Positions 1 through 62,745 of a stretch of DNA of 62,745 nucleotides are shown one piece after another. This stretch comes from Bacteroidales bacterium (GTDB lineage: Bacteria > Bacteroidota > Bacteroidia > Bacteroidales > JAUNSR01), in NCBI GenBank assembly GCA_036655755.1, contig JAVVPN010000005.1, positions 1-62,745 of the forward strand, in the 5' to 3' direction. The first letter of the stretch is position 1. Every line of letters starts with the position of its first letter. Made by a program: the position numbers and the translations under genes. The notes beneath the pieces are model-generated. The model was not told where the DNA came from, searched no databases, and saw only the letters and a program-made list of their open reading frames with translations.

Positions 1-48
1 ACCTCATGATTATGAATCATGCGCTCTAACCGACTGAGCTATCTCGCC
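1..48 (-). tRNA. tRNA-Met(CAT), probably elongator; 3' part truncated by the window edge
   Basis: Reverse complement reads GGCGAGATAGCTCAGTCGGTTAGAGCGCATGATTCATAATCATGAGGT: acceptor 5' strand, D arm (TAGCTCAG..GGTTAGAGC) and anticodon stem ATGA/TCAT with loop TT-CAT-AA. The GGCG start favours Met over Ile2 (inference). Confidence 0.9.
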
Positions 49-83
49 ATCCTTAGCAACCGTTGTTTTTCCCGATTGCGTTG

Positions 84-91
84 CAAAGATA
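84..91 (-). promoter_or_regulatory. Bacteroidetes sigma-70 -7 element for the tRNA
   Basis: TATCTTTG on the minus strand matches TAnnTTTG, about 35 nt upstream of the tRNA 5' end. Confidence 0.7.
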
Positions 92-334
92 GAGGTAAAA
101 TTTAATTCTCAAAAATTTCAGAAACCTTTTTTTCATCGCTTTTCTGCACTCAAACGGCATTCATATTCGCTTTCAATAAATTAGACATGAAAAAAAAATT
201 CAAATTGAGTGAAAAAAAATTCGTCCGGCATTTTTCATCCTTCCCATTTTTTTTCACCGCCACAATTAATTTAAGTTTGTTATTATATATATACTAATTT
301 TTTTATTTATATATTGCCCAAAAATACGATTACC

Positions 335-718
335 ATGACAAAAGAAAAGTTTAATATTGAGTACAGCCTTAAAAGCGTATCGCCGAATGTATTATGGAAC
401 TACATCGGTACCGCGCCGGGATTGGCTAATTGGTTTGCAGATGACGTACGTCTGTGTGGTAAAAAATATACCTTCTTCTGGAATAAGATGCCACAGGATG
501 CCGATCAGATCGGATGCAGAACAGGCGTATTCATCCGCTTCCGCTGGCATGAAGAGGACACGGTAAAAACATTCTTTGAATTCCGCATCCATCAGATCGA
601 GCTGACCGGCGGTACGGTATTGGAGGTAACCGATTATGCCTATCCGGAGGAGCTGGAAGATTCGGTAGAGCTATGGAACACGCAAATCGAAAACCTGAAA
701 AGGAAACTGGGAATTTGA
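335..718 (+). CDS. START-like (SRPBCC) domain protein
   Basis: Motifs VSPNVLWNYIGTAPGLANWFADDV and FRFRW...FEFRI fit the Bacteroidetes START-like family. ATG at 335 preferred over the TTG at 314. Confidence 0.7.
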   Translation: MTKEKFNIEYSLKSVSPNVLWNYIGTAPGLANWFADDVRLCGKKYTFFWNKMPQDADQIGCRTGVFIRFRWHEEDTVKTFFEFRIHQIELTGGTVLEVTDYAYPEELEDSVELWNTQIENLKRKLGI

Positions 719-735
719 ATTTCAATTTTTTGCAT

Positions 736-743
736 TACTTTTG
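736..743 (+). promoter_or_regulatory. -7 promoter element for the lptF/G-ribBA transcript
   Basis: TACTTTTG, with a TTTG (-33-like) at 714-717. Confidence 0.55.
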
Positions 744-761
744 CGTACAATCTAATTTGAT

Positions 762-2645
762 ATGTTGCGCATAAAAAGATTATACACCTTTATACTTCAG
801 ACATTTCTACCTGTCTTTTGCATGACCTTCTTTATATGTCTTTTCATCGTATTGATGCAGTTTCTGTGGAAATACGTCGACGAGATGGTAGGTAAAGGGC
901 TTGAAATAAGAGTTTTGTTTGAATTATTTTTCTACGCGGCGCTATCTTTGGCGCCAATGGCTCTTCCTTTGGCAATTTTGCTTGCTTCATTGATGACCTT
1001 TGGTAATCTGGGCGAACGCCTGGAACTATTGGCAATGAAAGCGGCGGGAGTGTCACTGATTAAAATCATGCGCCCGCTGATCGTTACGGTAGGCATTATT
1101 GCCGTAGGAGCATTTTTCTTCCAAAATGAAATTTTACCGCGCTCGCAGGTAAAACTATACTCCCTTCTTTTTTCCATGCGGCATAAATCGCCCGAACTGG
1201 ATATTCCCGAAGGTGTTTTCTACAAAGAAATCGATGGATACAACTTATACGTCAAACACAAAAACCGCGATACGGGGATGTTGTATGACGTAATGATTTA
1301 TGATGTATCGGGTAGCTTTGAGGATGCGGCCGTAATTGTAGCCGACTCGGGTAAATTAAAAATGACAGATGACAAACGTTTTCTGATTCTTTCGTTGTGG
1401 GACGGCGAGTCGTTCGAGAACCTGAAGGATCAGCGCACGGCCACCTCCAACGTACCCTACCGTCGCGAAACATTCGGCAAAAAAGATATCGTAATTGAGT
1501 TTGACGCCAACTTTAACCGTATGGACGAGTCGTTCATGTCGAACCAGTATATCGGGAAAAACATGAAGGAGCTGCAGTCGTCAATCGATTCATTAACGTT
1601 GCGAAGCGATTCGGTAGCTACCCAATACGCTACTTCGCTGAAAAAAAGCACTTATTTCAGAGGTACCCTCAATGATGCGGCAGTTGATTCGGTACTCAAT
1701 CAAACGCTGACAAAAGCAATCGATATCGACCAGACACTTCATAAAGCGACGTTACGCGAACGGCAGAACATCTATACGAAAGCCGCTTCAAAATCGAATT
1801 CGATCGAGCAGGACTATATGTTCAAGAAAAGCATGCAGGAGGATGAAAACAAAGTGATCCGCCGCCATGAAATCGAGATGCATAAGAAATTCACGCTCTC
1901 TATCGCGTGTCTGCTGTTCTTCTTTATCGGCGCTCCGCTGGGAGCGATCATCCGTAAGGGGGGACTCGGTATGCCGGTGATCATTTCGATCTTTCTGTTT
2001 ATCGTATATTATATTATAGATACGGCAGGATATAAATTTGCCCGCGACGGTCAATGGGCGGTATGGGAAGGAATCTGGTTAAGCTCGGCCTTTCTGCTTC
2101 CGCTGGGTATTTTCTTTACGACGAAAGCGGTAAACGACTCGGTGTTGTTCAACATGGAAGTGTATGCAGACGTACTGCGCAATTTGTTGGGCCTACGCAA
2201 AAAACGAACATTCGAGCGAAAGGAAGTGATTATCGAAACCTTGAATAAGGAAGCGCTCCGAAAAGATATCTCAGAGCTCAACGATATGTGCGAAGCGTAT
2301 CTGACCGCTTCGGCCGATATCCGCTCTATCAATTATCTGAATTTTTACACTGGCAAATATGCACCCCAAGGACTGGAAGATCTGGTGGTGAAATATAATA
2401 TCATGCTGGAGACAGCCAGCAACTCAGACGACCGGAATTTCCTGAAGAAGCTTTCCGAGTCGCCGGTTTTATACAAAATGAATTTCGGATCGCCGGCACA
2501 CAGCAAATGGAGCAGTATTCTGTTAGCGCTGTTCGTACCGTTTAGTTTACCTTATTATTTGTTTGCCATCTTTAAACGCAGACAACGAATGAATGCGATT
2601 CGGGAAGTGATTAAAAACAACCGGGAATTACTAAATTTACTATAG
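762..2645 (+). CDS. LptF/LptG family LPS export ABC transporter permease
   Basis: N-terminal TM helices with LPLAILLASLMTFGNLGERLELLAMKAAGVS, a periplasmic beta-jellyroll region and KKFTLSIACLLFFFIGAPLG. Confidence 0.9.
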   Translation: MLRIKRLYTFILQTFLPVFCMTFFICLFIVLMQFLWKYVDEMVGKGLEIRVLFELFFYAALSLAPMALPLAILLASLMTFGNLGERLELLAMKAAGVSLIKIMRPLIVTVGIIAVGAFFFQNEILPRSQVKLYSLLFSMRHKSPELDIPEGVFYKEIDGYNLYVKHKNRDTGMLYDVMIYDVSGSFEDAAVIVADSGKLKMTDDKRFLILSLWDGESFENLKDQRTATSNVPYRRETFGKKDIVIEFDANFNRMDESFMSNQYIGKNMKELQSSIDSLTLRSDSVATQYATSLKKSTYFRGTLNDAAVDSVLNQTLTKAIDIDQTLHKATLRERQNIYTKAASKSNSIEQDYMFKKSMQEDENKVIRRHEIEMHKKFTLSIACLLFFFIGAPLGAIIRKGGLGMPVIISIFLFIVYYIIDTAGYKFARDGQWAVWEGIWLSSAFLLPLGIFFTTKAVNDSVLFNMEVYADVLRNLLGLRKKRTFERKEVIIETLNKEALRKDISELNDMCEAYLTASADIRSINYLNFYTGKYAPQGLEDLVVKYNIMLETASNSDDRNFLKKLSESPVLYKMNFGSPAHSKWSSILLALFVPFSLPYYLFAIFKRRQRMNAIREVIKNNRELLNLL

Positions 2646-2663
2646 GATATAAAAACTCACAAT

Positions 2664-3881
2664 ATGAGCGAATTCAAATTAAATACAATAGAAGAAGCGA
2701 TCGAAGAGATCCGTCAGGGAAATCTGATCATCGTTGTGGATGATGAAGACCGCGAAAACGAAGGCGATTTCATTGCTTGTGCAGAACTGATGACCCCTGA
2801 AAAAGCAAATTTCATGGCGCGTTACGGTCGCGGACTAATGTGTGCGCCAATGACAGACGAGCGTGCGGATGAATTGGAACTGCCTTATATGGTAAGCTCG
2901 AACACTTCGCTGCATGCGACGCCGTTTACCGTATCGGTAGACTTGCTGACTCATGGCTGTACAACCGGTATTTCGGCTTACGACCGTGCAACAACTTTAA
3001 AATATCTTGCCGATCCGAATACGAAGGCTGAAGAATTTGGACGTCCGGGACATATCTTCCCGCTTCGTGCCCGTAGCCGTGGTGTATTGCGCCGTGCCGG
3101 CCATACGGAAGCCGCAGTAGATCTATGCCGTTTGGCAGGATTGCAGCCGGTAGGATGTCTGATTGAGATTCTGAATGAGGATGGCACAATGGCCCGCCTA
3201 CCGGAATTGATGGAGATGGCCAAAGAGCATAACATGAAGATCGTTTCGGTAGCTGAGCTGATCAAGTACCGTTTGAAAGAGGAATCGTTGGTTGATATGG
3301 GTGAAGAGGTAAACATGCCCACTCATCACGGCAACTTCCGTCTGATTCCTTTCCGCCAAAAATCGAACGGCTTAGAGCACGTGGCGCTCATCAAAGGAGA
3401 CTGGAACGAGGATGAGCCGATTCTGGTGCGTGTACATTCGTCGTGCGTAACAGGCGATATCTTCGGATCGATGCGTTGCGAATGTGGCGAACAGCTACAT
3501 AAGGCGATGGAAGCGATCGAAAAAGAGGGTAAAGGCGTGATCGTATATATGAATCAGGAGGGTCGCGGTATCGGACTGATGGCAAAAATGCAAGCGTACA
3601 AATTGCAGGAACAAGGAATGGACACGGTGGATGCCAACCTACACCTTGGTTTTGAAGCAGACGAACGCGATTATGGCGTGGGAGCGAATATTCTGAAAAT
3701 GCTCGGCGTTTCAAAAATGCGTTTGATGACCAACAACCCCGTAAAACGAATCGGACTGGAAGGATACGGACTGGAAATCGTTGAAAATGTGCCGATTGAA
3801 ATCGAGCCAAACAAATACAACGAGTTTTACATGCATACCAAAAAAGAGCGCATGGGCCATATCTTACGGAATGTGAAATAA
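2664..3881 (+). CDS. ribBA: Bifunctional DHBP synthase / GTP cyclohydrolase II
   Basis: [51 protein letters not shown]. Confidence 0.97.
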
Positions 3882-4034
3882 TCATTGTTATAGAATACGT
3901 ATAAATAGCAGAATAATGCAAGCAAACAGCGAGCTTATTCTGCTATTTGTTTTGTTAATTCATTGATTTTATATTCTTTTGCATCCAGATCAAAAGATCG
4001 CTCATTAAACTCACCAAGAAAAATTAAAATTCGA

Positions 4035-5228
4035 ATGAATCAAGTTTCAGCACGTTTGGCCAGCCTTTCCCCTTCGGAAACGTTAGCTATGTCTCAGAAA
4101 AGTAATGAATTGAAAGCTCAGGGATTTGATGTTATAAACCTGAGTGTCGGCGAACCGGATTTTTATACACCCGCGCACATTAAAGAAGCAGCTAAAAAAG
4201 CGATCGACGACAACTTTTCTTTTTATTCGCCGGTTCCGGGATATATGGACCTGCGTAAAGCGATCTGTAATAAGTTGAAACGTGAAAACGGACTGGATTA
4301 TAAACCGGAGCAAATCATTGTATCGGGAGGAGCAAAACAGTCTGTATGCAACGCACTATTAAGCCTTGTGGGTCCGGGCGACGAAGTAATCGTGCCAACT
4401 CCGGCATGGGTAAGCTACTTTGAGATGGTAAAGCTTGCCGAAGGTAAAAACGTAATCATCAAGGCCGGTATCGATCAGGATTTCAAAATCACACCCGAGC
4501 AGCTCGAAGCAGCCATCACCCCCGCAACCAAAGCCATTATCCTTTGCTCTCCGTCTAATCCGACAGGCAGCGTGTACAGTAAAGAGGAATTGAAGGCGCT
4601 TGCCGACGTATTGGCAAAGTATCCGCGCGTGATGATCATTGCCGACGAAATTTACGAACACATCAATTACATTGGTAAGCACGAAAGCATCGCCCAGTTT
4701 GAAGAGGTACGCGACCGCGTGATCATCATCAACGGGGTATCGAAAGCATACGCGATGACCGGATGGCGTATCGGTTTTATGGCGGCTCCGCTTTGGGTGG
4801 CAAAAGCATGCAATAAACTACAGGGACAATACACCTCAGGCCCCTCTTCTATCGCTCAGAAAGCAGCGGTGGCTGCCTACGAAGGCCCGCAGGAGTGCAT
4901 CGCTGAGATGCGCGAAGCATTTGAACGCCGTCGTAACCTGGTAGTAGGGTTGGCAAAAGAGATTGACGGATTTAAAGTAAACGTTCCGACAGGCGCATTC
5001 TACCTGTTTCCGGATGTAAGCGCGTTGTTCGGCAAATCGTATGAAGGACGTGTAATCAACGATTCTTCAGACCTGGCCATGTTCTTGCTTGAAAAAGGAT
5101 TGGTGGCAACAGTAGCCGGCAGTGCATTCGGAGCTCCTGAATGCTTGCGCTTCTCTTATGCTACTTCAGACGAAAACCTGGTAGAAGCGCTGAAGCGTAT
5201 TAAAGATACGGTTGCTTTGTTGAAATAA
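4035..5228 (+). CDS. aspC: PLP-dependent aspartate aminotransferase (class I/II)
   Basis: GEPDF, SPSNPTG, DEIY and SKAYAMTGWRIG (PLP lysine). ATG at 4035. Confidence 0.88.
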   Translation: MNQVSARLASLSPSETLAMSQKSNELKAQGFDVINLSVGEPDFYTPAHIKEAAKKAIDDNFSFYSPVPGYMDLRKAICNKLKRENGLDYKPEQIIVSGGAKQSVCNALLSLVGPGDEVIVPTPAWVSYFEMVKLAEGKNVIIKAGIDQDFKITPEQLEAAITPATKAIILCSPSNPTGSVYSKEELKALADVLAKYPRVMIIADEIYEHINYIGKHESIAQFEEVRDRVIIINGVSKAYAMTGWRIGFMAAPLWVAKACNKLQGQYTSGPSSIAQKAAVAAYEGPQECIAEMREAFERRRNLVVGLAKEIDGFKVNVPTGAFYLFPDVSALFGKSYEGRVINDSSDLAMFLLEKGLVATVAGSAFGAPECLRFSYATSDENLVEALKRIKDTVALLK

Positions 5229-5252
5229 GCACCTTCTCATAAAATCATACCT

Positions 5253-5298
5253 CAGGGTGGCGGGCAGATTCAATAAAATGAATACGCCCGCCACCCTG
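5253..5298. terminator. Hairpin between convergent aspC and lrp
   Basis: 13-bp stem CAGGGTGGCGGGC/GCCCGCCACCCTG plus inner ATTCA/TGAAT pairing. Confidence 0.7.
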
Positions 5299-5316
5299 TC
5301 GGTTATAAAGGTTTCG

Positions 5317-5778
5317 TTAAAACGGAATCCCCGTTTCCCGTTTCGTACAGTCCATCACGAACATACTCTCGAGCGAACCCAGCGAATCGAGCTGTCCCAG
5401 TTTATGGATAATAAATTCCTGATACTGCTTCATGTTCGCCACATGAATTTTAAGCAGGTAGTCAAAATGGCCCGAGATGTTGTAACATTCGGTTACTTCG
5501 GGTATCTCACGGATCGCCTGCGTAAAAGCGAGTGCGATTTCGGTATTCAGCTGTTTCAACTTGACATTACAAAACACCACGAAACCCAGATTCAGCTTTT
5601 CGGCATCAATCAGCGCAACGTATTTTTGAATATATCCTTCGTTTTCGAGCCGTCTCACCCGTTCGAAAACAGGCGTGGTAGAAAGATTCACTTTGGCGGC
5701 AAGCTCTTTCGTAGTCATATTTGAGTTTTCCTGCAGGATACGCAGCAAGCGCAAATCAGTAGCATCTAATTTCTCCAT
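5317..5778 (-). CDS. Lrp/AsnC family transcriptional regulator
   Basis: LDATDLRLLRILQEN...LAAKVNLSTTPVFERVRRLENEGYI HTH, and a RAM domain ECYNISGHFDYLLKI. ATG at 5778. Confidence 0.93.
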   Translation of the reverse strand: MEKLDATDLRLLRILQENSNMTTKELAAKVNLSTTPVFERVRRLENEGYIQKYVALIDAEKLNLGFVVFCNVKLKQLNTEIALAFTQAIREIPEVTECYNISGHFDYLLKIHVANMKQYQEFIIHKLGQLDSLGSLESMFVMDCTKRETGIPF

Positions 5779-5903
5779 AGAATATTTTTCTTTTGCGATG
5801 GGACAAACCACCGCTCTACTTTTTGTTTATTCTTTACAACCTATACAAATTAGTTATATTTTCTTGATTTAAGCAAATCATATCATCATATTTTCTTTAT
5901 ACA

Positions 5904-5911
5904 TAGCTTTG
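5904..5911 (+). promoter_or_regulatory. -7 promoter element for metY
   Basis: TAGCTTTG about 40 nt upstream of the ATG. Confidence 0.6.
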
Positions 5912-5952
5912 TGTAGAAATAACAGATCAAAAACTACTAAAAATATAAAGCT

Positions 5953-7254
5953 ATGGGAACTACAGACAACTTCCGCACCAACCTTCATTTTGAAACTTTG
6001 CAGCTACATGTCGGACAGGAAACTCCCGATCCGGTAACCGGAGCACGCGCCGTGCCGATTTATCAAACCACTTCGTATGTATTCGACAATTGCGAACAGG
6101 CTGCCGCCCGTTTCGGTTTACGCGAAGGAGGAAATATATACGGCAGGCTCACGAATCCTACCCAAGACGTATTCGAACAACGTATAGCCGCCCTCGAAGG
6201 AGGCGTGGCAGCATTGGCTGTAGCCAGCGGAGCGGCAGCTGTAACCTATGCTTTACAAAATATCACCCGGCAAGGCGATCATATCGTAGCGGCAAAAACG
6301 ATTTACGGCGGAAGCTATAATCTGCTGGCACATACCTTCCCTGCCAATGGCGTAACCACTACGTTCGTCGATCCTGACGAACCCGCTAACTTTGAGCAGG
6401 CCATTCGCGCAAACACCAAGGCGATCTTTATCGAATCGCTTGGCAACCCCAACTCCAATATCATCGATATAAAAGCGGTAGCGGATATCGCCCACAAACA
6501 TGGCATCCCGCTGATCGTGGATAACACATTCGGGACACCCTACCTGATTCGGCCGTTCGAACACGGTGCGGATATCGTAATACATTCGGCCACAAAATTT
6601 ATCGGTGGCCACGGTACTTCGCTGGGAGGCGTCATCATCGACGGAGGCAAATTCAACTGGAGCGCGAATGATAAATTTCCGCAACTTTCGAAACCGGACG
6701 CAAGTTATCACGGAGTGGTCTTTACCGATGCATGCGGAGCAGCCGCATTCGTCACCCGCATTCGTGCCGTGATTCTGCGTGATACCGGAGCAGCCATCAG
6801 TCCGTTCAACGCATTTATTCTTTTGCAAGGGTTAGAAACACTGTCATTGCGCGTAGAGCGCCATATAGAAAATGCATTAAAAGTAGTCGATTTTCTAAAT
6901 CGCCATCCCAAAGTAAAACGGGTGAACCATCCCGGTCTCCCCTCCCACCCCGATCATCAACGCTACCAGGCGTATTTCCCGAAGGGAGCCGGCTCGATAT
7001 TCACGTTCGATCTGCAGGGGGACGAAAAAGAAGCACATGCATTCATCGATAATCTGAAGCTTTTTTCGCTTCTCGCCAATGTAGCCGATTCGAAAAGCCT
7101 CGTGATTCATCCCGCCAGCACCACCCATTCGCAACTATCGGCAGCCGAAAAACAAGAGCAACAGATATTTAACAGCACAATCCGCCTCAGTATCGGCACG
7201 GAACACATCGAGGATCTATTGGCAGATTTAACACAAGCATTCAAAAAAATCTAA
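5953..7254 (+). CDS. metY: O-acetylhomoserine sulfhydrylase (aminocarboxypropyltransferase)
   Basis: [31 protein letters not shown] (PLP lysine), [19 protein letters not shown]. Confidence 0.92.
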
Positions 7255-7274
7255 TTTTTAAACAAACATTATAG

Positions 7275-7306
7275 ATTCTCTCTTCGGTATTTGTCGGAGA
7301 GAGAAT
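7275..7306 (+). terminator. Probable intrinsic terminator after metY
   Basis: Stem ATTCTCTCT/AGAGAGAAT followed by TCTTATATT. Confidence 0.55.
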
Positions 7307-7407
7307 TCTTATATTAAAAAATATATTATCTTAGCAAGCGCTATTAATAAAATAATTTATTATCAAGCACCTATCAATTCATCACTTTACATTTAACTCA
7401 ATCTAAA

Positions 7408-9756
7408 ATGAGAAAACGCATCCTAAGCATGTATTCTACGGCTGCATTATGTTTTTTGACAGCTTGTGGAGAGCAATCTTCCGAAACGAAGTCTTACAAT
7501 CAGGGAATCAATGTAATTCCTGTTCCGGCCGAACTTTCTCAACAAGAAGGCTTTTTCAAACTACAGAAAAAAACCTCTGTTTTTGCATCTTCACCTGAAG
7601 CTAAAACAATCGCAGAGTTTTTTGCTGCTAAAATGAATGCATCTACCGGATATAATATTACTGTCTCTGACAAGAATACAGCCGGAAACATCGCTTTATC
7701 AATCAACGAACAGTTAGATGTAAATAACGAAGGTTACAAGCTAAATGTAACCAAAGAGGGAGTTCAGATCGAAGCAAAAACACCTCAAGGCCTATTCTAC
7801 GGTATGCAAACGCTGATGCAGCTATTGCCGGCCGAAATCGAAAGCCCTAAAGTTGAAAAAGGAATCGCTTGGAACATCCCTTGTGTAACTATTAAAGATG
7901 AGCCTCGCTTTTCTTACCGTGGTGTGATGCTTGACCCATGTCGTCATTTCATTCCGGTTGAAAATATCAAAAAACACCTGGATGTGATGGCTTTATTCAA
8001 AATCAACACATTCCACTGGCACCTTACCGAAGACCAGGGATGGCGTATTGAAATCAAAAAATATCCGAAACTAACCGAACAAGCTTCTAAACGCATCGAC
8101 GGAGAAGGCACCGAGCATGGTGGTTTTTACACACAAGAACAAATCAAAGAAGTTGTTGCATACGCACAGGAACGTTTTATCACGGTTATTCCTGAATTAG
8201 AGATTCCGGGACACGAACTTGCCGCTATCTCGGCTTATCCAGAATTATCTTGTAAAGGCGAACCAACAACGCCACGTATCATCTGGGGCGTTGAAGATAT
8301 CGTAATGTGTCCGGCTAAAGAAAATACATTCCAGTTCATCGAAGACGTAATCGCCGAAATGGTACCGTTGTTCCCGGGCGAATACTTCCACATCGGAGGT
8401 GACGAATGTCCGAAAACAAGCTGGAAAGAGTGTCCTAACTGCCAGGCTTTGATCCGCAAAGAGGGATTGCAGGGCGACAAACATCATTCGAGCGAAGAAA
8501 AACTTCAGAGCTATGTAATTCGTCGTGCAGAACAGATGCTTGCGAAACATGGCAAGAAAATTATCGGATGGGATGAAATCTTAGAGGGTGGTATCGCTCC
8601 GACGGCTACCGTAATGTCATGGCGAGGTGAGGAAGGCGGTATCGCAGCCGCTTTGATGAACCACGACGTAGTGATGACTCCGGGAAGCAACGGTATGTAC
8701 CTTGACCATTATCAGGGAGATCCTAAAATCGAACCGGTTGCAATCGGTGGATATACAACGCTTGAAAAAACATACAGCTACAATCCGGTTCCGGATACAT
8801 TGGTGGCAATGAATAAATCGCATTTCGTTAAAGGAGTGCAGTGTAACCTTTGGAGCGAATACATGTATCGTCCGGAATTGGTTGAATACCGTGCTTACCC
8901 ACGTGTGGTAGCTCTTTCTGAAATTGCATGGTCGCAGGTTGCAAACAAAGATTACGCCGATTTCGAACGTCGTATCAACAATGCTTATGTTCGCCTCGAC
9001 GGTCACAACATCAACTATCATATTCCACAACCGGAACAGCCTAACGGATCTTGCAACACGGTTGCATTTACTGATCAGGCAAAACTTGAGTTCAAAACAA
9101 CTCGTCCGGTGAAAATGGTTTATACTACCGACGGAAGTGATCCGACACCACAATCAACAGAGTATACAGCTCCGCTTGATATCAACGAGACTACGACGCT
9201 AAAAATCCGCTCGGTTCTTCCTTCAGGAAAAATGAGTCCGGTACGTAACATCTCGGTTGAGAAGCAAGCGTTATCTCCGGCCAAAGAGGTGGCAAACACC
9301 ACTCCGGGACTAAAAATGGCGATTATCGACGGTACTTACCTGGATACAAAAGCATTAGACAATACCAAAATAACAAAAGAAACGACGCTTAAAAGTCTGC
9401 GCGACTTGCGTAGCCAGGTTAAAACCAGCGAAAGCATGCGCAATGTAAATAACTACGCTGCAATCGGTACCGGTTATGTAAACATTCCGGAAGATGGCGT
9501 GTACTACTTTACATCGAACAATGACGAAGTTTGGATCGACGGTAAACTGATCGTAGACAACGGCGGCGAAGTGAAAAGATTCTCTCGCAAAGATGGATCA
9601 ATGGCCTTGAGCAAAGGGTTGCACGAAATCAAAGTGGTATTCCTTGGTCACATCATGGGTGGATGGCCTTCACTTTGGGATGATGCAAGCGTAAAAATCC
9701 GCAAATCGGATGCAGCGCAATTCTCTCCGATCACACCGGAAATGCTTGTTTTCTAA
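7408..9756 (+). CDS. GH20 beta-N-acetylhexosaminidase lipoprotein with chitobiase-C and PA14 domains
   Basis: Lipobox LTAC; YRGVMLDPCRHF, HWHLTEDQGWR, HIGGDE catalytic pair; YTTDGSDP and a PA14-like C-terminus. Confidence 0.93.
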   Translation: MRKRILSMYSTAALCFLTACGEQSSETKSYNQGINVIPVPAELSQQEGFFKLQKKTSVFASSPEAKTIAEFFAAKMNASTGYNITVSDKNTAGNIALSINEQLDVNNEGYKLNVTKEGVQIEAKTPQGLFYGMQTLMQLLPAEIESPKVEKGIAWNIPCVTIKDEPRFSYRGVMLDPCRHFIPVENIKKHLDVMALFKINTFHWHLTEDQGWRIEIKKYPKLTEQASKRIDGEGTEHGGFYTQEQIKEVVAYAQERFITVIPELEIPGHELAAISAYPELSCKGEPTTPRIIWGVEDIVMCPAKENTFQFIEDVIAEMVPLFPGEYFHIGGDECPKTSWKECPNCQALIRKEGLQGDKHHSSEEKLQSYVIRRAEQMLAKHGKKIIGWDEILEGGIAPTATVMSWRGEEGGIAAALMNHDVVMTPGSNGMYLDHYQGDPKIEPVAIGGYTTLEKTYSYNPVPDTLVAMNKSHFVKGVQCNLWSEYMYRPELVEYRAYPRVVALSEIAWSQVANKDYADFERRINNAYVRLDGHNINYHIPQPEQPNGSCNTVAFTDQAKLEFKTTRPVKMVYTTDGSDPTPQSTEYTAPLDINETTTLKIRSVLPSGKMSPVRNISVEKQALSPAKEVANTTPGLKMAIIDGTYLDTKALDNTKITKETTLKSLRDLRSQVKTSESMRNVNNYAAIGTGYVNIPEDGVYYFTSNNDEVWIDGKLIVDNGGEVKRFSRKDGSMALSKGLHEIKVVFLGHIMGGWPSLWDDASVKIRKSDAAQFSPITPEMLVF

Positions 9757-9792
9757 AACATAAAGTAAAGCGTAACGCTTTGTTATAATAGC

Positions 9793-9842
9793 AAATCCGC
9801 TCTCCTTCCTATCAAAACGGAAAGAGGGCGGATTTCTTTTTT
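9793..9842 (+). terminator. Intrinsic terminator after GH20
   Basis: Stem AAATCCGCTCT..TTCC / GGAA.AGAGGGCGGATTT followed by a T-run. Confidence 0.75.
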
Positions 9843-9855
9843 ATAGCGGTCGGAG

Positions 9856-10045
9856 TACTTCTGAAAATAAAAGCCCTCGCTCCTGGTGATGGCCCGAGAA
9901 GAACCCGAGTGTCGCCCGCGGAGAATTTAACTGCCGCCCGAGAAGAACCCATCTGCCGCTCGCGGACGAACATTGTGTTCCTCCCGAACAATTTTCAGGT
10001 TGCTCGCCGGGGGTAGTCAGATTATTCGCGAACAATCTGCCGAGT
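9856..10045 (+). repeat. Degenerate 22-bp tandem repeat element, copy A (leader plus 7 units)
   Basis: Units start at 9892, 9914, 9936, 9958, 9980, 10002 and 10024. GCCCGAGAAGAACCC is exact at 9892 and 9936. Homologous to 57923-58078. Confidence 0.75.
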
Positions 10046-10132
10046 AGAGGTGATAAAAAAGAGAAGAACATATGAATTAAGTTTTTAATTTGATTTTTGT
10101 TTTTTACGCTTCTGTGCCCTCCTTATTATTCG

Positions 10133-10140
10133 TATCTTTG
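10133..10140 (+). promoter_or_regulatory. -7 promoter element for dnaE
   Basis: TATCTTTG about 40 nt upstream of ATG 10181. Confidence 0.65.
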
Positions 10141-10180
10141 GCGTTCTCAAAAACAGAATAAAAGACCTTCACATAGCGTT

Positions 10181-13100
10181 ATGCAACCATTTGTACATCT
10201 TCACGTTCACTCCCAATATTCTATCCTCGACGGGCAGGCCGCCATTGGCGCGCTCGTTGATAAGGCGATGAAAAACGGGATGAAAGCGATTGCCGTAACC
10301 GACCACGGCAACATGTTCGGTATCAAAGAGTTTTTCAATTACACGAATAAGAAAAACGGTGCCGTTAATGGCGAAATCAAGGGATTAAAAAAACAACTGA
10401 AAGCGCTTGAAGCTGCCGAAGGCGACCATTCGGCCGCCATTGCCGAGCTGCAAGCACAAATCAGAGAAAAAGAATTGATGCGCTTCAAACCTATTTTCGG
10501 TTGTGAAGTGTATGTGGCTCGACGTGGACGCCAAAGCAAAGCGGGTAAAGAGGACCAGAGCGGTCATCACCTGATTTTGCTGGCTAAAAACGAAAAGGGA
10601 TACCGCAACCTGATCAAACTGGTTTCGATGGGGTGGACCGAGGGATACTATTACCGTCCGCGCGTCGACAAAGAGATTCTTGAAAAATATGCCGAAGGAC
10701 TTATCGTGAGTTCAGCCTGTCTGGGAGGTGAAATTCCGAAGCTGATTCAGGCTGGAAACCTCGAAAAGGCGGAAGAATCGATCCGTTGGTTTAAAAATAT
10801 ATGGGGTGACGACTATTACCTCGAATTGCAACGCCATAAGACGAACGATCCGAATGCAAACCGAGAGGTGTATCCGATTCAGCATCAGGTAAATGAAGAG
10901 TTGGTGAAGCTGGCAGCGAAAACGGGTGTTAAGCTAATCTGTACCAACGACGTGCACTTTGTAAACGAAGAGCACGCGGAAGCGCACGACCGTTTGATCT
11001 GTCTGAGTACGGGAAAAGACCTGAACGACCCGAACCGTATGCGCTACAGCAAGCAGGAATGGATGAAAACGCAGGAGGAGATGAACGAATTGTTCGCCGA
11101 TCTTCCGGAAGCGTTGGCAAATACTGCTGAAATTGCCGATAAGGTGGAGTTTTACACCATCGACCACGGTCCGATTTTGCCGAACTTCCCTCTGCCCGAT
11201 GGCTTTACGGATGATAATGACTACTTGCGCCATATCACCTATGTGGGAGCGAAAGAGCGTTGGGGCGAATTGACGGATGAGCAGAAAGAGCGTGTCGATT
11301 TCGAGTTGGCCACCATCAAGAACATGGGATTCCCGGGATACTTCCTGATTGTACAAGACTTTATCGCGGCAGCCCGCAAGATGGGCGTGTCGGTGGGTCC
11401 GGGACGTGGTTCGGCCGCCGGTTCGGCAGTAGCCTACTGTTTGAAGATTACGGATATCGACCCCATCAAGTACGACCTCCTGTTTGAGCGTTTCCTAAAC
11501 CCCGACCGTATCTCGTTGCCCGATATCGATATCGACTTCGACGATGACGGACGCGGAGAGGTATTGCGCTGGGTAACCGAAAAATATGGTTACGAAAAGG
11601 TGGCGCACATCATCACCTATGGTACGATGGCTACCAAATCGTCGATCAAGGATGTGGCGCGTGTGCAGAAACTGCCGCTGTCCGAATCAGACCGTCTGAC
11701 GAAACTAATTCCGGATCGATTGCCGGAGGTGAACGGAAAATCACTGAAAATCAACCTTAAGAATTGTATCGAAAACGTACCGGAACTGATGGATGCGGTG
11801 AACTCGCCGAATCCGATCATTGCCGATACGATGAAATATGCCCAGATGCTGGAAGGTAACGTGCGTAATACCGGTGTGCATGCCTGCGGTATCATCATCG
11901 GGCGCGACGATATTACCGACTGGGTGCCGGTAAGTACTGCCGACGATAAGGAGACGGGCGAAAAGATGCTCGTTACCCAATACGAAGGATCGGTTATCGA
12001 GGATACGGGATTGATCAAGATGGACTTCTTGGGATTGAAGACACTTTCGATCATTAAAGAAGCGATTGAGAATATCCGTCTGTCGAAAGGGATTGTGATC
12101 GATATCGATACGATCGATATTGAAGACCCTACGACATACAAATTATATAGCGACGGGCGCACTACCGGTACCTTCCAGTTTGAATCGGCGGGTATGCAGA
12201 AGTATCTGCGCGAGTTGCAACCCACTACGTTCGAAGACTTGATCGCGATGAATGCCCTTTATCGTCCGGGTCCGATGGATTACATTCCGCAGTTTATCGC
12301 ACGTAAACATGGTGTGGAACCGATTGTGTACGATATTCCGGTAATGGAGAAATACCTGAAAGACACCTACGGTATCACGGTATATCAGGAGCAAGTCATG
12401 CTCCTGTCGCGCTTGCTTGCCGACTTTACCCGTGGTGAATCAGATGCCCTGCGTAAAGCGATGGGTAAAAAGCTGCGCGACAAACTAGATCAGATGAAAC
12501 CGCAGTTTATCGCGGGTGGCCAGAAGAACGGCCACGATCCGAAAGTGCTCGAAAAGATCTGGGGAGACTGGGAGAAATTCGCGTCGTATGCCTTCAATAA
12601 ATCGCATGCCACTTGTTATTCGTGGGTAGCTTATCAGACCGCGTTTCTGAAAGCGAACTATCCGCCCGAATACATGGCGGCCGTATTGAGCCGAAACTTG
12701 TCGAACATTACCGACCTGGTGAAATACATGGACGAATGTAAGGCGATGAAGATACAGGTATTGGGGCCCGACGTAAACGAATCGAACCTGAAATTTACGG
12801 TTAATAAAAACGGAGATATCCGCTTCGGTATGGCCGCAATCAAAGGTGTGGGCGAAGGCGTAGTGCTTTCAATCATCAAGGAGCGCGAGGAGAACGGGCC
12901 GTTTACCGGCATCTTCAACTTTATCGAGCGTGTCAATCTGAGCGCCATCAATAAAAAAGCGCTCGAGGCGCTGGCATTGGGGGGTGCGTTCGACAACTTT
13001 ACCGAATTAAAACGCGAACAATATTTCACCCCGAACATGCGCGGCGAAATATTTATGGAAACGCTGGTGCGTTACGGACAAAAATTCCAGATCGACAAGA

Positions 13101-13849
13101 ATGCTGCCGTAAACAGCCTGTTCGGAGGATTTGACGCGGTAGAGGTGTCGCGACCGGAAATTCCGCCATACGAACCATGGGGCGACCTGGAACGATTGAA
13201 TAAAGAAAAAGAGTATGTAGGGATCTATCTGTCGGCCCATCCGCTGGATGAATTCAAAATCGCACTCGATTACGGATGCAATACGCAGCTCGCTGAATTT
13301 ACCAACCCCGATTCGCTGAAAGGGCGCGAAATCATCATGGGAGGAATCGTTACGAATTTCCGCGAAGGGATGACCCGCAAAGGAAATCCGTACGGATGCA
13401 TTAAATTGGAGGATTATTCGGGTTCGTATGAGATCATGCTGTTCGGTAACGACTTCCCGGAATTCCGAAAATTCGGATACAACGGTATGTATCTGCTGAT
13501 TAGCGGCAAATTCCAGCCGAAACGATTCAATCCGGAAGATTATGAATTTAAGATCGGCCAGATTGAGTTATTGCCTGATGTAAAAGACCGCCTTGTCGAA
13601 TCGCTTACAATCGGCGTACCGCTACAGGAGATTCACAATGTAATGGTTGATACGCTACAGTCGATGATCGTATCGGAAAAGGGAGGAAAAACCAAACTCT
13701 ATTTTGAGATTTACGACCCCGAGACCCAACATATCGTGAAGCTTTATTCGCGTTCGCACAACGTAGTTATAACCAAAGAGTTGATAAACTTCTTGCGAGA
13801 GAATGAGCATCTTTATTATAAAATTAATGACCGCGAGCCGAAGGAATAA
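10181..13849 (+). CDS. dnaE: DNA polymerase III alpha subunit
   Basis: FVHLHVHSQYSILDG PHP domain, GPGRGSAAGS, PDIDIDF, KMDFLGLKTL, YAFNKSHA. No intein seen. ATG at 10181. Confidence 0.98.
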   Translation: MQPFVHLHVHSQYSILDGQAAIGALVDKAMKNGMKAIAVTDHGNMFGIKEFFNYTNKKNGAVNGEIKGLKKQLKALEAAEGDHSAAIAELQAQIREKELMRFKPIFGCEVYVARRGRQSKAGKEDQSGHHLILLAKNEKGYRNLIKLVSMGWTEGYYYRPRVDKEILEKYAEGLIVSSACLGGEIPKLIQAGNLEKAEESIRWFKNIWGDDYYLELQRHKTNDPNANREVYPIQHQVNEELVKLAAKTGVKLICTNDVHFVNEEHAEAHDRLICLSTGKDLNDPNRMRYSKQEWMKTQEEMNELFADLPEALANTAEIADKVEFYTIDHGPILPNFPLPDGFTDDNDYLRHITYVGAKERWGELTDEQKERVDFELATIKNMGFPGYFLIVQDFIAAARKMGVSVGPGRGSAAGSAVAYCLKITDIDPIKYDLLFERFLNPDRISLPDIDIDFDDDGRGEVLRWVTEKYGYEKVAHIITYGTMATKSSIKDVARVQKLPLSESDRLTKLIPDRLPEVNGKSLKINLKNCIENVPELMDAVNSPNPIIADTMKYAQMLEGNVRNTGVHACGIIIGRDDITDWVPVSTADDKETGEKMLVTQYEGSVIEDTGLIKMDFLGLKTLSIIKEAIENIRLSKGIVIDIDTIDIEDPTTYKLYSDGRTTGTFQFESAGMQKYLRELQPTTFEDLIAMNALYRPGPMDYIPQFIARKHGVEPIVYDIPVMEKYLKDTYGITVYQEQVMLLSRLLADFTRGESDALRKAMGKKLRDKLDQMKPQFIAGGQKNGHDPKVLEKIWGDWEKFASYAFNKSHATCYSWVAYQTAFLKANYPPEYMAAVLSRNLSNITDLVKYMDECKAMKIQVLGPDVNESNLKFTVNKNGDIRFGMAAIKGVGEGVVLSIIKEREENGPFTGIFNFIERVNLSAINKKALEALALGGAFDNFTELKREQYFTPNMRGEIFMETLVRYGQKFQIDKNAAVNSLFGGFDAVEVSRPEIPPYEPWGDLERLNKEKEYVGIYLSAHPLDEFKIALDYGCNTQLAEFTNPDSLKGREIIMGGIVTNFREGMTRKGNPYGCIKLEDYSGSYEIMLFGNDFPEFRKFGYNGMYLLISGKFQPKRFNPEDYEFKIGQIELLPDVKDRLVESLTIGVPLQEIHNVMVDTLQSMIVSEKGGKTKLYFEIYDPETQHIVKLYSRSHNVVITKELINFLRENEHLYYKINDREPKE

Positions 13850-13922
13850 GGTTTTTTCCTTATTTTTGAATCATTATTGAGACAATATCGTAATCAATTT
13901 TTGAATAAAACATTAGTATATC

Positions 13923-14240
13923 ATGGCTTTACAATTTAAAGACGAAAGCGTTAAAGAATTAATTGCCTCAGGCAAACCGGTAGTAATCGATTTTTGGGCA
14001 GAATGGTGTGGACCATGCCGCATGGTATCACCAATCATTGACGAACTATCAGCAGAATATGAAGGACGTGTAGCAATCGGAAAATATAATGTAGACGAAG
14101 AGAATGATCTGAGCGCAGAATATGGCATCCGCAACATCCCAACCATCCTTTTCTTTAAAGATGGCAAATTGGTAGACAAACAAGTTGGAGCTGCTCCGAA
14201 AGCTGCCATCCAGGCTAAGGTTGATGCTATCGCAGAATAA
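13923..14240 (+). CDS. trxA: Thioredoxin
   Basis: DFWAEWCGPC and IPTILFFKDG. Confidence 0.97.
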   Translation: MALQFKDESVKELIASGKPVVIDFWAEWCGPCRMVSPIIDELSAEYEGRVAIGKYNVDEENDLSAEYGIRNIPTILFFKDGKLVDKQVGAAPKAAIQAKVDAIAE

Positions 14241-14264
14241 TCAGACGACCTGATCACAAGCAAG

Positions 14265-14306
14265 GAGGCAGATGATTCATTTTTCAATCATCTGCCTCTT
14301 TTGTTT
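14265..14306 (+). terminator. Intrinsic terminator after trxA
   Basis: 13-bp stem GAGGCAGATGATT/AATCATCTGCCTC followed by TTTTGTTT. Confidence 0.8.
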
Positions 14307-14347
14307 AAAATAGTAACAAAGAAATTTTTAAATCCCACGTTTATTTC

Positions 14348-14355
14348 TACTTTTG
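14348..14355 (+). promoter_or_regulatory. -7 promoter element for the zap-rny operon
   Basis: TACTTTTG just upstream of ORF 14369. Confidence 0.55.
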
Positions 14356-14368
14356 TAAAGATTTTGGT

Positions 14369-14668
14369 ATGAAAATGGCAGACGAACCTAAAAAGTTGCT
14401 GAACAACCTCGAAGCAAGAGTAAGGCAACTCATGTTTCTTTGCAGTACACTCGAAGAACAAAAACAAGATTTATTAGTTAAACTCGACGAGAAAGAAGCC
14501 CAGTTAATGAAGGCTCTCCAAGAGAAAGAAGAGTTAAATACCAAATATCAGAACCTCCGGACAGCCCAGACATTATCCGGCGAAACTCAGGATATGCGGG
14601 AGACAAAAGCGAGGTTTAACAAATTAGTGCGGGAAATCGATAAATGCATCGCATTATTAAACGAATAA
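14369..14668 (+). CDS. Coiled-coil protein (ZapB-like partner of ZapA)
   Basis: Heptad-rich 99-aa helix directly upstream of zapA, ending KLVREIDKCIALLN. Confidence 0.7.
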   Translation: MKMADEPKKLLNNLEARVRQLMFLCSTLEEQKQDLLVKLDEKEAQLMKALQEKEELNTKYQNLRTAQTLSGETQDMRETKARFNKLVREIDKCIALLNE

Positions 14669-14674
14669 GATGCA

Positions 14675-14971
14675 ATGAGCGATAAATTTACAATCAGAAT
14701 AAAAATAGCAGATTCTGCTCATCCCCTTACCATTGAACGTAAAGATGAAGAATTATACCGGAAAGCTGCTAAAATGGTGGATATGCGATTCGCCGATTAC
14801 AAAGAGAGATATAAGAATGTGGATCTGAATGATAATCAGTTCCTTTCATTCGTAGCTTTGGAATTCGCGGTTAAGTACCTGCGGCTCGATGACGACAGGA
14901 ATATTGATGCCTTGGGGAACAAAATCGGAGAAATTACTCACGAGATTGAGGAATTTTTAAAAAATAAGTAA
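14675..14971 (+). CDS. zapA: Cell division protein ZapA
   Basis: IRIKIADSAHPLTIERKDEELYRKAAKMVD...LSFVALEFA pattern, and position upstream of rny. Confidence 0.85.
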   Translation: MSDKFTIRIKIADSAHPLTIERKDEELYRKAAKMVDMRFADYKERYKNVDLNDNQFLSFVALEFAVKYLRLDDDRNIDALGNKIGEITHEIEEFLKNK

Positions 14972-14993
14972 GTTTATACAAATAATAATATTC

Positions 14994-15043
14994 TGCACTA
15001 CTTGTATACTTCTACGGGAGTATATTGGTAGTGCATTTTTTTT
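14994..15043 (+). terminator. Hairpin with cUACGg tetraloop and U-tract between zapA and rny
   Basis: TGCACTACTTGTATACTTC-TACG-GGAGTATATTGGTAGTGCA followed by T8. Confidence 0.7.
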
Positions 15044-15069
15044 AAATACTATAATAATCTCTGCAACCA

Positions 15070-16605
15070 ATGACAACAATATTATTGACAGCAGTTGCGT
15101 GTTTGATATTAGGTGGTATCGCGACATGGTTCACGATAAGATATCTGCTCAAACAACGTTATAATGCAATTATCAGCGAGGCAACCAAAGAGGCTGAAGT
15201 GATTAAGAAGGAGAAACTTTTCGAGGTTAAGGAAAAAGGGATCCAGATGAAAGCGGAAGTGGAAAAACAGGCTAACGCCCGCCATGCTAAATTACAACAA
15301 GCTGAGACACGCATTAAACAACGTGAACTGCAACTAAACCAGAAAAATGACGACCTGAGCCGTAAGCGTCAGGAAACAGAAGCTGTCCGCGAAAATCTTG
15401 AAAAACAGATTGAGCTGGTAGAAGTAAAGAAACAGGATCTTGAGAAACTTCATAAAGAGGGAGTGGTGCGTTTGGAGCAAATCGCCGGTCTTTCTGCAGA
15501 AGAGGCTAAAGACAAACTGATTGAATCATTGAAAGAAGAGGCGAAAACAGAAGCAGCTTCTTATATCAATGATATCATGGACGAAGCGAAAATGACTGCT
15601 AACAAGGAGGCAAAAAGCATCGTTATCAAAACAATTCAACGCGTAGCTACAGAAACGGCAATCGAAAATTCGGTTACCGTATTCCATATCGAATCTGACG
15701 AAATCAAAGGTCGTATTATCGGACGTGAAGGACGTAACATCCGTGCGCTCGAAGCGGCTACCGGTGTTGAGATCATCGTAGATGATACTCCGGAAGCAAT
15801 CGTACTTTCTGCATTCGACCCTGTTCGCCGCGAAATCGCCCGTCTTGCCCTACACCAATTGGTAACAGACGGTCGTATTCACCCTGCCCGTATCGAAGAG
15901 GTAGTGGTAAAAGTACGCAAACAGATTGAAGAGGAAATTATCGAAACCGGTAAACGTACGGCGATCGACTTAGGTGTACATGGTTTACATCCTGAACTGA
16001 TCCGCTTGATCGGTAAGATGAAATATCGTTCTTCTTACGGACAGAACCTATTGCAACACGCTCGTGAAACAGCTAACCTTTGTGCCGTAATGGCATCGGA
16101 ACTGGGCTTGAACACGAAAAAAGCGAAACGTGCCGGTCTGTTACACGATATAGGTAAAGTGCCTGATGATGAGCCGGAATTGCCACACGCAATTTTGGGT
16201 ATGAAACTGGCCGAGAAATACAAAGAAAAACCGGATATCTGCAACGCAATCGGTGCTCACCACGATGAAGTGGAAATGGCATCTTTGATTGCTCCATTGG
16301 TACAGGTTTGTGACGCCATTTCAGGTGCCCGTCCGGGTGCTCGCCGTGAAATCGTAGAAGCATATATCAAACGCCTGAATGACCTTGAGCAATTGGCTCT
16401 TTCTTATCCGGGTGTATTGAAAACATATGCAATCCAGGCAGGACGCGAACTGCGTGTTATCGTAGGTGCTGATAAGATCGATGATTCTGAAACAGAAAAA
16501 TTATCCACTGAAATAGCTAAAAAAATTCAGGATGAAATGACTTATCCTGGACAGGTGAAAATCACGGTAATCCGTGAAACTCGTGCCGTAAGCTACGCTA
16601 AGTAA
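15070..16605 (+). CDS. rny: Ribonuclease Y
   Basis: N-terminal TM helix, coiled coil, KH domain [15 protein letters not shown] domain [17 protein letters not shown]. Confidence 0.97.
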
Positions 16606-16613
16606 TAATTTCC

Positions 16614-16696
16614 GGCACACAGGGCAATTTATTCGGCTCAGAAAGAAAGTTCTCTTTTTTCATGCTTGCGGATAGGTTGTTTTGTGTGCCTTTTTT
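16614..16696 (+). terminator. Long G.U-rich hairpin with U-tract between rny and ricT
   Basis: 16614-16635 pairs continuously with 16669-16690 (22 bp including six G.U pairs), followed by T6. Confidence 0.65.
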
Positions 16697-16709
16697 ATCA
16701 TGCTTAAAA

Positions 16710-18197
16710 ATGGAATCAACAGAAAAGAAAGGCGGCTGCAGTAAACACGGATCATGTCCGAACTGCAAATGCCAAAGCAATAAGAAACTGAACGTATATG
16801 ACTGGCTTCAGGATATCCCCGAATCACATCAGGATACTGAGTTCATCGAGGTTCAGTTCAAAAATACACGGAAAGGATACTACCGCAATTCGAACAAACT
16901 TCCTATTGAAAAAGGGGATATCGTTGCTGTAGAATCAAATCCGGGCCACGATATCGGCGAAGTAACGCTGACGGGACGTCTTGTTTTGATTCAGATGAAG
17001 AAAAACAACATCCGCGTGGACAACCCCGATATCCGCCGTGTATATCGTAAGGCCAAACCGAACGATTTAGAGAAATACGAGGAGGCGAAAGCGCGCGAAC
17101 ATGACACCATGATCCGCTCACGTAAAATCGCCGAAGATTTGCATCTGAATATGAAAATCGGCGACGTAGAGTATCAGGGTGACGGTAACAAAGCCATTTT
17201 CTATTATATCGCAGATGAGCGTGTAGACTTCCGCCAGTTAATCAAGGTACTTGCCGAAACATTCCGCGTGCGTATTGAGATGAAACAGATCGGAGCGCGT
17301 CAGGAAGCGGGCCGCATTGGCGGTATCGGTCCTTGCGGACGTGAGCTATGCTGCTCGGGCTGGATGACCAGCTTTGTGAGCGTGGCTACTTCGGCCGCCC
17401 GCTACCAGGATATATCGCTTAATCCGCAAAAACTTGCCGGCCAGTGTGCGAAACTGAAATGTTGCCTGAACTATGAAGTGGATACGTATGTAGAAGCGCA
17501 GAAGAAATTGCCTTCACGTGAAATCATGCTTGAAACGAAAGACGGACAGTATTATCATTTCAAAACAGATATTCATCGCCGCATGATCTCTTACTCGACG
17601 AGCAGAGATTTCCCGGCCAACCTGATTACGATTCCGGCTTCCCGCGCATTCGAAATCATTGCTCTTAACAAACGGGGTGTACGCGTAGATTCTCTTGAAG
17701 GGGAGAACAAACCGGAAACACCGAAGAAAGAGTTTACGGATGTTGTAGGACAGGACAGCCTTACCCGCTTTGATAAAACGAAAAAGAATATCAACAAGAA
17801 GCGGAATAAAAAAGGACCGGGACAGGAGGAGAAAGAGGTAACGCCACAGGATAATAAACCGGCGAATGAACGACCACGCAGAGAGCGGCCGAACAGACCG
17901 CAACAGAATGGCAATTCAAACCCGAATCCGAAAGCACCTCAAGCAAAACCACAGAATCCGAATCCGAAACCGAATTCTCAGAATCAGAATCAGCCTCAGA
18001 CCCAAAGTCAGCCACAGGCTCAGAATCAGAATCAGGGAGCTCCGGCTCAAGGACAACAGAATCAGAAAAAAGAACGTCCGTTCAAAAGAGGGAATCGACG
18101 TCCGGGAGGACCAGATAAACGAAATGGCAACGGACAAGGAGAGAACAGTAACAAAAATGATAAGCCCGCTAAGCAACAAAATCCGAAACAGGATTAA
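16710..18197 (+). CDS. ricT: PSP1-domain regulatory Fe-S subunit RicT/YaaT with long disordered C-terminal tail
   Basis: EVQFKNTRK, FYYIADERVDFRQLIK, GGIGPCGRELCCSGW, KLAGQCAKLKCCLNYE. ATG at 16710. Confidence 0.9.
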   Translation: MESTEKKGGCSKHGSCPNCKCQSNKKLNVYDWLQDIPESHQDTEFIEVQFKNTRKGYYRNSNKLPIEKGDIVAVESNPGHDIGEVTLTGRLVLIQMKKNNIRVDNPDIRRVYRKAKPNDLEKYEEAKAREHDTMIRSRKIAEDLHLNMKIGDVEYQGDGNKAIFYYIADERVDFRQLIKVLAETFRVRIEMKQIGARQEAGRIGGIGPCGRELCCSGWMTSFVSVATSAARYQDISLNPQKLAGQCAKLKCCLNYEVDTYVEAQKKLPSREIMLETKDGQYYHFKTDIHRRMISYSTSRDFPANLITIPASRAFEIIALNKRGVRVDSLEGENKPETPKKEFTDVVGQDSLTRFDKTKKNINKKRNKKGPGQEEKEVTPQDNKPANERPRRERPNRPQQNGNSNPNPKAPQAKPQNPNPKPNSQNQNQPQTQSQPQAQNQNQGAPAQGQQNQKKERPFKRGNRRPGGPDKRNGNGQGENSNKNDKPAKQQNPKQD

Positions 18198-18654
18198 TCT
18201 GACGCTTTTTATCATCACTATATTTATCCTGGGAGGATGTGAAAACGACAGTAATGTCGCTTTTCATTCTTCCCGGGATGTTTCTGCTTTGGGCTGGGGG
18301 CCCAAAGATTCTTTAATCTGGCCTATCGAATGGCAAGACTCAATTCATGCTTATAATATGGATGTAGAGGTGCGCCACGATAACTCTTACCCCTATCAGA
18401 ACCTGGGATTAGAGATCTGCCTTGCGAAAGGCGACACACTGATCATTAAAGATACATTAAACCTATCCCTGACTTCTCCCATCGGAGATTGGCAAGGATC
18501 CGGCTGGGGATCTCTTTATCAGGAACAATATCCTTATAACAGAGTTACTTTCCCCTATCCGGGCAATTACACTTTAACCGTGCGGCCATACATGACTGAC
18601 TGGAACTTAAAAGGAATCTATTCGGTCGGAATAAAAATCAGCAAGCATCAATAA
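18157..18654 (+). CDS. gldH: Gliding-motility-family lipoprotein GldH
   Basis: Lipobox ILGGC; GW..KDSL, VRHDNSYPYQNL, DTL, GDWQGSGWG, GIYSVGIKI. Overlaps the end of ricT by 41 nt. Confidence 0.82.
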   Translation: MISPLSNKIRNRINLTLFIITIFILGGCENDSNVAFHSSRDVSALGWGPKDSLIWPIEWQDSIHAYNMDVEVRHDNSYPYQNLGLEICLAKGDTLIIKDTLNLSLTSPIGDWQGSGWGSLYQEQYPYNRVTFPYPGNYTLTVRPYMTDWNLKGIYSVGIKISKHQ

Positions 18655-20096
18655 TGCTCTAGCCGGTCGGCGTCAAGACGAAGGAATATAAACAATAATA
18701 TTGAAAAGGACCAAAGCCCCGACCCTCCGTAACTAAAGAATGGAAGCGGAATACCGATTACAGGGCAAAGCCCGATTACCATCCCTACATTCACCATCAG
18801 GTGAAACAGAAATACGGAAATCACACAATAACCATATACCCTTGCGAATACCGAGCGTTGCCGCTCTGCAAGATGGATAAGCCGTAATATCAACACAAGA
18901 AACAGAAGCAATACAGCTACGGAGCCGACGAATCCCTCTTCTTCTCCGATGGTACAGAAAATAAAGTCTGTATCCTGCTCGGGCACATATTTGAGCTTTG
19001 TCTGCGTACCATTGAGTAATCCTTTCCCAAGCAATCCTCCCGAACCAATGGCTATTTTTGCCTGGTTTACATTATAACCAGCTCCCTGCAAGTCTTCCTC
19101 CATACCCAGTGCCACTTTGATACGAATTTGCTGATGGGGCTCGAGGATGCGATCGAAAGCATAATCCACCGAAAACAAGAATGCGATAAAAGCCAATGAA
19201 AATGCCCCGATAATCAGATAATGTGAATAGCGGGTTTGCAGGAACAGAACGATTAGATAAATGAGTCCGGCTACGCAAAGTGCCAACCCGACATATACGA
19301 AATTAACAGGAATCCATAAATAGACGGTTGCCGCAATTGCACCTGACAAAGCCAATATGCCCAGTACAATCCAGGCGGCTTTCTTATTCCGGGCATAAAA
19401 GTAAAGCATGCCGGCCTCAAGCAACATAATCATCTGCAACACGAGCGACGTACCCAGATCGCCGCTTCCGAACTCCACATCGCCGAACTTCACCCCTATA
19501 ATAAAAAACAGAATGGCGCATAATCCACCGATCATTACCAATCCCGACATCCCTTCACGATACAAAACTAGTACGAACGACAGGTAAACAAGGGCTGAAC
19601 CGGTTTCACGCTGCATAATAATCAGCAAAACCGGTAACAGAATAACCAAAACCGCTTTCAGAAAGTTCTTGGGCTTGGTCAGCACGAAATTGTAGGTATT
19701 AAAGAGCCATGCGAGCATAAGCGCAGTGGCGAATTTACCGAATTCGGCAGGCTGAATACTTACCGGTCCGAGCACCAGCCAGGAGCGCGAACCCTTTACA
19801 TCGGGAGCAATGAAAATCGTGACGACCAAGGTAGCGAGCATCACTCCGTATATCAACGGGGCCAATGTATCAAAGGTCCGCGACTCAATCATCAGAATGA
19901 TCGCGCCCAGACAGAATGCCAGTCCTATCCACATCAACTGTTTCCCCGAGCGGCTTGCCATATCAAAAATACTTGTATGGTCGAAGTTATAGCTGGCGGC
20001 GTAAATACTTACCCAACCGGCAAAAACCATGACCGCATAGATGGCTACTACCCACCAATCGACCGATCTCCAGATATTGATCTCTCTTGTTCGCAC
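18648..20096 (-). CDS. rodA: Rod shape-determining SEDS protein RodA
   Basis: KGSRSWL, QPAEFGK, GYNVNQAKIAIGSGG, PEQDTDFIF, PFFSYGGS. Confidence 0.96.
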   Translation of the reverse strand: MRTREINIWRSVDWWVVAIYAVMVFAGWVSIYAASYNFDHTSIFDMASRSGKQLMWIGLAFCLGAIILMIESRTFDTLAPLIYGVMLATLVVTIFIAPDVKGSRSWLVLGPVSIQPAEFGKFATALMLAWLFNTYNFVLTKPKNFLKAVLVILLPVLLIIMQRETGSALVYLSFVLVLYREGMSGLVMIGGLCAILFFIIGVKFGDVEFGSGDLGTSLVLQMIMLLEAGMLYFYARNKKAAWIVLGILALSGAIAATVYLWIPVNFVYVGLALCVAGLIYLIVLFLQTRYSHYLIIGAFSLAFIAFLFSVDYAFDRILEPHQQIRIKVALGMEEDLQGAGYNVNQAKIAIGSGGLLGKGLLNGTQTKLKYVPEQDTDFIFCTIGEEEGFVGSVAVLLLFLVLILRLIHLAERQRSVFARVYGYCVISVFLFHLMVNVGMVIGLCPVIGIPLPFFSYGGSGLWSFSILLFIFLRLDADRLEHY

Positions 20097-20104
20097 GTTA
20101 TCTA

Positions 20105-21961
20105 TTATTTTCTAAAGTTCAAGAATAATGTATTTGCATTCAGCATGCGATCTTCAAGCCATTTACGACTTTCGCTGATCTCCCCTTTCAGGTATTTTTC
20201 CATAATAAGGCTTCCGATCGGCACCCCGTATGTCGCACCGAATCCGGCATTCTCCACATAAACGGCAATCGCTATTTTCGGATTATCTCTGGGAGCGAAC
20301 CCCATAAACACAGAGTGGTCTTTACCATGTGGATTTTGGGCGGTACCCGTTTTACCACATACTTCGACTCCTTCGATGGCGCCGATGCGGCAGGTTCCCC
20401 CTGTTACCGCCATCGCCATCCCCTCTACAATCGGATCATAATATTTACGATCAACCATCGTATAATGAGGTTCGGTCAGTTCTATCGGCAGTGGGGTATC
20501 CTGAATATCCTTTACTACATGAGGAGTAATATAATACCCTCTGTTCGCGATTGTGGCAGACAAGTTGGCAATCTGAAGCGGAGTGGACAACACCTCGCCT
20601 TGACCGATTGAGATGGATACGACATTCAGCGATTTCCATTTCTGCGTACGGAACGCCTTATCGTAATATTTACTGTTCGGAATGAATCCCCGGCTTTCAC
20701 TCGGCAGGTCGATTCCGGTTTTATACCCATATCCCATCGACACGAGGTAATCTTTCCATTTGTCGAATCCCTCCTGAATGGTAGGATACTTACTGCGGTT
20801 GTCGATCATACTGCGGAACTCGGCACAGAAATAGGCATTACACGAAGTGGCTAACGCCGGAACCAAAGCTATGGGAGCGGCATGTGCATGACACCCCAGT
20901 TTGAACCGTCCTACCACATAGCCGTGGCTACAGCCATATTGAGTGGATGTGGTGATTACTCCTTCCTGCAAGCCGATCAATCCCTGAGTGGGTTTAAAGG
21001 TTGAACCGGGAGGATATGCCGCAGAGATTGCCCGGTCATAAAGCGGTTTGTAAGGGTCTTTGGTGAGATTCAGGTAATTTTTACCACGCTCACGCCCCAC
21101 CAATTCGGCCGGATTGAAGGTTGGAGCCGAAACCATCGCCAGAATTTCTCCGGTAGCAGGTTCTATGGCCACCACTGCCCCGATTTTATTCTGCATCAGC
21201 AATTCGGCATATTGTTGCAACTCCACGTCGATAGAAAGGGTCAGATTTTTACCCGATTCGGGCGATTTGTCGTAAGCTCCGTTTTCATATTTGCCTTTCA
21301 CGCGCCCGTGCGCATCACGGAGCAATATTTCCACCCCTTTTTCGCCGCGCAAATAAGTTTCATACGATTTCTCTACCCCAAGGTCGCCGGTATAATCGCC
21401 TCGCTGATAATAAGTATCACGTTCCATATCGCGGCGCGACACCTCGCGGACATTCCCCAAGATATGGGGAGCCGTAAAATAATTATATTGCCGGATGGTA
21501 CGGTTTTGGATATAAAATCCCGGATATTTATATAATTTTTCCTGCAACAAACCATAGTCTTGCCCCGAAAGCTGACTCATAAAAGTTTGTGGCGTATAAG
21601 AAGAGTAGCCCGGGTTGAGACGTCGGTTGCGGATCTCTCCGATCCGTTTGTCAAACTGCTCTTTGGTAATATGAAGTGTATTGCAAAGATCGAGCGTATC
21701 GAATGGTTGTACTTCGCGCATAACCATCATCAAATCGTAAGCCGGCTGATTAAATACCAACAATTCTCCGTTCCGGTCATAAATCATTCCGCGCGACGGA
21801 TAAATTGTTTTTTTGAGGAAGGCATTACTGTCGGCATAAGCTTTATACTCATCGCTTAATACCTGCAAATTAAAAAGCCGGATGATATAAATCAACACCA
21901 GCAAACAGGCACCTCCTCCAATGATGAATTTTCGTTTCTCTAACTGATAGTTTTTTCTCAC
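20105..21961 (-). CDS. mrdA: Penicillin-binding protein 2
   Basis: PGSTFK (SxxK), SCN, KTGTAQ; located in the mre operon; GTGA overlap with mreD. Confidence 0.96.
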   Translation of the reverse strand: MRKNYQLEKRKFIIGGGACLLVLIYIIRLFNLQVLSDEYKAYADSNAFLKKTIYPSRGMIYDRNGELLVFNQPAYDLMMVMREVQPFDTLDLCNTLHITKEQFDKRIGEIRNRRLNPGYSSYTPQTFMSQLSGQDYGLLQEKLYKYPGFYIQNRTIRQYNYFTAPHILGNVREVSRRDMERDTYYQRGDYTGDLGVEKSYETYLRGEKGVEILLRDAHGRVKGKYENGAYDKSPESGKNLTLSIDVELQQYAELLMQNKIGAVVAIEPATGEILAMVSAPTFNPAELVGRERGKNYLNLTKDPYKPLYDRAISAAYPPGSTFKPTQGLIGLQEGVITTSTQYGCSHGYVVGRFKLGCHAHAAPIALVPALATSCNAYFCAEFRSMIDNRSKYPTIQEGFDKWKDYLVSMGYGYKTGIDLPSESRGFIPNSKYYDKAFRTQKWKSLNVVSISIGQGEVLSTPLQIANLSATIANRGYYITPHVVKDIQDTPLPIELTEPHYTMVDRKYYDPIVEGMAMAVTGGTCRIGAIEGVEVCGKTGTAQNPHGKDHSVFMGFAPRDNPKIAIAVYVENAGFGATYGVPIGSLIMEKYLKGEISESRKWLEDRMLNANTLFLNFRK

Positions 21962-22461
21962 TTAGCAACAGGTTTTAAACTTTCAACCCCTATGATTAAT
22001 AAAAATGTAAAGACGGAGCTCGTCAAAATCTTTAATACCAGCAATCCCGGATTAAAAAAAGTAAATGCCTCTACGATATAAAGTGTGGCACAATATACCA
22101 CTACGGCCGAGATCAGATAACGGAGATAAGCCCCCATCCCCATCAGTTTAATGGAAGCCACGCCATTCTTGACATCCTCACGCGGCGCAAACAACTCCAT
22201 CAACGGCTCTTTCATATAGGCCAGAAAGGAGGTTGCGAACGCATGCATGCCCGGCGTGTTTGAAAACAAATCTACCATCAGCCCCAAAAAGAATCCGATC
22301 GTAATGGTCAGCGGACGCGACAAATCATTTGGTAACTTCAAAATCAGCCAAATATATAGGAAAGGCGTTGCCAGATTGCCCAAATGTATATTATTCAGGA
22401 TCAACACCTGTACCAATAATAATAAACAAGTTAGTAGTATATATTTTATCAATGACCACAT
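21958..22461 (-). CDS. mreD: Rod shape-determining protein MreD
   Basis: Hydrophobic 167-aa protein with GLMVDLFSNTPGMHA, between mreC and mrdA. Confidence 0.9.
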   Translation of the reverse strand: MWSLIKYILLTCLLLLVQVLILNNIHLGNLATPFLYIWLILKLPNDLSRPLTITIGFFLGLMVDLFSNTPGMHAFATSFLAYMKEPLMELFAPREDVKNGVASIKLMGMGAYLRYLISAVVVYCATLYIVEAFTFFNPGLLVLKILTSSVFTFLLIIGVESLKPVAK

Positions 22462-22476
22462 AAGAGTGACGATTTA

Positions 22477-23304
22477 TTATTTACGGGCACGCTCTTCAAG
22501 TTCGAGCTGCTCTTTTTGTTGATTATTTATGATTACGCGCACATCGTTCAGGCGATAAAAATCGGCGGCCAGCTTAATTTTCAATGCATAGAAGTTATCA
22601 TTACGCTGACGGCTGTAGCCTGCGATTACACCGACCGGCAAACCTTCGGGGAAAGCGGCAGAATAACCACTCGTTACAATCGTATCTCCCTCTTTAAATT
22701 CGACATGACGGGGCAGCTCTTCGAGCACCGCATACTGACCACTTTCGCCATCCCATACCAAAGACCCGAAATAATCGCTCCCTTTCACCTTGGCACTCAG
22801 CCTCAGCTTGGTATTCAACAAAGAGATCACTACCGAATAATGATCGCTCACCAAGCTTACAATCCCGATGATTCCGTTTTGATCGACCACACCCATTTGC
22901 GGAGTCACCCCATCTTTACTACCCTTATTGAGCGTAATATAATTTTCCATCTGGCTGATACTGTTATTGATTACCTGAGCCATGATAAAATCATACTTCG
23001 TAACCGTATCGTGCGGAATCGTGCGGTTTCTGTCATCCTGAAGCATCTCTTTCAGAACCTGAATCTCTTTTTCCAGGTGACCGTTCCTCTCCAGCAGGTC
23101 CTGATTGATATCGCGCAGCCCAAAATAGCTGGTCACGTTACCTGCAACCGAATAGATGTCGCCCACCATTTCGTTGGCGCTGCTGAAGAATACGCTCTGA
23201 TGATACGCATTAAACCGTACAAGAAGCACAATACTGATGATTCCATAAAATAGAAATACGAAAAAAGCGCTTTGCCGGATAAAAAATTGAATAAGATTAC
23301 GCAT
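22477..23304 (-). CDS. mreC: Rod shape-determining protein MreC
   Basis: TM helix, coiled coil, ITLNKGSKDGV, GDTIVTSGYSAAFPEGLPVG. Confidence 0.95.
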   Translation of the reverse strand: MRNLIQFFIRQSAFFVFLFYGIISIVLLVRFNAYHQSVFFSSANEMVGDIYSVAGNVTSYFGLRDINQDLLERNGHLEKEIQVLKEMLQDDRNRTIPHDTVTKYDFIMAQVINNSISQMENYITLNKGSKDGVTPQMGVVDQNGIIGIVSLVSDHYSVVISLLNTKLRLSAKVKGSDYFGSLVWDGESGQYAVLEELPRHVEFKEGDTIVTSGYSAAFPEGLPVGVIAGYSRQRNDNFYALKIKLAADFYRLNDVRVIINNQQKEQLELEERARK

Positions 23305-23345
23305 AAAAAAAGGCGGATAAATAAAAATCTGCTTTACAACAAGAT

Positions 23346-23448
23346 GGGCGAATATTATTCGCCCCTACATAAACTTCCGCTTATAACGGCGTGTAGGGGC
23401 GGATAATTATCCGCCCGTATTGTATCATAGGCGAATATTTGGTTCGCC
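23346..23448. repeat. GTAG-type REP inverted doublet plus a degenerate third copy
   Basis: GGGCGAATATTATTCGCCCCTAC (23346-23368), GTAGGGGCGGATAATTATCCGCCC (23393-23416) and GGCGAATATTTGGTTCGCC (23430-23448). Confidence 0.75.
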
Positions 23449-23474
23449 CGCATCCTATTTGTGATAAACTCGGA

Positions 23475-24494
23475 TTATCTGATCAGGAATGAGAATCGGT
23501 CGATATTTTTCAACGCGATACCTGTTCCTTTTGCAACTGAAAGCAACGGATCTTCCGCAATATGGAAAGGAATGCCGATTTTATCGCGCAAACGCTTATC
23601 CAATCCGCGAAGCAAAGCCCCGCCTCCCGCAAGATAAATACCGTTACGTACGATATCCGCATAAAGTTCCGGTGGAGTCTGTTCCAAAGCACTCAATACC
23701 GCAGCCTCAATCTTAGAGATTGATTTTTCGATACAATGTGCAATTTCCTGATAAGACACCGGTACTTCCATCGGTAACGCCGTCATCTGGTTCGGGCCGT
23801 GTACGATAAAATCTTCAGGCGGATTCTCCAATTCAGTCAGCGCCGAGCCTACATTGATCTTAATCATTTCGGCCGTACGTTCACCCACTTTAATGTTGTG
23901 CTGGCGACGCATGTATTCCTGAATATCGGCAGTCAGGTCATCTCCCGCGATACGAATCGATTTGTTCGATACGATACCACCTAATGAGATTACCGCGATT
24001 TCGGTAGATCCACCGCCTATATCCACGATCATATTCCCTTCGGGCGCTTCTACATCCAGGCCGATACCCAGGGCAGCCGCCATCGGTTCATAAATCATAT
24101 ATACATCGCGTCCGCCTGCATGTTCACTCGAGTCACGTACCGCACGAATCTCCACCTCCGTACTACCGGAAGGGATACATACAACCATACGAAGAGAAGG
24201 AGAGAACCAGCGGTTCGTTTTAAACGCCATCTTCACCATACCGCGAATCATCTGCTCGGCAGCGTAGAAGTCGGCGATCACCCCGTCGCGCAACGGACGG
24301 ATCGTACGAATATTTTCGTGCGTTTTTCCGTGCATCTGCTGCGCCTTATCGCCTACGGCAAGCAATTTGTCCGTACGACGGTCAAGGGCAACCACTGAAG
24401 GGGCATTTACAACAATCTTATTATCATGAATAATAATTGTATTGGCAGTACCCAAGTCAATGGCTATTTCTTGTGTAAAAGAGAATAATCCCAT
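23475..24494 (-). CDS. mreB: Actin-like protein MreB
   Basis: IDLGTANT, RPLRDGVIADF, EPMAAALG, VDIGGGSTE, LAGGGALL. Confidence 0.98.
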   Translation of the reverse strand: MGLFSFTQEIAIDLGTANTIIIHDNKIVVNAPSVVALDRRTDKLLAVGDKAQQMHGKTHENIRTIRPLRDGVIADFYAAEQMIRGMVKMAFKTNRWFSPSLRMVVCIPSGSTEVEIRAVRDSSEHAGGRDVYMIYEPMAAALGIGLDVEAPEGNMIVDIGGGSTEIAVISLGGIVSNKSIRIAGDDLTADIQEYMRRQHNIKVGERTAEMIKINVGSALTELENPPEDFIVHGPNQMTALPMEVPVSYQEIAHCIEKSISKIEAAVLSALEQTPPELYADIVRNGIYLAGGGALLRGLDKRLRDKIGIPFHIAEDPLLSVAKGTGIALKNIDRFSFLIR

Positions 24495-24554
24495 TTCGTC
24501 TTAATAATTTTTTCTTTTTAAAATACTGGTCCTTTCAAACCCCTCTCCGTAGGA

Positions 24555-26078
24555 TTAGTGTTTGAAATGACGGATTCCGGTAGTTACCATAGCCAGGTTA
24601 TGATCGTCGCAATAAGCGATAGAAAGCTTATCGTTGATTGAACCTCCCGGCTGAATAACCGCTGTGACACCCGCATTGTCTGCCAGTTCCACACAATCGG
24701 GGAATGGGAAGAAAGCATCCGACGCCATCACCGCACCCTGCAGGTCGAAACCGAAGGTACCGGCTTTTTCAATCGCATGTTTCAAAGCATCCACACGGGA
24801 TGTTTGCCCCACACCGCTTGCACATAATGTCTTGTCTTTCGCTAATACAATCGCGTTCGATTTACTGTGTTTCACGATTTTATTGGCAAACAACATATCC
24901 TCGATCTCTTTTTCAGTTGCACCCTTGGCAGTTACCTGCTTCAGTTCGTCCGCTTTTTCCTGATGCAAATCGCGATCCTGTACCAATACGCCGTTCAATA
25001 AAGTACGGGCCTGTTTGTGTACCGGAAGTTTTTCTTTTTGAATCAGGATAATACGGTTCTTCTTCGATGCCAATACTTCCAGCGCATCCAGATCATAATC
25101 CGGCGCGATGATGATTTCGAAGAACAACGTATTCATAGCTTCGGCCGTTGCCTTATCTACTACTCCGTTCGTTACCAACACACCTCCGAAAGCCGAAAGC
25201 GTATCACCGGCAAAAGCCGCCTGATAAGCCTCAACCATAGTTGGGCGCGAAGCAAGTCCGCATGCGTTGTTATGTTTCAGGATAGCAAATGTCAGCTCGT
25301 CGAATTCAGCGATCAACGATACAGCTGCATCAATATCAAGTAAGTTGTTGTAAGAGATTTCTTTCCCCTGAAGCTGTTCGAACATCGCTTCGAAGTTACC
25401 GTAGAATACCCCTTTCTGATGTGGGTTTTCTCCGTAACGCAATGTTTTCGCATTATCGGCAGTCAGGCGCAATGCGCTACCTTCTTCATTGTCAAACCAA
25501 TTAAAAATAGCGGAGTCGTATCCCGAAGAAACAGAAAATGCTTCTTTGGCAAACCATTTACGATCTTCGAGCGTGGTTTCGGCACCTTTTTCGTTTAGCA
25601 AATCACGAAGCGGAGCATATTGTGCTTTTGAAGCAACAATCACTACATCCTTGAAATTTTTCGCAGCCGCGCGAATCAGTGAAATACCACCTATATCAAT
25701 TTTCTCAATAATTGACTTCTCATCAGCTCCCGATGCAACGGTATCTGTAAATGGATAAAGATCGACAATCACCAAATCAATTTCCGGAATTTCATACTCT
25801 GCGATTTGAGCCATATCTCCTTCGAGTTCACGGCGACAAAGTATTCCTCCGAAAATTTTCGGATGCAATGTTTTCACCCGTCCTCCAAGGATCGACGGAT
25901 ACGAGGTAAGGTCTTCTACCGCCCCACAAGGCATTCCTAATGATTCAATAAACTGTTGGGTTCCACCCGTTGAGATGAACTGTACGCCTTCTGCATGAAG
26001 CTTGCGTAAAATCTCTTCTAAACCATCTTTGTGATAAACAGAAACCAGCGCGGTTTTAATTCTCTTACTTTCAGACAT
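24555..26078 (-). CDS. purH: Bifunctional AICAR transformylase / IMP cyclohydrolase
   Basis: ALVSVYHKDGL, GGRVKTLHP, IDIGGISLIRAAAKN, LRYGENPHQ, SDAFFPF, IQPGGS. ATG at 26078. Confidence 0.97.
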   Translation of the reverse strand: MSESKRIKTALVSVYHKDGLEEILRKLHAEGVQFISTGGTQQFIESLGMPCGAVEDLTSYPSILGGRVKTLHPKIFGGILCRRELEGDMAQIAEYEIPEIDLVIVDLYPFTDTVASGADEKSIIEKIDIGGISLIRAAAKNFKDVVIVASKAQYAPLRDLLNEKGAETTLEDRKWFAKEAFSVSSGYDSAIFNWFDNEEGSALRLTADNAKTLRYGENPHQKGVFYGNFEAMFEQLQGKEISYNNLLDIDAAVSLIAEFDELTFAILKHNNACGLASRPTMVEAYQAAFAGDTLSAFGGVLVTNGVVDKATAEAMNTLFFEIIIAPDYDLDALEVLASKKNRIILIQKEKLPVHKQARTLLNGVLVQDRDLHQEKADELKQVTAKGATEKEIEDMLFANKIVKHSKSNAIVLAKDKTLCASGVGQTSRVDALKHAIEKAGTFGFDLQGAVMASDAFFPFPDCVELADNAGVTAVIQPGGSINDKLSIAYCDDHNLAMVTTGIRHFKH

Positions 26079-26102
26079 AATGTGGCAGTTATTTAAGTTA
26101 CG

Positions 26103-26110
26103 CAAAAATA
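26103..26110 (-). promoter_or_regulatory. -7 promoter element for the purH-mre operon
   Basis: TATTTTTG on the minus strand, 25 nt upstream of purH. Confidence 0.55.
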
Positions 26111-26166
26111 CAAAATATTGTTTCCTAAACGAATAGATTGCACGTTTCTTTCACGAAAAACTGACA

Positions 26167-27984
26167 CTATACTTCTCGCAACACTTGCATTTCGCAAAGA
26201 CGGCAGTCGAACTTCAATTGCAAACGGTTGTCGCGATACTCCAGGAAAAGAGGTTCATCGGGTGTATTCTCCGCTTTCTGCAACTTTTTACACCATCCCA
26301 TCGCATATTTTACACAATGTTTGGTAAACATCAGCGGCACTCCGTCCACCTGTTTCAATTCAAAGCCGGGAGCCACTTCGGTTACCCCGTGTTGCTGATA
26401 AAAACTCTTCGCATTTGTGTTGGTTACATTTCCCAGATAACTCAACTGCAATTGCGGGAACGCATGCATGGTTGGTTTAAAGACAGGCTCATTCCGTTTA
26501 TACCCTTTCTTACGCGCTTCCAATAAGGCTTCCGCTCCGTTTCGGCGCAATTCGGCTAAAACAGAAGAGGGGATAAAATAAGGCTCGTCAAAGCCGATTG
26601 TTACGTTTCGCGCTTCAAACAGGGTGTTTCCAAGTTTCGCCAACTGCTTTTTCTGGTTTTCCGACTGCTCGCTGCGCGCAAGCTCTTTGGCCTGTTGCAT
26701 TTCGGCAACAGCGGTAAAACCGTCGGTATCGGTCAATGTAAGGCGGAATCCGTCGGAGGTTTCTTCCAGCAAAAGGTCCGCTTCAATCTTGCGAATACCA
26801 CTCTCTTTAGCCAACACTTTCTCAAATTCATGATCGTAATTACGATACAGTTTCATCTTCGGAGAGATGTTGGGCCATTCGGCCGGAAATACGCGGTTAT
26901 CTTCCACTTTATTCACCCGGAATCCCTCCATCTCGCCCGCCGCGTTGCGGAAACACAGACCGTCGCCATTATGGAGCGCTACCAGTCCGGCTACGGTGAA
27001 ACTTCCCTTCCGGATCTCTTTCACCGTACCCACATATTCACCGATAGACTTAGGCGTATCCGGCGATATTACCTGTTCGCCACGCTCACCCGACAAATAG
27101 TAGTTGGTAAAGCCACGGCTAAAACTCTTTTCCGGATTCGGCTCGAACGTAAACGTACATTTGCCAGCCGACTTCGGAGCCAAATCAGGGCGACGCTTGA
27201 AAATAGCATCCAGCTTCTTACGGTAATAAGCCGTAATATTCTTCACATACGATATATCTTTCAACCGGCCTTCAATCTTCAGCGACGTTACCCCCGCATC
27301 GATCAATTGCTCAAGATGGTCCGATTGGTTCAGGTCTTTCAACGAAAGTAAATGTTTTCCTTTGGCCAAAACCTTTCCATGGGCATCCAGCAAATTATAC
27401 GGAAGACGGCAATATTGCGCACAAGCACCCCGATTGGCACTACGCCCCGATAACGCTTCCGACAGGTAACATTGTCCGCTATAACTTACACAAAGCGCGC
27501 CGTGAACAAATACCTCCAACGGCACATCCACCTGCGAGCTGATATTTTTAATCTGATTGAGCGAAAGTTCGCGGGCAAGCACCACCTGCGAAAATCCTGC
27601 CTCTTTGAAAAAGCGTACCTTTTCGGGGGTACGGTTGTCTGTTTGCGTGCTGGCATGAAGCTCGATCGGAGGCAGATTAAGCCCGAGTAGTCCCATATCC
27701 TGCACGATCAATGCGTCCGCACCCGCTTCATATAATTCCCATATCAGCTTTTCCGCCTCCGGCAGCTGCTCATCAGTCAATACCGTATTGAGGGCCACGA
27801 ACACACGGGCTCCATATTGATGCGCATATTGTGCCAATCTGGCAATATCTTCTACGGAATTCCCCGCAGCAGAACGCGCACTAAAACGGTCGGCACCAAT
27901 ATAAACGGCATCTGCGCCGTGATTGATCGCCTCAATACCTGTAGCCAGGTTTTTGGCCGGTGCCAAAAGCTCTATTTTTCTCAT
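26167..27984 (-). CDS. Peptidase U32 family protein with DUF3656-like C-terminus (RlhA-like Fe-S RNA hydroxylase)
   Basis: ELLAPA, GADAVYIG, HASTQ, FVHGALCVSYSGQC, ANRGACAQYCR, LKIEGR. The long form resembles RlhA (inference). Confidence 0.8.
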   Translation of the reverse strand: MRKIELLAPAKNLATGIEAINHGADAVYIGADRFSARSAAGNSVEDIARLAQYAHQYGARVFVALNTVLTDEQLPEAEKLIWELYEAGADALIVQDMGLLGLNLPPIELHASTQTDNRTPEKVRFFKEAGFSQVVLARELSLNQIKNISSQVDVPLEVFVHGALCVSYSGQCYLSEALSGRSANRGACAQYCRLPYNLLDAHGKVLAKGKHLLSLKDLNQSDHLEQLIDAGVTSLKIEGRLKDISYVKNITAYYRKKLDAIFKRRPDLAPKSAGKCTFTFEPNPEKSFSRGFTNYYLSGERGEQVISPDTPKSIGEYVGTVKEIRKGSFTVAGLVALHNGDGLCFRNAAGEMEGFRVNKVEDNRVFPAEWPNISPKMKLYRNYDHEFEKVLAKESGIRKIEADLLLEETSDGFRLTLTDTDGFTAVAEMQQAKELARSEQSENQKKQLAKLGNTLFEARNVTIGFDEPYFIPSSVLAELRRNGAEALLEARKKGYKRNEPVFKPTMHAFPQLQLSYLGNVTNTNAKSFYQQHGVTEVAPGFELKQVDGVPLMFTKHCVKYAMGWCKKLQKAENTPDEPLFLEYRDNRLQLKFDCRLCEMQVLREV

Positions 27985-28027
27985 TTGAATTGCAATTAAT
28001 TTAAAGGGCTTTTAAGTCCTTCATATT

Positions 28028-28945
28028 TCATCCGATCTTTTCAAGATCATAAGGAGTTTCTTGATAAACAAAATAATTCAGCCAGTTTGAAAACAACAAG
28101 TTGGCATGTCCGCGCCACCTTACCAGTGGCCCTTGTTCGGGGTCGTCATTCCGGTAATAATTGAGTGGTATCTCTATCGGCAACCCTTTGTCCACATCCC
28201 GGCGATACTCTCCGTCGAGTGTATAGGGCGCATATTCCGAATGTCCCGTAACGAATAGTTCGCGTCCGTTACGTCCGGTAACCATATATACCCCCGACTC
28301 TTCCGACTCCGACAAAATCGTAAGGGCATCGATTAATGCGATATCTTCCTTTCGTATTTCACTGTGGCGACTATGAGGCACAAAAAATTCATCATCGAAT
28401 CCACGGAAAATAGGATTTTTATGATCATATACCGTATGACGGAAAATGCCGAACATCTTCTTATCCAACGGATATTTCGGCACGCCGTAGAAATGATACA
28501 ACGCCGCCTGTGCCGCCCAGCAGATATACAAGGTTGAAGTAACATGCGTACGGCTCCAGTCGAAAATGCGCTCTATTTCATGCCAATATCCCACCTGCTC
28601 GTAATCGAGCTGTTCCAAAGGCGCACCCGTTATGATCATCCCGTCGAATTTCTGATCTTTCAACTGATCGAAGGTTTTGTAAAAAGCCTTCAGATGGTCG
28701 CCCGAAGTATTTTTGGATACATGGCCGGCAATCATCATAAATTCAATCTCCACCTGCAACGGAGTATTCGACAACAAACGAATCAAATCATTTTCGGTAG
28801 TGATCTTTACTGGCATCAGATTCAGAATAACAATCTTTAATGGACGGATATCCTGTTCTGATGCTCTGTGAGCATCCATCACAAAAATATTTTCTTCTTT
28901 CAGCGCCTCAATGGCAGGTAATTTATCGGGTAGATTTAATGGCAT
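28028..28945 (-). CDS. metA: Homoserine O-acyltransferase, acetyl-CoA type predicted
   Basis: [34 protein letters not shown]. Confidence 0.95.
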
Positions 28946-28968
28946 AACATATTTTTTTTATCTGCCTG

Positions 28969-28976
28969 CAAACTTA
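28969..28976 (-). promoter_or_regulatory. -7 promoter element for metA-U32
   Basis: TAAGTTTG on the minus strand. Confidence 0.65.
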
Positions 28977-29041
28977 CAAAAGAAAATCAGAATCACCCCT
29001 CACTGAAGTTGGTAAGAATATTATAATGGGTTAAGAGAATG

Positions 29042-29112
29042 TAAAGTGATAAAGCATAAAAGCTGCCAGCCATATAATAGATGACTGACAGCTTTTATGC
29101 TTTATCACTTTA
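29042..29112. terminator. 24-bp perfect inverted repeat, probable bidirectional terminator after GH3
   Basis: TAAAGTGATAAAGCATAAAAGCTG / CAGCTTTTATGCTTTATCACTTTA with a 23-nt spacer. Confidence 0.65.
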
Positions 29113-29121
29113 TAATGAGTA

Positions 29122-31410
29122 TTAAATCAGTGTAAATCTCACTGATTTCAAATCGCGGCTATTCGGCCCGATCATTACATCAAACGTTCCGGGTTCACAA
29201 ACGAACTCCAGATCTGAATTATAAAATTTGAGTAATTCCGGCGTAATCGTAAAGGTGACTTCTTTGCTTTCTCCGGCTTTAAGAAATATCTTCTCAAACC
29301 CTTTTAGTTCTTTTACCGGACGCGTAACACTTCCTACCAAATCCCTGATATACAACTGTACGACTTCCGCTCCATCCCGTTTTCCTACATTCGAGACACG
29401 AATGGTAGCGATAATTTCGCCCGTTTCATTCATACGGTCGGCACTCAAAGAAAGATCTTTATATTCAAAATCAGTATAGCTCAAACCATATCCGAATGGA
29501 TAAAGCGGCTCATTTGTAACATCCAGATAATTACTACGGAATTTTTCAAACCATTTCCCGTCGCCTTGCGGACGCCCTGTATTTTTCGTACTATAGTGAA
29601 GAGGTAACTGCCCTACATTCTGCGGGAAAGTCGTTGTTAGTTTACCACTCGGATTTACATCACCGAACAACACGTCGCCAATAGCATATGCGGCTTCACT
29701 TCCTCCAAACCAAACATTCAGAATAGCCGGCACATTCTTATTTTCCCAATTCAACACTACCGGACGTCCTGTAAAGAGAACAAGAACTACCGGCTTTCCT
29801 GTTTTCAAAAGTTCTTTCAATAAAGTACGCTGCACATCCGGCATCTCTAAGTCTGTACGGCAACTACTCTCTCCGCTCATTTCGGATGACTCGCCCAAGG
29901 CTGCGACGATAACATCGGCTTTCGCCGCTACCTGCAACGCTTCGCTCAAGAGTTGTTTATCAGTCCGGTCATCACGATTAAGTGACCGGCCAAACATGGT
30001 AGCTCGCTCCTCATACGAAGCATCACTTATCAGATTACTTCCTTTCGCATAAACGACTTGGGCTTTATCGCCCACTACCTCTTTCAATCCCTCTGTCAAA
30101 GAAGGAATCCGGTCAAGCTGTACAGCCACACTCCAGGTTCCGGCCATATTCGCGCCCGTATTTGCCAAAGGACCGATTACTGCGATTGTTCCTTTCTTAG
30201 ACAACGGTAAAAGGTCGTTTTCATTTTTAAGAAGCACGAAACTCTCAGAAGCTGTTTTTCGGGCTATAGCACGATGTTCGGTTGTATAAATATCAGTTGC
30301 GGGACGCAATGTATCGCAATATTTATACGGATCCTGGAATAAGCCCAATTTATATTTTGCTTCCAATATTCTGCGGCAAGCCTTATCAATCGTTTCCTGG
30401 GAAATTTTCTTTTCAGCAAGCGATTCTTTTATAGTTGTCAGATAGCCTTCACTTACCATATCCATATCTGTACCAGCGTCCAATGCCCGTGCCGAAACCT
30501 GTTTCAAATCACCGATCCCATGTTCGATCATCTCGGAAATACCGGTAAAGTCGCTCACTACAAACCCTTCAAACTTCCAATCATCCCGTAACAAATCAGA
30601 TAGCAACCATTTATTCGCAGTTGCAGGCACACCGTCGATTTCATTAAAAGACGCCATCATACTTGCGGCTCCGGCCTCAACAGCAGCTTTATATGGAGGC
30701 AGATACTCATTATACATGCGAATACGGCTCATGTCAACCGTATTATAATCACGTCCGGCATCCGGAGCTCCGTAAAGAGCAAAATGCTTGGCACATGACA
30801 AAATGCGTTGCGGTTGCGAAAGATCTGCTCCCTGATATCCAGCTACCATTGCTTTTGCAATCTGCGATCCCAAGAAAGCATCTTCGCCGTTGCCTTCTGA
30901 AATACGCCCCCAACGGGCATCCCTGCATACATCAAGCATCGGACTAAAAGTCCAGCAAATACCATCGGCACTCGCTTCTTTTGCCGCTATCCGGGCCGAT
31001 TCCTCTATCGCTTTCATATCCCAACTACACGACAGCCCCAATGGAATCGGAAAAACAGTTTCATATCCGTGAATCACGTCCATCCCAAATATGAGCGGAA
31101 TACCCAATCGGCTCTCCTCAACTGCAAGGCGTTGCACTTCTCTGATCTTGTCTACACCTTTCAGATTAAACAATCCTCCTACCTCACCACGACTGATTTT
31201 AGCCGCAACATCACTACTTTTTGCCTCACCGGTAGTAATACTCCCGGTAACGGGCAAATTCAATTGTCCGATCTTTTCTTCCAGCGTCATTTCTGACATC
31301 AATTTATCAATGTAGCGATCCATTTCGTTTCCGGAAGATTTTTTTCCGCCACAACCAACAACAGATAATGCGGAAAGACCTAACAATATATGATAAAACT
31401 TATACTTCAT
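29122..31410 (-). CDS. bglX: GH3 beta-glucosidase (BglX-like) lipoprotein
   Basis: Lipobox VVGC; EKIGQL, GMDVIHG, RWGRISEG, KHFA, VVSDF nucleophile, and an Fn3-like C-terminus. Confidence 0.93.
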   Translation of the reverse strand: MKYKFYHILLGLSALSVVGCGGKKSSGNEMDRYIDKLMSEMTLEEKIGQLNLPVTGSITTGEAKSSDVAAKISRGEVGGLFNLKGVDKIREVQRLAVEESRLGIPLIFGMDVIHGYETVFPIPLGLSCSWDMKAIEESARIAAKEASADGICWTFSPMLDVCRDARWGRISEGNGEDAFLGSQIAKAMVAGYQGADLSQPQRILSCAKHFALYGAPDAGRDYNTVDMSRIRMYNEYLPPYKAAVEAGAASMMASFNEIDGVPATANKWLLSDLLRDDWKFEGFVVSDFTGISEMIEHGIGDLKQVSARALDAGTDMDMVSEGYLTTIKESLAEKKISQETIDKACRRILEAKYKLGLFQDPYKYCDTLRPATDIYTTEHRAIARKTASESFVLLKNENDLLPLSKKGTIAVIGPLANTGANMAGTWSVAVQLDRIPSLTEGLKEVVGDKAQVVYAKGSNLISDASYEERATMFGRSLNRDDRTDKQLLSEALQVAAKADVIVAALGESSEMSGESSCRTDLEMPDVQRTLLKELLKTGKPVVLVLFTGRPVVLNWENKNVPAILNVWFGGSEAAYAIGDVLFGDVNPSGKLTTTFPQNVGQLPLHYSTKNTGRPQGDGKWFEKFRSNYLDVTNEPLYPFGYGLSYTDFEYKDLSLSADRMNETGEIIATIRVSNVGKRDGAEVVQLYIRDLVGSVTRPVKELKGFEKIFLKAGESKEVTFTITPELLKFYNSDLEFVCEPGTFDVMIGPNSRDLKSVRFTLI

Positions 31411-31524
31411 TTATATAATCTATTTTTAACATCAAGGTATAAATGCGCCATTTATACACCGCATGTTGGGTATCTCAACTTTAGGTGAGTTATGGCGATT
31501 TCATTTATATCTAATTTATTTGAA

Positions 31525-33036
31525 TCAATAATTGGGATTTTGCACCAATACACCATTCGATTTATCGATTTCATCTTGTGGTAATGGCAGGTAGCGATGT
31601 TTATCCTGATAATTCGTTTTACCCGCAGCATGCAATACCTCTTTAGCAATGCCCCATCTTACCAAATCATAAAAACGATCAAACTCCAAAGCAAGCTCGA
31701 TACGACGCTCATGCTGAATAGCCTTACGCAACGCCACCTGATCAGTCGTTGTTATTTCCGGTAAAATTGAGCTGTCATTACCCCGGGCTCGAGCACGCAC
31801 TTGTTCCAGTGCTGCAAGCGCTTCGGTTGTACGCCCTAATTCATTCGCAGCTTCGGCAAACATCAATAAAACGTCTGAATAGCGGATCAACCGGATGTTT
31901 ACCCAAAAACAACTATTTGTAAATGTTGAACGTAAAGTAGGATTCCCATAAGCTTTCTTATTAAAATATCCTCCCATACCATCCGAAATAAAGGATTCGC
32001 CGTATGGTTTATTGATTAACGGCTCTTCGTCTTTCGATCGATTGAAGTATAATAACGTAGCATCCTTACGCGGATCGCCGGGTTCAAAAGCTTTTCCGAT
32101 CTCTACGGTTGCCATATTCCAGCCCCATCCAAGATTAGATGATCCAGAACCTCTTACACCCTGCACCTGGCAGAACTGACTGCCGATGGAGGTACTTGCC
32201 GGTAACGAAGCGGTCGAAGCACATTGTAGCTCAAAAATCGACTCCCCACAGTTTTCCCCCTCTTCGGTAAATACTTTATCAAACGGGATATCCAGATTAT
32301 ATAAGCCCGACTGAATCACTTCATTCGATGCTTCCAGTAATTTACCCCAGTCGTTCCGCATCATATAGGTACGGGCATGTAGCGATCTGGCTGCTCCCCA
32401 TGTCAAACGCCCTACATAAGTCGACTCCCATTGTTCTGGCAATAATTTTTCCGCTTCCGACAAATCGGCATCGATCTGCTCATAGATTTTTTCCACCGTA
32501 GTTTTCGGCAAGTTCACTTCGGATGCATCATTTACTTTGAATGTAACCAATGGAACTTCCCCGAACGCTCTCACCAAATTAAAATAAGCGTACGCGCGGA
32601 AAAAATATGCTTCTCCTTTATTTACCAACGAAGCGTTATCTGTCAGATTTCCACTTTCCACGGTAGTTATCACCGAATTACATTGATAAATAATCGTAAA
32701 GCATTGTTTCCAGTAAGCTTTTACCGTTCCGTTATTATTTGTATAAACGAAATTATCGAACATCTCTGCCTGATCGGCCCCGTCGCCGGCAGAACTTCCT
32801 TTCTCATTGTCTTCCGACCGGAAGTTATGGATGGCAAATGCAGGGATACCGGCGGTAATATTATAACTACGCATCAAAGAATAGATACTAAATACCTGAC
32901 CATCCAGGCTACCACCCGGAGCATCATCCTCTGTAAATTCTCCCAGCGGACTGCGATCAAGGAAATCACTACATCCGGTAAATGTCATTGAGGCTGCACC
33001 CAATGAAAACAATAAAATATATTTTGACAAATTCAT
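31525..33036 (-). CDS. susD: RagB/SusD family lipoprotein
   Basis: Lipobox FTGC; GEAYFFRAYAYFNLVRAFGEVP, RLIRYSDVLLMFAEA, ERRIELALEFDRFYDLVRWG, QNPNY. Confidence 0.95.
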   Translation of the reverse strand: MNLSKYILLFSLGAASMTFTGCSDFLDRSPLGEFTEDDAPGGSLDGQVFSIYSLMRSYNITAGIPAFAIHNFRSEDNEKGSSAGDGADQAEMFDNFVYTNNNGTVKAYWKQCFTIIYQCNSVITTVESGNLTDNASLVNKGEAYFFRAYAYFNLVRAFGEVPLVTFKVNDASEVNLPKTTVEKIYEQIDADLSEAEKLLPEQWESTYVGRLTWGAARSLHARTYMMRNDWGKLLEASNEVIQSGLYNLDIPFDKVFTEEGENCGESIFELQCASTASLPASTSIGSQFCQVQGVRGSGSSNLGWGWNMATVEIGKAFEPGDPRKDATLLYFNRSKDEEPLINKPYGESFISDGMGGYFNKKAYGNPTLRSTFTNSCFWVNIRLIRYSDVLLMFAEAANELGRTTEALAALEQVRARARGNDSSILPEITTTDQVALRKAIQHERRIELALEFDRFYDLVRWGIAKEVLHAAGKTNYQDKHRYLPLPQDEIDKSNGVLVQNPNY

Positions 33037-33055
33037 GATAGTATACAATTAAGAT

Positions 33056-36000
33056 TTAGAATGTTAGATTGAATCCGAAAGTATAAATAGCCGGCATCGG
33101 ATAACTTCCGCCATCACAACCGAACGCAGTTGCCGTACCACCCAGTTCGGGCGTATAACCGGTATTATGTTTCCATGTCTTCAGGTTCTGCCCGTTCACA
33201 TAAAGTCTTAAAGCCTGTACACGGATTTTTTTCAACATGTTTCTATCGAAATTATATGCAAGCGATACATTACGCAGACGGAAGAAACTACCATCTTCAA
33301 TATAATATTCCGAATTCATATTGTTAATCGTATGTTTGGTATTCAATATCGGTTCGGTATTAGAAGTCCCCTCTCCATGCCAACGGTTCATTCGGGCTGC
33401 CATAAAGTTAAACTGCGACCAATTGTAATTATCCCATGTACGGTAAATCTGGTTACCACCTTGGCCCATCATATCGATGCCGAGTTCAAAGTTTTTATAA
33501 GACAAATTGATATTAAATCCATAAATAATATCCGGGGTCGGATTACCAATAATCGTACGATCTTTTTCCGTAATTTGTCCATCACCATCCATATCGCGGA
33601 ATTTCAAATCACCCGGAGTTACCGTTGCCAGTTTATTCACCGGAGAGTTTGCTATCTCCGCTTCATTTTGGTAAACACCTTCTACTTTATACCCGTAGAA
33701 GAAACCTATTGGGAAACCGGCCATTGTATAACACTGACTCTTATCTCCGTCAATGATTGCATAATTTTTCTGAACAAGACTTGTTACACGATTGCGAATC
33801 GTTGTCATATTAGCTCCGACTGAATATCCGAAATCGCCGATTTGATCCTTCCAACTTGCGGCAATTTCCACTCCACGGTTATTCAATCCACCCAGATTAC
33901 CTAATCCGGGAACAGTACCCGATAATCCCGGCACAGTCGCCAACAAATCCTTTGTATGCTTACTATAGAAAACAGCTTCAAGATGTAAGCGGTTACGTAA
34001 TGAATTTGCTTCGAATCCGGCCTCCCAGGCTTCCACTTTTTCCCATCGCAATGTCGGATTCGGAAGGTAAGACAACTGATATCCAGGAATAATATTGTCC
34101 CCAAATACAGCTGACGAGGAGTTTTCAAGCAATGGTTCTGCCGGATAAGCCGAACTCATATTCTGGTTACCGAGTGTACCCCATGACCCTTTCAACTTCA
34201 ACATATCCAATACACGCTGATTCCGCATAAAAGCCTCTTCGGTCATCATCCAACCCGCGCCTACTGAATAAAAATTCTGCCATTGATTACCGGTATAAGA
34301 GAATGCCGATGAACCGTCCCTGCGGAAAGACGCATTAAACAGGTAACGACTATTGTAATTATAAAGGATACGTCCCAACCCGGAAACCGTAGTACGTTCC
34401 CATTGTTTACTCGCATTAGTGGCAGTAGCCGCGTCGCCGATACTCACATACCATTTGTCCGGATTATTAGCAATAATCAACCCGTCACCTTGTCCACGTC
34501 CGGCTGTCAGACTATTAAAAGCGTTATAATAAGTTGTAAAACCAGCGGTAGCTGTCAGGTTATGACCGCCCCAGTTATTTATATAAGTTACCAGATAATC
34601 ACCCTGTACTTTTGCTTCATTTGTAAAACACTGCTCGACACTGGTTTTCTTGGTTCCCAATGTTTCTACGCTACCTTCACTTGCCGCATCATACACTTTC
34701 ATAATCGGTGTGTATTTGCGTTGTTGTTTTGAGATATAGTCCATTGAGAACATCGCTTTAAATGTGAAGTTCTCCAAAAATTTCAATTCACCGAAAATAT
34801 TACCCGATCCCCGATAAATCTGTTCGCGGATCGTATTTTTTTTCAGTTCCACATCTACCATCGGATTATTGATTTGTCCTTTCTGAAAATCGGGCAATAC
34901 CGTGTAAAGGCCAAATTCTTCATTGAATACCGGAGCTACAGGCGTAGCACGTACCGCATTCAACACCTCTTTTGCATCTGTCGGTAGTAGACGTGCACCG
35001 TTAAACTGGAATCCCAGACGGAAATTATCAGTCATCTGATAATCACTGTTCATATTTACCGTTACCTTACTAAACTTCTCATGTTTGATATTACCCTCTT
35101 CAGATGCGTATCCCACTCCCATGTAGAAGCTATGCTTATCGGTAGCACCTGTCAGGCTCACATTATTATTGGTGATAAAGCCATTCTGAAAAATCTGATC
35201 CTGCCAGTCTGTATCGGCATTCCAGGCCGAGAAATCAAACGGAGCAACACCTTGATTAGTAAGCTGCTCATTATAAAGCTCTTTAAATTGAGCAGCATTT
35301 ACCATATCGATTTTATCCGATACATGTTTCCATCCAAAAGAAGAGTTCAGGTTTATCATCGTCTGTCCCTCTTTCGCCTTCTTTGTAGTAACGATAATTA
35401 CCCCGTTGGCCCCGCGTACTCCAAAAATAGCCAACGAAGAGGGGTCTTTAAGGATTTCCATGGATTCGATATCCGATGGGTTGAGGAAGTTAATATTATC
35501 ATTAAACAACCCGTCAACAATATAAAGCGGTGTATATCCATTGATTGAGTTCGTTCCACGAATACGAATTTCGGGGTCTGCACCTGCTCGTCCTGAGTTT
35601 ACCACCTGTACCCCCGCAACTTTACCCTGCAGTGACGCCAACGGGTTAGACGATGGTTTATTGGCGATATCCGCTCCTTTTACATTTGATATAGAACCGG
35701 TCAAATCACGTTTCTTCGCACTCCCATATCCGATTACTACCGTTTCGGATAATAATTGCGAGTCATCCTGCATGGTTACATTAATCACATTCTTGTCGCC
35801 AACCGTAACCGATGTCTTTGCCATTCCCACATAAGAAAATTCAAGTGTGGCACCAGGCGATGCCTGAAGTGCATAATTACCATCGATGTCTGTCACAGTA
35901 CCCGTTGTAGTACCGCTTATCATCACACTAACTCCGATAAGAGGCTCTTTTTTAGTGTCCGTTACATGTCCGGTAATGTGTTTGACTTGCCCGGATACCG

Positions 36001-36091
36001 ATGCGACAGCAAGAAGAATGCTGCAAACCGTAAATAGAATCCGTCTCACAAAAGAGAGGCTCTTTTGTTGCTTTTCTGGGTGTTTTTCCAT
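33056..36091 (-). CDS. susC: SusC/RagA TonB-dependent transporter
   Basis: VVIGYG..KKRDLTGS, PLYIVDG, LKDPSSLAIFGVRGANGVIIVTTK, YPMPAIYTFGFNLTF. Confidence 0.97.
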   Translation of the reverse strand: MEKHPEKQQKSLSFVRRILFTVCSILLAVASVSGQVKHITGHVTDTKKEPLIGVSVMISGTTTGTVTDIDGNYALQASPGATLEFSYVGMAKTSVTVGDKNVINVTMQDDSQLLSETVVIGYGSAKKRDLTGSISNVKGADIANKPSSNPLASLQGKVAGVQVVNSGRAGADPEIRIRGTNSINGYTPLYIVDGLFNDNINFLNPSDIESMEILKDPSSLAIFGVRGANGVIIVTTKKAKEGQTMINLNSSFGWKHVSDKIDMVNAAQFKELYNEQLTNQGVAPFDFSAWNADTDWQDQIFQNGFITNNNVSLTGATDKHSFYMGVGYASEEGNIKHEKFSKVTVNMNSDYQMTDNFRLGFQFNGARLLPTDAKEVLNAVRATPVAPVFNEEFGLYTVLPDFQKGQINNPMVDVELKKNTIREQIYRGSGNIFGELKFLENFTFKAMFSMDYISKQQRKYTPIMKVYDAASEGSVETLGTKKTSVEQCFTNEAKVQGDYLVTYINNWGGHNLTATAGFTTYYNAFNSLTAGRGQGDGLIIANNPDKWYVSIGDAATATNASKQWERTTVSGLGRILYNYNSRYLFNASFRRDGSSAFSYTGNQWQNFYSVGAGWMMTEEAFMRNQRVLDMLKLKGSWGTLGNQNMSSAYPAEPLLENSSSAVFGDNIIPGYQLSYLPNPTLRWEKVEAWEAGFEANSLRNRLHLEAVFYSKHTKDLLATVPGLSGTVPGLGNLGGLNNRGVEIAASWKDQIGDFGYSVGANMTTIRNRVTSLVQKNYAIIDGDKSQCYTMAGFPIGFFYGYKVEGVYQNEAEIANSPVNKLATVTPGDLKFRDMDGDGQITEKDRTIIGNPTPDIIYGFNINLSYKNFELGIDMMGQGGNQIYRTWDNYNWSQFNFMAARMNRWHGEGTSNTEPILNTKHTINNMNSEYYIEDGSFFRLRNVSLAYNFDRNMLKKIRVQALRLYVNGQNLKTWKHNTGYTPELGGTATAFGCDGGSYPMPAIYTFGFNLTF

Positions 36092-36199
36092 CTCAATTTT
36101 TAGATTTAATAATTATTCTCTCAGATTGAATTTATAAATTCTCTATTCCCGGGAAGCATAATGTAAAATATTCGGAAAAGAGATTATTCATATCCGGAA

Positions 36200-36207
36200 C
36201 AAATATA
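36200..36207 (-). promoter_or_regulatory. Candidate -7 element for susC-susD-GH3
   Basis: TATATTTG on the minus strand, about 110 nt upstream of susC. Confidence 0.45.
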
Positions 36208-36342
36208 AACCCGCACATACACCAGTCGAAACAAATGGGTTCATTCCCACTACACCGCACCGTTTTTTTCTAAAACCCCACATGCACGATTACTACTCAA
36301 ACAAACATATGTATCTATATAACAACACATTAAGCAAACACA

Positions 36343-36936
36343 CTATTCAATACAAACGAAATATTCATTCAGATTCTGGGCGGAAGGAATATCGAGTTTT
36401 TTACGGATCCGGTAGCGGTTATTTTCAACAGCCCGTACAGATATACACATAAGGGAAGCGATATCTTTAGTATCCATATTTAATTTAAGGCAAGCACATA
36501 ATCGAAGGTCATTATTGGTAAGCTGAGGATGCATCTCTTTTAACTTCTTAAAGAAACCTGTATGCTTTTCCTCAAATTTCAACAGAAACATTTTCCAGTC
36601 CTCTTGCGTATCCATATTATTTTCAATCACACTGTTCATCTTATGTGAAACAGAGGTTAATGACTTATGCGCATTTTTTACACAAAACTCATCTACCATC
36701 CCCTTTAACTTCATTATCAATTCATTTTTCTGAATAATAAATGACGTTTGTGTCAACAATTCCGCATTTTTAGCCTCTATTTCATGCATCAGCTCCATAT
36801 TTCTCTTTCGAAGCGTCATCGACTCCTGTTCACGCAACTTTCGTATCAGGTCTTTTTTATAATGACGTTTTATCAAAAACCAGGTCAATACAAACAATGC
36901 CAGCAAAATACACAAATAGCAAACCATTGCGAACAC
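36343..36936 (-). CDS. C-terminal fragment: TM helix, coiled coil and LuxR-type HTH (possible GTG restart)
   Basis: HPQLTNNDLRLCACLKLNMDTKDIASLMCISVRAVENNRYRIRKKL. Confidence 0.6.
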   Translation of the reverse strand: MFAMVCYLCILLALFVLTWFLIKRHYKKDLIRKLREQESMTLRKRNMELMHEIEAKNAELLTQTSFIIQKNELIMKLKGMVDEFCVKNAHKSLTSVSHKMNSVIENNMDTQEDWKMFLLKFEEKHTGFFKKLKEMHPQLTNNDLRLCACLKLNMDTKDIASLMCISVRAVENNRYRIRKKLDIPSAQNLNEYFVCIE

Positions 36937-36942
36937 GCTCCG

Positions 36943-39174
36943 TTACCAGGGGTTCAATATGCGAAAAGTATATTTCGTCGGCTCCGAATAATTACCCATT
37001 CCGTCCGTACTTCTTATCCACAATGATTTCTCTCCCGCCGGCAATCGGTCATAACTCACCTGGTTGGCCTTAACCGGAAGACTCCATTCCGAATCTACCT
37101 CATCCAGCTTATATTGTACGAACAGATTATGAGCAAACGCTCCTTTTATCAGAAAAGAGAATGTAAGGTTATGAAACCGATATGGAATTTCAGGATGCAT
37201 TCCGGGTGCAAAACCATAAAACTCCTTCTTTTCCGATTCCATTGTAATAGCCGTCAGTTCCGGAACAGGCAATATACGCTGTTCATTCGCTGCTCTGTCC
37301 TGTGATGTATGCAGGATAAACCCTTCATCAAGACAAATCAAAGACACAGAATCATTCAGGACGGCAATATTCTCCGATTCCGTAATCAGTGATAACCCTC
37401 CCGAATTCAGTTTACGTGAATAGGTGATGCGAGCTTCATGTCCGTCATAATAAAACTTATGCACCGACGATGCCGTAATCAGCCAATTATAATCATGATG
37501 TAATGGCATGAGTTTCTTAAACCGGTCTAATGACTGAAAACAAGCATTGAGAGCCGTTTCCGGTTCAAATCTATTATGGCTCTCATCATAAGACCATACA
37601 TTCTGACTTCCTAAAAAGAAAAGACGTCCGTTTAGTTTGAATAAATTCAGATGTGTCGGCAATTCCGGGTGGCTGCGTTTATCATAATAAGACAGATAGC
37701 GAAAAGAGAGAAAGTCATTCTCAAACCGGGCCTTATATACTCCGCCACTAAAAGTACTCATCCACAGATTATCCATGTGGTCCATTTCAATATATGCTAC
37801 AGGTTCTTTGATTTGCTGCATCATATATTTTCTCCCGGCTTTCTTATCGATCACCCATATATTCTTATATGTACTGACAATTTGCAATTCACGCCCCTTT
37901 ATTTTAACGGGCAATACCCTGAATACACCGGTATTGAATACATACGGTTCTCTCACTTCCCCCTTCCTGTCAATCTCAATAAGACCCCGGTTATGCCCAA
38001 CCAACAACCGGCCATCCTCTTCACGAATCGACCAAACCTGTCCCTGCGTACCTTCTATTAATTTCAAATTTGAGAATGCGGCATAATCATTCATCCGCGC
38101 CCGGGGAATTGAATATACACCCTGATTCGTTCCTATATAGAGTTGTTCGTTCCAAAAAACAGCATCATAAACAGCCCCCGCATCGCCACGCGTAGAGCGG
38201 AAGTAGCTCATTCCCGGATCATATCGCATATAAGCCAGCCCCCGGTCCATCGCCATCCAGATATTAGAGTCGGCATCCTCAAACAAAGAAAGCACTGTAT
38301 TGTTTTTCAGGTAATTTTTAAAAGAATAATGTTGCAGAATAGTGCCGTCATGGTCTACCTCATACACTCCGTCAATCAAGGTTCCCAGATAATATATATT
38401 ACGCGAAGCAGAATATACCGCGCAGTTAAGTTCTTTACCCTGCAATTCCTGCGAAAGCATCCGGTTCCATTCTCGATAATTTCCATTTTCATAAATCTGT
38501 AAGTTACCATTCGAGGCTCCAATCAGATAACCTCCTGCATGATAAGGCAAAATCACCCGAACCACGTCTTTGGAAAACCGCTCACTTCCCGGAAGCTGTA
38601 CAAGCGTGGTTCCCTCTACCCGGTAAATGGATCCGAACGTTTCCTGTACCAGATATTCATCACCCACTTTCAATAGAAAAAGGAATCCGTTTCCGGGCGT
38701 TAATGGTTCAACACGCTCGTAATCATACGCATATATATTCTTAAATGTCTGAAAATACACGTATTGTTCTGATACCCATACTTTCCAGAAATTTTCATTC
38801 TCCAACGACCCGTTTTTCAATAAGCCGGTAAGCGACTGATAGTTTAATTTCCCGAATGAATCACGCTTCCATACTCCAAACTCCTCAAAACCACCCGTAA
38901 AGATAACATCGTGAGAAGCGGCGGCTACAGCCCGGATAAGTGGTGAATGTGGCAAATTATAGTTTTGCCACCTCATCCCGTCGAATTCGATCAACCCCAG
39001 GTCATTTGCAAAATACATACATCCTTTTTCATCTTGCGCTACCGCCCAGTTCTTATTGGCAGCTTTATAGCGATCTTTTGAGATGTTGATAATATAAGGT
39101 CGTTGATTAGCGTAAAGTGAAATTGTGTTGAGTAAAAATAAGCCGAATAAAATAGTTTTAATGTGCAAATTCAT
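36943..39174 (-). CDS. N-terminal fragment: periplasmic two-component-regulator propeller / Y_Y_Y sensor
   Basis: Signal-like N-terminus; NKNWAVAQ..GCMYFAND.GLIEFDG; TVLSLFED..SNIW; VQYKLDEVDSEWS. Confidence 0.7.
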   Translation of the reverse strand: MNLHIKTILFGLFLLNTISLYANQRPYIINISKDRYKAANKNWAVAQDEKGCMYFANDLGLIEFDGMRWQNYNLPHSPLIRAVAAASHDVIFTGGFEEFGVWKRDSFGKLNYQSLTGLLKNGSLENENFWKVWVSEQYVYFQTFKNIYAYDYERVEPLTPGNGFLFLLKVGDEYLVQETFGSIYRVEGTTLVQLPGSERFSKDVVRVILPYHAGGYLIGASNGNLQIYENGNYREWNRMLSQELQGKELNCAVYSASRNIYYLGTLIDGVYEVDHDGTILQHYSFKNYLKNNTVLSLFEDADSNIWMAMDRGLAYMRYDPGMSYFRSTRGDAGAVYDAVFWNEQLYIGTNQGVYSIPRARMNDYAAFSNLKLIEGTQGQVWSIREEDGRLLVGHNRGLIEIDRKGEVREPYVFNTGVFRVLPVKIKGRELQIVSTYKNIWVIDKKAGRKYMMQQIKEPVAYIEMDHMDNLWMSTFSGGVYKARFENDFLSFRYLSYYDKRSHPELPTHLNLFKLNGRLFFLGSQNVWSYDESHNRFEPETALNACFQSLDRFKKLMPLHHDYNWLITASSVHKFYYDGHEARITYSRKLNSGGLSLITESENIAVLNDSVSLICLDEGFILHTSQDRAANEQRILPVPELTAITMESEKKEFYGFAPGMHPEIPYRFHNLTFSFLIKGAFAHNLFVQYKLDEVDSEWSLPVKANQVSYDRLPAGEKSLWIRSTDGMGNYSEPTKYTFRILNPW

Positions 39175-39229
39175 AGATACCAGAACAAAAAATTATTAAT
39201 CAAGGTCACATGTATCCTGTGGCATAAGG

Positions 39230-39237
39230 CAAAAATA
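39230..39237 (-). promoter_or_regulatory. Candidate -7 element for the PUL regulator
   Basis: TATTTTTG on the minus strand, 56 nt upstream of the ATG. Confidence 0.45.
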
Positions 39238-39349
39238 TCACTAAGAATACTAAAATTTAACACGAATATAAAGATAAGGTAGTATATAAAAAATTAAATA
39301 TCGAAAATAGCAGAATTCATCGTAAAAGAGATACTAAGATAAGCAGAAA

Positions 39350-39377
39350 GGACCTCTCCTTTATCCCGGAGAGGTCC
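39350..39377 (-). terminator. Terminator hairpin after the T9SS protein gene
   Basis: 10-bp stem GGACCTCTCC/GGAGAGGTCC, with TTTCTGCTT following on the minus strand. Confidence 0.65.
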
Positions 39378-39412
39378 CATCTGTGAAATATGCTTATAAA
39401 TAGATTTTTTCT

Positions 39413-41368
39413 TTATGATATCCGGATTTTCTGTGTCCTCACCTGCCCCTCAATTACCGCTTTCACAATATAAATACCGGGGGCCAAACGTAATGCCGTG
39501 ATATTGGCTGGCTTCTCTGATTGAGCAACCAACTTACCCGGCAAATCATAAACCGTTACCGACCCGACTCCTACTGCATCTGTAAATACAATCCGGTTGT
39601 CATGAACGAAACAGAAAGGACGGTCGGTTGCTTTAGCCGGGCCACAAAGTCCGCTACCTACATTCGCATACGTAAATTTAGGAGCAATGGCAAACGAGGT
39701 AAGTTCATCTTCATTCTTCACCCAACTGGTCTTTCCGGTAGGCTGATCATTCTCATCCCACTCTTCCAATAAATGATAAACGGTCGATTTACTTCCTTTT
39801 GCCCGTACCGGAACCGCCGCAATGGCGATATCGTCCGCCTCGTAAGTAACATCATCCATGTTATTCGGAATACCGGCCACACTTACAAAGAATGAATCGG
39901 CAATGGCAATTTCATTTGCGAATTTAAACACGGTAGGCACCCATGTTTCGGAAGAATGTTGCAGATCTTTCACTTTTACCACACTGCTTCCCAATACTTT
40001 ACCCGGCAATCCGGAGGCCGGCTCATGGATCGACACCGTAATATCCGTTTCGGCCGAAACATGGGTAACCTTATCGAAGAATATCGAAACCTCAGAGATT
40101 GTTCCCTTAGCTAACGGAGCGTGAAATACTTCAGCAAAAGCATTCATACCCAACCAGTTGCTCCCGCCGTAATTTCCAAACCAACCCAAAGCGAGAGTAG
40201 TCAGCTTTTGAGCTTCAGCAATCTCGACATTCCATATTTCGAGCGACTCACCCACCTGAACATAATTCGATAAGGCAATCTCATCGGTACCCTGCTTATT
40301 CGTAACCGAAAGAGAAATATCATACACTCCGTTTTCAGGATATGTCACTTGTGGATGTTGCTGAGTAGAGACCGGAGTATTCGAGCCGGCAAGAGTCCAT
40401 TTCCATGCAGTTGGCTGATACAAAGAAGCATCCGTAAAAGTAACCGGTACGTTTGCAGGAATAAAAATACCTGCGTAAGGCGACAGGTAAGCTCCGGCAG
40501 GAAACTGAATTTGCGCTTTCGGGGCCATTCCTTTGACGATCACATAAGCGTCTTTGGTTATTTCGCCCACTTCGCCCTGCGCATTGGTCACTTTCAGCGA
40601 TACGGCATAGCTGCCCGCCTCTTTATAGCAAATTACCGGATTGGCTTCGGAAGAAGTAGCCGGAACACCTCCCGGGAAATTCCACTCCCAAGTCACCGCT
40701 CCGTCAGAAGCATCCATAAAATGCACCATACCACCCTCTTGAATCATCGCTTCATTTCCTCCACGCTGCAGAATCTTAAAATCATCTACCAAAACATCAT
40801 CTCCACCCACTCCTTTATAGTTAAAATGAAACTTAACGTTCTGTCCTGCAAGCCCGGTTAAATCGAGGTTGAAATAGAGCCATTTCGGACGCTCATGCCC
40901 GTTTTCGGCCGACCAGTTTCCTGCATCAAAAATCTCCGTCATCGTTCCTGTAGCCGTATTTTCGGCAAGAATCTTAAACCGGGCCCCGATCGCTCCCGTA
41001 TAAACCCCATCGAAACAGGCATAAAAACTACAAGAAGCCCCTGCTTCGATAGCAACCCCCGGAGTAATCACAGATTCATCCTGAAAAGTTTTGTCGTCAT
41101 AATAAATGGCAAGACTATAGGTACTTTGAGGGTTGATTTCATTAAACGAAGGAACACCGGCCTTTTTCGGATTACCCAGCTTCCAGGTACTCTGGCTGTT
41201 CGTTACTTTTTTTGTCCATGACGGAAAATCGGTATTGTCAAACTGTTCCTCAAACAATGTTTTCGTACTTTCCTTTGCATTGAAACCGGCGTTAAGCGCT
41301 CCGAATCCGGCAAAAGGAATCAGCAGAAAAACAGAAAGAAAAAGAAAAGAAGTAGTCATTTTTCCCAT
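39413..41368 (-). CDS. T9SS-secreted PKD-domain surface protein with an adhesin-like beta-sandwich
   Basis: Signal peptide; two PKD repeats (WEWNFPGGVPATSSEANP..Y...GSYAVSLKVTN); C-terminal VYDLPGKLV..LAPGIYIVK...TQKIRI type A CTD. Confidence 0.85.
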   Translation of the reverse strand: MGKMTTSFLFLSVFLLIPFAGFGALNAGFNAKESTKTLFEEQFDNTDFPSWTKKVTNSQSTWKLGNPKKAGVPSFNEINPQSTYSLAIYYDDKTFQDESVITPGVAIEAGASCSFYACFDGVYTGAIGARFKILAENTATGTMTEIFDAGNWSAENGHERPKWLYFNLDLTGLAGQNVKFHFNYKGVGGDDVLVDDFKILQRGGNEAMIQEGGMVHFMDASDGAVTWEWNFPGGVPATSSEANPVICYKEAGSYAVSLKVTNAQGEVGEITKDAYVIVKGMAPKAQIQFPAGAYLSPYAGIFIPANVPVTFTDASLYQPTAWKWTLAGSNTPVSTQQHPQVTYPENGVYDISLSVTNKQGTDEIALSNYVQVGESLEIWNVEIAEAQKLTTLALGWFGNYGGSNWLGMNAFAEVFHAPLAKGTISEVSIFFDKVTHVSAETDITVSIHEPASGLPGKVLGSSVVKVKDLQHSSETWVPTVFKFANEIAIADSFFVSVAGIPNNMDDVTYEADDIAIAAVPVRAKGSKSTVYHLLEEWDENDQPTGKTSWVKNEDELTSFAIAPKFTYANVGSGLCGPAKATDRPFCFVHDNRIVFTDAVGVGSVTVYDLPGKLVAQSEKPANITALRLAPGIYIVKAVIEGQVRTQKIRIS

Positions 41369-41423
41369 AATTCAATGTATCAATTTAAAAGTTTAAAACG
41401 CATATTAAATATAAAATTACAAA

Positions 41424-41468
41424 AAAAGATGACTTTAAGTTTTTATTATAAACCAAAAGTCATCTTTT
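41424..41468. terminator. Hairpin downstream of the 119-aa gene
   Basis: 13-bp stem AAAAGATGACTTT/AAAGTCATCTTTT. Confidence 0.55.
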
Positions 41469-41499
41469 AAGCTCGTTTATTTTCAAACACTTATATCAA

Positions 41500-41859
41500 T
41501 TAATCCAGCAACACATAAATTGTATAAGGATGTTCTTCCCGACTCTTATCTGTACGGGCTCTCCGGATTACAGCAATGTATTTGTATTTTGACAAATCGT
41601 AATCCTGTGCCTTAAATTTATTGTAGACTTCCGCCGTATCCGGATTTTCGGGAGCAGCAGTCATTACTACCATATCAATATCGTCAGATCCATTCACATC
41701 ATTAGCCAGCGCCTTATAAGCTCCTTCGCTAAAAACCGGATCCATAACCGAGTAATTACCCTCCTCATCTTTGGTTATAGCTGCCAGAGGCGTGTCTATC
41801 TGATGTTCTAAAAGAGAAACGATTGCCTTTTTTTTCTGATCAAGATTCATCGTATCCAT
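41500..41859 (-). CDS. Hypothetical acidic protein
   Basis: 119-aa ORF filling an otherwise empty region, with an AT-rich upstream sequence and a downstream hairpin. No motif recognised. Confidence 0.7.
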   Translation of the reverse strand: MDTMNLDQKKKAIVSLLEHQIDTPLAAITKDEEGNYSVMDPVFSEGAYKALANDVNGSDDIDMVVMTAAPENPDTAEVYNKFKAQDYDLSKYKYIAVIRRARTDKSREEHPYTIYVLLD

Positions 41860-41946
41860 AATTGAAAATGTTTTAAATTACTCTGTCTAAACACCTGAAC
41901 AGGAAAATTGGTTGCTTCTTTGTCTAAGAATTCGGTTTAGGTTCGT

Positions 41947-41962
41947 TAAATTTGTAGCTTTG
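41947..41962 (+). promoter_or_regulatory. Tandem -7 elements upstream of GH2
   Basis: TAAATTTG directly followed by TAGCTTTG. Confidence 0.5.
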
Positions 41963-42059
41963 AGATTCATTCGAAAGCTGCGAAATAAAAAATATCCATC
42001 GCATTCTTATGTCTTTCTGATAAGTGCTAAGAAATCCACTCTAAAATCTACTATTACGC

Positions 42060-44717
42060 ATGATGAAGTTATCTTTATTACCATTACTAACACTATCTCT
42101 TACCGTATCCGCCCAAAACCAGCCGGAATTTTCAACGGCCGGATTCTTTGAAGTGAATAATTCGGGCAGGGCCGCCTACTCGATGAATCCTGCCTGGAAA
42201 TTATACAAAGGGGCATTACCGAATGCACAGGCTATCAATTGCGACGACAGCAACTGGCAAGTAGTTTCACTACCCGACGGTATCGAATACCTGCCCACCG
42301 AAGCAAGTGGCTGTATCAACTACCAGGGAGAAGTATGGTATCGTAAGCATTTTACTCCCGACAGCGCCTTGAAAGGGAAAAAACTGTTTCTTCATTTTGA
42401 GGCCATTATGGGCAAATCAAAGATTTTCGTCAATGGCAAATTATTAAAAGAACATTTCGGAGGGTATCTGCCGGCCGTAGTCGATATTACCGATGTCATC
42501 GACTGGAATAACGAAAATGTGATTGCCGTATGGGCCGACAATAGCGACGATCCAAACTATGCGCCCGGAAAACCGCAAGACGTACTCGATTTTTCTTACT
42601 TCGGCGGAATTTACCGCGACTGTTGGCTGGTTGCTCACAATGACGTGTATATTACCGATCCCAACTTCGAAAACGAGAAAGCCGGCGGTGGCGTCTTTGT
42701 AGCTTACAACCATGTATCAGAAAAGGCAGCAGACGTTTTATTGAAAACACATCTACGCAATAACTCGAAAGGGTCATTCAAAGGAAATATTGAATACGAA
42801 CTCCAAACACCCGATGGCAAGCCGGTGGCATCTATTAAAGAAGCAATTCGAATTCCTGCCGGTAAAAGCATCTCAAAAAAATCACAAACAACTGTTTCCA
42901 ACCCCAATTTATGGAGTCCTGATCATCCCCATTTATACAACCTTTTTGTACGTGTGTACGATGAAAAAGGAAATATTGTCGACGGCTACAGAAAACGGAT
43001 TGGTATCCGTAGCATCGAATTCAAAGGAGAAGACGGTTTCTGGCTCAATGGGCGCCCTTATGAAAAACCATTGATCGGTGCCAACCGCCATCAGGATTTC
43101 GCAGTGGTAGGCAATGCAGTTTCAAACAATATTCACTGGCGCGATGCGAAAAAACTACGTGACGCAGGTTTAAAAGTGGTACGTAATGCCCATTGTCCGC
43201 AAGATCCCGCGTTTATGGACGCATGCGACGAACTCGGACTTTTCGTTATTGTAAACACTCCCGGATGGCAATTCTGGAATGACGCTCCGATTTTCGGACA
43301 ACGGGTGTATCAGGATATCAGAAACATGGTGCGCAGAGACCGAAACCATGCATCGGTATGGTTGTGGGAACCTATTCTGAATGAAACATGGTATCCGGCT
43401 GATTTTGCAAAAAACACCCGTGATATTGTGGATGAAGAGTATCCATATCCATACTGTTATTCGGGTTGCGATTCGGAAGCGCGCGGACATGAATACTTCC
43501 CGGTACTTTTCACGCATCCGTCAAATGCGGATACAGATTTCGCACTAAAGCATGCTGATAAGAGTAAAACTTATTTTACCCGCGAATGGGGTGATAACGT
43601 AGACGACTGGAGTTCGCACAATTCCCCGAGTCGCGTAGCCCGCAACTGGGGTGAACAACCGATGCTTGTGCAGGCCCGGCATTATGCCAATCCGCCTTAT
43701 CCTTATACAAGTTATAATGCGCTTTATGAAACCAACCGTCAGCATGTTGGGGGATGCCTGTGGCACTCGTTCGATCACCAGCGCGGTTATCATCCGGATC
43801 CTTTCTACGGAGGACTGATGGATGTGTTCCGTCAACCGAAATACGCTTATTATATGTTTCAGGCGCAACGTGATGCCCGGAAAACCGATTTAATCGCAGA
43901 AACCGGCCCGATGGTTTTCATTGCGCATGAGATGACTCCTTTTTCAAATGCAAACGTAGAGGTATATTCTAATTGCGATGAAGTGCGCCTTTCGATAAAT
44001 AAGGATGGGAAAACCTTCTCATATACCAAACCGGCTAAAGCATCCGGTATCCCATCTCCGATTATCACATTCGAGAATGTATTTGATTTTATGGTTGATA
44101 AAAAGCTATCGTATGCCAACAGACAAAATGAAGTATTTATGCTGGCAGAAGGGTTGATTGATGGTAAAGTGGTAGCTACTCACGAAGTACGCCCGGCCCG
44201 TCGTCCCGAAAAAGTAGTTTTATGGGTCGATAATGAGAATACCGACCTGATTGCAGACGGTTCTGATTTTGTTACAGTGGTAGCCGGTATTGCCGACAAA
44301 AGTGGAAATATAAAACGGTTGAACAACTATTTCGTTCGCTTTGCGGTTGAAGGTGAAGGCCGTATATTGGGCGATTCATCGGTATTTGCCAATCCTGCGC
44401 CCGTAAAATGGGGGACTGCTCCCGTGCTGATTCAGTCGACCACAACGCCAGGGCAGATTAAGGTGGCCGCCATGGTGCTTTTTGAAGGTTCACAAATGCC
44501 GGTAAGTGCCGAGCTGATTCTTGAGAGCAAACCGACGCAGCAGAAACTGGTTTATAAAAAAGAGGACCTTGATAAAATCAATCAGAAAACCGCAGCCGTG
44601 AGCAACCGTGCTTTGTCTAATGACAAACTGGAGATTGAACGACTACGTCAGGAGCTGAATACACTCAAACTAAAAGAGGTAGAGCGCCAACAGGCTGAAT
44701 TCGGCGAAGCTAAATAA
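42060..44717 (+). CDS. GH2 glycoside hydrolase (beta-galactosidase-like) with DUF4982/Ig domains
   Basis: Signal peptide; WYRKHF, FGGIYRD, GANRHQ, RNAHCP, ILNE, REWGD. Confidence 0.9.
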   Translation: MMKLSLLPLLTLSLTVSAQNQPEFSTAGFFEVNNSGRAAYSMNPAWKLYKGALPNAQAINCDDSNWQVVSLPDGIEYLPTEASGCINYQGEVWYRKHFTPDSALKGKKLFLHFEAIMGKSKIFVNGKLLKEHFGGYLPAVVDITDVIDWNNENVIAVWADNSDDPNYAPGKPQDVLDFSYFGGIYRDCWLVAHNDVYITDPNFENEKAGGGVFVAYNHVSEKAADVLLKTHLRNNSKGSFKGNIEYELQTPDGKPVASIKEAIRIPAGKSISKKSQTTVSNPNLWSPDHPHLYNLFVRVYDEKGNIVDGYRKRIGIRSIEFKGEDGFWLNGRPYEKPLIGANRHQDFAVVGNAVSNNIHWRDAKKLRDAGLKVVRNAHCPQDPAFMDACDELGLFVIVNTPGWQFWNDAPIFGQRVYQDIRNMVRRDRNHASVWLWEPILNETWYPADFAKNTRDIVDEEYPYPYCYSGCDSEARGHEYFPVLFTHPSNADTDFALKHADKSKTYFTREWGDNVDDWSSHNSPSRVARNWGEQPMLVQARHYANPPYPYTSYNALYETNRQHVGGCLWHSFDHQRGYHPDPFYGGLMDVFRQPKYAYYMFQAQRDARKTDLIAETGPMVFIAHEMTPFSNANVEVYSNCDEVRLSINKDGKTFSYTKPAKASGIPSPIITFENVFDFMVDKKLSYANRQNEVFMLAEGLIDGKVVATHEVRPARRPEKVVLWVDNENTDLIADGSDFVTVVAGIADKSGNIKRLNNYFVRFAVEGEGRILGDSSVFANPAPVKWGTAPVLIQSTTTPGQIKVAAMVLFEGSQMPVSAELILESKPTQQKLVYKKEDLDKINQKTAAVSNRALSNDKLEIERLRQELNTLKLKEVERQQAEFGEAK

Positions 44718-44748
44718 AAGCTGAAAGATAAATTTAGCCTATAAAAAC

Positions 44749-44790
44749 AAGACCCTCAGAAAGATGATATCGTATCTTTCTGAGGGTCTT
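44749..44790. terminator. Bidirectional terminator between GH2 and SPFH
   Basis: 17-bp perfect stem AAGACCCTCAGAAAGAT/ATCTTTCTGAGGGTCTT. Confidence 0.8.
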
Positions 44791-44829
44791 CTGTTTCTAC
44801 GCCGAAAAAATATTTTCGTAGCGGATCTT

Positions 44830-45636
44830 TTATTTTGTCAGACTTTGCATCATCTTAGGCACCTCGCCATAAACAGGCAGCTTGCCGTCCCATTTTTCAA
44901 TAAACATCTGCTGTATGATCAGTGGCGTAAGTGCCGACGATTTCATATCGTTCTCATATTTTTCCGTTTCAGCCTTGATACGGCGGATACGCGCATCGGC
45001 CTCAGCCTGACGCACTTTGTTTTCCGCCTGCATCGCTTCCTGGATAGTCCGGTTTTTGGCATCGATGGCATCCTTTAGCGATTGCGGAGGAATAATATTA
45101 GAGGTAAGTTGCTGATAAATAAAGCCCTCTTTTCGTAACGTTTCCTGCAAGCGGGTCTGCACCTCTTCCTCAAAAATACCACGGTTGCTCATCAGTGAAT
45201 CCGATGTGAAGCTATTAGCTGTCAAACGATAGCAATCGTACACTACGTTTTTAAGATACCCGTTTTCAAGCTCTTTAAGGCTTTTACGGTATTGACGGAA
45301 AATGCTCGGCACGGCATTCTGATCAACGTAATAACTCAACGTTGGGTCTACGGTAAATTCCGAACCGTCTTTGGCATTCACACGGAACACATCGTAATCT
45401 TTTACCTGCGTATAGATTGGAAATTCGTAAATAGCGGTAAACAATGGCATGTAAACAACCCAGCCGGTCACTTCGGTGATATCATCCACCCCTTTATTAT
45501 CCCCGACCAAATTTACACGGATACCGGTATGTCCCGCATCGATACGCTCCATCCGGCAGAAAAAACCTAATACTACAACTCCGGCAATAATCAATACTAC
45601 CAGGATAGCAAGACGTAATACATTCGTTAACTTCAT
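44830..45636 (-). CDS. SPFH / band 7 (prohibitin-like) membrane protein
   Basis: N-terminal TM helix; RIDAGHTGIRVN, VNAKDGSEFTVDPTLSY, PQSLKDAIDAK coiled coil, IEKWDGKLP. Confidence 0.9.
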   Translation of the reverse strand: MKLTNVLRLAILVVLIIAGVVVLGFFCRMERIDAGHTGIRVNLVGDNKGVDDITEVTGWVVYMPLFTAIYEFPIYTQVKDYDVFRVNAKDGSEFTVDPTLSYYVDQNAVPSIFRQYRKSLKELENGYLKNVVYDCYRLTANSFTSDSLMSNRGIFEEEVQTRLQETLRKEGFIYQQLTSNIIPPQSLKDAIDAKNRTIQEAMQAENKVRQAEADARIRRIKAETEKYENDMKSSALTPLIIQQMFIEKWDGKLPVYGEVPKMMQSLTK

Positions 45637-45809
45637 AAATTAAATATTAATCAGACCCTTCCCGAAATCGCGGTAAAAGTCTGTTTGTGATGAATCATTG
45701 TTAAAACATTTGTTATGCAAAGTAAATATTTTTTGATGAATAACCCATCCCGTTAGGCTTTTGCTATTATTTTTGTGAATAAACCGAATATATTTTCAAT
45801 TTACTTATC

Positions 45810-46475
45810 ATGAACAAGTTTACACTATTACTCTGTGGCATCGCATTGTGCTGTCAGCTTTCTGCTCAAAAAGACTGGGCGAACTTTAAGCGTTATGAAA
45901 GTTCAAATAAAACAATCACCGCCCCTGTAAAAGCGGTTTTCATGGGCAATTCGATTACGGAAGGATGGTATCGCCAGGATTCATCGTTCTTCCTCAATAA
46001 TCATTTTGCAGGTAGAGGCATCAGCGGACAAACCTCTTCTGAGATGCTCGTACGCTTCCGCCGCGACGTTATCGACCTTCATCCGCAAGCAGTGGTAATC
46101 CTTGCCGGAACAAACGATATCGCTCAAAACAACGGATACATTTCGCTCGAAAATGTAATGGGAAATATCAAGTCGATGTGCCAGCTGGCCAAAGCCAATA
46201 ACATCAAGGTCGTGCTTTGTTCAGTATTGCCCGCCTATGAATTCCCGTGGCGTAAGGAGCTCAAGCCGGCCGAAGAGGTCAAAAAGCTCAATGCCATGAT
46301 TGCCCAATACGCCAAAGAAAATAAAATTCCCTATGTCGATTATTATTCGGCACTTGTAGATAGCCGCGGAGGTATTCCCGCCAAATACGCAGCCGACGGC
46401 ATCCATCCAAATATGGATGCCTATAAAATTATGGAAGGACTGGTTATGAAACCGCTCCGTAAAATTACCCGATAA
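45810..46475 (+). CDS. SGNH/GDSL esterase (sialate/carbohydrate O-acetylesterase-like)
   Basis: Signal peptide; blocks FMGNSIT, RGISGQT, AGTNDI, DGIHP. Confidence 0.9.
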   Translation: MNKFTLLLCGIALCCQLSAQKDWANFKRYESSNKTITAPVKAVFMGNSITEGWYRQDSSFFLNNHFAGRGISGQTSSEMLVRFRRDVIDLHPQAVVILAGTNDIAQNNGYISLENVMGNIKSMCQLAKANNIKVVLCSVLPAYEFPWRKELKPAEEVKKLNAMIAQYAKENKIPYVDYYSALVDSRGGIPAKYAADGIHPNMDAYKIMEGLVMKPLRKITR

Positions 46476-46499
46476 CTCATCTCTAAACCCAATTCATCA

Positions 46500-48542
46500 A
46501 TGATGACTTTAAATGTCAAATGCTTATTAAGTAGTGCTTTACTAACACTGGCTGCGGCGGCCTTCGCTCAAAGGGAATCGAAAAGCCTCAACGAAAACTG
46601 GAACTTCCGGTTTTCGCATCAGGTTCAGAAAAATCAGACACAACGGGTAGATCTGCCCCATACTTGGAATGCGCAGGACGCTCTGAGCGGACAGTGGGAT
46701 TATAAACGGGGAATCGGCAACTATACCCGAAAAATGTTTGTCGATTCTGCATGGCAGGGGAAACGCCTGTATCTCCGGTTTGAGGGTGCCAATACCATTA
46801 CAAACCTGTTTGTTAATGAAAAACATGTGGGTGAGCATCGGGGCGGCTATGGCGCTTTTATTTTCGAAATCACGGATTTGGTAAAATACGGAACCGAAAA
46901 TACACTATTGGTACGCGTAAACAATGCCGAACAACTCGATGTAATGCCGCTTGTGGGCGACTTCAACTTCTATGGAGGCATCTATCGCAATGTATCGTTG
47001 CTCATTACGGAGCAAGTTTGCATTTCTCCTTTGGATTACGCTTCGCCGGGAGTTTACCTGCAACAGAAACAGGTATCCGATCAGAAGGCATTGGTAAACA
47101 CCCGTGTCATCTTATCCAACAATAGCGGACAACCCCGATCGGTTGTACTTAAATTAGCGGTAAACGATCAGAAAAAAACGGTAACCGAACTTAAAAAAAC
47201 AATTGATATTCCGGCCCAAACGCTTTATTATCCGGCCGATATCGAGTTTGAAATACAGAAACCCCGGTTGTGGAACGGCAAGCAGGATCCTTTTATGTAC
47301 GAGGTGGTTACCGAATTATCCGATGCCAATAAAATGCTCGATCGCGTGACGCAGCCTTTGGGATTGCGCTATTATCATGTAGATGCGGATAAAGGATTTT
47401 TCCTCAATGGCAAACCGTTAAGACTGCAGGGGGTATGCCGCCACCAGGATCGCGCCGAAGTGGGAAATGCCCTTCATAAAATGCATCATGAGGACGATGC
47501 GCTGCTGATGGATCAGATGGGCGTAAATGCGGTCCGCTTAGCGCATTATCCACAAGATACTTATATGTACGACCTCATGGATAAGTACGGCATCGTCACA
47601 TGGGCCGAAATTCCGTTTGTAGGCCCGGGAGGCTATGCCGACAAAGGCTTTGTGAATCAGCAAAGTTTTTGCGACAACGGCAAAGAACAGTTGAAAGAAT
47701 TGATCCGCCAACATTATAATCACCCCTCGATCTGTTTCTGGGGGCTGTTTAATGAGCTGAAAGAGGAGGGCGACAATCCGGTGGAATACATCAAAGAGCT
47801 AAATCAGCTGGCGCATCAGGAAGACCCTTACCGCCCTACCACTTCGGCGAGCAACCAAGGGGGTGCTCTTAATTTCATAACAGATTTAATCGCCTGGAAC
47901 CGATATGACGGATGGTACGGTGCTACTCCGCAGACATTGGCCGACTGGCTCGACGAAACCCACGCGAAGCATCCGTCTTTAAAGATCGGCTTGAGTGAAT
48001 ACGGGGCCGGAGCCAGTATCTACCACCAGCAAGACACATTGATTCAACCTGCGCCCAACAGTTGGTGGCATCCCGAAAACTGGCAGACCTACTATCACAT
48101 AAAGAACTGGGAGATCATTGCCGCTCGTCCCTATATCTGGGGTACTTTCGTATGGAATATGTTTGATTTCGGAGCCGCACACCGTACCGAAGGTGATCGC
48201 CCGGGAGTAAATGACAAAGGATTGGTTTCTTATGACCGCCGTCATAAGAAAGACGCTTTCTATTTTTATAAAGCAAACTGGAATAAGGAACCGATGGTGC
48301 ATATTGCCGAAAAAAGAGCAGACAAACGTACCGACAGAGTAAACGATATTGCCGTGTTTTCTAATTGCAAAACCGTTACCCTCGTGATTAACGGGAAAAA
48401 AGTAAAAACTGGGCAACCCGATGAACTGTGCATGACTGTTTTTAAAGATATGCAACTCCAGCCGGGGGCAAATCACATTGAGATACAGGGTGTCGCCGGG
48501 AAAGAAAGACTGACCGACTCATGTGTCTGGATTATTGAATAA
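46500..48542 (+). CDS. GH2 beta-glucuronidase (Bacteroides GUS-like)
   Basis: GVCRHQD, RLAHYP, GLFNE (acid/base), SEYGAG (nucleophile), and the GUS N-x-K-G motif in GVNDKGL. Confidence 0.82.
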   Translation: MMTLNVKCLLSSALLTLAAAAFAQRESKSLNENWNFRFSHQVQKNQTQRVDLPHTWNAQDALSGQWDYKRGIGNYTRKMFVDSAWQGKRLYLRFEGANTITNLFVNEKHVGEHRGGYGAFIFEITDLVKYGTENTLLVRVNNAEQLDVMPLVGDFNFYGGIYRNVSLLITEQVCISPLDYASPGVYLQQKQVSDQKALVNTRVILSNNSGQPRSVVLKLAVNDQKKTVTELKKTIDIPAQTLYYPADIEFEIQKPRLWNGKQDPFMYEVVTELSDANKMLDRVTQPLGLRYYHVDADKGFFLNGKPLRLQGVCRHQDRAEVGNALHKMHHEDDALLMDQMGVNAVRLAHYPQDTYMYDLMDKYGIVTWAEIPFVGPGGYADKGFVNQQSFCDNGKEQLKELIRQHYNHPSICFWGLFNELKEEGDNPVEYIKELNQLAHQEDPYRPTTSASNQGGALNFITDLIAWNRYDGWYGATPQTLADWLDETHAKHPSLKIGLSEYGAGASIYHQQDTLIQPAPNSWWHPENWQTYYHIKNWEIIAARPYIWGTFVWNMFDFGAAHRTEGDRPGVNDKGLVSYDRRHKKDAFYFYKANWNKEPMVHIAEKRADKRTDRVNDIAVFSNCKTVTLVINGKKVKTGQPDELCMTVFKDMQLQPGANHIEIQGVAGKERLTDSCVWIIE

Positions 48543-48582
48543 ACGAATATAAATCTAAAATATCCTTACTTTTAGGGATATC

Positions 48583-48627
48583 ACGGAGTGCTTTTCCTAA
48601 TTTTTAGGGATAGCACTCCGTTTTTTT
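48583..48627 (+). terminator. Intrinsic terminator after GUS
   Basis: Stem ACGGAGTGCT/AGCACTCCGT with inner TCCTAA/TTAGGG pairing, followed by a T-run. Confidence 0.8.
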
Positions 48628-48633
48628 ATCCTG

Positions 48634-48654
48634 TAATTTTGCATCATTCTAAAT
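48634..48654 (+). promoter_or_regulatory. -7 promoter element overlapped by a putative Fur box
   Basis: TAATTTTG at 48634-48641. ATTTTGCATCATTCTAAAT at 48636-48654 matches 16/19 positions of ATTTAGAATTATTCTAAAT, a Bacteroidota Fur consensus recalled from memory and to be verified. Confidence 0.55.
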
Positions 48655-48687
48655 AACATACAATTAGAGGTGATCAGGATAGTAAAG

Positions 48688-51627
48688 ATGAAGAAACAGA
48701 TATGTTTGGTTTTAATGTGTAGCATAACCGGTCTTTTGTGGGGCTCTGAACTTGTAATACGAGGCAGAGTTACCGAAAAAGACCGGATTACGGCTATTGA
48801 AACAGCTGTAGTTGCGATTGGCGATCTGCAACTTTGGGCCGTTACCAACGAACGGGGCGAATTTGTTATAAAAAATGTACCGGCGGGAACCCATAAATGT
48901 GTGGTTTCATGCTTAGGGTACGTCAAAAAAGAGCATCCCATATCAATTTCTTGCTGCGACACTACCATCCAAATCATACTCGAACAAGATAATCTTGCCC
49001 TCAACGAAGTGGTGATTACGGCAAAAGAGAACAAACACGTTACCGCCACTGCTTATGTAATTGACAAAACCGCGCTCGAACATCAGCAACTCACCAATGT
49101 AAACGCGCTATCCTCTCTTCTGCCGGGAGGAAAAACCCAAACTAACAACCTCGCCACATCCGACAAACGATTCGAAATTCGTGCCGCGACCGGAGAACTG
49201 GGCAACCCCTCTTTTATGACGGCGGTCGAAGTGGACGGCATCCGTCTTTCCAACAATGCGTCGTTTTCAGAAACGGCCGGAGCGGATACACGCAATATTC
49301 CGGGCTCGAATATCGAATCGGTCGAAGTGATTACCGGTATTCCGTCGGCAGAGTATGGCGATGTTTCGGGCGGGGTGGTGAAAATCAAAACTCAAAAAGG
49401 GAAAGCACCGTTTAAAGCGATTTTGTCGGCATCCCCGCGCAACCACATGCTTGCCGTAAGTCAGGGAATCGACTTAAAGGCACAACGGGGTACGCTAAAC
49501 CTGAGTCTCGAACGGAGTGGCTCATTCGCCGAGCTCGCGTCGCCCCATACCAACTATACGCGAAATGCATTCAACGCCATCTATTCGAACACTTTTGGGA
49601 AAGGGGGTACTACCCCGCTCTCCTTTTCGGCGATCTTCGCAGGAAACATCGGAGGGTACGATTCGGAAGCTGATCCGGACGCATTTGCCGAAACGTATAC
49701 CAAGCAAAAAGATCATACCCTGCGCGGCGCGCTCGAAATGAACTGGCTGATCAATAAGCCGTTCATTACCGGCATGGAGTTAAAGACATCGTTGCGCTAT
49801 GCAAATAAGCAACAAAAAATAAATACCAATAAATCGAGTTCAACCTCCACCGCTGTTTTTCACGGCACAGAGGAGGGCTATTTCGTAGCCACCGATTATG
49901 ATACAGACCCGGATGCCGCCGTATCGCTCATTCCGGCCGGCTACTGGTATCAGCTTCAATATACAGACGACCGGCCGCTCGACTATAACGCATCGCTCAA
50001 ACTGTATCACAATGTAAATGTAGGCCGGATAAGCAACAAACTGAAAATGGGTGTTGAGTTTTCGATGCTGGGTAATCTGGGCGACGGCGTTTATTACGAC
50101 CAGCCTCAATATACCCCGACATGGCGCCCGTATGCGTATTCCGATGTGCCGTTTATGAAAAACGCGGCGCTTTATGCCGAAGACGAGATGCGTTTTCCGA
50201 TAGGCACTACCCGGATGCAGTTGTCGGCAGGCATACGTTATGACCGTACGCAGATCGATGGCAGTGAATATGGAGCGGTAAGTGCGTTTTCGCCACGCCT
50301 CAGCATGATCTATACATTGATCGACCGGCCGCAGGCACGTTTTCTACGCAACCTCCGGCTGCGTGGCGGGTTTGGCGATGCGGTCAAACTACCCTCTTTC
50401 GCCATCTTATATTCCGAGCCGAATTATAAACAACAACTCACGTTTGCACCGGGTGCGCTGTCCGACGGTACTGCTTATTACGCATACTATATTCAGCCCA
50501 CCCGCCAACTCTTCAACCCGAATCTCAAGTGGCAGTCCACCCGCCAGAGCGAAATCGGAGTCGATCTGCAGTTAGGCCAGGTAAAACTTGCCCTGAACGC
50601 CTACCGCAACAAAAGTTCGAACGGTTATATGACAGCGTCCTATTACACCCCGTTCGCGTATAAGTTTACCGATCAACGGGCCATTGAAGGAAGCTCCGTT
50701 CCGGTGAACGACCGGGTATTTTCAGTAAACCGGCAAACCGGTGTGGTTACATTATCCGACCGTACAGGTCAGCATGCTGCCGTCGAACTGCCTTATGCAG
50801 AGCGAACCACCTTTAAAAGTGAAAGCTACGCTACCAACAACACCCCGGTATTGCGTCAGGGGATAGAGTGGATTGCCGATTTCGGTAAGATTCCGGCCCT
50901 GTTTACCAATTTCCGGTTAGACGGAAGCTATTATCACTATAAAGGAGTAAACGAAACGGTGATAGCGGGTTTGCCCACCTCGAGCCAGACCATGGCAAAC
51001 GGACTGCCTTATAAATATGTAGGATATTACGCCGGATCGACCACCGCTTCGAATGGCTCTGAAACCAGACGACTCAACACCAACCTGACGTTGACCACGC
51101 ATATTCCGCGCCTACGCTTACTGTTTTCGTTGCGGATTGAATCGACTCTTTATCAGGCTTCGCGCTATCTGTCGGAATACAACGGAAAAAGCCTCGGCGT
51201 GGTGCTCAACGACCGGACCGAATATACGGGCACCTCTACGGATATCTACGGCGGCGATCGCTATGTGGCGGTATATCCGCTTTATTATACGAGTGCCGAC
51301 GATATGAATGTAAAGATTCCGTTTGAAGAAAAGTTCTTATGGGCTAAAGAGCACGACAAAGCCCTTTACAACGAATTGTCGAAACTGGTGGCCAAAACCA
51401 ATACGGCTTATTTTTTCAATGAGAACCGCATATCGCCCTATTTCTCGGCCAATCTGAGCATTACGAAAGAGATCGGGAAACGCTTTTCTCTCTCATTCTA
51501 CGCCAATAACTTTCTGAACAGCCTCAGCAAAGTAACCAGCAGTTGGAATGACAGCGAAACCACCCTTTACAACAGCGGACGCATCCCCTCATTCGATTAT
51601 GGGATGACGCTGCGGGTAAAACTTTAA
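48688..51627 (+). CDS. TonB-dependent receptor (non-SusC) with carboxypeptidase-regulatory-like N-terminal domain
   Basis: LNEVVITA TonB box; plug NIESVEVITGIPSAEYGDVSGGVVKIKT; FNPNLKW; C-terminal YGMTLRVKL. ATG at 48688. Confidence 0.92.
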   Translation: MKKQICLVLMCSITGLLWGSELVIRGRVTEKDRITAIETAVVAIGDLQLWAVTNERGEFVIKNVPAGTHKCVVSCLGYVKKEHPISISCCDTTIQIILEQDNLALNEVVITAKENKHVTATAYVIDKTALEHQQLTNVNALSSLLPGGKTQTNNLATSDKRFEIRAATGELGNPSFMTAVEVDGIRLSNNASFSETAGADTRNIPGSNIESVEVITGIPSAEYGDVSGGVVKIKTQKGKAPFKAILSASPRNHMLAVSQGIDLKAQRGTLNLSLERSGSFAELASPHTNYTRNAFNAIYSNTFGKGGTTPLSFSAIFAGNIGGYDSEADPDAFAETYTKQKDHTLRGALEMNWLINKPFITGMELKTSLRYANKQQKINTNKSSSTSTAVFHGTEEGYFVATDYDTDPDAAVSLIPAGYWYQLQYTDDRPLDYNASLKLYHNVNVGRISNKLKMGVEFSMLGNLGDGVYYDQPQYTPTWRPYAYSDVPFMKNAALYAEDEMRFPIGTTRMQLSAGIRYDRTQIDGSEYGAVSAFSPRLSMIYTLIDRPQARFLRNLRLRGGFGDAVKLPSFAILYSEPNYKQQLTFAPGALSDGTAYYAYYIQPTRQLFNPNLKWQSTRQSEIGVDLQLGQVKLALNAYRNKSSNGYMTASYYTPFAYKFTDQRAIEGSSVPVNDRVFSVNRQTGVVTLSDRTGQHAAVELPYAERTTFKSESYATNNTPVLRQGIEWIADFGKIPALFTNFRLDGSYYHYKGVNETVIAGLPTSSQTMANGLPYKYVGYYAGSTTASNGSETRRLNTNLTLTTHIPRLRLLFSLRIESTLYQASRYLSEYNGKSLGVVLNDRTEYTGTSTDIYGGDRYVAVYPLYYTSADDMNVKIPFEEKFLWAKEHDKALYNELSKLVAKTNTAYFFNENRISPYFSANLSITKEIGKRFSLSFYANNFLNSLSKVTSSWNDSETTLYNSGRIPSFDYGMTLRVKL

Positions 51628-51657
51628 TCAGAATTATAAACGCTAACAATAAACATT

Positions 51658-52980
51658 ATGAAGAAAATTTATGCTTTATTTCTCACCCTGTCATTGATCG
51701 CATCCGCTTGTACGAAGGATGAAGTGATACCCGAATACGAAACGGTAGAGATCGCAGTACAACTGCTTTATCCCGCCACATCCGGCTTCGAAGCGACAGA
51801 GGGAGTCGCAGTGAGCGCTCGTGCTACATCGGGTGTATCGTACAAATCTGCTACCGACGCGACCGGAAAGGCCACATTCAGCCTGCCGGTGGGTATTTAC
51901 GAAGTAACGGCTACCGACAAACGGTCGGCTAGCGGCAAAAGCGTGGTATTCAGCGGAGCAAAAAGCAATCAAGCGATTGCGGCAGCCAACAATACACCGA
52001 TTGAACTTACGATGATCGAAAGCGTGCGCAGCCAGATCGTTATCAAAGAGCTTTACAACGGAGGATGTCAGAAAGATGACGGCTCAGGCTCATATCATTT
52101 TGATAAATACGTGGTGCTTTACAACAATTCGGAAGAGGAGGCAGAATTGCAAAACCTTTGCCTGGCAATGGTTTTACCCTATAATTCTACGGTGGCAAAC
52201 GCTGATATTCAAAACGGGTCGCTGTTTTATGAAGCAGAAGGGTGGATTCCGGCCGGACTGGGTTATTTCTATTTCCCGAATCAAACGAAACTGAATCCGG
52301 GCGAACAGATTGTGGTGGCCTTCAATAATGCCAACGACAATACGCAAACCTACTCCAATTCGGTAGATTTGGGCAAACCGGAATATTATGTTACTTACGA
52401 ACCGGAAGTATTCAACAATACCAGCTATCACCCGGCACCATCGGCAAATATTCCGACTTCACATTACCTGCCCGGATTTAAATATGGCACCGGAAATGCC
52501 TGGGCATTCAGCAATACGTCGCCGGCATTCTTCCTGTTCGCTCCCGAAAACACCACTCCGTCAGATTTCGCGGCAGATGCAAGCAATATCTCACTATACA
52601 ACGGATCGGCGACACAGGTGCGCAAAAAAGTTCCGGTTGAATGGGTGATCGATGGTGTGGAAGTATTCAAACAAGGCGCATCAAACAATGTAAAACGTTT
52701 TACTCCGGCCGTAGATGCCGGTGCCGTGCAACTGAACGGAACTTTCGGCTACACCCTCTATCGTAACGTGGACAAAGACGCTACCGAAGCGCTTACCCAA
52801 AACACAGGCAAACTGGTATATAACTACTCATTGGGAACTACAAGCCAAAACGGTACTACCGATCCGTCGGGCATCGATGCGGAAGCATCCATTAAACTGG
52901 GTGCGCTCATCATCTATGCCGACACCAATAACTCGGGCAACGACTTCCACCAGAGAGGGCGGGCCTCTTTAAAGGACTAA
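51658..52980 (+). CDS. Surface lipoprotein, DUF4876-like
   Basis: Lipobox ASAC followed by acidic TKDE; VIKELYNGGC, KYVVLYNNS, VIDGVEV and C-terminal DTNNSGNDF. Confidence 0.75.
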   Translation: MKKIYALFLTLSLIASACTKDEVIPEYETVEIAVQLLYPATSGFEATEGVAVSARATSGVSYKSATDATGKATFSLPVGIYEVTATDKRSASGKSVVFSGAKSNQAIAAANNTPIELTMIESVRSQIVIKELYNGGCQKDDGSGSYHFDKYVVLYNNSEEEAELQNLCLAMVLPYNSTVANADIQNGSLFYEAEGWIPAGLGYFYFPNQTKLNPGEQIVVAFNNANDNTQTYSNSVDLGKPEYYVTYEPEVFNNTSYHPAPSANIPTSHYLPGFKYGTGNAWAFSNTSPAFFLFAPENTTPSDFAADASNISLYNGSATQVRKKVPVEWVIDGVEVFKQGASNNVKRFTPAVDAGAVQLNGTFGYTLYRNVDKDATEALTQNTGKLVYNYSLGTTSQNGTTDPSGIDAEASIKLGALIIYADTNNSGNDFHQRGRASLKD

Positions 52981-52983
52981 AGC

Positions 52984-54594
52984 ATGCATCAATCGCCTTT
53001 ATTAAAAAAAGGGACTCTTTCAGTAGCGTTCGCAATCATTTTTGCGAACGCTATCGCACAAGAAACCGTCCCCTTTTATTATGATTTTGACTATACGCCC
53101 GATTCTGTCGGATGGCAGCAAAGCGAAAACAAATCACAGCTTTTTCGCAGTCCGCTGCAACAAGCCGGCAGGGCGGGTATCTCTTATGGGTTTGCAAAAG
53201 GAACGCTGACCAATTTTAACGTGGCCGATAAGGAAACAGGAATCCGGGCCTATGGCGAATCTTATTTCAAACTGAGTCCACGTACCATGGTATACGGACT
53301 GGCCGCTTTCAGCTCTGACAAAGAGAGGGGAACAGCGGGTTCGGCTTTTCTAAGCGGACGCACGCACGCCTTCAACCTGGTTTTAATGGATCAGACCAAT
53401 AAGGGAGACCGGAAGACGGAAACCTATCAGATACAGGGTGCGGTAGGGCATCAATTGAATAATCGGCTGTCGGTCGGCGGTAAATTCGATTACCGGGGGA
53501 TAAACATGGCGCGTACCAAAGATCTGCGCCATACCAACCAAGGACTCGACTTGACCCTTTCGCCCTCCGTTTCGCTGCTATTATCCGATAAAATCCGTAC
53601 CGGAGTTCATTACAGCTACAACCGCTATATCGAAGGAATCAAATTCAACCTCTACGGCACTACCGACCGCCAATATTTCACATTGGTAGATTTCGGTGCC
53701 TTTTACGGGAAACAAGAACTTTTCGATACCAACGGTTATACCACCAAAGGGGAAAACACCCCCTATGTAGAGCAAATTCATAAGGCAGGGTGGCAACTGG
53801 AATACAAACCCACTCACCGCCTCTACCTGTTTAACGAGTTCGTATGGGGTAAAGGCGACGGATATTTCGGAAAACAGGCTTCGGCAGCCATCCAATACAC
53901 CCGGCATGAGGTAAATCAATGGAGCGACCGATTGGTAGCCTATTACCGCGGCAAACGGCTACTGCAACAGCTTGAATTACGGATTGGTTATCAACGCTAT
54001 CAAAACTACGAAAACTCGTGGCGTACCGAAACCTCCGGTTCGGGCAATAGCATCATTGAATATTACGGACAGAACAAGGTAGGTGAACGAGCGTACACGA
54101 ATCTGGCAGCCGACTATTCGATTGAATGGGGCAAACCGGAGGAAAACGGAAAATGGAGATTGTCGCTCGGAAGCGCCTTCGCGCAACGTGAGCTACAAGC
54201 CATTCTTTATCCTTATTACCGTACGCAAAACCTGCAGCTTTACCGTCATCGGCTCGGGGCGATTCATCAACGCGCTGTCGGGAAGATCCAATTGACACTT
54301 CACGGTGCGGTAGCTTTTGCATCGGGTAGCGGGACGCCTTATACGGATAAGGTATTCGTTACCCCCTCTACCGACGAAGGTACGCCGGCCAATGCCGATC
54401 ATTACCTGATGCAGGAATACAATTATCTGACTGCCCGCAAACTGCAACCGGAAGCGGGCTTTCGCATCATGATGCCGGTTAAGAAAATGAGTTATTACCT
54501 CAGCACGACCTATCATGCGGAAATTCCGACCGGAACCACATCCGTTGCAGGAAACCGCAATCACATACATTGCGCAATAGGCGTAAATTTTTAA
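52984..54594 (+). CDS. Outer-membrane beta-barrel protein, DUF6850-like
   Basis: Signal peptide, alternating amphipathic strands and C-terminal Phe (IGVNF); AVGGKFDY....ARTKDLRH.N. Confidence 0.7.
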   Translation: MHQSPLLKKGTLSVAFAIIFANAIAQETVPFYYDFDYTPDSVGWQQSENKSQLFRSPLQQAGRAGISYGFAKGTLTNFNVADKETGIRAYGESYFKLSPRTMVYGLAAFSSDKERGTAGSAFLSGRTHAFNLVLMDQTNKGDRKTETYQIQGAVGHQLNNRLSVGGKFDYRGINMARTKDLRHTNQGLDLTLSPSVSLLLSDKIRTGVHYSYNRYIEGIKFNLYGTTDRQYFTLVDFGAFYGKQELFDTNGYTTKGENTPYVEQIHKAGWQLEYKPTHRLYLFNEFVWGKGDGYFGKQASAAIQYTRHEVNQWSDRLVAYYRGKRLLQQLELRIGYQRYQNYENSWRTETSGSGNSIIEYYGQNKVGERAYTNLAADYSIEWGKPEENGKWRLSLGSAFAQRELQAILYPYYRTQNLQLYRHRLGAIHQRAVGKIQLTLHGAVAFASGSGTPYTDKVFVTPSTDEGTPANADHYLMQEYNYLTARKLQPEAGFRIMMPVKKMSYYLSTTYHAEIPTGTTSVAGNRNHIHCAIGVNF

Positions 54595-54616
54595 ACCAAT
54601 TAAAACAGACTTACAA

Positions 54617-55237
54617 ATGAAGGATTCATTATTAAAAAATAAATTGATCAACGCGACAGTTTCAGGCAGCATCGCCCTATTGCTTATTTTGGGAACAGCA
54701 TTCATCACATCGTGCCAGCCGAATAAAAAACCTGCAGCCGATACAGCCGCAATTATACCGGAGAATAATGCCCTCGAGGTTGATTCCGTACTGGCTCTGG
54801 CAGAGCAGTTGGTCGACAAACAAATCGAGCTCGAAGGAGTTTGCACGCATATCTGTAAACACGGCGGCCGCAAAATATTTTTGATGGGAAGCAACAACTC
54901 CCGCATTCTGCGCATCGAGGCCGCGAAAGGTGAGAAATTCGATCCGAACTGCGCGAACAGCATCGTTAAAGTGAAAGGTACGTTGAAAGAGGAGCGTATC
55001 GACGAAACCTATTTGCAAAGATGGGAAGCCTCTTTGGCCGATAAAACGGCAGAATCGCACGGAGAGAGCGCTGCCGGATGCAGCACCGAAAAAAGAGCCC
55101 GCGGCGAATCGGCCAATACACCCCAAAGACGCATCGAGCAATTTCGCCAGCGCATTGCCCAACAGAAAGAAAAAACCGGCAAAGAATATCTTTCATTCTA
55201 TCACATAGAAGCTGCCAGCTATACCATCCAAAAGTAA
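54617..55237 (+). CDS. Lipoprotein with OB-fold-like domain and Cys/His motif
   Basis: Lipobox ITSC; ELEGVCTHICKHGG; VKVKGTLKEERID. Confidence 0.7.
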   Translation: MKDSLLKNKLINATVSGSIALLLILGTAFITSCQPNKKPAADTAAIIPENNALEVDSVLALAEQLVDKQIELEGVCTHICKHGGRKIFLMGSNNSRILRIEAAKGEKFDPNCANSIVKVKGTLKEERIDETYLQRWEASLADKTAESHGESAAGCSTEKRARGESANTPQRRIEQFRQRIAQQKEKTGKEYLSFYHIEAASYTIQK

Positions 55238-55244
55238 TCTGTAA

Positions 55245-56129
55245 ATGGAAAATATCATCGAATGTAAAAACCTGACCCATTACTATGGGAACAGGAAAAT
55301 ATATGAAAACCTGAGCTTCTCGATTCCGAAAGGAAAAATCATGGGATTGCTCGGAAAAAACGGTACGGGTAAAACCACCTCGATCAATATTCTGAGTGGA
55401 TACCTGAAACCTCAGGCCGGCGAATGTTACATCTTCGGTGAGAATATCCAGGAGATGTCGCCCCTGCAGCGCCGTAAAATCGGCCTGCTCATTGAAGGGC
55501 ATGTGCAGTATGACTTTATGAATATTGAGCAGATAGAGCGTTTCTATTCGGCATTTTACCCGAACTGGAAAAGAGAAGCCTATTACGAACTGATGAGCCG
55601 TTTAAAAGTAGCGCCCAAACAGCGAATCTCAAGAATGTCATGCGGCCAGCGTTCGCAGGTAGCACTGGGGTTGATCCTGGCCCAGAATCCCGAATTATTA
55701 ATTCTGGACGATTTCTCGCTCGGGTTAGATCCGGGCTACCGCCGTTTGTTTGTCGATTATCTGAAAGAGTACGCATCGGCCGAAGACAAAACCATTTTCC
55801 TGACCTCGCATATCATTCAGGACATGGAGCGTCTGATCGACGATTGCATCATCATGGATTACGGCAAAATATTGATTCAGCAACCGATTAACGAGCTGTT
55901 GCAAACGTTCCGCCGAATAAGCTGCACCTTGCCCGAAGGATATCTTTTCGATAAAGAATCGTTCTTGATGAACCCTTCATTAATCGGCAACTCGTTCGAG
56001 GCGTTCACCTTCGAACCCGAACAGGTGGTGATCGATCATCTCCGCGAGTTACAGATTCCTTACAAAAATTTGCGCTATGAAGCGATGAATCTGGAAGATG
56101 CCTTTATCGGTTTAACAGGCAAATATTAA
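55245..56129 (+). CDS. ABC transporter ATP-binding protein (ABC-2/exporter type, degenerate motifs)
   Basis: Walker A GKNGTGKTT, signature MSCGQ, Walker B LILDD, H-loop TSH, C-terminal LEDAFIGL. Confidence 0.92.
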   Translation: MENIIECKNLTHYYGNRKIYENLSFSIPKGKIMGLLGKNGTGKTTSINILSGYLKPQAGECYIFGENIQEMSPLQRRKIGLLIEGHVQYDFMNIEQIERFYSAFYPNWKREAYYELMSRLKVAPKQRISRMSCGQRSQVALGLILAQNPELLILDDFSLGLDPGYRRLFVDYLKEYASAEDKTIFLTSHIIQDMERLIDDCIIMDYGKILIQQPINELLQTFRRISCTLPEGYLFDKESFLMNPSLIGNSFEAFTFEPEQVVIDHLRELQIPYKNLRYEAMNLEDAFIGLTGKY

Positions 56130-56151
56130 TCAATCCATTAAGTATCAGACA

Positions 56152-56823
56152 ATGATAAAAGCCATATTTTATAAAGAATGGATCAAGACAAGATGGGTAG
56201 TCGTTCTCAGCCTGTTACTCTTGTCGGGATTCACCACATTCATTTTATTAAACCTCAACCGCATGATCGACTATAAAGGGGCGGTTCATATCTGGGATGT
56301 GATGATACAGCGCGATGCGTTGTTTATCGAACTGATACGCTACATTCCTCTGCTGGCAGGCATCGCGCTTGCCGTATCCCAGTATGTGCCCGAAATGGTT
56401 CGAAAATGCCTCAAGCTAACGCTTCACCTCCCCTACGACGCCAACCGGATGATTTTTCTGATGCTCTCTTACGGGGTAAGCGTTTTGCTGCTGATCTTTT
56501 CGATCAACTACATCGCCCTTTACAGCGTGCTCAGCTCTTTGTTGGTAAAAGAATTGGTACGTCACATCCTGTTGAGCGGAGCCGTATGGTTTCTGGCCGG
56601 CATCTTCGGTTATTTATTAACGGCGTGGATTGTACTCGAACCCACCTGGAAGCGAAGAGTTGTCAATATGCTGATCAGCATCCTGCTATTAAAGGTACTT
56701 TTCTTTGAAGCGGCCGGCGAAGCGTACAACCGCTTTCTGCCCTTATTGGTACTTTATATTCTTTTAAGCGGATCGCTCGCGTTTCTTTCGGTTTACAGAT
56801 TTAAAGTGGGTAAGCAAGATTAA
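56152..56823 (+). CDS. About 6-TM membrane protein, ABC-2 permease-like
   Basis: IFYKEWIKTR N-terminal helix and multiple hydrophobic segments; follows the ATPase gene. Confidence 0.75.
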   Translation: MIKAIFYKEWIKTRWVVVLSLLLLSGFTTFILLNLNRMIDYKGAVHIWDVMIQRDALFIELIRYIPLLAGIALAVSQYVPEMVRKCLKLTLHLPYDANRMIFLMLSYGVSVLLLIFSINYIALYSVLSSLLVKELVRHILLSGAVWFLAGIFGYLLTAWIVLEPTWKRRVVNMLISILLLKVLFFEAAGEAYNRFLPLLVLYILLSGSLAFLSVYRFKVGKQD

Positions 56824-56861
56824 GCAACCGACATAGTGTAAAAAATAGAATATATATATAA

Positions 56862-57923
56862 ATGAAAAAATTCAGTACTCTCTTTTTAGGAGCCACCATT
56901 CTGTTTCTCCTGCTATGGCAAATACCATGGCTATACTCCTTTCTGGTACCTCAGAAAGAGAAAGCGCCATTTGTGTTATTCAGCCCGATATTAAACGACT
57001 TTACTTTTTCGAAAGGTGAAAGCAAAAAATATACCCATACCGATTCAAACGGAAATCAATTCTCTCAACAACAAATAGACAGCCTGCACCCGGTATTTTA
57101 TGCCCGTCAGTTGATGAGCGACAGCCGGTTTCCCGATTCGATAGGCAATGCGCCGGCCGATTACAAAAACATACAGCATGATGTTTTCTATTTTCGCCAC
57201 TCTCCGCGGGATATCAATCGCCCGGTTTTAGGTATCTGGCAGATGATGGAATCACTTTCGGGACGCGTTAAACTGGAAACACCCGAAGATGTATTCCGAA
57301 TCGACGAACAGGGAATCACTTTTATAGATATCGCCACCAATCAGATCGACGCGTCGAAAAGCGCCCGGTTCACGAAAGCGATGAAACAGCAGCAGTTTGT
57401 TTTTCCGGCCTCCTATGTGATAGGTAACCCGATTGTCAAAAAAGATTATGATGAAGGCTATCTGATGCTCGACAATGAGAAGAAGTTATTTCATGTAAAG
57501 CAAGTGAAAGGGCGGCCGTATGTAGAGAAAATAGATTTACCGGAGAATATCGTTCCGAAGCATCTGTTCATTACTGAATTTAAAAACCGTGGCATGCTCG
57601 GATTTCTGACCGATGAAAAGAACCATTTTTACGCAATCAGTGCCAAAACACATGCGTTGATTCGCATCGATATACCGCAGTTTGTGCCGGAAGAGAATGC
57701 GATAATGATTTATGGCATGGTGTATCAATGGACCATTAAGGTATCTTCGAAAGAAAAAGTATGTTATTATGCACTCGACGGAGAGACCTTATCGCTTATC
57801 AAGTCGTATGAAGTACCGGACGAACCCTCGCTAAGCAAGACGGTAGGGCAATACTTGTCGCGTATCGGTATCCGCTTTAGCAATCCGCTCGATAAGTTTA
57901 TCTATCCGCGATTGGGTGCGTAA
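56862..57923 (+). CDS. Membrane-anchored periplasmic protein, DUF4857-like
   Basis: N-terminal TM helix (LLLWQIPWLY); LHPVFYARQLMSDSRFPDSI; PRDIN; ESLSGRVKLETP.DVFRI. Confidence 0.7.
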   Translation: MKKFSTLFLGATILFLLLWQIPWLYSFLVPQKEKAPFVLFSPILNDFTFSKGESKKYTHTDSNGNQFSQQQIDSLHPVFYARQLMSDSRFPDSIGNAPADYKNIQHDVFYFRHSPRDINRPVLGIWQMMESLSGRVKLETPEDVFRIDEQGITFIDIATNQIDASKSARFTKAMKQQQFVFPASYVIGNPIVKKDYDEGYLMLDNEKKLFHVKQVKGRPYVEKIDLPENIVPKHLFITEFKNRGMLGFLTDEKNHFYAISAKTHALIRIDIPQFVPEENAIMIYGMVYQWTIKVSSKEKVCYYALDGETLSLIKSYEVPDEPSLSKTVGQYLSRIGIRFSNPLDKFIYPRLGA

Positions 57924-58078
57924 TCCGTGAAGAATAGATGCCCCCGCTTTAGATGATGGTTCGCGAGCAACCCGAAAGTTGCTCGCGAAGAACCCGAACG
58001 CCGCTCCCGAGCAACACAAAAGTTGTCGGCGGGCGGCGTTCGGGTTCTTCACGGGCGGCACTCCGGTTTTCCGCAGGC
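57923..58078. repeat. 22-bp-unit repeat element, copy B (leader, 3 direct and 2 inverted units)
   Basis: Direct units at 57959, 57981 and 58003; inverted units at 58035 and 58057. GAAGAACCCGAACGCCGC forms an 18-bp inverted repeat; perfect 12-bp hairpin at 57960-57989. Confidence 0.8.
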
Positions 58079-58088
58079 AATAAACAAA

Positions 58089-58116
58089 TACGCCGCAACC
58101 AATCAGTTGCGGCGTA
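58089..58116. terminator. Hairpin between convergent genes
   Basis: 11-bp stem TACGCCGCAAC/GTTGCGGCGTA. Confidence 0.6.
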
Positions 58117-58149
58117 GTAAGTAATGCGCTATAGAATAGCGATTTATTT

Positions 58150-59037
58150 TTAATCGAGGAATCGCTTCGTAATACCGTCATACGCTTCGATACGACGGTC
58201 GCGTAGGAACGGCCACCAACGGCGCACGTTTTCAGAGCGCGTCATATCCACCTCTACCACGGTGTTTACCTCTTCGCTGTTACCCGCTTCAAACAGAATT
58301 TCACCCTGTGGCCCCGCTACGAAGCTATTGCCCCAGAAGGTAATGCCATTGGTTTGTTTTGACGGATCGGGCTCCCAACCGGTACGGTTCACCGAAATGA
58401 CAGGCAGTCCGTTTGCCACCGCGTGACCACGCTGCGAGATAACCCATGCGTTTTTCTGACGCGATTTTTCGTCGTCGGTATCCGAGCTTTCCCAACCGAT
58501 GGCGGTAGGATAAATCAGCATATCGGCTCCGCGAAGCGCCATCATACGGGCAGCTTCGGGATACCACTGATCCCAGCATACCAATACGCCCAGTTTACCG
58601 ATCGATGTTTGAATCGGTTCGAAACCAAGGTCGCCCGGTGTAAAATAAAACTTTTCATAATAGGCAGGATCGTCCGGAATGTGCATTTTGCGGTATTTTC
58701 CGGCCATCGATCCGTCTTTATCGAAAACAACGGCCGTATTGTGGTATAGCCCTGCCGCGCGACGCTCAAACAAAGAGGTAACCAATACAATGCCCAATTC
58801 TTTCGCTATCGACGAGTAAAACTCGGTTGAAGGGCCCGGAATCGGTTCGGCAAGGTCGAACAACTGCGTATCTTCGGTCTGACAAAAATAGGGTGTATTG
58901 TGCAGTTCCTGAAGCACTACCAATTCGGCCCCCTGCTTTGCACAATCATGAATATTATTGTAAAGTTTCTGAAGGTTCTCTTTCAGATTGTCGGTGCAAG
59001 TTTGCTGCACCAATCCAACTTTGATTGTTTTAGCCAT
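58150..59037 (-). CDS. aguB: N-carbamoylputrescine amidase (carbon-nitrogen hydrolase)
   Basis: Nitrilase triad in VLQEL, YRKMHIPDDP and VCWDQWYPE; YPTAIGW; adjacent to agmatine deiminase. Confidence 0.9.
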   Translation of the reverse strand: MAKTIKVGLVQQTCTDNLKENLQKLYNNIHDCAKQGAELVVLQELHNTPYFCQTEDTQLFDLAEPIPGPSTEFYSSIAKELGIVLVTSLFERRAAGLYHNTAVVFDKDGSMAGKYRKMHIPDDPAYYEKFYFTPGDLGFEPIQTSIGKLGVLVCWDQWYPEAARMMALRGADMLIYPTAIGWESSDTDDEKSRQKNAWVISQRGHAVANGLPVISVNRTGWEPDPSKQTNGITFWGNSFVAGPQGEILFEAGNSEEVNTVVEVDMTRSENVRRWWPFLRDRRIEAYDGITKRFLD

Positions 59038-59043
59038 TGTATC

Positions 59044-60072
59044 TTATTTTAAAACGTTTACAGGAAATTGCATGGTCACGCAATGAAGCGAACCGTGCTG
59101 TTTAATAAGCGCAGAACAGTCGATTCCTACGATTTCGTATCCGGGGAATGCGTCTTGCAACGCTTTGGCCGCCGCCTCATCGTTGGCAGGCTGATTATAG
59201 GTAGGATATAACACCGCCTTATCCATAATCAGGAAATTGGCATAGGTAGCCGGCAACCGCTCTCCGTCGAACCAAACGGCATCCGCCATCGGCAAGGCGA
59301 CAAGGCGATAAGGTTCGCCCTGCAAGGTGTGGAATGTTTTAAGCTGTTCTTCCATCTGGCGAAGCGCTTCGTAATGTTCGTCCGCGCTATCGGTACATTT
59401 TACATATGCGATGGTATGGTCGGGACAAAGGCGCGCCAACGTATCGATATGACTGTCGGTATCATCGCCCGCCAGATAACCATGGTCTACCCATAATACC
59501 TGTTTCAGCGCAAACGTCTGTTTCAGATACGCCTCGATTTGCTCTTTGCTCCATTCGCCGTTTCGGTTTTTAGAAAGCAAACATTCGGAAGTAGTGAGCA
59601 ACGTACCTTCGCCGTCCGATTCGATGCCTCCCCCTTCGAGTACGAAATTAAGGTGGTTTTCATAACCGGCTGCAAACATACCCGCTTCGGCCAGTTTACC
59701 GGTAATGAGATTATCGTGGTTGGCGGCGAACTTGAGTCCCCAGCCGTTAAACTTAAAATCGCATATTACCGGCTTTCCGTCGCGAATCATCGTGATGGCA
59801 CCATGATCGCGCGCCCAGGTATCGTTGGTATCGCATCGGAAGAAACGCACATGATCCATATTCACTACTTTTTCGATCTGAGCGCGTACCGCTTCGGGAT
59901 CGGGGGTAACGATAAGGAGTAATGTACGGGCCGCGATTTCGCGGGCAAGATCCAGATAACAGGCTTCCACTTCATCGAGCATGTAATCCCAATCTGTTTC
60001 AGCGTGAGGCCAGGTAAGCTGGATACCACTCTGAGCATACCATTCGGCAGGCAAAAAAGTATTATTTGTCAT
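59044..60072 (-). CDS. aguA: Agmatine deiminase family protein
   Basis: PAEW, DTWARDHG, FNGWG.K, LEGGGIESDG, DDTDSHID, GSLHCVTMQ. ATG at 60072. Confidence 0.92.
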   Translation of the reverse strand: MTNNTFLPAEWYAQSGIQLTWPHAETDWDYMLDEVEACYLDLAREIAARTLLLIVTPDPEAVRAQIEKVVNMDHVRFFRCDTNDTWARDHGAITMIRDGKPVICDFKFNGWGLKFAANHDNLITGKLAEAGMFAAGYENHLNFVLEGGGIESDGEGTLLTTSECLLSKNRNGEWSKEQIEAYLKQTFALKQVLWVDHGYLAGDDTDSHIDTLARLCPDHTIAYVKCTDSADEHYEALRQMEEQLKTFHTLQGEPYRLVALPMADAVWFDGERLPATYANFLIMDKAVLYPTYNQPANDEAAAKALQDAFPGYEIVGIDCSALIKQHGSLHCVTMQFPVNVLK

Positions 60073-60093
60073 TATATTCTGATTTTTCTGCCA

Positions 60094-60101
60094 CAAAGAT
60101 A
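60094..60101 (-). promoter_or_regulatory. -7 promoter element for aguAB
   Basis: TATCTTTG on the minus strand. Confidence 0.65.
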
Positions 60102-60155
60102 GCACAAAAGGCGGGGCCGTCAAAAATCACTACATATAGCGATTGCGACAACAAG

Positions 60156-60163
60156 TAATTTTG
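60156..60163 (+). promoter_or_regulatory. -7 promoter element for the TonB receptor
   Basis: TAATTTTG 46 nt upstream of the ATG. Confidence 0.55.
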
Positions 60164-60209
60164 AGGAAATTTGTATATCGTTTGAGAAAACCAGATCATT
60201 AATTAAGAT

Positions 60210-62633
60210 ATGAAAAGATTTTTACTACCTACCTGTCTGTTGATTAACGCAGTAGGGTTTACCATGCACGCAGAGTCGGTGATTACGCCCGAAACGGAAA
60301 CACCAGCCGATTCATCGGTTTTAAAAAACATGTTGCTCGAAGAAGTAGTGATTGTATCCAATCCGAAGGCCAAATTGCGTACGTTCGAAATGCCGGCTTC
60401 CGTATCGGTTTTCAACGCGCAGCGTATCGAGCGCGAAAACATGCTTTCGATCAAAGACTTTTCGGCGGTAGCACCCAACTTCTTTATTCCGGATTACGGT
60501 TCGAAACTGACTACGGCGATTTATATCCGCGGTATCGGAACGCGTACCAACAACTCGGTGGTAGGGATGTATGTGGATAATGTGCCTTACATGGATAAAA
60601 GTATCTTCGATTTCGATTTTCTCGACATTGAGCGGCTCGAAATTCTGCGTGGTCCGCAAAGTACGCTTTATGGACGTAACACGATGGCGGGGCTGATCAA
60701 CATCTATACGAAATCGCCGTTCGATCATCAGTACACGAAAGCGTCGGTATCTTATGGCAACTATAATTCGTTTCGCGCCTACCTTTCACGCTACGGAAAA
60801 ATCAATGATAAACTGGCTTACTCAATGAGCGGACAATACCAGTCGAACGACGGGTATTTTAAAAACATCTATACGGGCAAAAAGGCCGACGATTCAAAAT
60901 CGGCCGACGGGCGTTTTCAGCTTTACTGGCGCCCGAACGAGCGTATGAAGGTGAACCTGACTACCAATTATGAATACAGCACCCAGAACGGATATCCGTA
61001 CGGGTTGTTGAATGAGGAAACGGGCGTCGTAGAATCGGTAAACTACAATGATCCGGGCTCATACCGCCGTAATCTGTCGGCTACCAGCTTATTCGTTGAG
61101 AACCAATTCGACGGGTTTACAATGACCAACTCTACCGGTTATCAGTTTTTCGACGACCACATGGCGCTCGATCAGGATTTTACCGACAAATCTTATTTCA
61201 CGCTCAATCAAAAGCAACGTCAGCACTCATCGTCGCATGAAATCGTTTTCAAATCAAAAAAGGAAACCAATTTTAAATGGTTGGCCGGAGCGTTCGGATT
61301 CTACCAGCACCTCTTTACGGATGCGCCGGTAAATTTCAAAAAGCAAGGAATCGACGAGATGATCAACAACAATATCAAGATTCCGGCTATTCCGATACAA
61401 ATGGGCCCGACATCCGCAACCATGCTGATTACCGACTCGCTGATCAATAAAAACATGGTGATCGATGGCAAATTCACCACTCCGACATGGGGAGTGGCCG
61501 GGTATACCCAGCTTACTTATGACAACCTGTTTGTAAAAGGGCTTTCGGTTTCGGCCGGAGTGCGTCTGGATTATGAAAAGGCGAAAATCGATTACGATTC
61601 GTACGCTACCGCCTATGCCAAAGGTGCGATCGACATGCAGGTTGGTCCGGTAGTGCGTCCGATCACCTCTTTTATCGACACACTGGCTATACAAATCAAG
61701 GGAAAACAAAAACTCGATAACCTGGAGGTGTTGCCACGCTTCGATATTCGTTATACTCCGAATGACAAGTGCATGGCATATGCTTCGATTGCAAAAGGAT
61801 ACCGCGCGGGAGGATTCAACTTTCAGATGTTTTCGGACGCGATCCGCGACCAATTGAAAAGCCGCATGATCGGTGCCTTTATCGCGCAGGCAGATAAACA
61901 AGGCATGGGTGATCGCTTACCAGATAACATCCGCGAAATGGCGGTATTGCCGGAGTTTAATGAGCGAGCAGCGGTGGTTTACAAACCGGAACACAGCTGG
62001 AACTATGAAGTGGGAGCGCGTGCTGAAGTATTGAGTAAAACATTGTTTGTCGATCTGTCGGCATTCTATATCGATGTACGCAATCAGCAGGTATCCACTT
62101 TTTCGGAAGACGGCTTAGGACGCATCACGAAGAACTCAGGTAAATCACGTAGCTTCGGTGCGGAGCTGGGTATCCGTTATTTCCCATTGCCACAACTTGC
62201 GTTCACAGCAAACTATGGCTATACGAATGCTAAATTCATTGAAAACAGTGAATATAAAAAGATAAACGGCAAACTCACGCTGATTGATTATAAGGATAAA
62301 TACGTTCCGTTCGCGCCCGAACATACGCTTTCGGTAGCCGGTAACTATTTGCTGACACTTAACCGCTCATGGATCGACAACATGAACTTTAACGCACAAT
62401 ACGCTGGCGGAGGTCGCATTTACTGGACGGAAGACAACTCGCAGTATCAGAACTTCTATGGTACGTTGAGTGCCAAAGTTACGGCCCGCAAAGGGATTGT
62501 AGAGGTGGGATTATGGGGTAAGAACCTTACGAATGCCAACTACAAAGCGTTCTATTTCGAGTCTTTAGGCCGTAAGCTTGCCCAGAAAGGGATGCCCCTT
62601 ACATTCGGCGGCGAGGTGACTGTAAGATTCTGA
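60210..62633 (+). CDS. TonB-dependent receptor (non-SusC; vitamin or metal-chelate type)
   Basis: LEEVVIVS TonB box; plug IYIRGIG..VGMYVDNVP..IERLEILRGPQSTLYGRN; C-terminal FGGEVTVRF. Confidence 0.93.
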   Translation: MKRFLLPTCLLINAVGFTMHAESVITPETETPADSSVLKNMLLEEVVIVSNPKAKLRTFEMPASVSVFNAQRIERENMLSIKDFSAVAPNFFIPDYGSKLTTAIYIRGIGTRTNNSVVGMYVDNVPYMDKSIFDFDFLDIERLEILRGPQSTLYGRNTMAGLINIYTKSPFDHQYTKASVSYGNYNSFRAYLSRYGKINDKLAYSMSGQYQSNDGYFKNIYTGKKADDSKSADGRFQLYWRPNERMKVNLTTNYEYSTQNGYPYGLLNEETGVVESVNYNDPGSYRRNLSATSLFVENQFDGFTMTNSTGYQFFDDHMALDQDFTDKSYFTLNQKQRQHSSSHEIVFKSKKETNFKWLAGAFGFYQHLFTDAPVNFKKQGIDEMINNNIKIPAIPIQMGPTSATMLITDSLINKNMVIDGKFTTPTWGVAGYTQLTYDNLFVKGLSVSAGVRLDYEKAKIDYDSYATAYAKGAIDMQVGPVVRPITSFIDTLAIQIKGKQKLDNLEVLPRFDIRYTPNDKCMAYASIAKGYRAGGFNFQMFSDAIRDQLKSRMIGAFIAQADKQGMGDRLPDNIREMAVLPEFNERAAVVYKPEHSWNYEVGARAEVLSKTLFVDLSAFYIDVRNQQVSTFSEDGLGRITKNSGKSRSFGAELGIRYFPLPQLAFTANYGYTNAKFIENSEYKKINGKLTLIDYKDKYVPFAPEHTLSVAGNYLLTLNRSWIDNMNFNAQYAGGGRIYWTEDNSQYQNFYGTLSAKVTARKGIVEVGLWGKNLTNANYKAFYFESLGRKLAQKGMPLTFGGEVTVRF

Positions 62634-62661
62634 TCGCATTGATCAAATAACATATTATAAT

Positions 62662-62715
62662 ATATAAGAAAGCGGCATCTTTTCACACGTGTGAAAAGAT
62701 GCCGCTTTCTTATAT
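62662..62715. terminator. 54-bp perfect spacerless palindrome after the TonB receptor (probable bidirectional terminator)
   Basis: ATATAAGAAAGCGGCATCTTTTCACAC|GTGTGAAAAGATGCCGCTTTCTTATAT. Confidence 0.75.
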
Positions 62716-62745
62716 TGTAACCGTACGGGTTATGATGAAAACTGG

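Follow-up and report, generated by a model that had tools for sequence, protein, structure and literature searches.

Seven open reading frames on the forward strand of a 62,745 nt stretch of Bacteroidales DNA (contig JAVVPN010000005.1; hereafter the window) form a gene cluster that is preceded by a promoter and two copies of an 18-bp palindromic element. The features of the locus are as follows.

48562..48579, + strand: 18-bp palindromic element copy 1, ATCCTTACTTTTAGGGAT (genome PWM scan, 18.3 bits)
48583..48628, + strand: strong hairpin then T-run, enclosing element copy 2 (sequence, RNA fold)
48594..48611, + strand: 18-bp palindromic element copy 2, TTCCTAATTTTTAGGGAT (register common to homologous promoters)
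48634..48641, + strand: Bacteroides-type -7 box, TAATTTTG (sequence; aligned with the TAnnTTTG boxes of homologous operons)
48670-57923, + strand: whole system, seven ORFs (ORF list)
48670..51627, + strand: TonB-dependent transporter (TBDT), 985 aa (Pfam TonB_dep_Rec_b-barrel, Plug and CarbopepD_reg_2)
51658..52980, + strand: DUF4876 surface lipoprotein, 440 aa (Pfam DUF4876, 79 bits)
52984..54594, + strand: DUF6850 outer-membrane beta-barrel, 536 aa (Pfam DUF6850, 137 bits)
54617..55237, + strand: Cys/His lipoprotein (CysLipo) with an OB fold, 206 aa (alignment, AF2 model)
55245..56129, + strand: ABC ATPase of the ABCA/DrrA/NodI/GldA class, 294 aa (ABC_tran)
56152..56823, + strand: 6-TM permease, 223 aa (hydropathy)
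56862..57923, + strand: TM-anchored DUF4857 protein, 353 aa (Pfam DUF4857, 316 bits)

The original prediction of seven co-oriented genes separated by 3-38 nt was borne out at every position, with intergenic gaps of 30, 3, 22, 7, 22 and 38 nt from gene 1 to gene 7, and its DUF4876, DUF6850 and DUF4857 calls were each recovered by profile search with the scores listed above. In the same search of the seven proteins, the Cys/His lipoprotein and the permease matched no Pfam family. Translation of the TBDT probably starts at an in-frame ATG at 48688 rather than at 48670. Terminator-like matches within the operon occurred at about the frequency expected by chance (16 observed versus 14.9 expected in the scanned region).

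The start originally assigned to the system, 48634, is the first base of the -7 box, and the claim that a promoter follows a terminator agreed with the structure of the upstream region. Two hairpins lie 5′ of the -7 box, the first coinciding with element copy 1 and the second followed by a run of seven T residues; a fold of 48545-48635 that includes both hairpins reached -33.3 kcal/mol (z = -6.6 versus shuffles). The hairpin and T-run are likely to be the terminator of the preceding GH2 gene. Exactly 22 nt separate the end of element copy 2 from the -7 box, and the element occupies a fixed register at 17 distinct homologous promoters from Bacteroides, Phocaeicola, Alistipes and MAGs. The layout of element and promoter is repeated at two other promoters in the same genome, one serving a PepSY_TM gene and the other an operon for a His-rich protein and a TBDT (a second TonB-receptor operon), while further high-scoring copies in the PWM scan of the genome adjoin unrelated genes. 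Element copy 2 is a candidate operator of a regulator.

The expectation that these genes are conserved together held across Bacteroidota. The full order TBDT-DUF4876-DUF6850-CysLipo-PepSY_TM_like_2-ABC-permease-DUF4857 was found in 58 of 91 related loci, and the gene sets recur in many genera, distant members of Bacteroidota among them; DUF4857 itself is encoded in 231 species genomes. The most constant part of the cluster is ABC-permease-DUF4857: the ABC gene adjoins DUF4857 in nearly all 91 loci, and the permease was detected separately between them except in two loci. The permease is fused to DUF4857 in locus L084 (657 aa; BLAST, Pfam), DUF4857 frames of equal length occur in several other genomes of the same family, and DUF4857 is fused to CysLipo in P0182. 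An extra gene for a secreted or surface protein was seen in the operons of many relatives, and in distant members it encodes a BNR/YCF48-like propeller with a T9SS sorting tail.

Within the window, TBDT, DUF4876 and DUF6850 are co-oriented and in order, the ABC ATPase (Walker B DD[FY]S), 6-TM permease and DUF4857 genes are contiguous, and the OB-fold lipoprotein carries the Cys/His motif CTHxCxH. The seven-gene set first described is present in full, but the original prediction had overlooked PepSY_TM_like_2, which the canonical operon carries as an eighth gene. This gene is absent between the window lipoprotein and ATPase (stop at 55237, start at 55245, 7 nt between), and is likewise missing in two close relatives from other samples (L096, L097) and in L067 and L076. 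The window is a PepSY_TM-less variant of a recurring kind of cluster found widely among gut Bacteroidota. PepSY_TM_like_2 (PF16357) does occur elsewhere in this genome, on contig C17, where it forms a stand-alone pair with a CysLipo paralogue; the two are paired within the operons of relatives too. As the window has no PepSY_TM gene, a reductive step is not encoded by its operon.

In the TBDT, a carboxypeptidase-regulatory-like domain at the N terminus precedes the plug and barrel (Pfam), and a sequence search of the PDB at E ≤ 0.001 gave no relative. Assignment to the SusC class was rejected, with TIGR04056 scoring only 70 bits against a cut-off of 368. The adjacent DUF4876 protein has a Lamin-tail-like beta-sandwich (PDB 4q1z, E = 9e-9), and TKDE comes after its lipobox Cys; across the family, positions +2 to +6 hold 2.5 acidic residues on average, which matches an export signal. 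For the B. thetaiotaomicron pair BT3633/BT3632 (TBDT/DUF4876), AlphaFold-Multimer predicted a lid arrangement, that is, a transporter-lid pair (bioRxiv 10.1101/2023.03.17.533168), and on such modelling the DUF4876 lipoprotein is predicted to be the lid of the TBDT. The DUF6850 protein has a signal peptide and a C-terminal Phe, gave no PDB relative even in profile searches, and co-occurs with TBDT/DUF4876 in related loci even where the ABC module sits on the other side.

The Cys/His lipoprotein belongs to a family of 958 cluster representatives and was modelled as an OB fold with a helical hairpin (AF2, pLDDT 82), for which Foldseek returned generic OB-fold matches and no specific structural relative. 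Alignment identified invariant residues C76-T-H78-x-C80-x-H82, H148 and C155, with C112 nearly invariant. None of 72 homologues has acidic residues after the lipobox Cys, and because this export signal is absent the protein is expected to face the periplasm. Its Cys/His cluster is a candidate metal or redox centre, although the four Cys could instead form structural disulfides and not serve as metal ligands.

The ATPase matched the NCBIfam models PmtA, DrrA, GldA and NodI at 114-149 bits, all below the equivalog cut-offs, and its best PDB matches were the nucleotide-binding domains of ABCA3 and ABCA1; its description as exporter-type was therefore upheld at the level of the ABCA/DrrA/NodI/GldA class. 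Its Walker B motif reads LILDDF, placing Asp at the usual site of the catalytic Glu, so that the catalytic Glu after the Walker B Asp of an ABC-2 (type V) exporter is lacking, and its signature is MSCGQ; 91 of 92 family members have the Walker B Asp (DD[FY]S) and an MS[CNH]GQ signature. The permease has six TM helices and an N-terminal amphipathic helix by hydropathy, with no conserved charged or metal-ligand residues inside the helices. It had no PDB match, weak ABC2_membrane_2/5 matches in four of 26 homologues (best E = 0.007) and an hhalign probability of 0.06% against GldF, and by sequence appears to be a family of its own. DUF4857 consists of a conserved N-terminal TM anchor, with invariant residues W19, P22, Y25 and F27, and a periplasmic alpha/beta and beta-rich domain (AF2, pLDDT 82, pTM 0.76); it has one invariant His and no Cys. 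No convincing structural relative was found, the weak propeller-like matches having TM ≤ 0.33.

Published data connect relatives of the system to iron. In a single transcriptome study, covering relatives at 24-72% identity per protein, the whole B. thetaiotaomicron counterpart BT3625-BT3633 rose 37-128-fold on iron depletion and P. gingivalis PG1019-22, which represents the outer-membrane module only, rose 21-214-fold (PMC10434189). PG1019/1020 expression also went up when a hemH mutant was cultured in the absence of haem (PMC13096392). Across 519 fitness experiments, BT3632 and BT3633 mutants gave no clear phenotype (bioRxiv 10.1101/2023.03.17.533168). The metal role envisaged in the original prediction thereby gains indirect support from iron induction of the B. 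thetaiotaomicron counterpart and from the promoter element common to PepSY_TM and TonB-receptor genes. The two mechanisms put forward there, stripping of metal from a host protein and recycling of a carrier, stand as hypotheses. Its description of the cluster as uncharacterised holds in that neither a mutant phenotype nor a substrate has been published for BT3625-BT3633, but the cluster had not gone unnoticed: the literature lists it as an iron-stimulon locus and its TBDT/DUF4876 as a predicted transporter-lid pair.

To the observed gene content, conservation, fusions, topology signals and common promoter element we add a reading to which we give a slightly better than even chance, namely a two-module envelope system that acquires iron or a compound carrying it, such as haem or a ferric chelate, and is induced by shortage of the metal. 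Cargo, direction of transport and each hand-off step, as we infer them, would run as follows. The DUF4876 surface lipoprotein would capture cargo and act as lid on the TBDT, which would import the cargo across the outer membrane, with the DUF6850 barrel as a presumed partner of this pair. The periplasm-facing CysLipo would then receive metal or cargo. In most relatives it may act with the small two-TM PepSY_TM_like_2, of the ferric-reductase superfamily; in the window organism any such contribution would have to come in trans, from a different contig. The ABC ATPase, 6-TM permease and anchored DUF4857 would form one complex in which slow ATP turnover powers periplasmic work, so that metal or cargo is passed on or a spent carrier expelled. 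For the ABC/DUF4857 unit, periplasmic processing or removal of cargo appears more likely than classical import, and by analogy it may stand closer to NosDFY/NosL, CcmAB/CcmE or LolCDE than to a binding-protein importer. Against the reading as a whole count the dependence of the iron link on one transcriptome study of relatives, the lack of a clear phenotype in BT3632 and BT3633 mutants, the PepSY_TM gene missing from the window operon, a permease that sequence does not place in the ABC-2 family, the want of a convincing structural relative for DUF4857 and of a PDB sequence relative for DUF6850, the element copies near unrelated genes, and the chance that the lipoprotein Cys form disulfides.

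Expulsion could also be the main business of the inner-membrane complex. The TBDT would import a loaded carrier, which might be a xenosiderophore, a secreted binding protein or the ligand of such a protein. Metal would be freed in the periplasm, and the ABC/permease/DUF4857 complex, possibly with the DUF6850 barrel, would re-export the empty carrier, as PvdRT-OpmQ does for pyoverdine. The exporter-class ATPase, the second barrel within the operon, the extra secreted or surface protein of many relatives (such as the propeller with a T9SS sorting tail) and the fimbrillin-like lipoprotein of B. thetaiotaomicron (for use as a secretion carrier, see PMC11554821) would all suit such recycling. We nevertheless consider it unlikely: DUF6850 stays with TBDT/DUF4876 even when the ABC module is on the other side, no MFP-type periplasmic adaptor was found in the operon or its flanks, and a pump of high throughput would not be expected with Asp in place of the catalytic Glu. 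The same weakened catalytic base weighs on a true inner-membrane importer, in which DUF4857, with the Cys/His lipoprotein, would be a tethered binding protein and the ABC/permease would carry Fe(II), haem or intact cargo into the cytoplasm. Fusion of DUF4857 to the permease in some genomes is as expected of a tethered receptor, the inner-membrane module lies almost always beside a TBDT, even with a differing type (24-67% identity) or divergent transcription, and the inner-membrane iron step in Bacteroides is stated to be unknown in the Xus paper (PMC13142918). Such a system would be a new bacterial importer on an exporter-type scaffold, but we think this quite improbable given the absence of conserved charged or metal-ligand residues from the permease helices, the single invariant His and lack of Cys in DUF4857, and an ATPase class not known from bacterial importers.

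Iron need not be involved at all if the system takes up or handles some other scarce compound, or remodels envelope lipoprotein or lipid, with chelator induction reflecting indirect stress. Such a role would suit the lack of a published substrate, the absence of a phenotype in the 519 B. thetaiotaomicron fitness assays, the size of the transporter (985 aa) and its SusC-like N-terminal domain, and the gap of about 20 Å that remains under the predicted lid. We judge a non-metal role very unlikely in the face of very strong, tens- to hundreds-fold induction by iron depletion (of the entire B. thetaiotaomicron cluster and, in a second genus, of just the P. gingivalis outer-membrane module), linkage of the cluster to PepSY_TM-family genes, a promoter element common to a PepSY_TM gene and a second TonB-receptor operon, and the invariant Cys/His cluster.

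Among known loci, BT3625-BT3633 has the same families in the same order as the window, and a B. thetaiotaomicron MAG (L011) shares 38, 32, 24 and 54% identity with it in TBDT, DUF4876, DUF6850 and CysLipo, and 72, 55 and 47% in ABC, permease and DUF4857. The B. thetaiotaomicron locus additionally encodes a fimbrillin-like/Fib_succ_major lipoprotein and, between CysLipo and ABC, PepSY_TM_like_2, both absent in the window. PG1019-PG1022 and BT1937-BT1939, induced by iron or haem limitation, match the TBDT and DUF4876 outer-membrane module by annotation, and are described without an ABC/permease/DUF4857 module.

The system also proved distinct from SusCD, hmu and xus, as had been proposed, and from binding-protein importers. 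A SusC/SusD pair was rejected on the sub-threshold TIGR04056 score and a neighbour that is DUF4876 with no SusD domain; an Hmu operon, on the absence of an HmuY domain (Pfam) and of any haem-receptor family among the NCBIfam matches of the TBDT; and a FecBCDE/FhuBCD-type importer, with neither a periplasmic binding protein nor a FecCD permease in the operon or flanks. The characterised XusABC system of Bacteroides brings together a TBDT, a lipoprotein lid at the surface and an inner-membrane protein of the PepSY family under iron regulation, and works with a PepSY reductase and no binding-protein ABC importer (PMC13142918). The premise that TonB cargo requires such an importer derives from Proteobacteria and was not supported. 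The Xus lid is a DUF4374 beta-propeller whereas that of the window is DUF4876, XusC is a full-length PepSY_TM, and Xus has no second barrel, Cys/His lipoprotein or ABC/DUF4857 module; Pfam matched neither DUF4374 nor PepSY_TM in the seven window proteins, and identity with XusABC was rejected for want of DUF4374 and of a full-length PepSY_TM beside the TBDT.

Identity with NosDFY-NosL was likewise rejected, since no NosD, NosL or NosY domain was found (Pfam). This copper-delivery machine of N2O reducers has a lipoprotein that binds metal, an ABC ATPase of the exporter class, a permease with six TM helices and a periplasmic partner rich in beta structure, and its ATP goes into hand-off in the periplasm instead of transport across the membrane. 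The parts list of the window may parallel its logic. Unlike NosDFY-NosL, the window system has Asp in Walker B and a DUF4857 protein with its own TM anchor and a different fold, and systems of its type are linked to a TonB importer and iron starvation, whereas NosDFY-NosL is linked to nosZ.

The operon consists of seven open reading frames on the + strand (window 48670-57923) separated by intergenic gaps of 30, 3, 22, 7, 22 and 38 nt, in agreement with the original prediction of seven co-oriented and closely spaced genes. The families it had named for the TonB-dependent transporter (TBDT), the DUF4876 lipoprotein, the DUF6850 protein, the ABC ATPase and the DUF4857 protein were recovered by Pfam and NCBIfam searches. 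The TBDT carries CarbopepD_reg_2, Plug and barrel domains (Pfam) and scores 70 bits with the NCBIfam SusC model against a cut-off of 368; the DUF4876 lipoprotein (79 bits) contains a Lamin-tail-like domain, and the DUF6850 and DUF4857 gene products score 137 and 316 bits, respectively (Pfam). The best families for the ABC ATPase were PmtA, DrrA, GldA and NodI, all under their own cut-offs (NCBIfam). Neither Pfam nor NCBIfam assigned a family to the 206-aa Cys/His OB-fold lipoprotein (CysLipo) or to the 223-aa permease, and no PDB relative was found by sequence for the TBDT or the DUF6850 protein.

A Bacteroides-type -7 box, TAATTTTG, begins at position 48634, originally given as the start of the system. 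A pair of hairpins, the second one leading into T7, lies 5′ of this box (fold -33.3 kcal/mol, z = -6.6) and would fit the terminator of the preceding GH2 gene, as expected for a promoter placed after a terminator; terminator-like matches within the operon were not above chance, consistent with the predicted lack of an internal terminator. The upstream flank contains two GH2 genes and a GDSL esterase gene. Downstream, a convergent agmatine deiminase/N-carbamoylputrescine amidase pair of the putrescine pathway (window 58150-60123, - strand) is encoded, and the amidase gene also adjoins the operon in the close relative L096. A second TonB-dependent receptor, of siderophore type (TIGR01783, 145 bits, below cut-off), lies 2.3 kb 3′ of the operon at window 60210-62633.

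Relatives of the DUF4857 protein were found in 231 species genomes by profile search, and in an even sample of the phylum the gene was carried by 19 of 401 genomes and 13 of 180 genera. We annotated 91 related loci with small HMMs and found the order TBDT-DUF4876-DUF6850-CysLipo-PepSY_TM_like_2-ABC-permease-DUF4857 in 58; in most of the others a contig end interrupts this order, or the transporter set is found on the opposite side or strand. The neighbourhood check put forward with the prediction thus shows the genes kept together, and this extends to distant members of the phylum, in which TBDT-DUF4876-DUF6850 still adjoins ABC-permease-DUF4857, the most constant core of the cluster. In the distant locus L084 the permease and DUF4857 form a single 657-aa protein (L084:12939-14912; BLAST, Pfam), with similarly long DUF4857 frames in several further genomes of the same family, and a CysLipo-profile search yielded one DUF4857-CysLipo fusion (P0182, 585 aa) among 958 cluster representatives. 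Together with the fixed adjacency, these fusions argue from sequence that CysLipo, DUF4857, permease and ATPase would function jointly, and hence that the system comprises two predicted modules, one at the outer and one at the inner membrane. Many related operons encode an extra secreted or surface protein, of which the window operon has none: the distant loci L095 (7588-9819), L093 (5077-7323) and L094 (6537-8621) encode a BNR/YCF48-like propeller with a T9SS sorting tail, and the operon of L011, a Bacteroides thetaiotaomicron MAG, encodes a fimbrillin-like/Fib_succ_major lipoprotein (L011:5512-7137), probably BT3630, which has been used as a secretion carrier (PMC11554821).

The L011 locus has nine genes, a layout that matches BT3633-BT3625. 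Iron depletion induces BT3625-BT3633 37-128-fold in B. thetaiotaomicron and PG1019-22 21-214-fold in Porphyromonas gingivalis (PMC10434189), and PG1019/1020, called an uncharacterised transport system, are up in a hemH mutant without haem (PMC13096392). For BT3633/BT3632 a transporter-lid arrangement was predicted; the two are neighbours in 59 genera, and 519 fitness assays gave no clear phenotype (bioRxiv 10.1101/2023.03.17.533168). The cluster is a real and conserved system for which iron induction has already been flagged in the literature; we found no report assigning a substrate or mechanism to clusters of this type.

In the canonical operon, the CysLipo and ATPase genes flank an eighth gene. 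Its product, of ~190 aa, is predicted to have two to three TM helices, contains conserved His residues and scores as PepSY_TM_like_2 (PF16357) and PepSY_TM. This gene is absent from the window operon, where only 7 nt separate CysLipo from the ATPase. The PepSY-less layout recurs in two close relatives, which come from independent samples (DUF4857 92% and 71% identical), so the arrangement is a lineage trait rather than an assembly error, and an independent loss of PepSY_TM_like_2 was found at loci L067 and L076. Another contig of the same genome, C17, carries a stand-alone pair consisting of a CysLipo paralogue (50% identical) and PepSY_TM_like_2 (L083:9556-10744, - strand), after which come a 149-aa ORF and two histidine-kinase genes. 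In the database protein P0187 the N-terminal part of a lipoprotein of the stand-alone type is joined to HisKA and HATPase domains, which could reflect either sensor use of the lipoprotein domain or a chimeric assembly.

In DUF4876 lipoproteins the lipobox Cys is followed by an acidic export signal (mean 2.5 acidic residues at +2..+6), and no such signal was found in 72 CysLipo sequences; DUF4876 is therefore predicted to be surface-exposed and CysLipo to face the periplasm. The CysLipo model combines an OB fold with a helical hairpin (pLDDT 82), and the alignment revealed invariant C76-T-H78-x-C80-x-H82, H148 and C155, with C112 nearly so. Known metallochaperones were rejected as relatives, as Foldseek returned generic OB folds only, with DUF3299/PA4066 matched weakly (TM 0.30-0.39). 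The DUF4857 model (pLDDT 82, pTM 0.76) consists of a conserved TM anchor and a beta-rich periplasmic domain, for which a NosD-like fold or clear beta-propeller was likewise rejected on weak propeller-like Foldseek matches (TM <= 0.33). The ATPase contains the motif LILDDF, with Asp at the catalytic Glu position, and the signature MSCGQ (window 55635-55712); since the Asp-for-Glu replacement and an MS[CNH]GQ signature occur in 91 of 92 relatives, they are family traits rather than signs of decay, and the enzyme is probably slow. An exporter-type ABC module had been predicted, and this held for the ATPase, which is of exporter class (DrrA/GldA/NodI) with ABCA NBDs as its nearest PDB relatives, but the permease could not be placed in ABC-2 by sequence, with nothing significant in a PDB profile search, a Pfam scan or hhalign against GldF. 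The permease has six hydrophobic helices, with no conserved charged residues inside them, and an N-terminal amphipathic helix.

An 18-bp imperfect palindrome, roughly WTACCnnnWWWWnRGnGAT, is common to the homologous promoters. In 17 distinct sequences, from Bacteroides, Phocaeicola, Alistipes and further MAGs, its end lies exactly 22 nt upstream of the -7 box, while the sequence of the 22-nt spacer varies. Two other promoters of the same genome, on contigs C3 and C15, have this composite (element, 22 nt, -7-like box), giving the following element-bearing promoters:

Window 48562-48611: before the operon; two element copies 32 nt apart, at 48562 and 48594
C3:68536-68584: composite before a 373-aa PepSY_TM gene; tandem copies 31 nt apart
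C15:18642-18659: composite before genes for a small His-rich protein and a 772-aa TonB receptor

Two of the three (the operon and C3) thus have the element in tandem, at a distance of 31-32 nt. None of the lower-scoring composites in this genome adjoins a gene, and no element precedes the second TonB-dependent receptor. A simple PWM scan was discarded as a definition of the regulon because several high-scoring copies lay near unrelated genes (e.g. Rce1-like, DUF417); coherent targets came only from the composite search and not from the element alone. On these targets, the regulon appears to be small and of metal-uptake type. A Fur box at the -7 box was rejected, as the sequence 3′ of TAnnTTTG is unconserved among homologous promoters and the conserved element lies upstream. 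A DtxR-family binder, suggested by TAGGT/ACCTA-like half-sites, was also rejected, as no DtxR-family gene scored above cut-off in this genome. The genome has two Fur-family genes, on C3 and C35. The former lies beside a rubrerythrin gene (C3:74823-75830, - strand), ~6 kb from the element-bearing PepSY_TM gene, in what looks like a PerR-type pair.

We lean towards reading the operon as a two-module iron or haem-type acquisition system, of which we infer both the cargo and the direction of transport. Most likely, the outer-membrane module would capture its cargo and import the same, and CysLipo, normally with the PepSY_TM-like protein, could plausibly act as a station for reductive release or hand-off. 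With its exporter-class and probably slow ATPase, permease helices that offer no polar pathway and tethered periplasmic domain, the ABC/permease/DUF4857 complex seems suited to work in the periplasm rather than to ion transport, and within the iron/haem reading we would rank periplasmic hand-off over export of a carrier and over true import. A bolder proposal, which we consider rather unlikely, is that ABC/permease/DUF4857/CysLipo form a new kind of phylum-wide, ATP-driven periplasmic metal-handling machine, akin to NosDFY/NosL in logic but not related to it in sequence, with an Asp-for-Glu slow-switch ATPase, filling the iron step from TonB import to the cytoplasm, and that the 18-bp operator defines a new iron-type regulon. 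If true, the periplasmic machine would supply a missing step between TonB-dependent import and cytoplasmic iron entry in Bacteroidota; the Xus system relies on a PepSY reductase instead of an ABC importer, and the inner-membrane iron step in Bacteroides has been stated to be unknown (PMC13142918).

Gut and oral Bacteroidota vie with host and pathogens for iron, and this cluster, present in hundreds of species, is among the most strongly iron-induced loci of B. thetaiotaomicron. Four of its families (DUF6850, CysLipo, permease and DUF4857) have no known function and no convincing relative in structure or sequence. What the window contributes is a naturally occurring form without PepSY_TM_like_2, contacts predicted from the fusions, an ATPase site that is unusual throughout its family, and a conserved promoter element and its small regulon of metal-uptake type; with the two modules and the invariant Cys/His motif, these provide handles for tests.

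In comparison with known systems, the operon differs from SusCD, Xus, Hmu and binding-protein importers, as the defining parts of each were searched for and none was present; the predicted distinction from SusCD, hmu and xus was therefore upheld. Its likeness to NosDFY/NosL is one of logic only, and it is a member of the BT3625-BT3633-type cluster in a variant, PepSY-less form.
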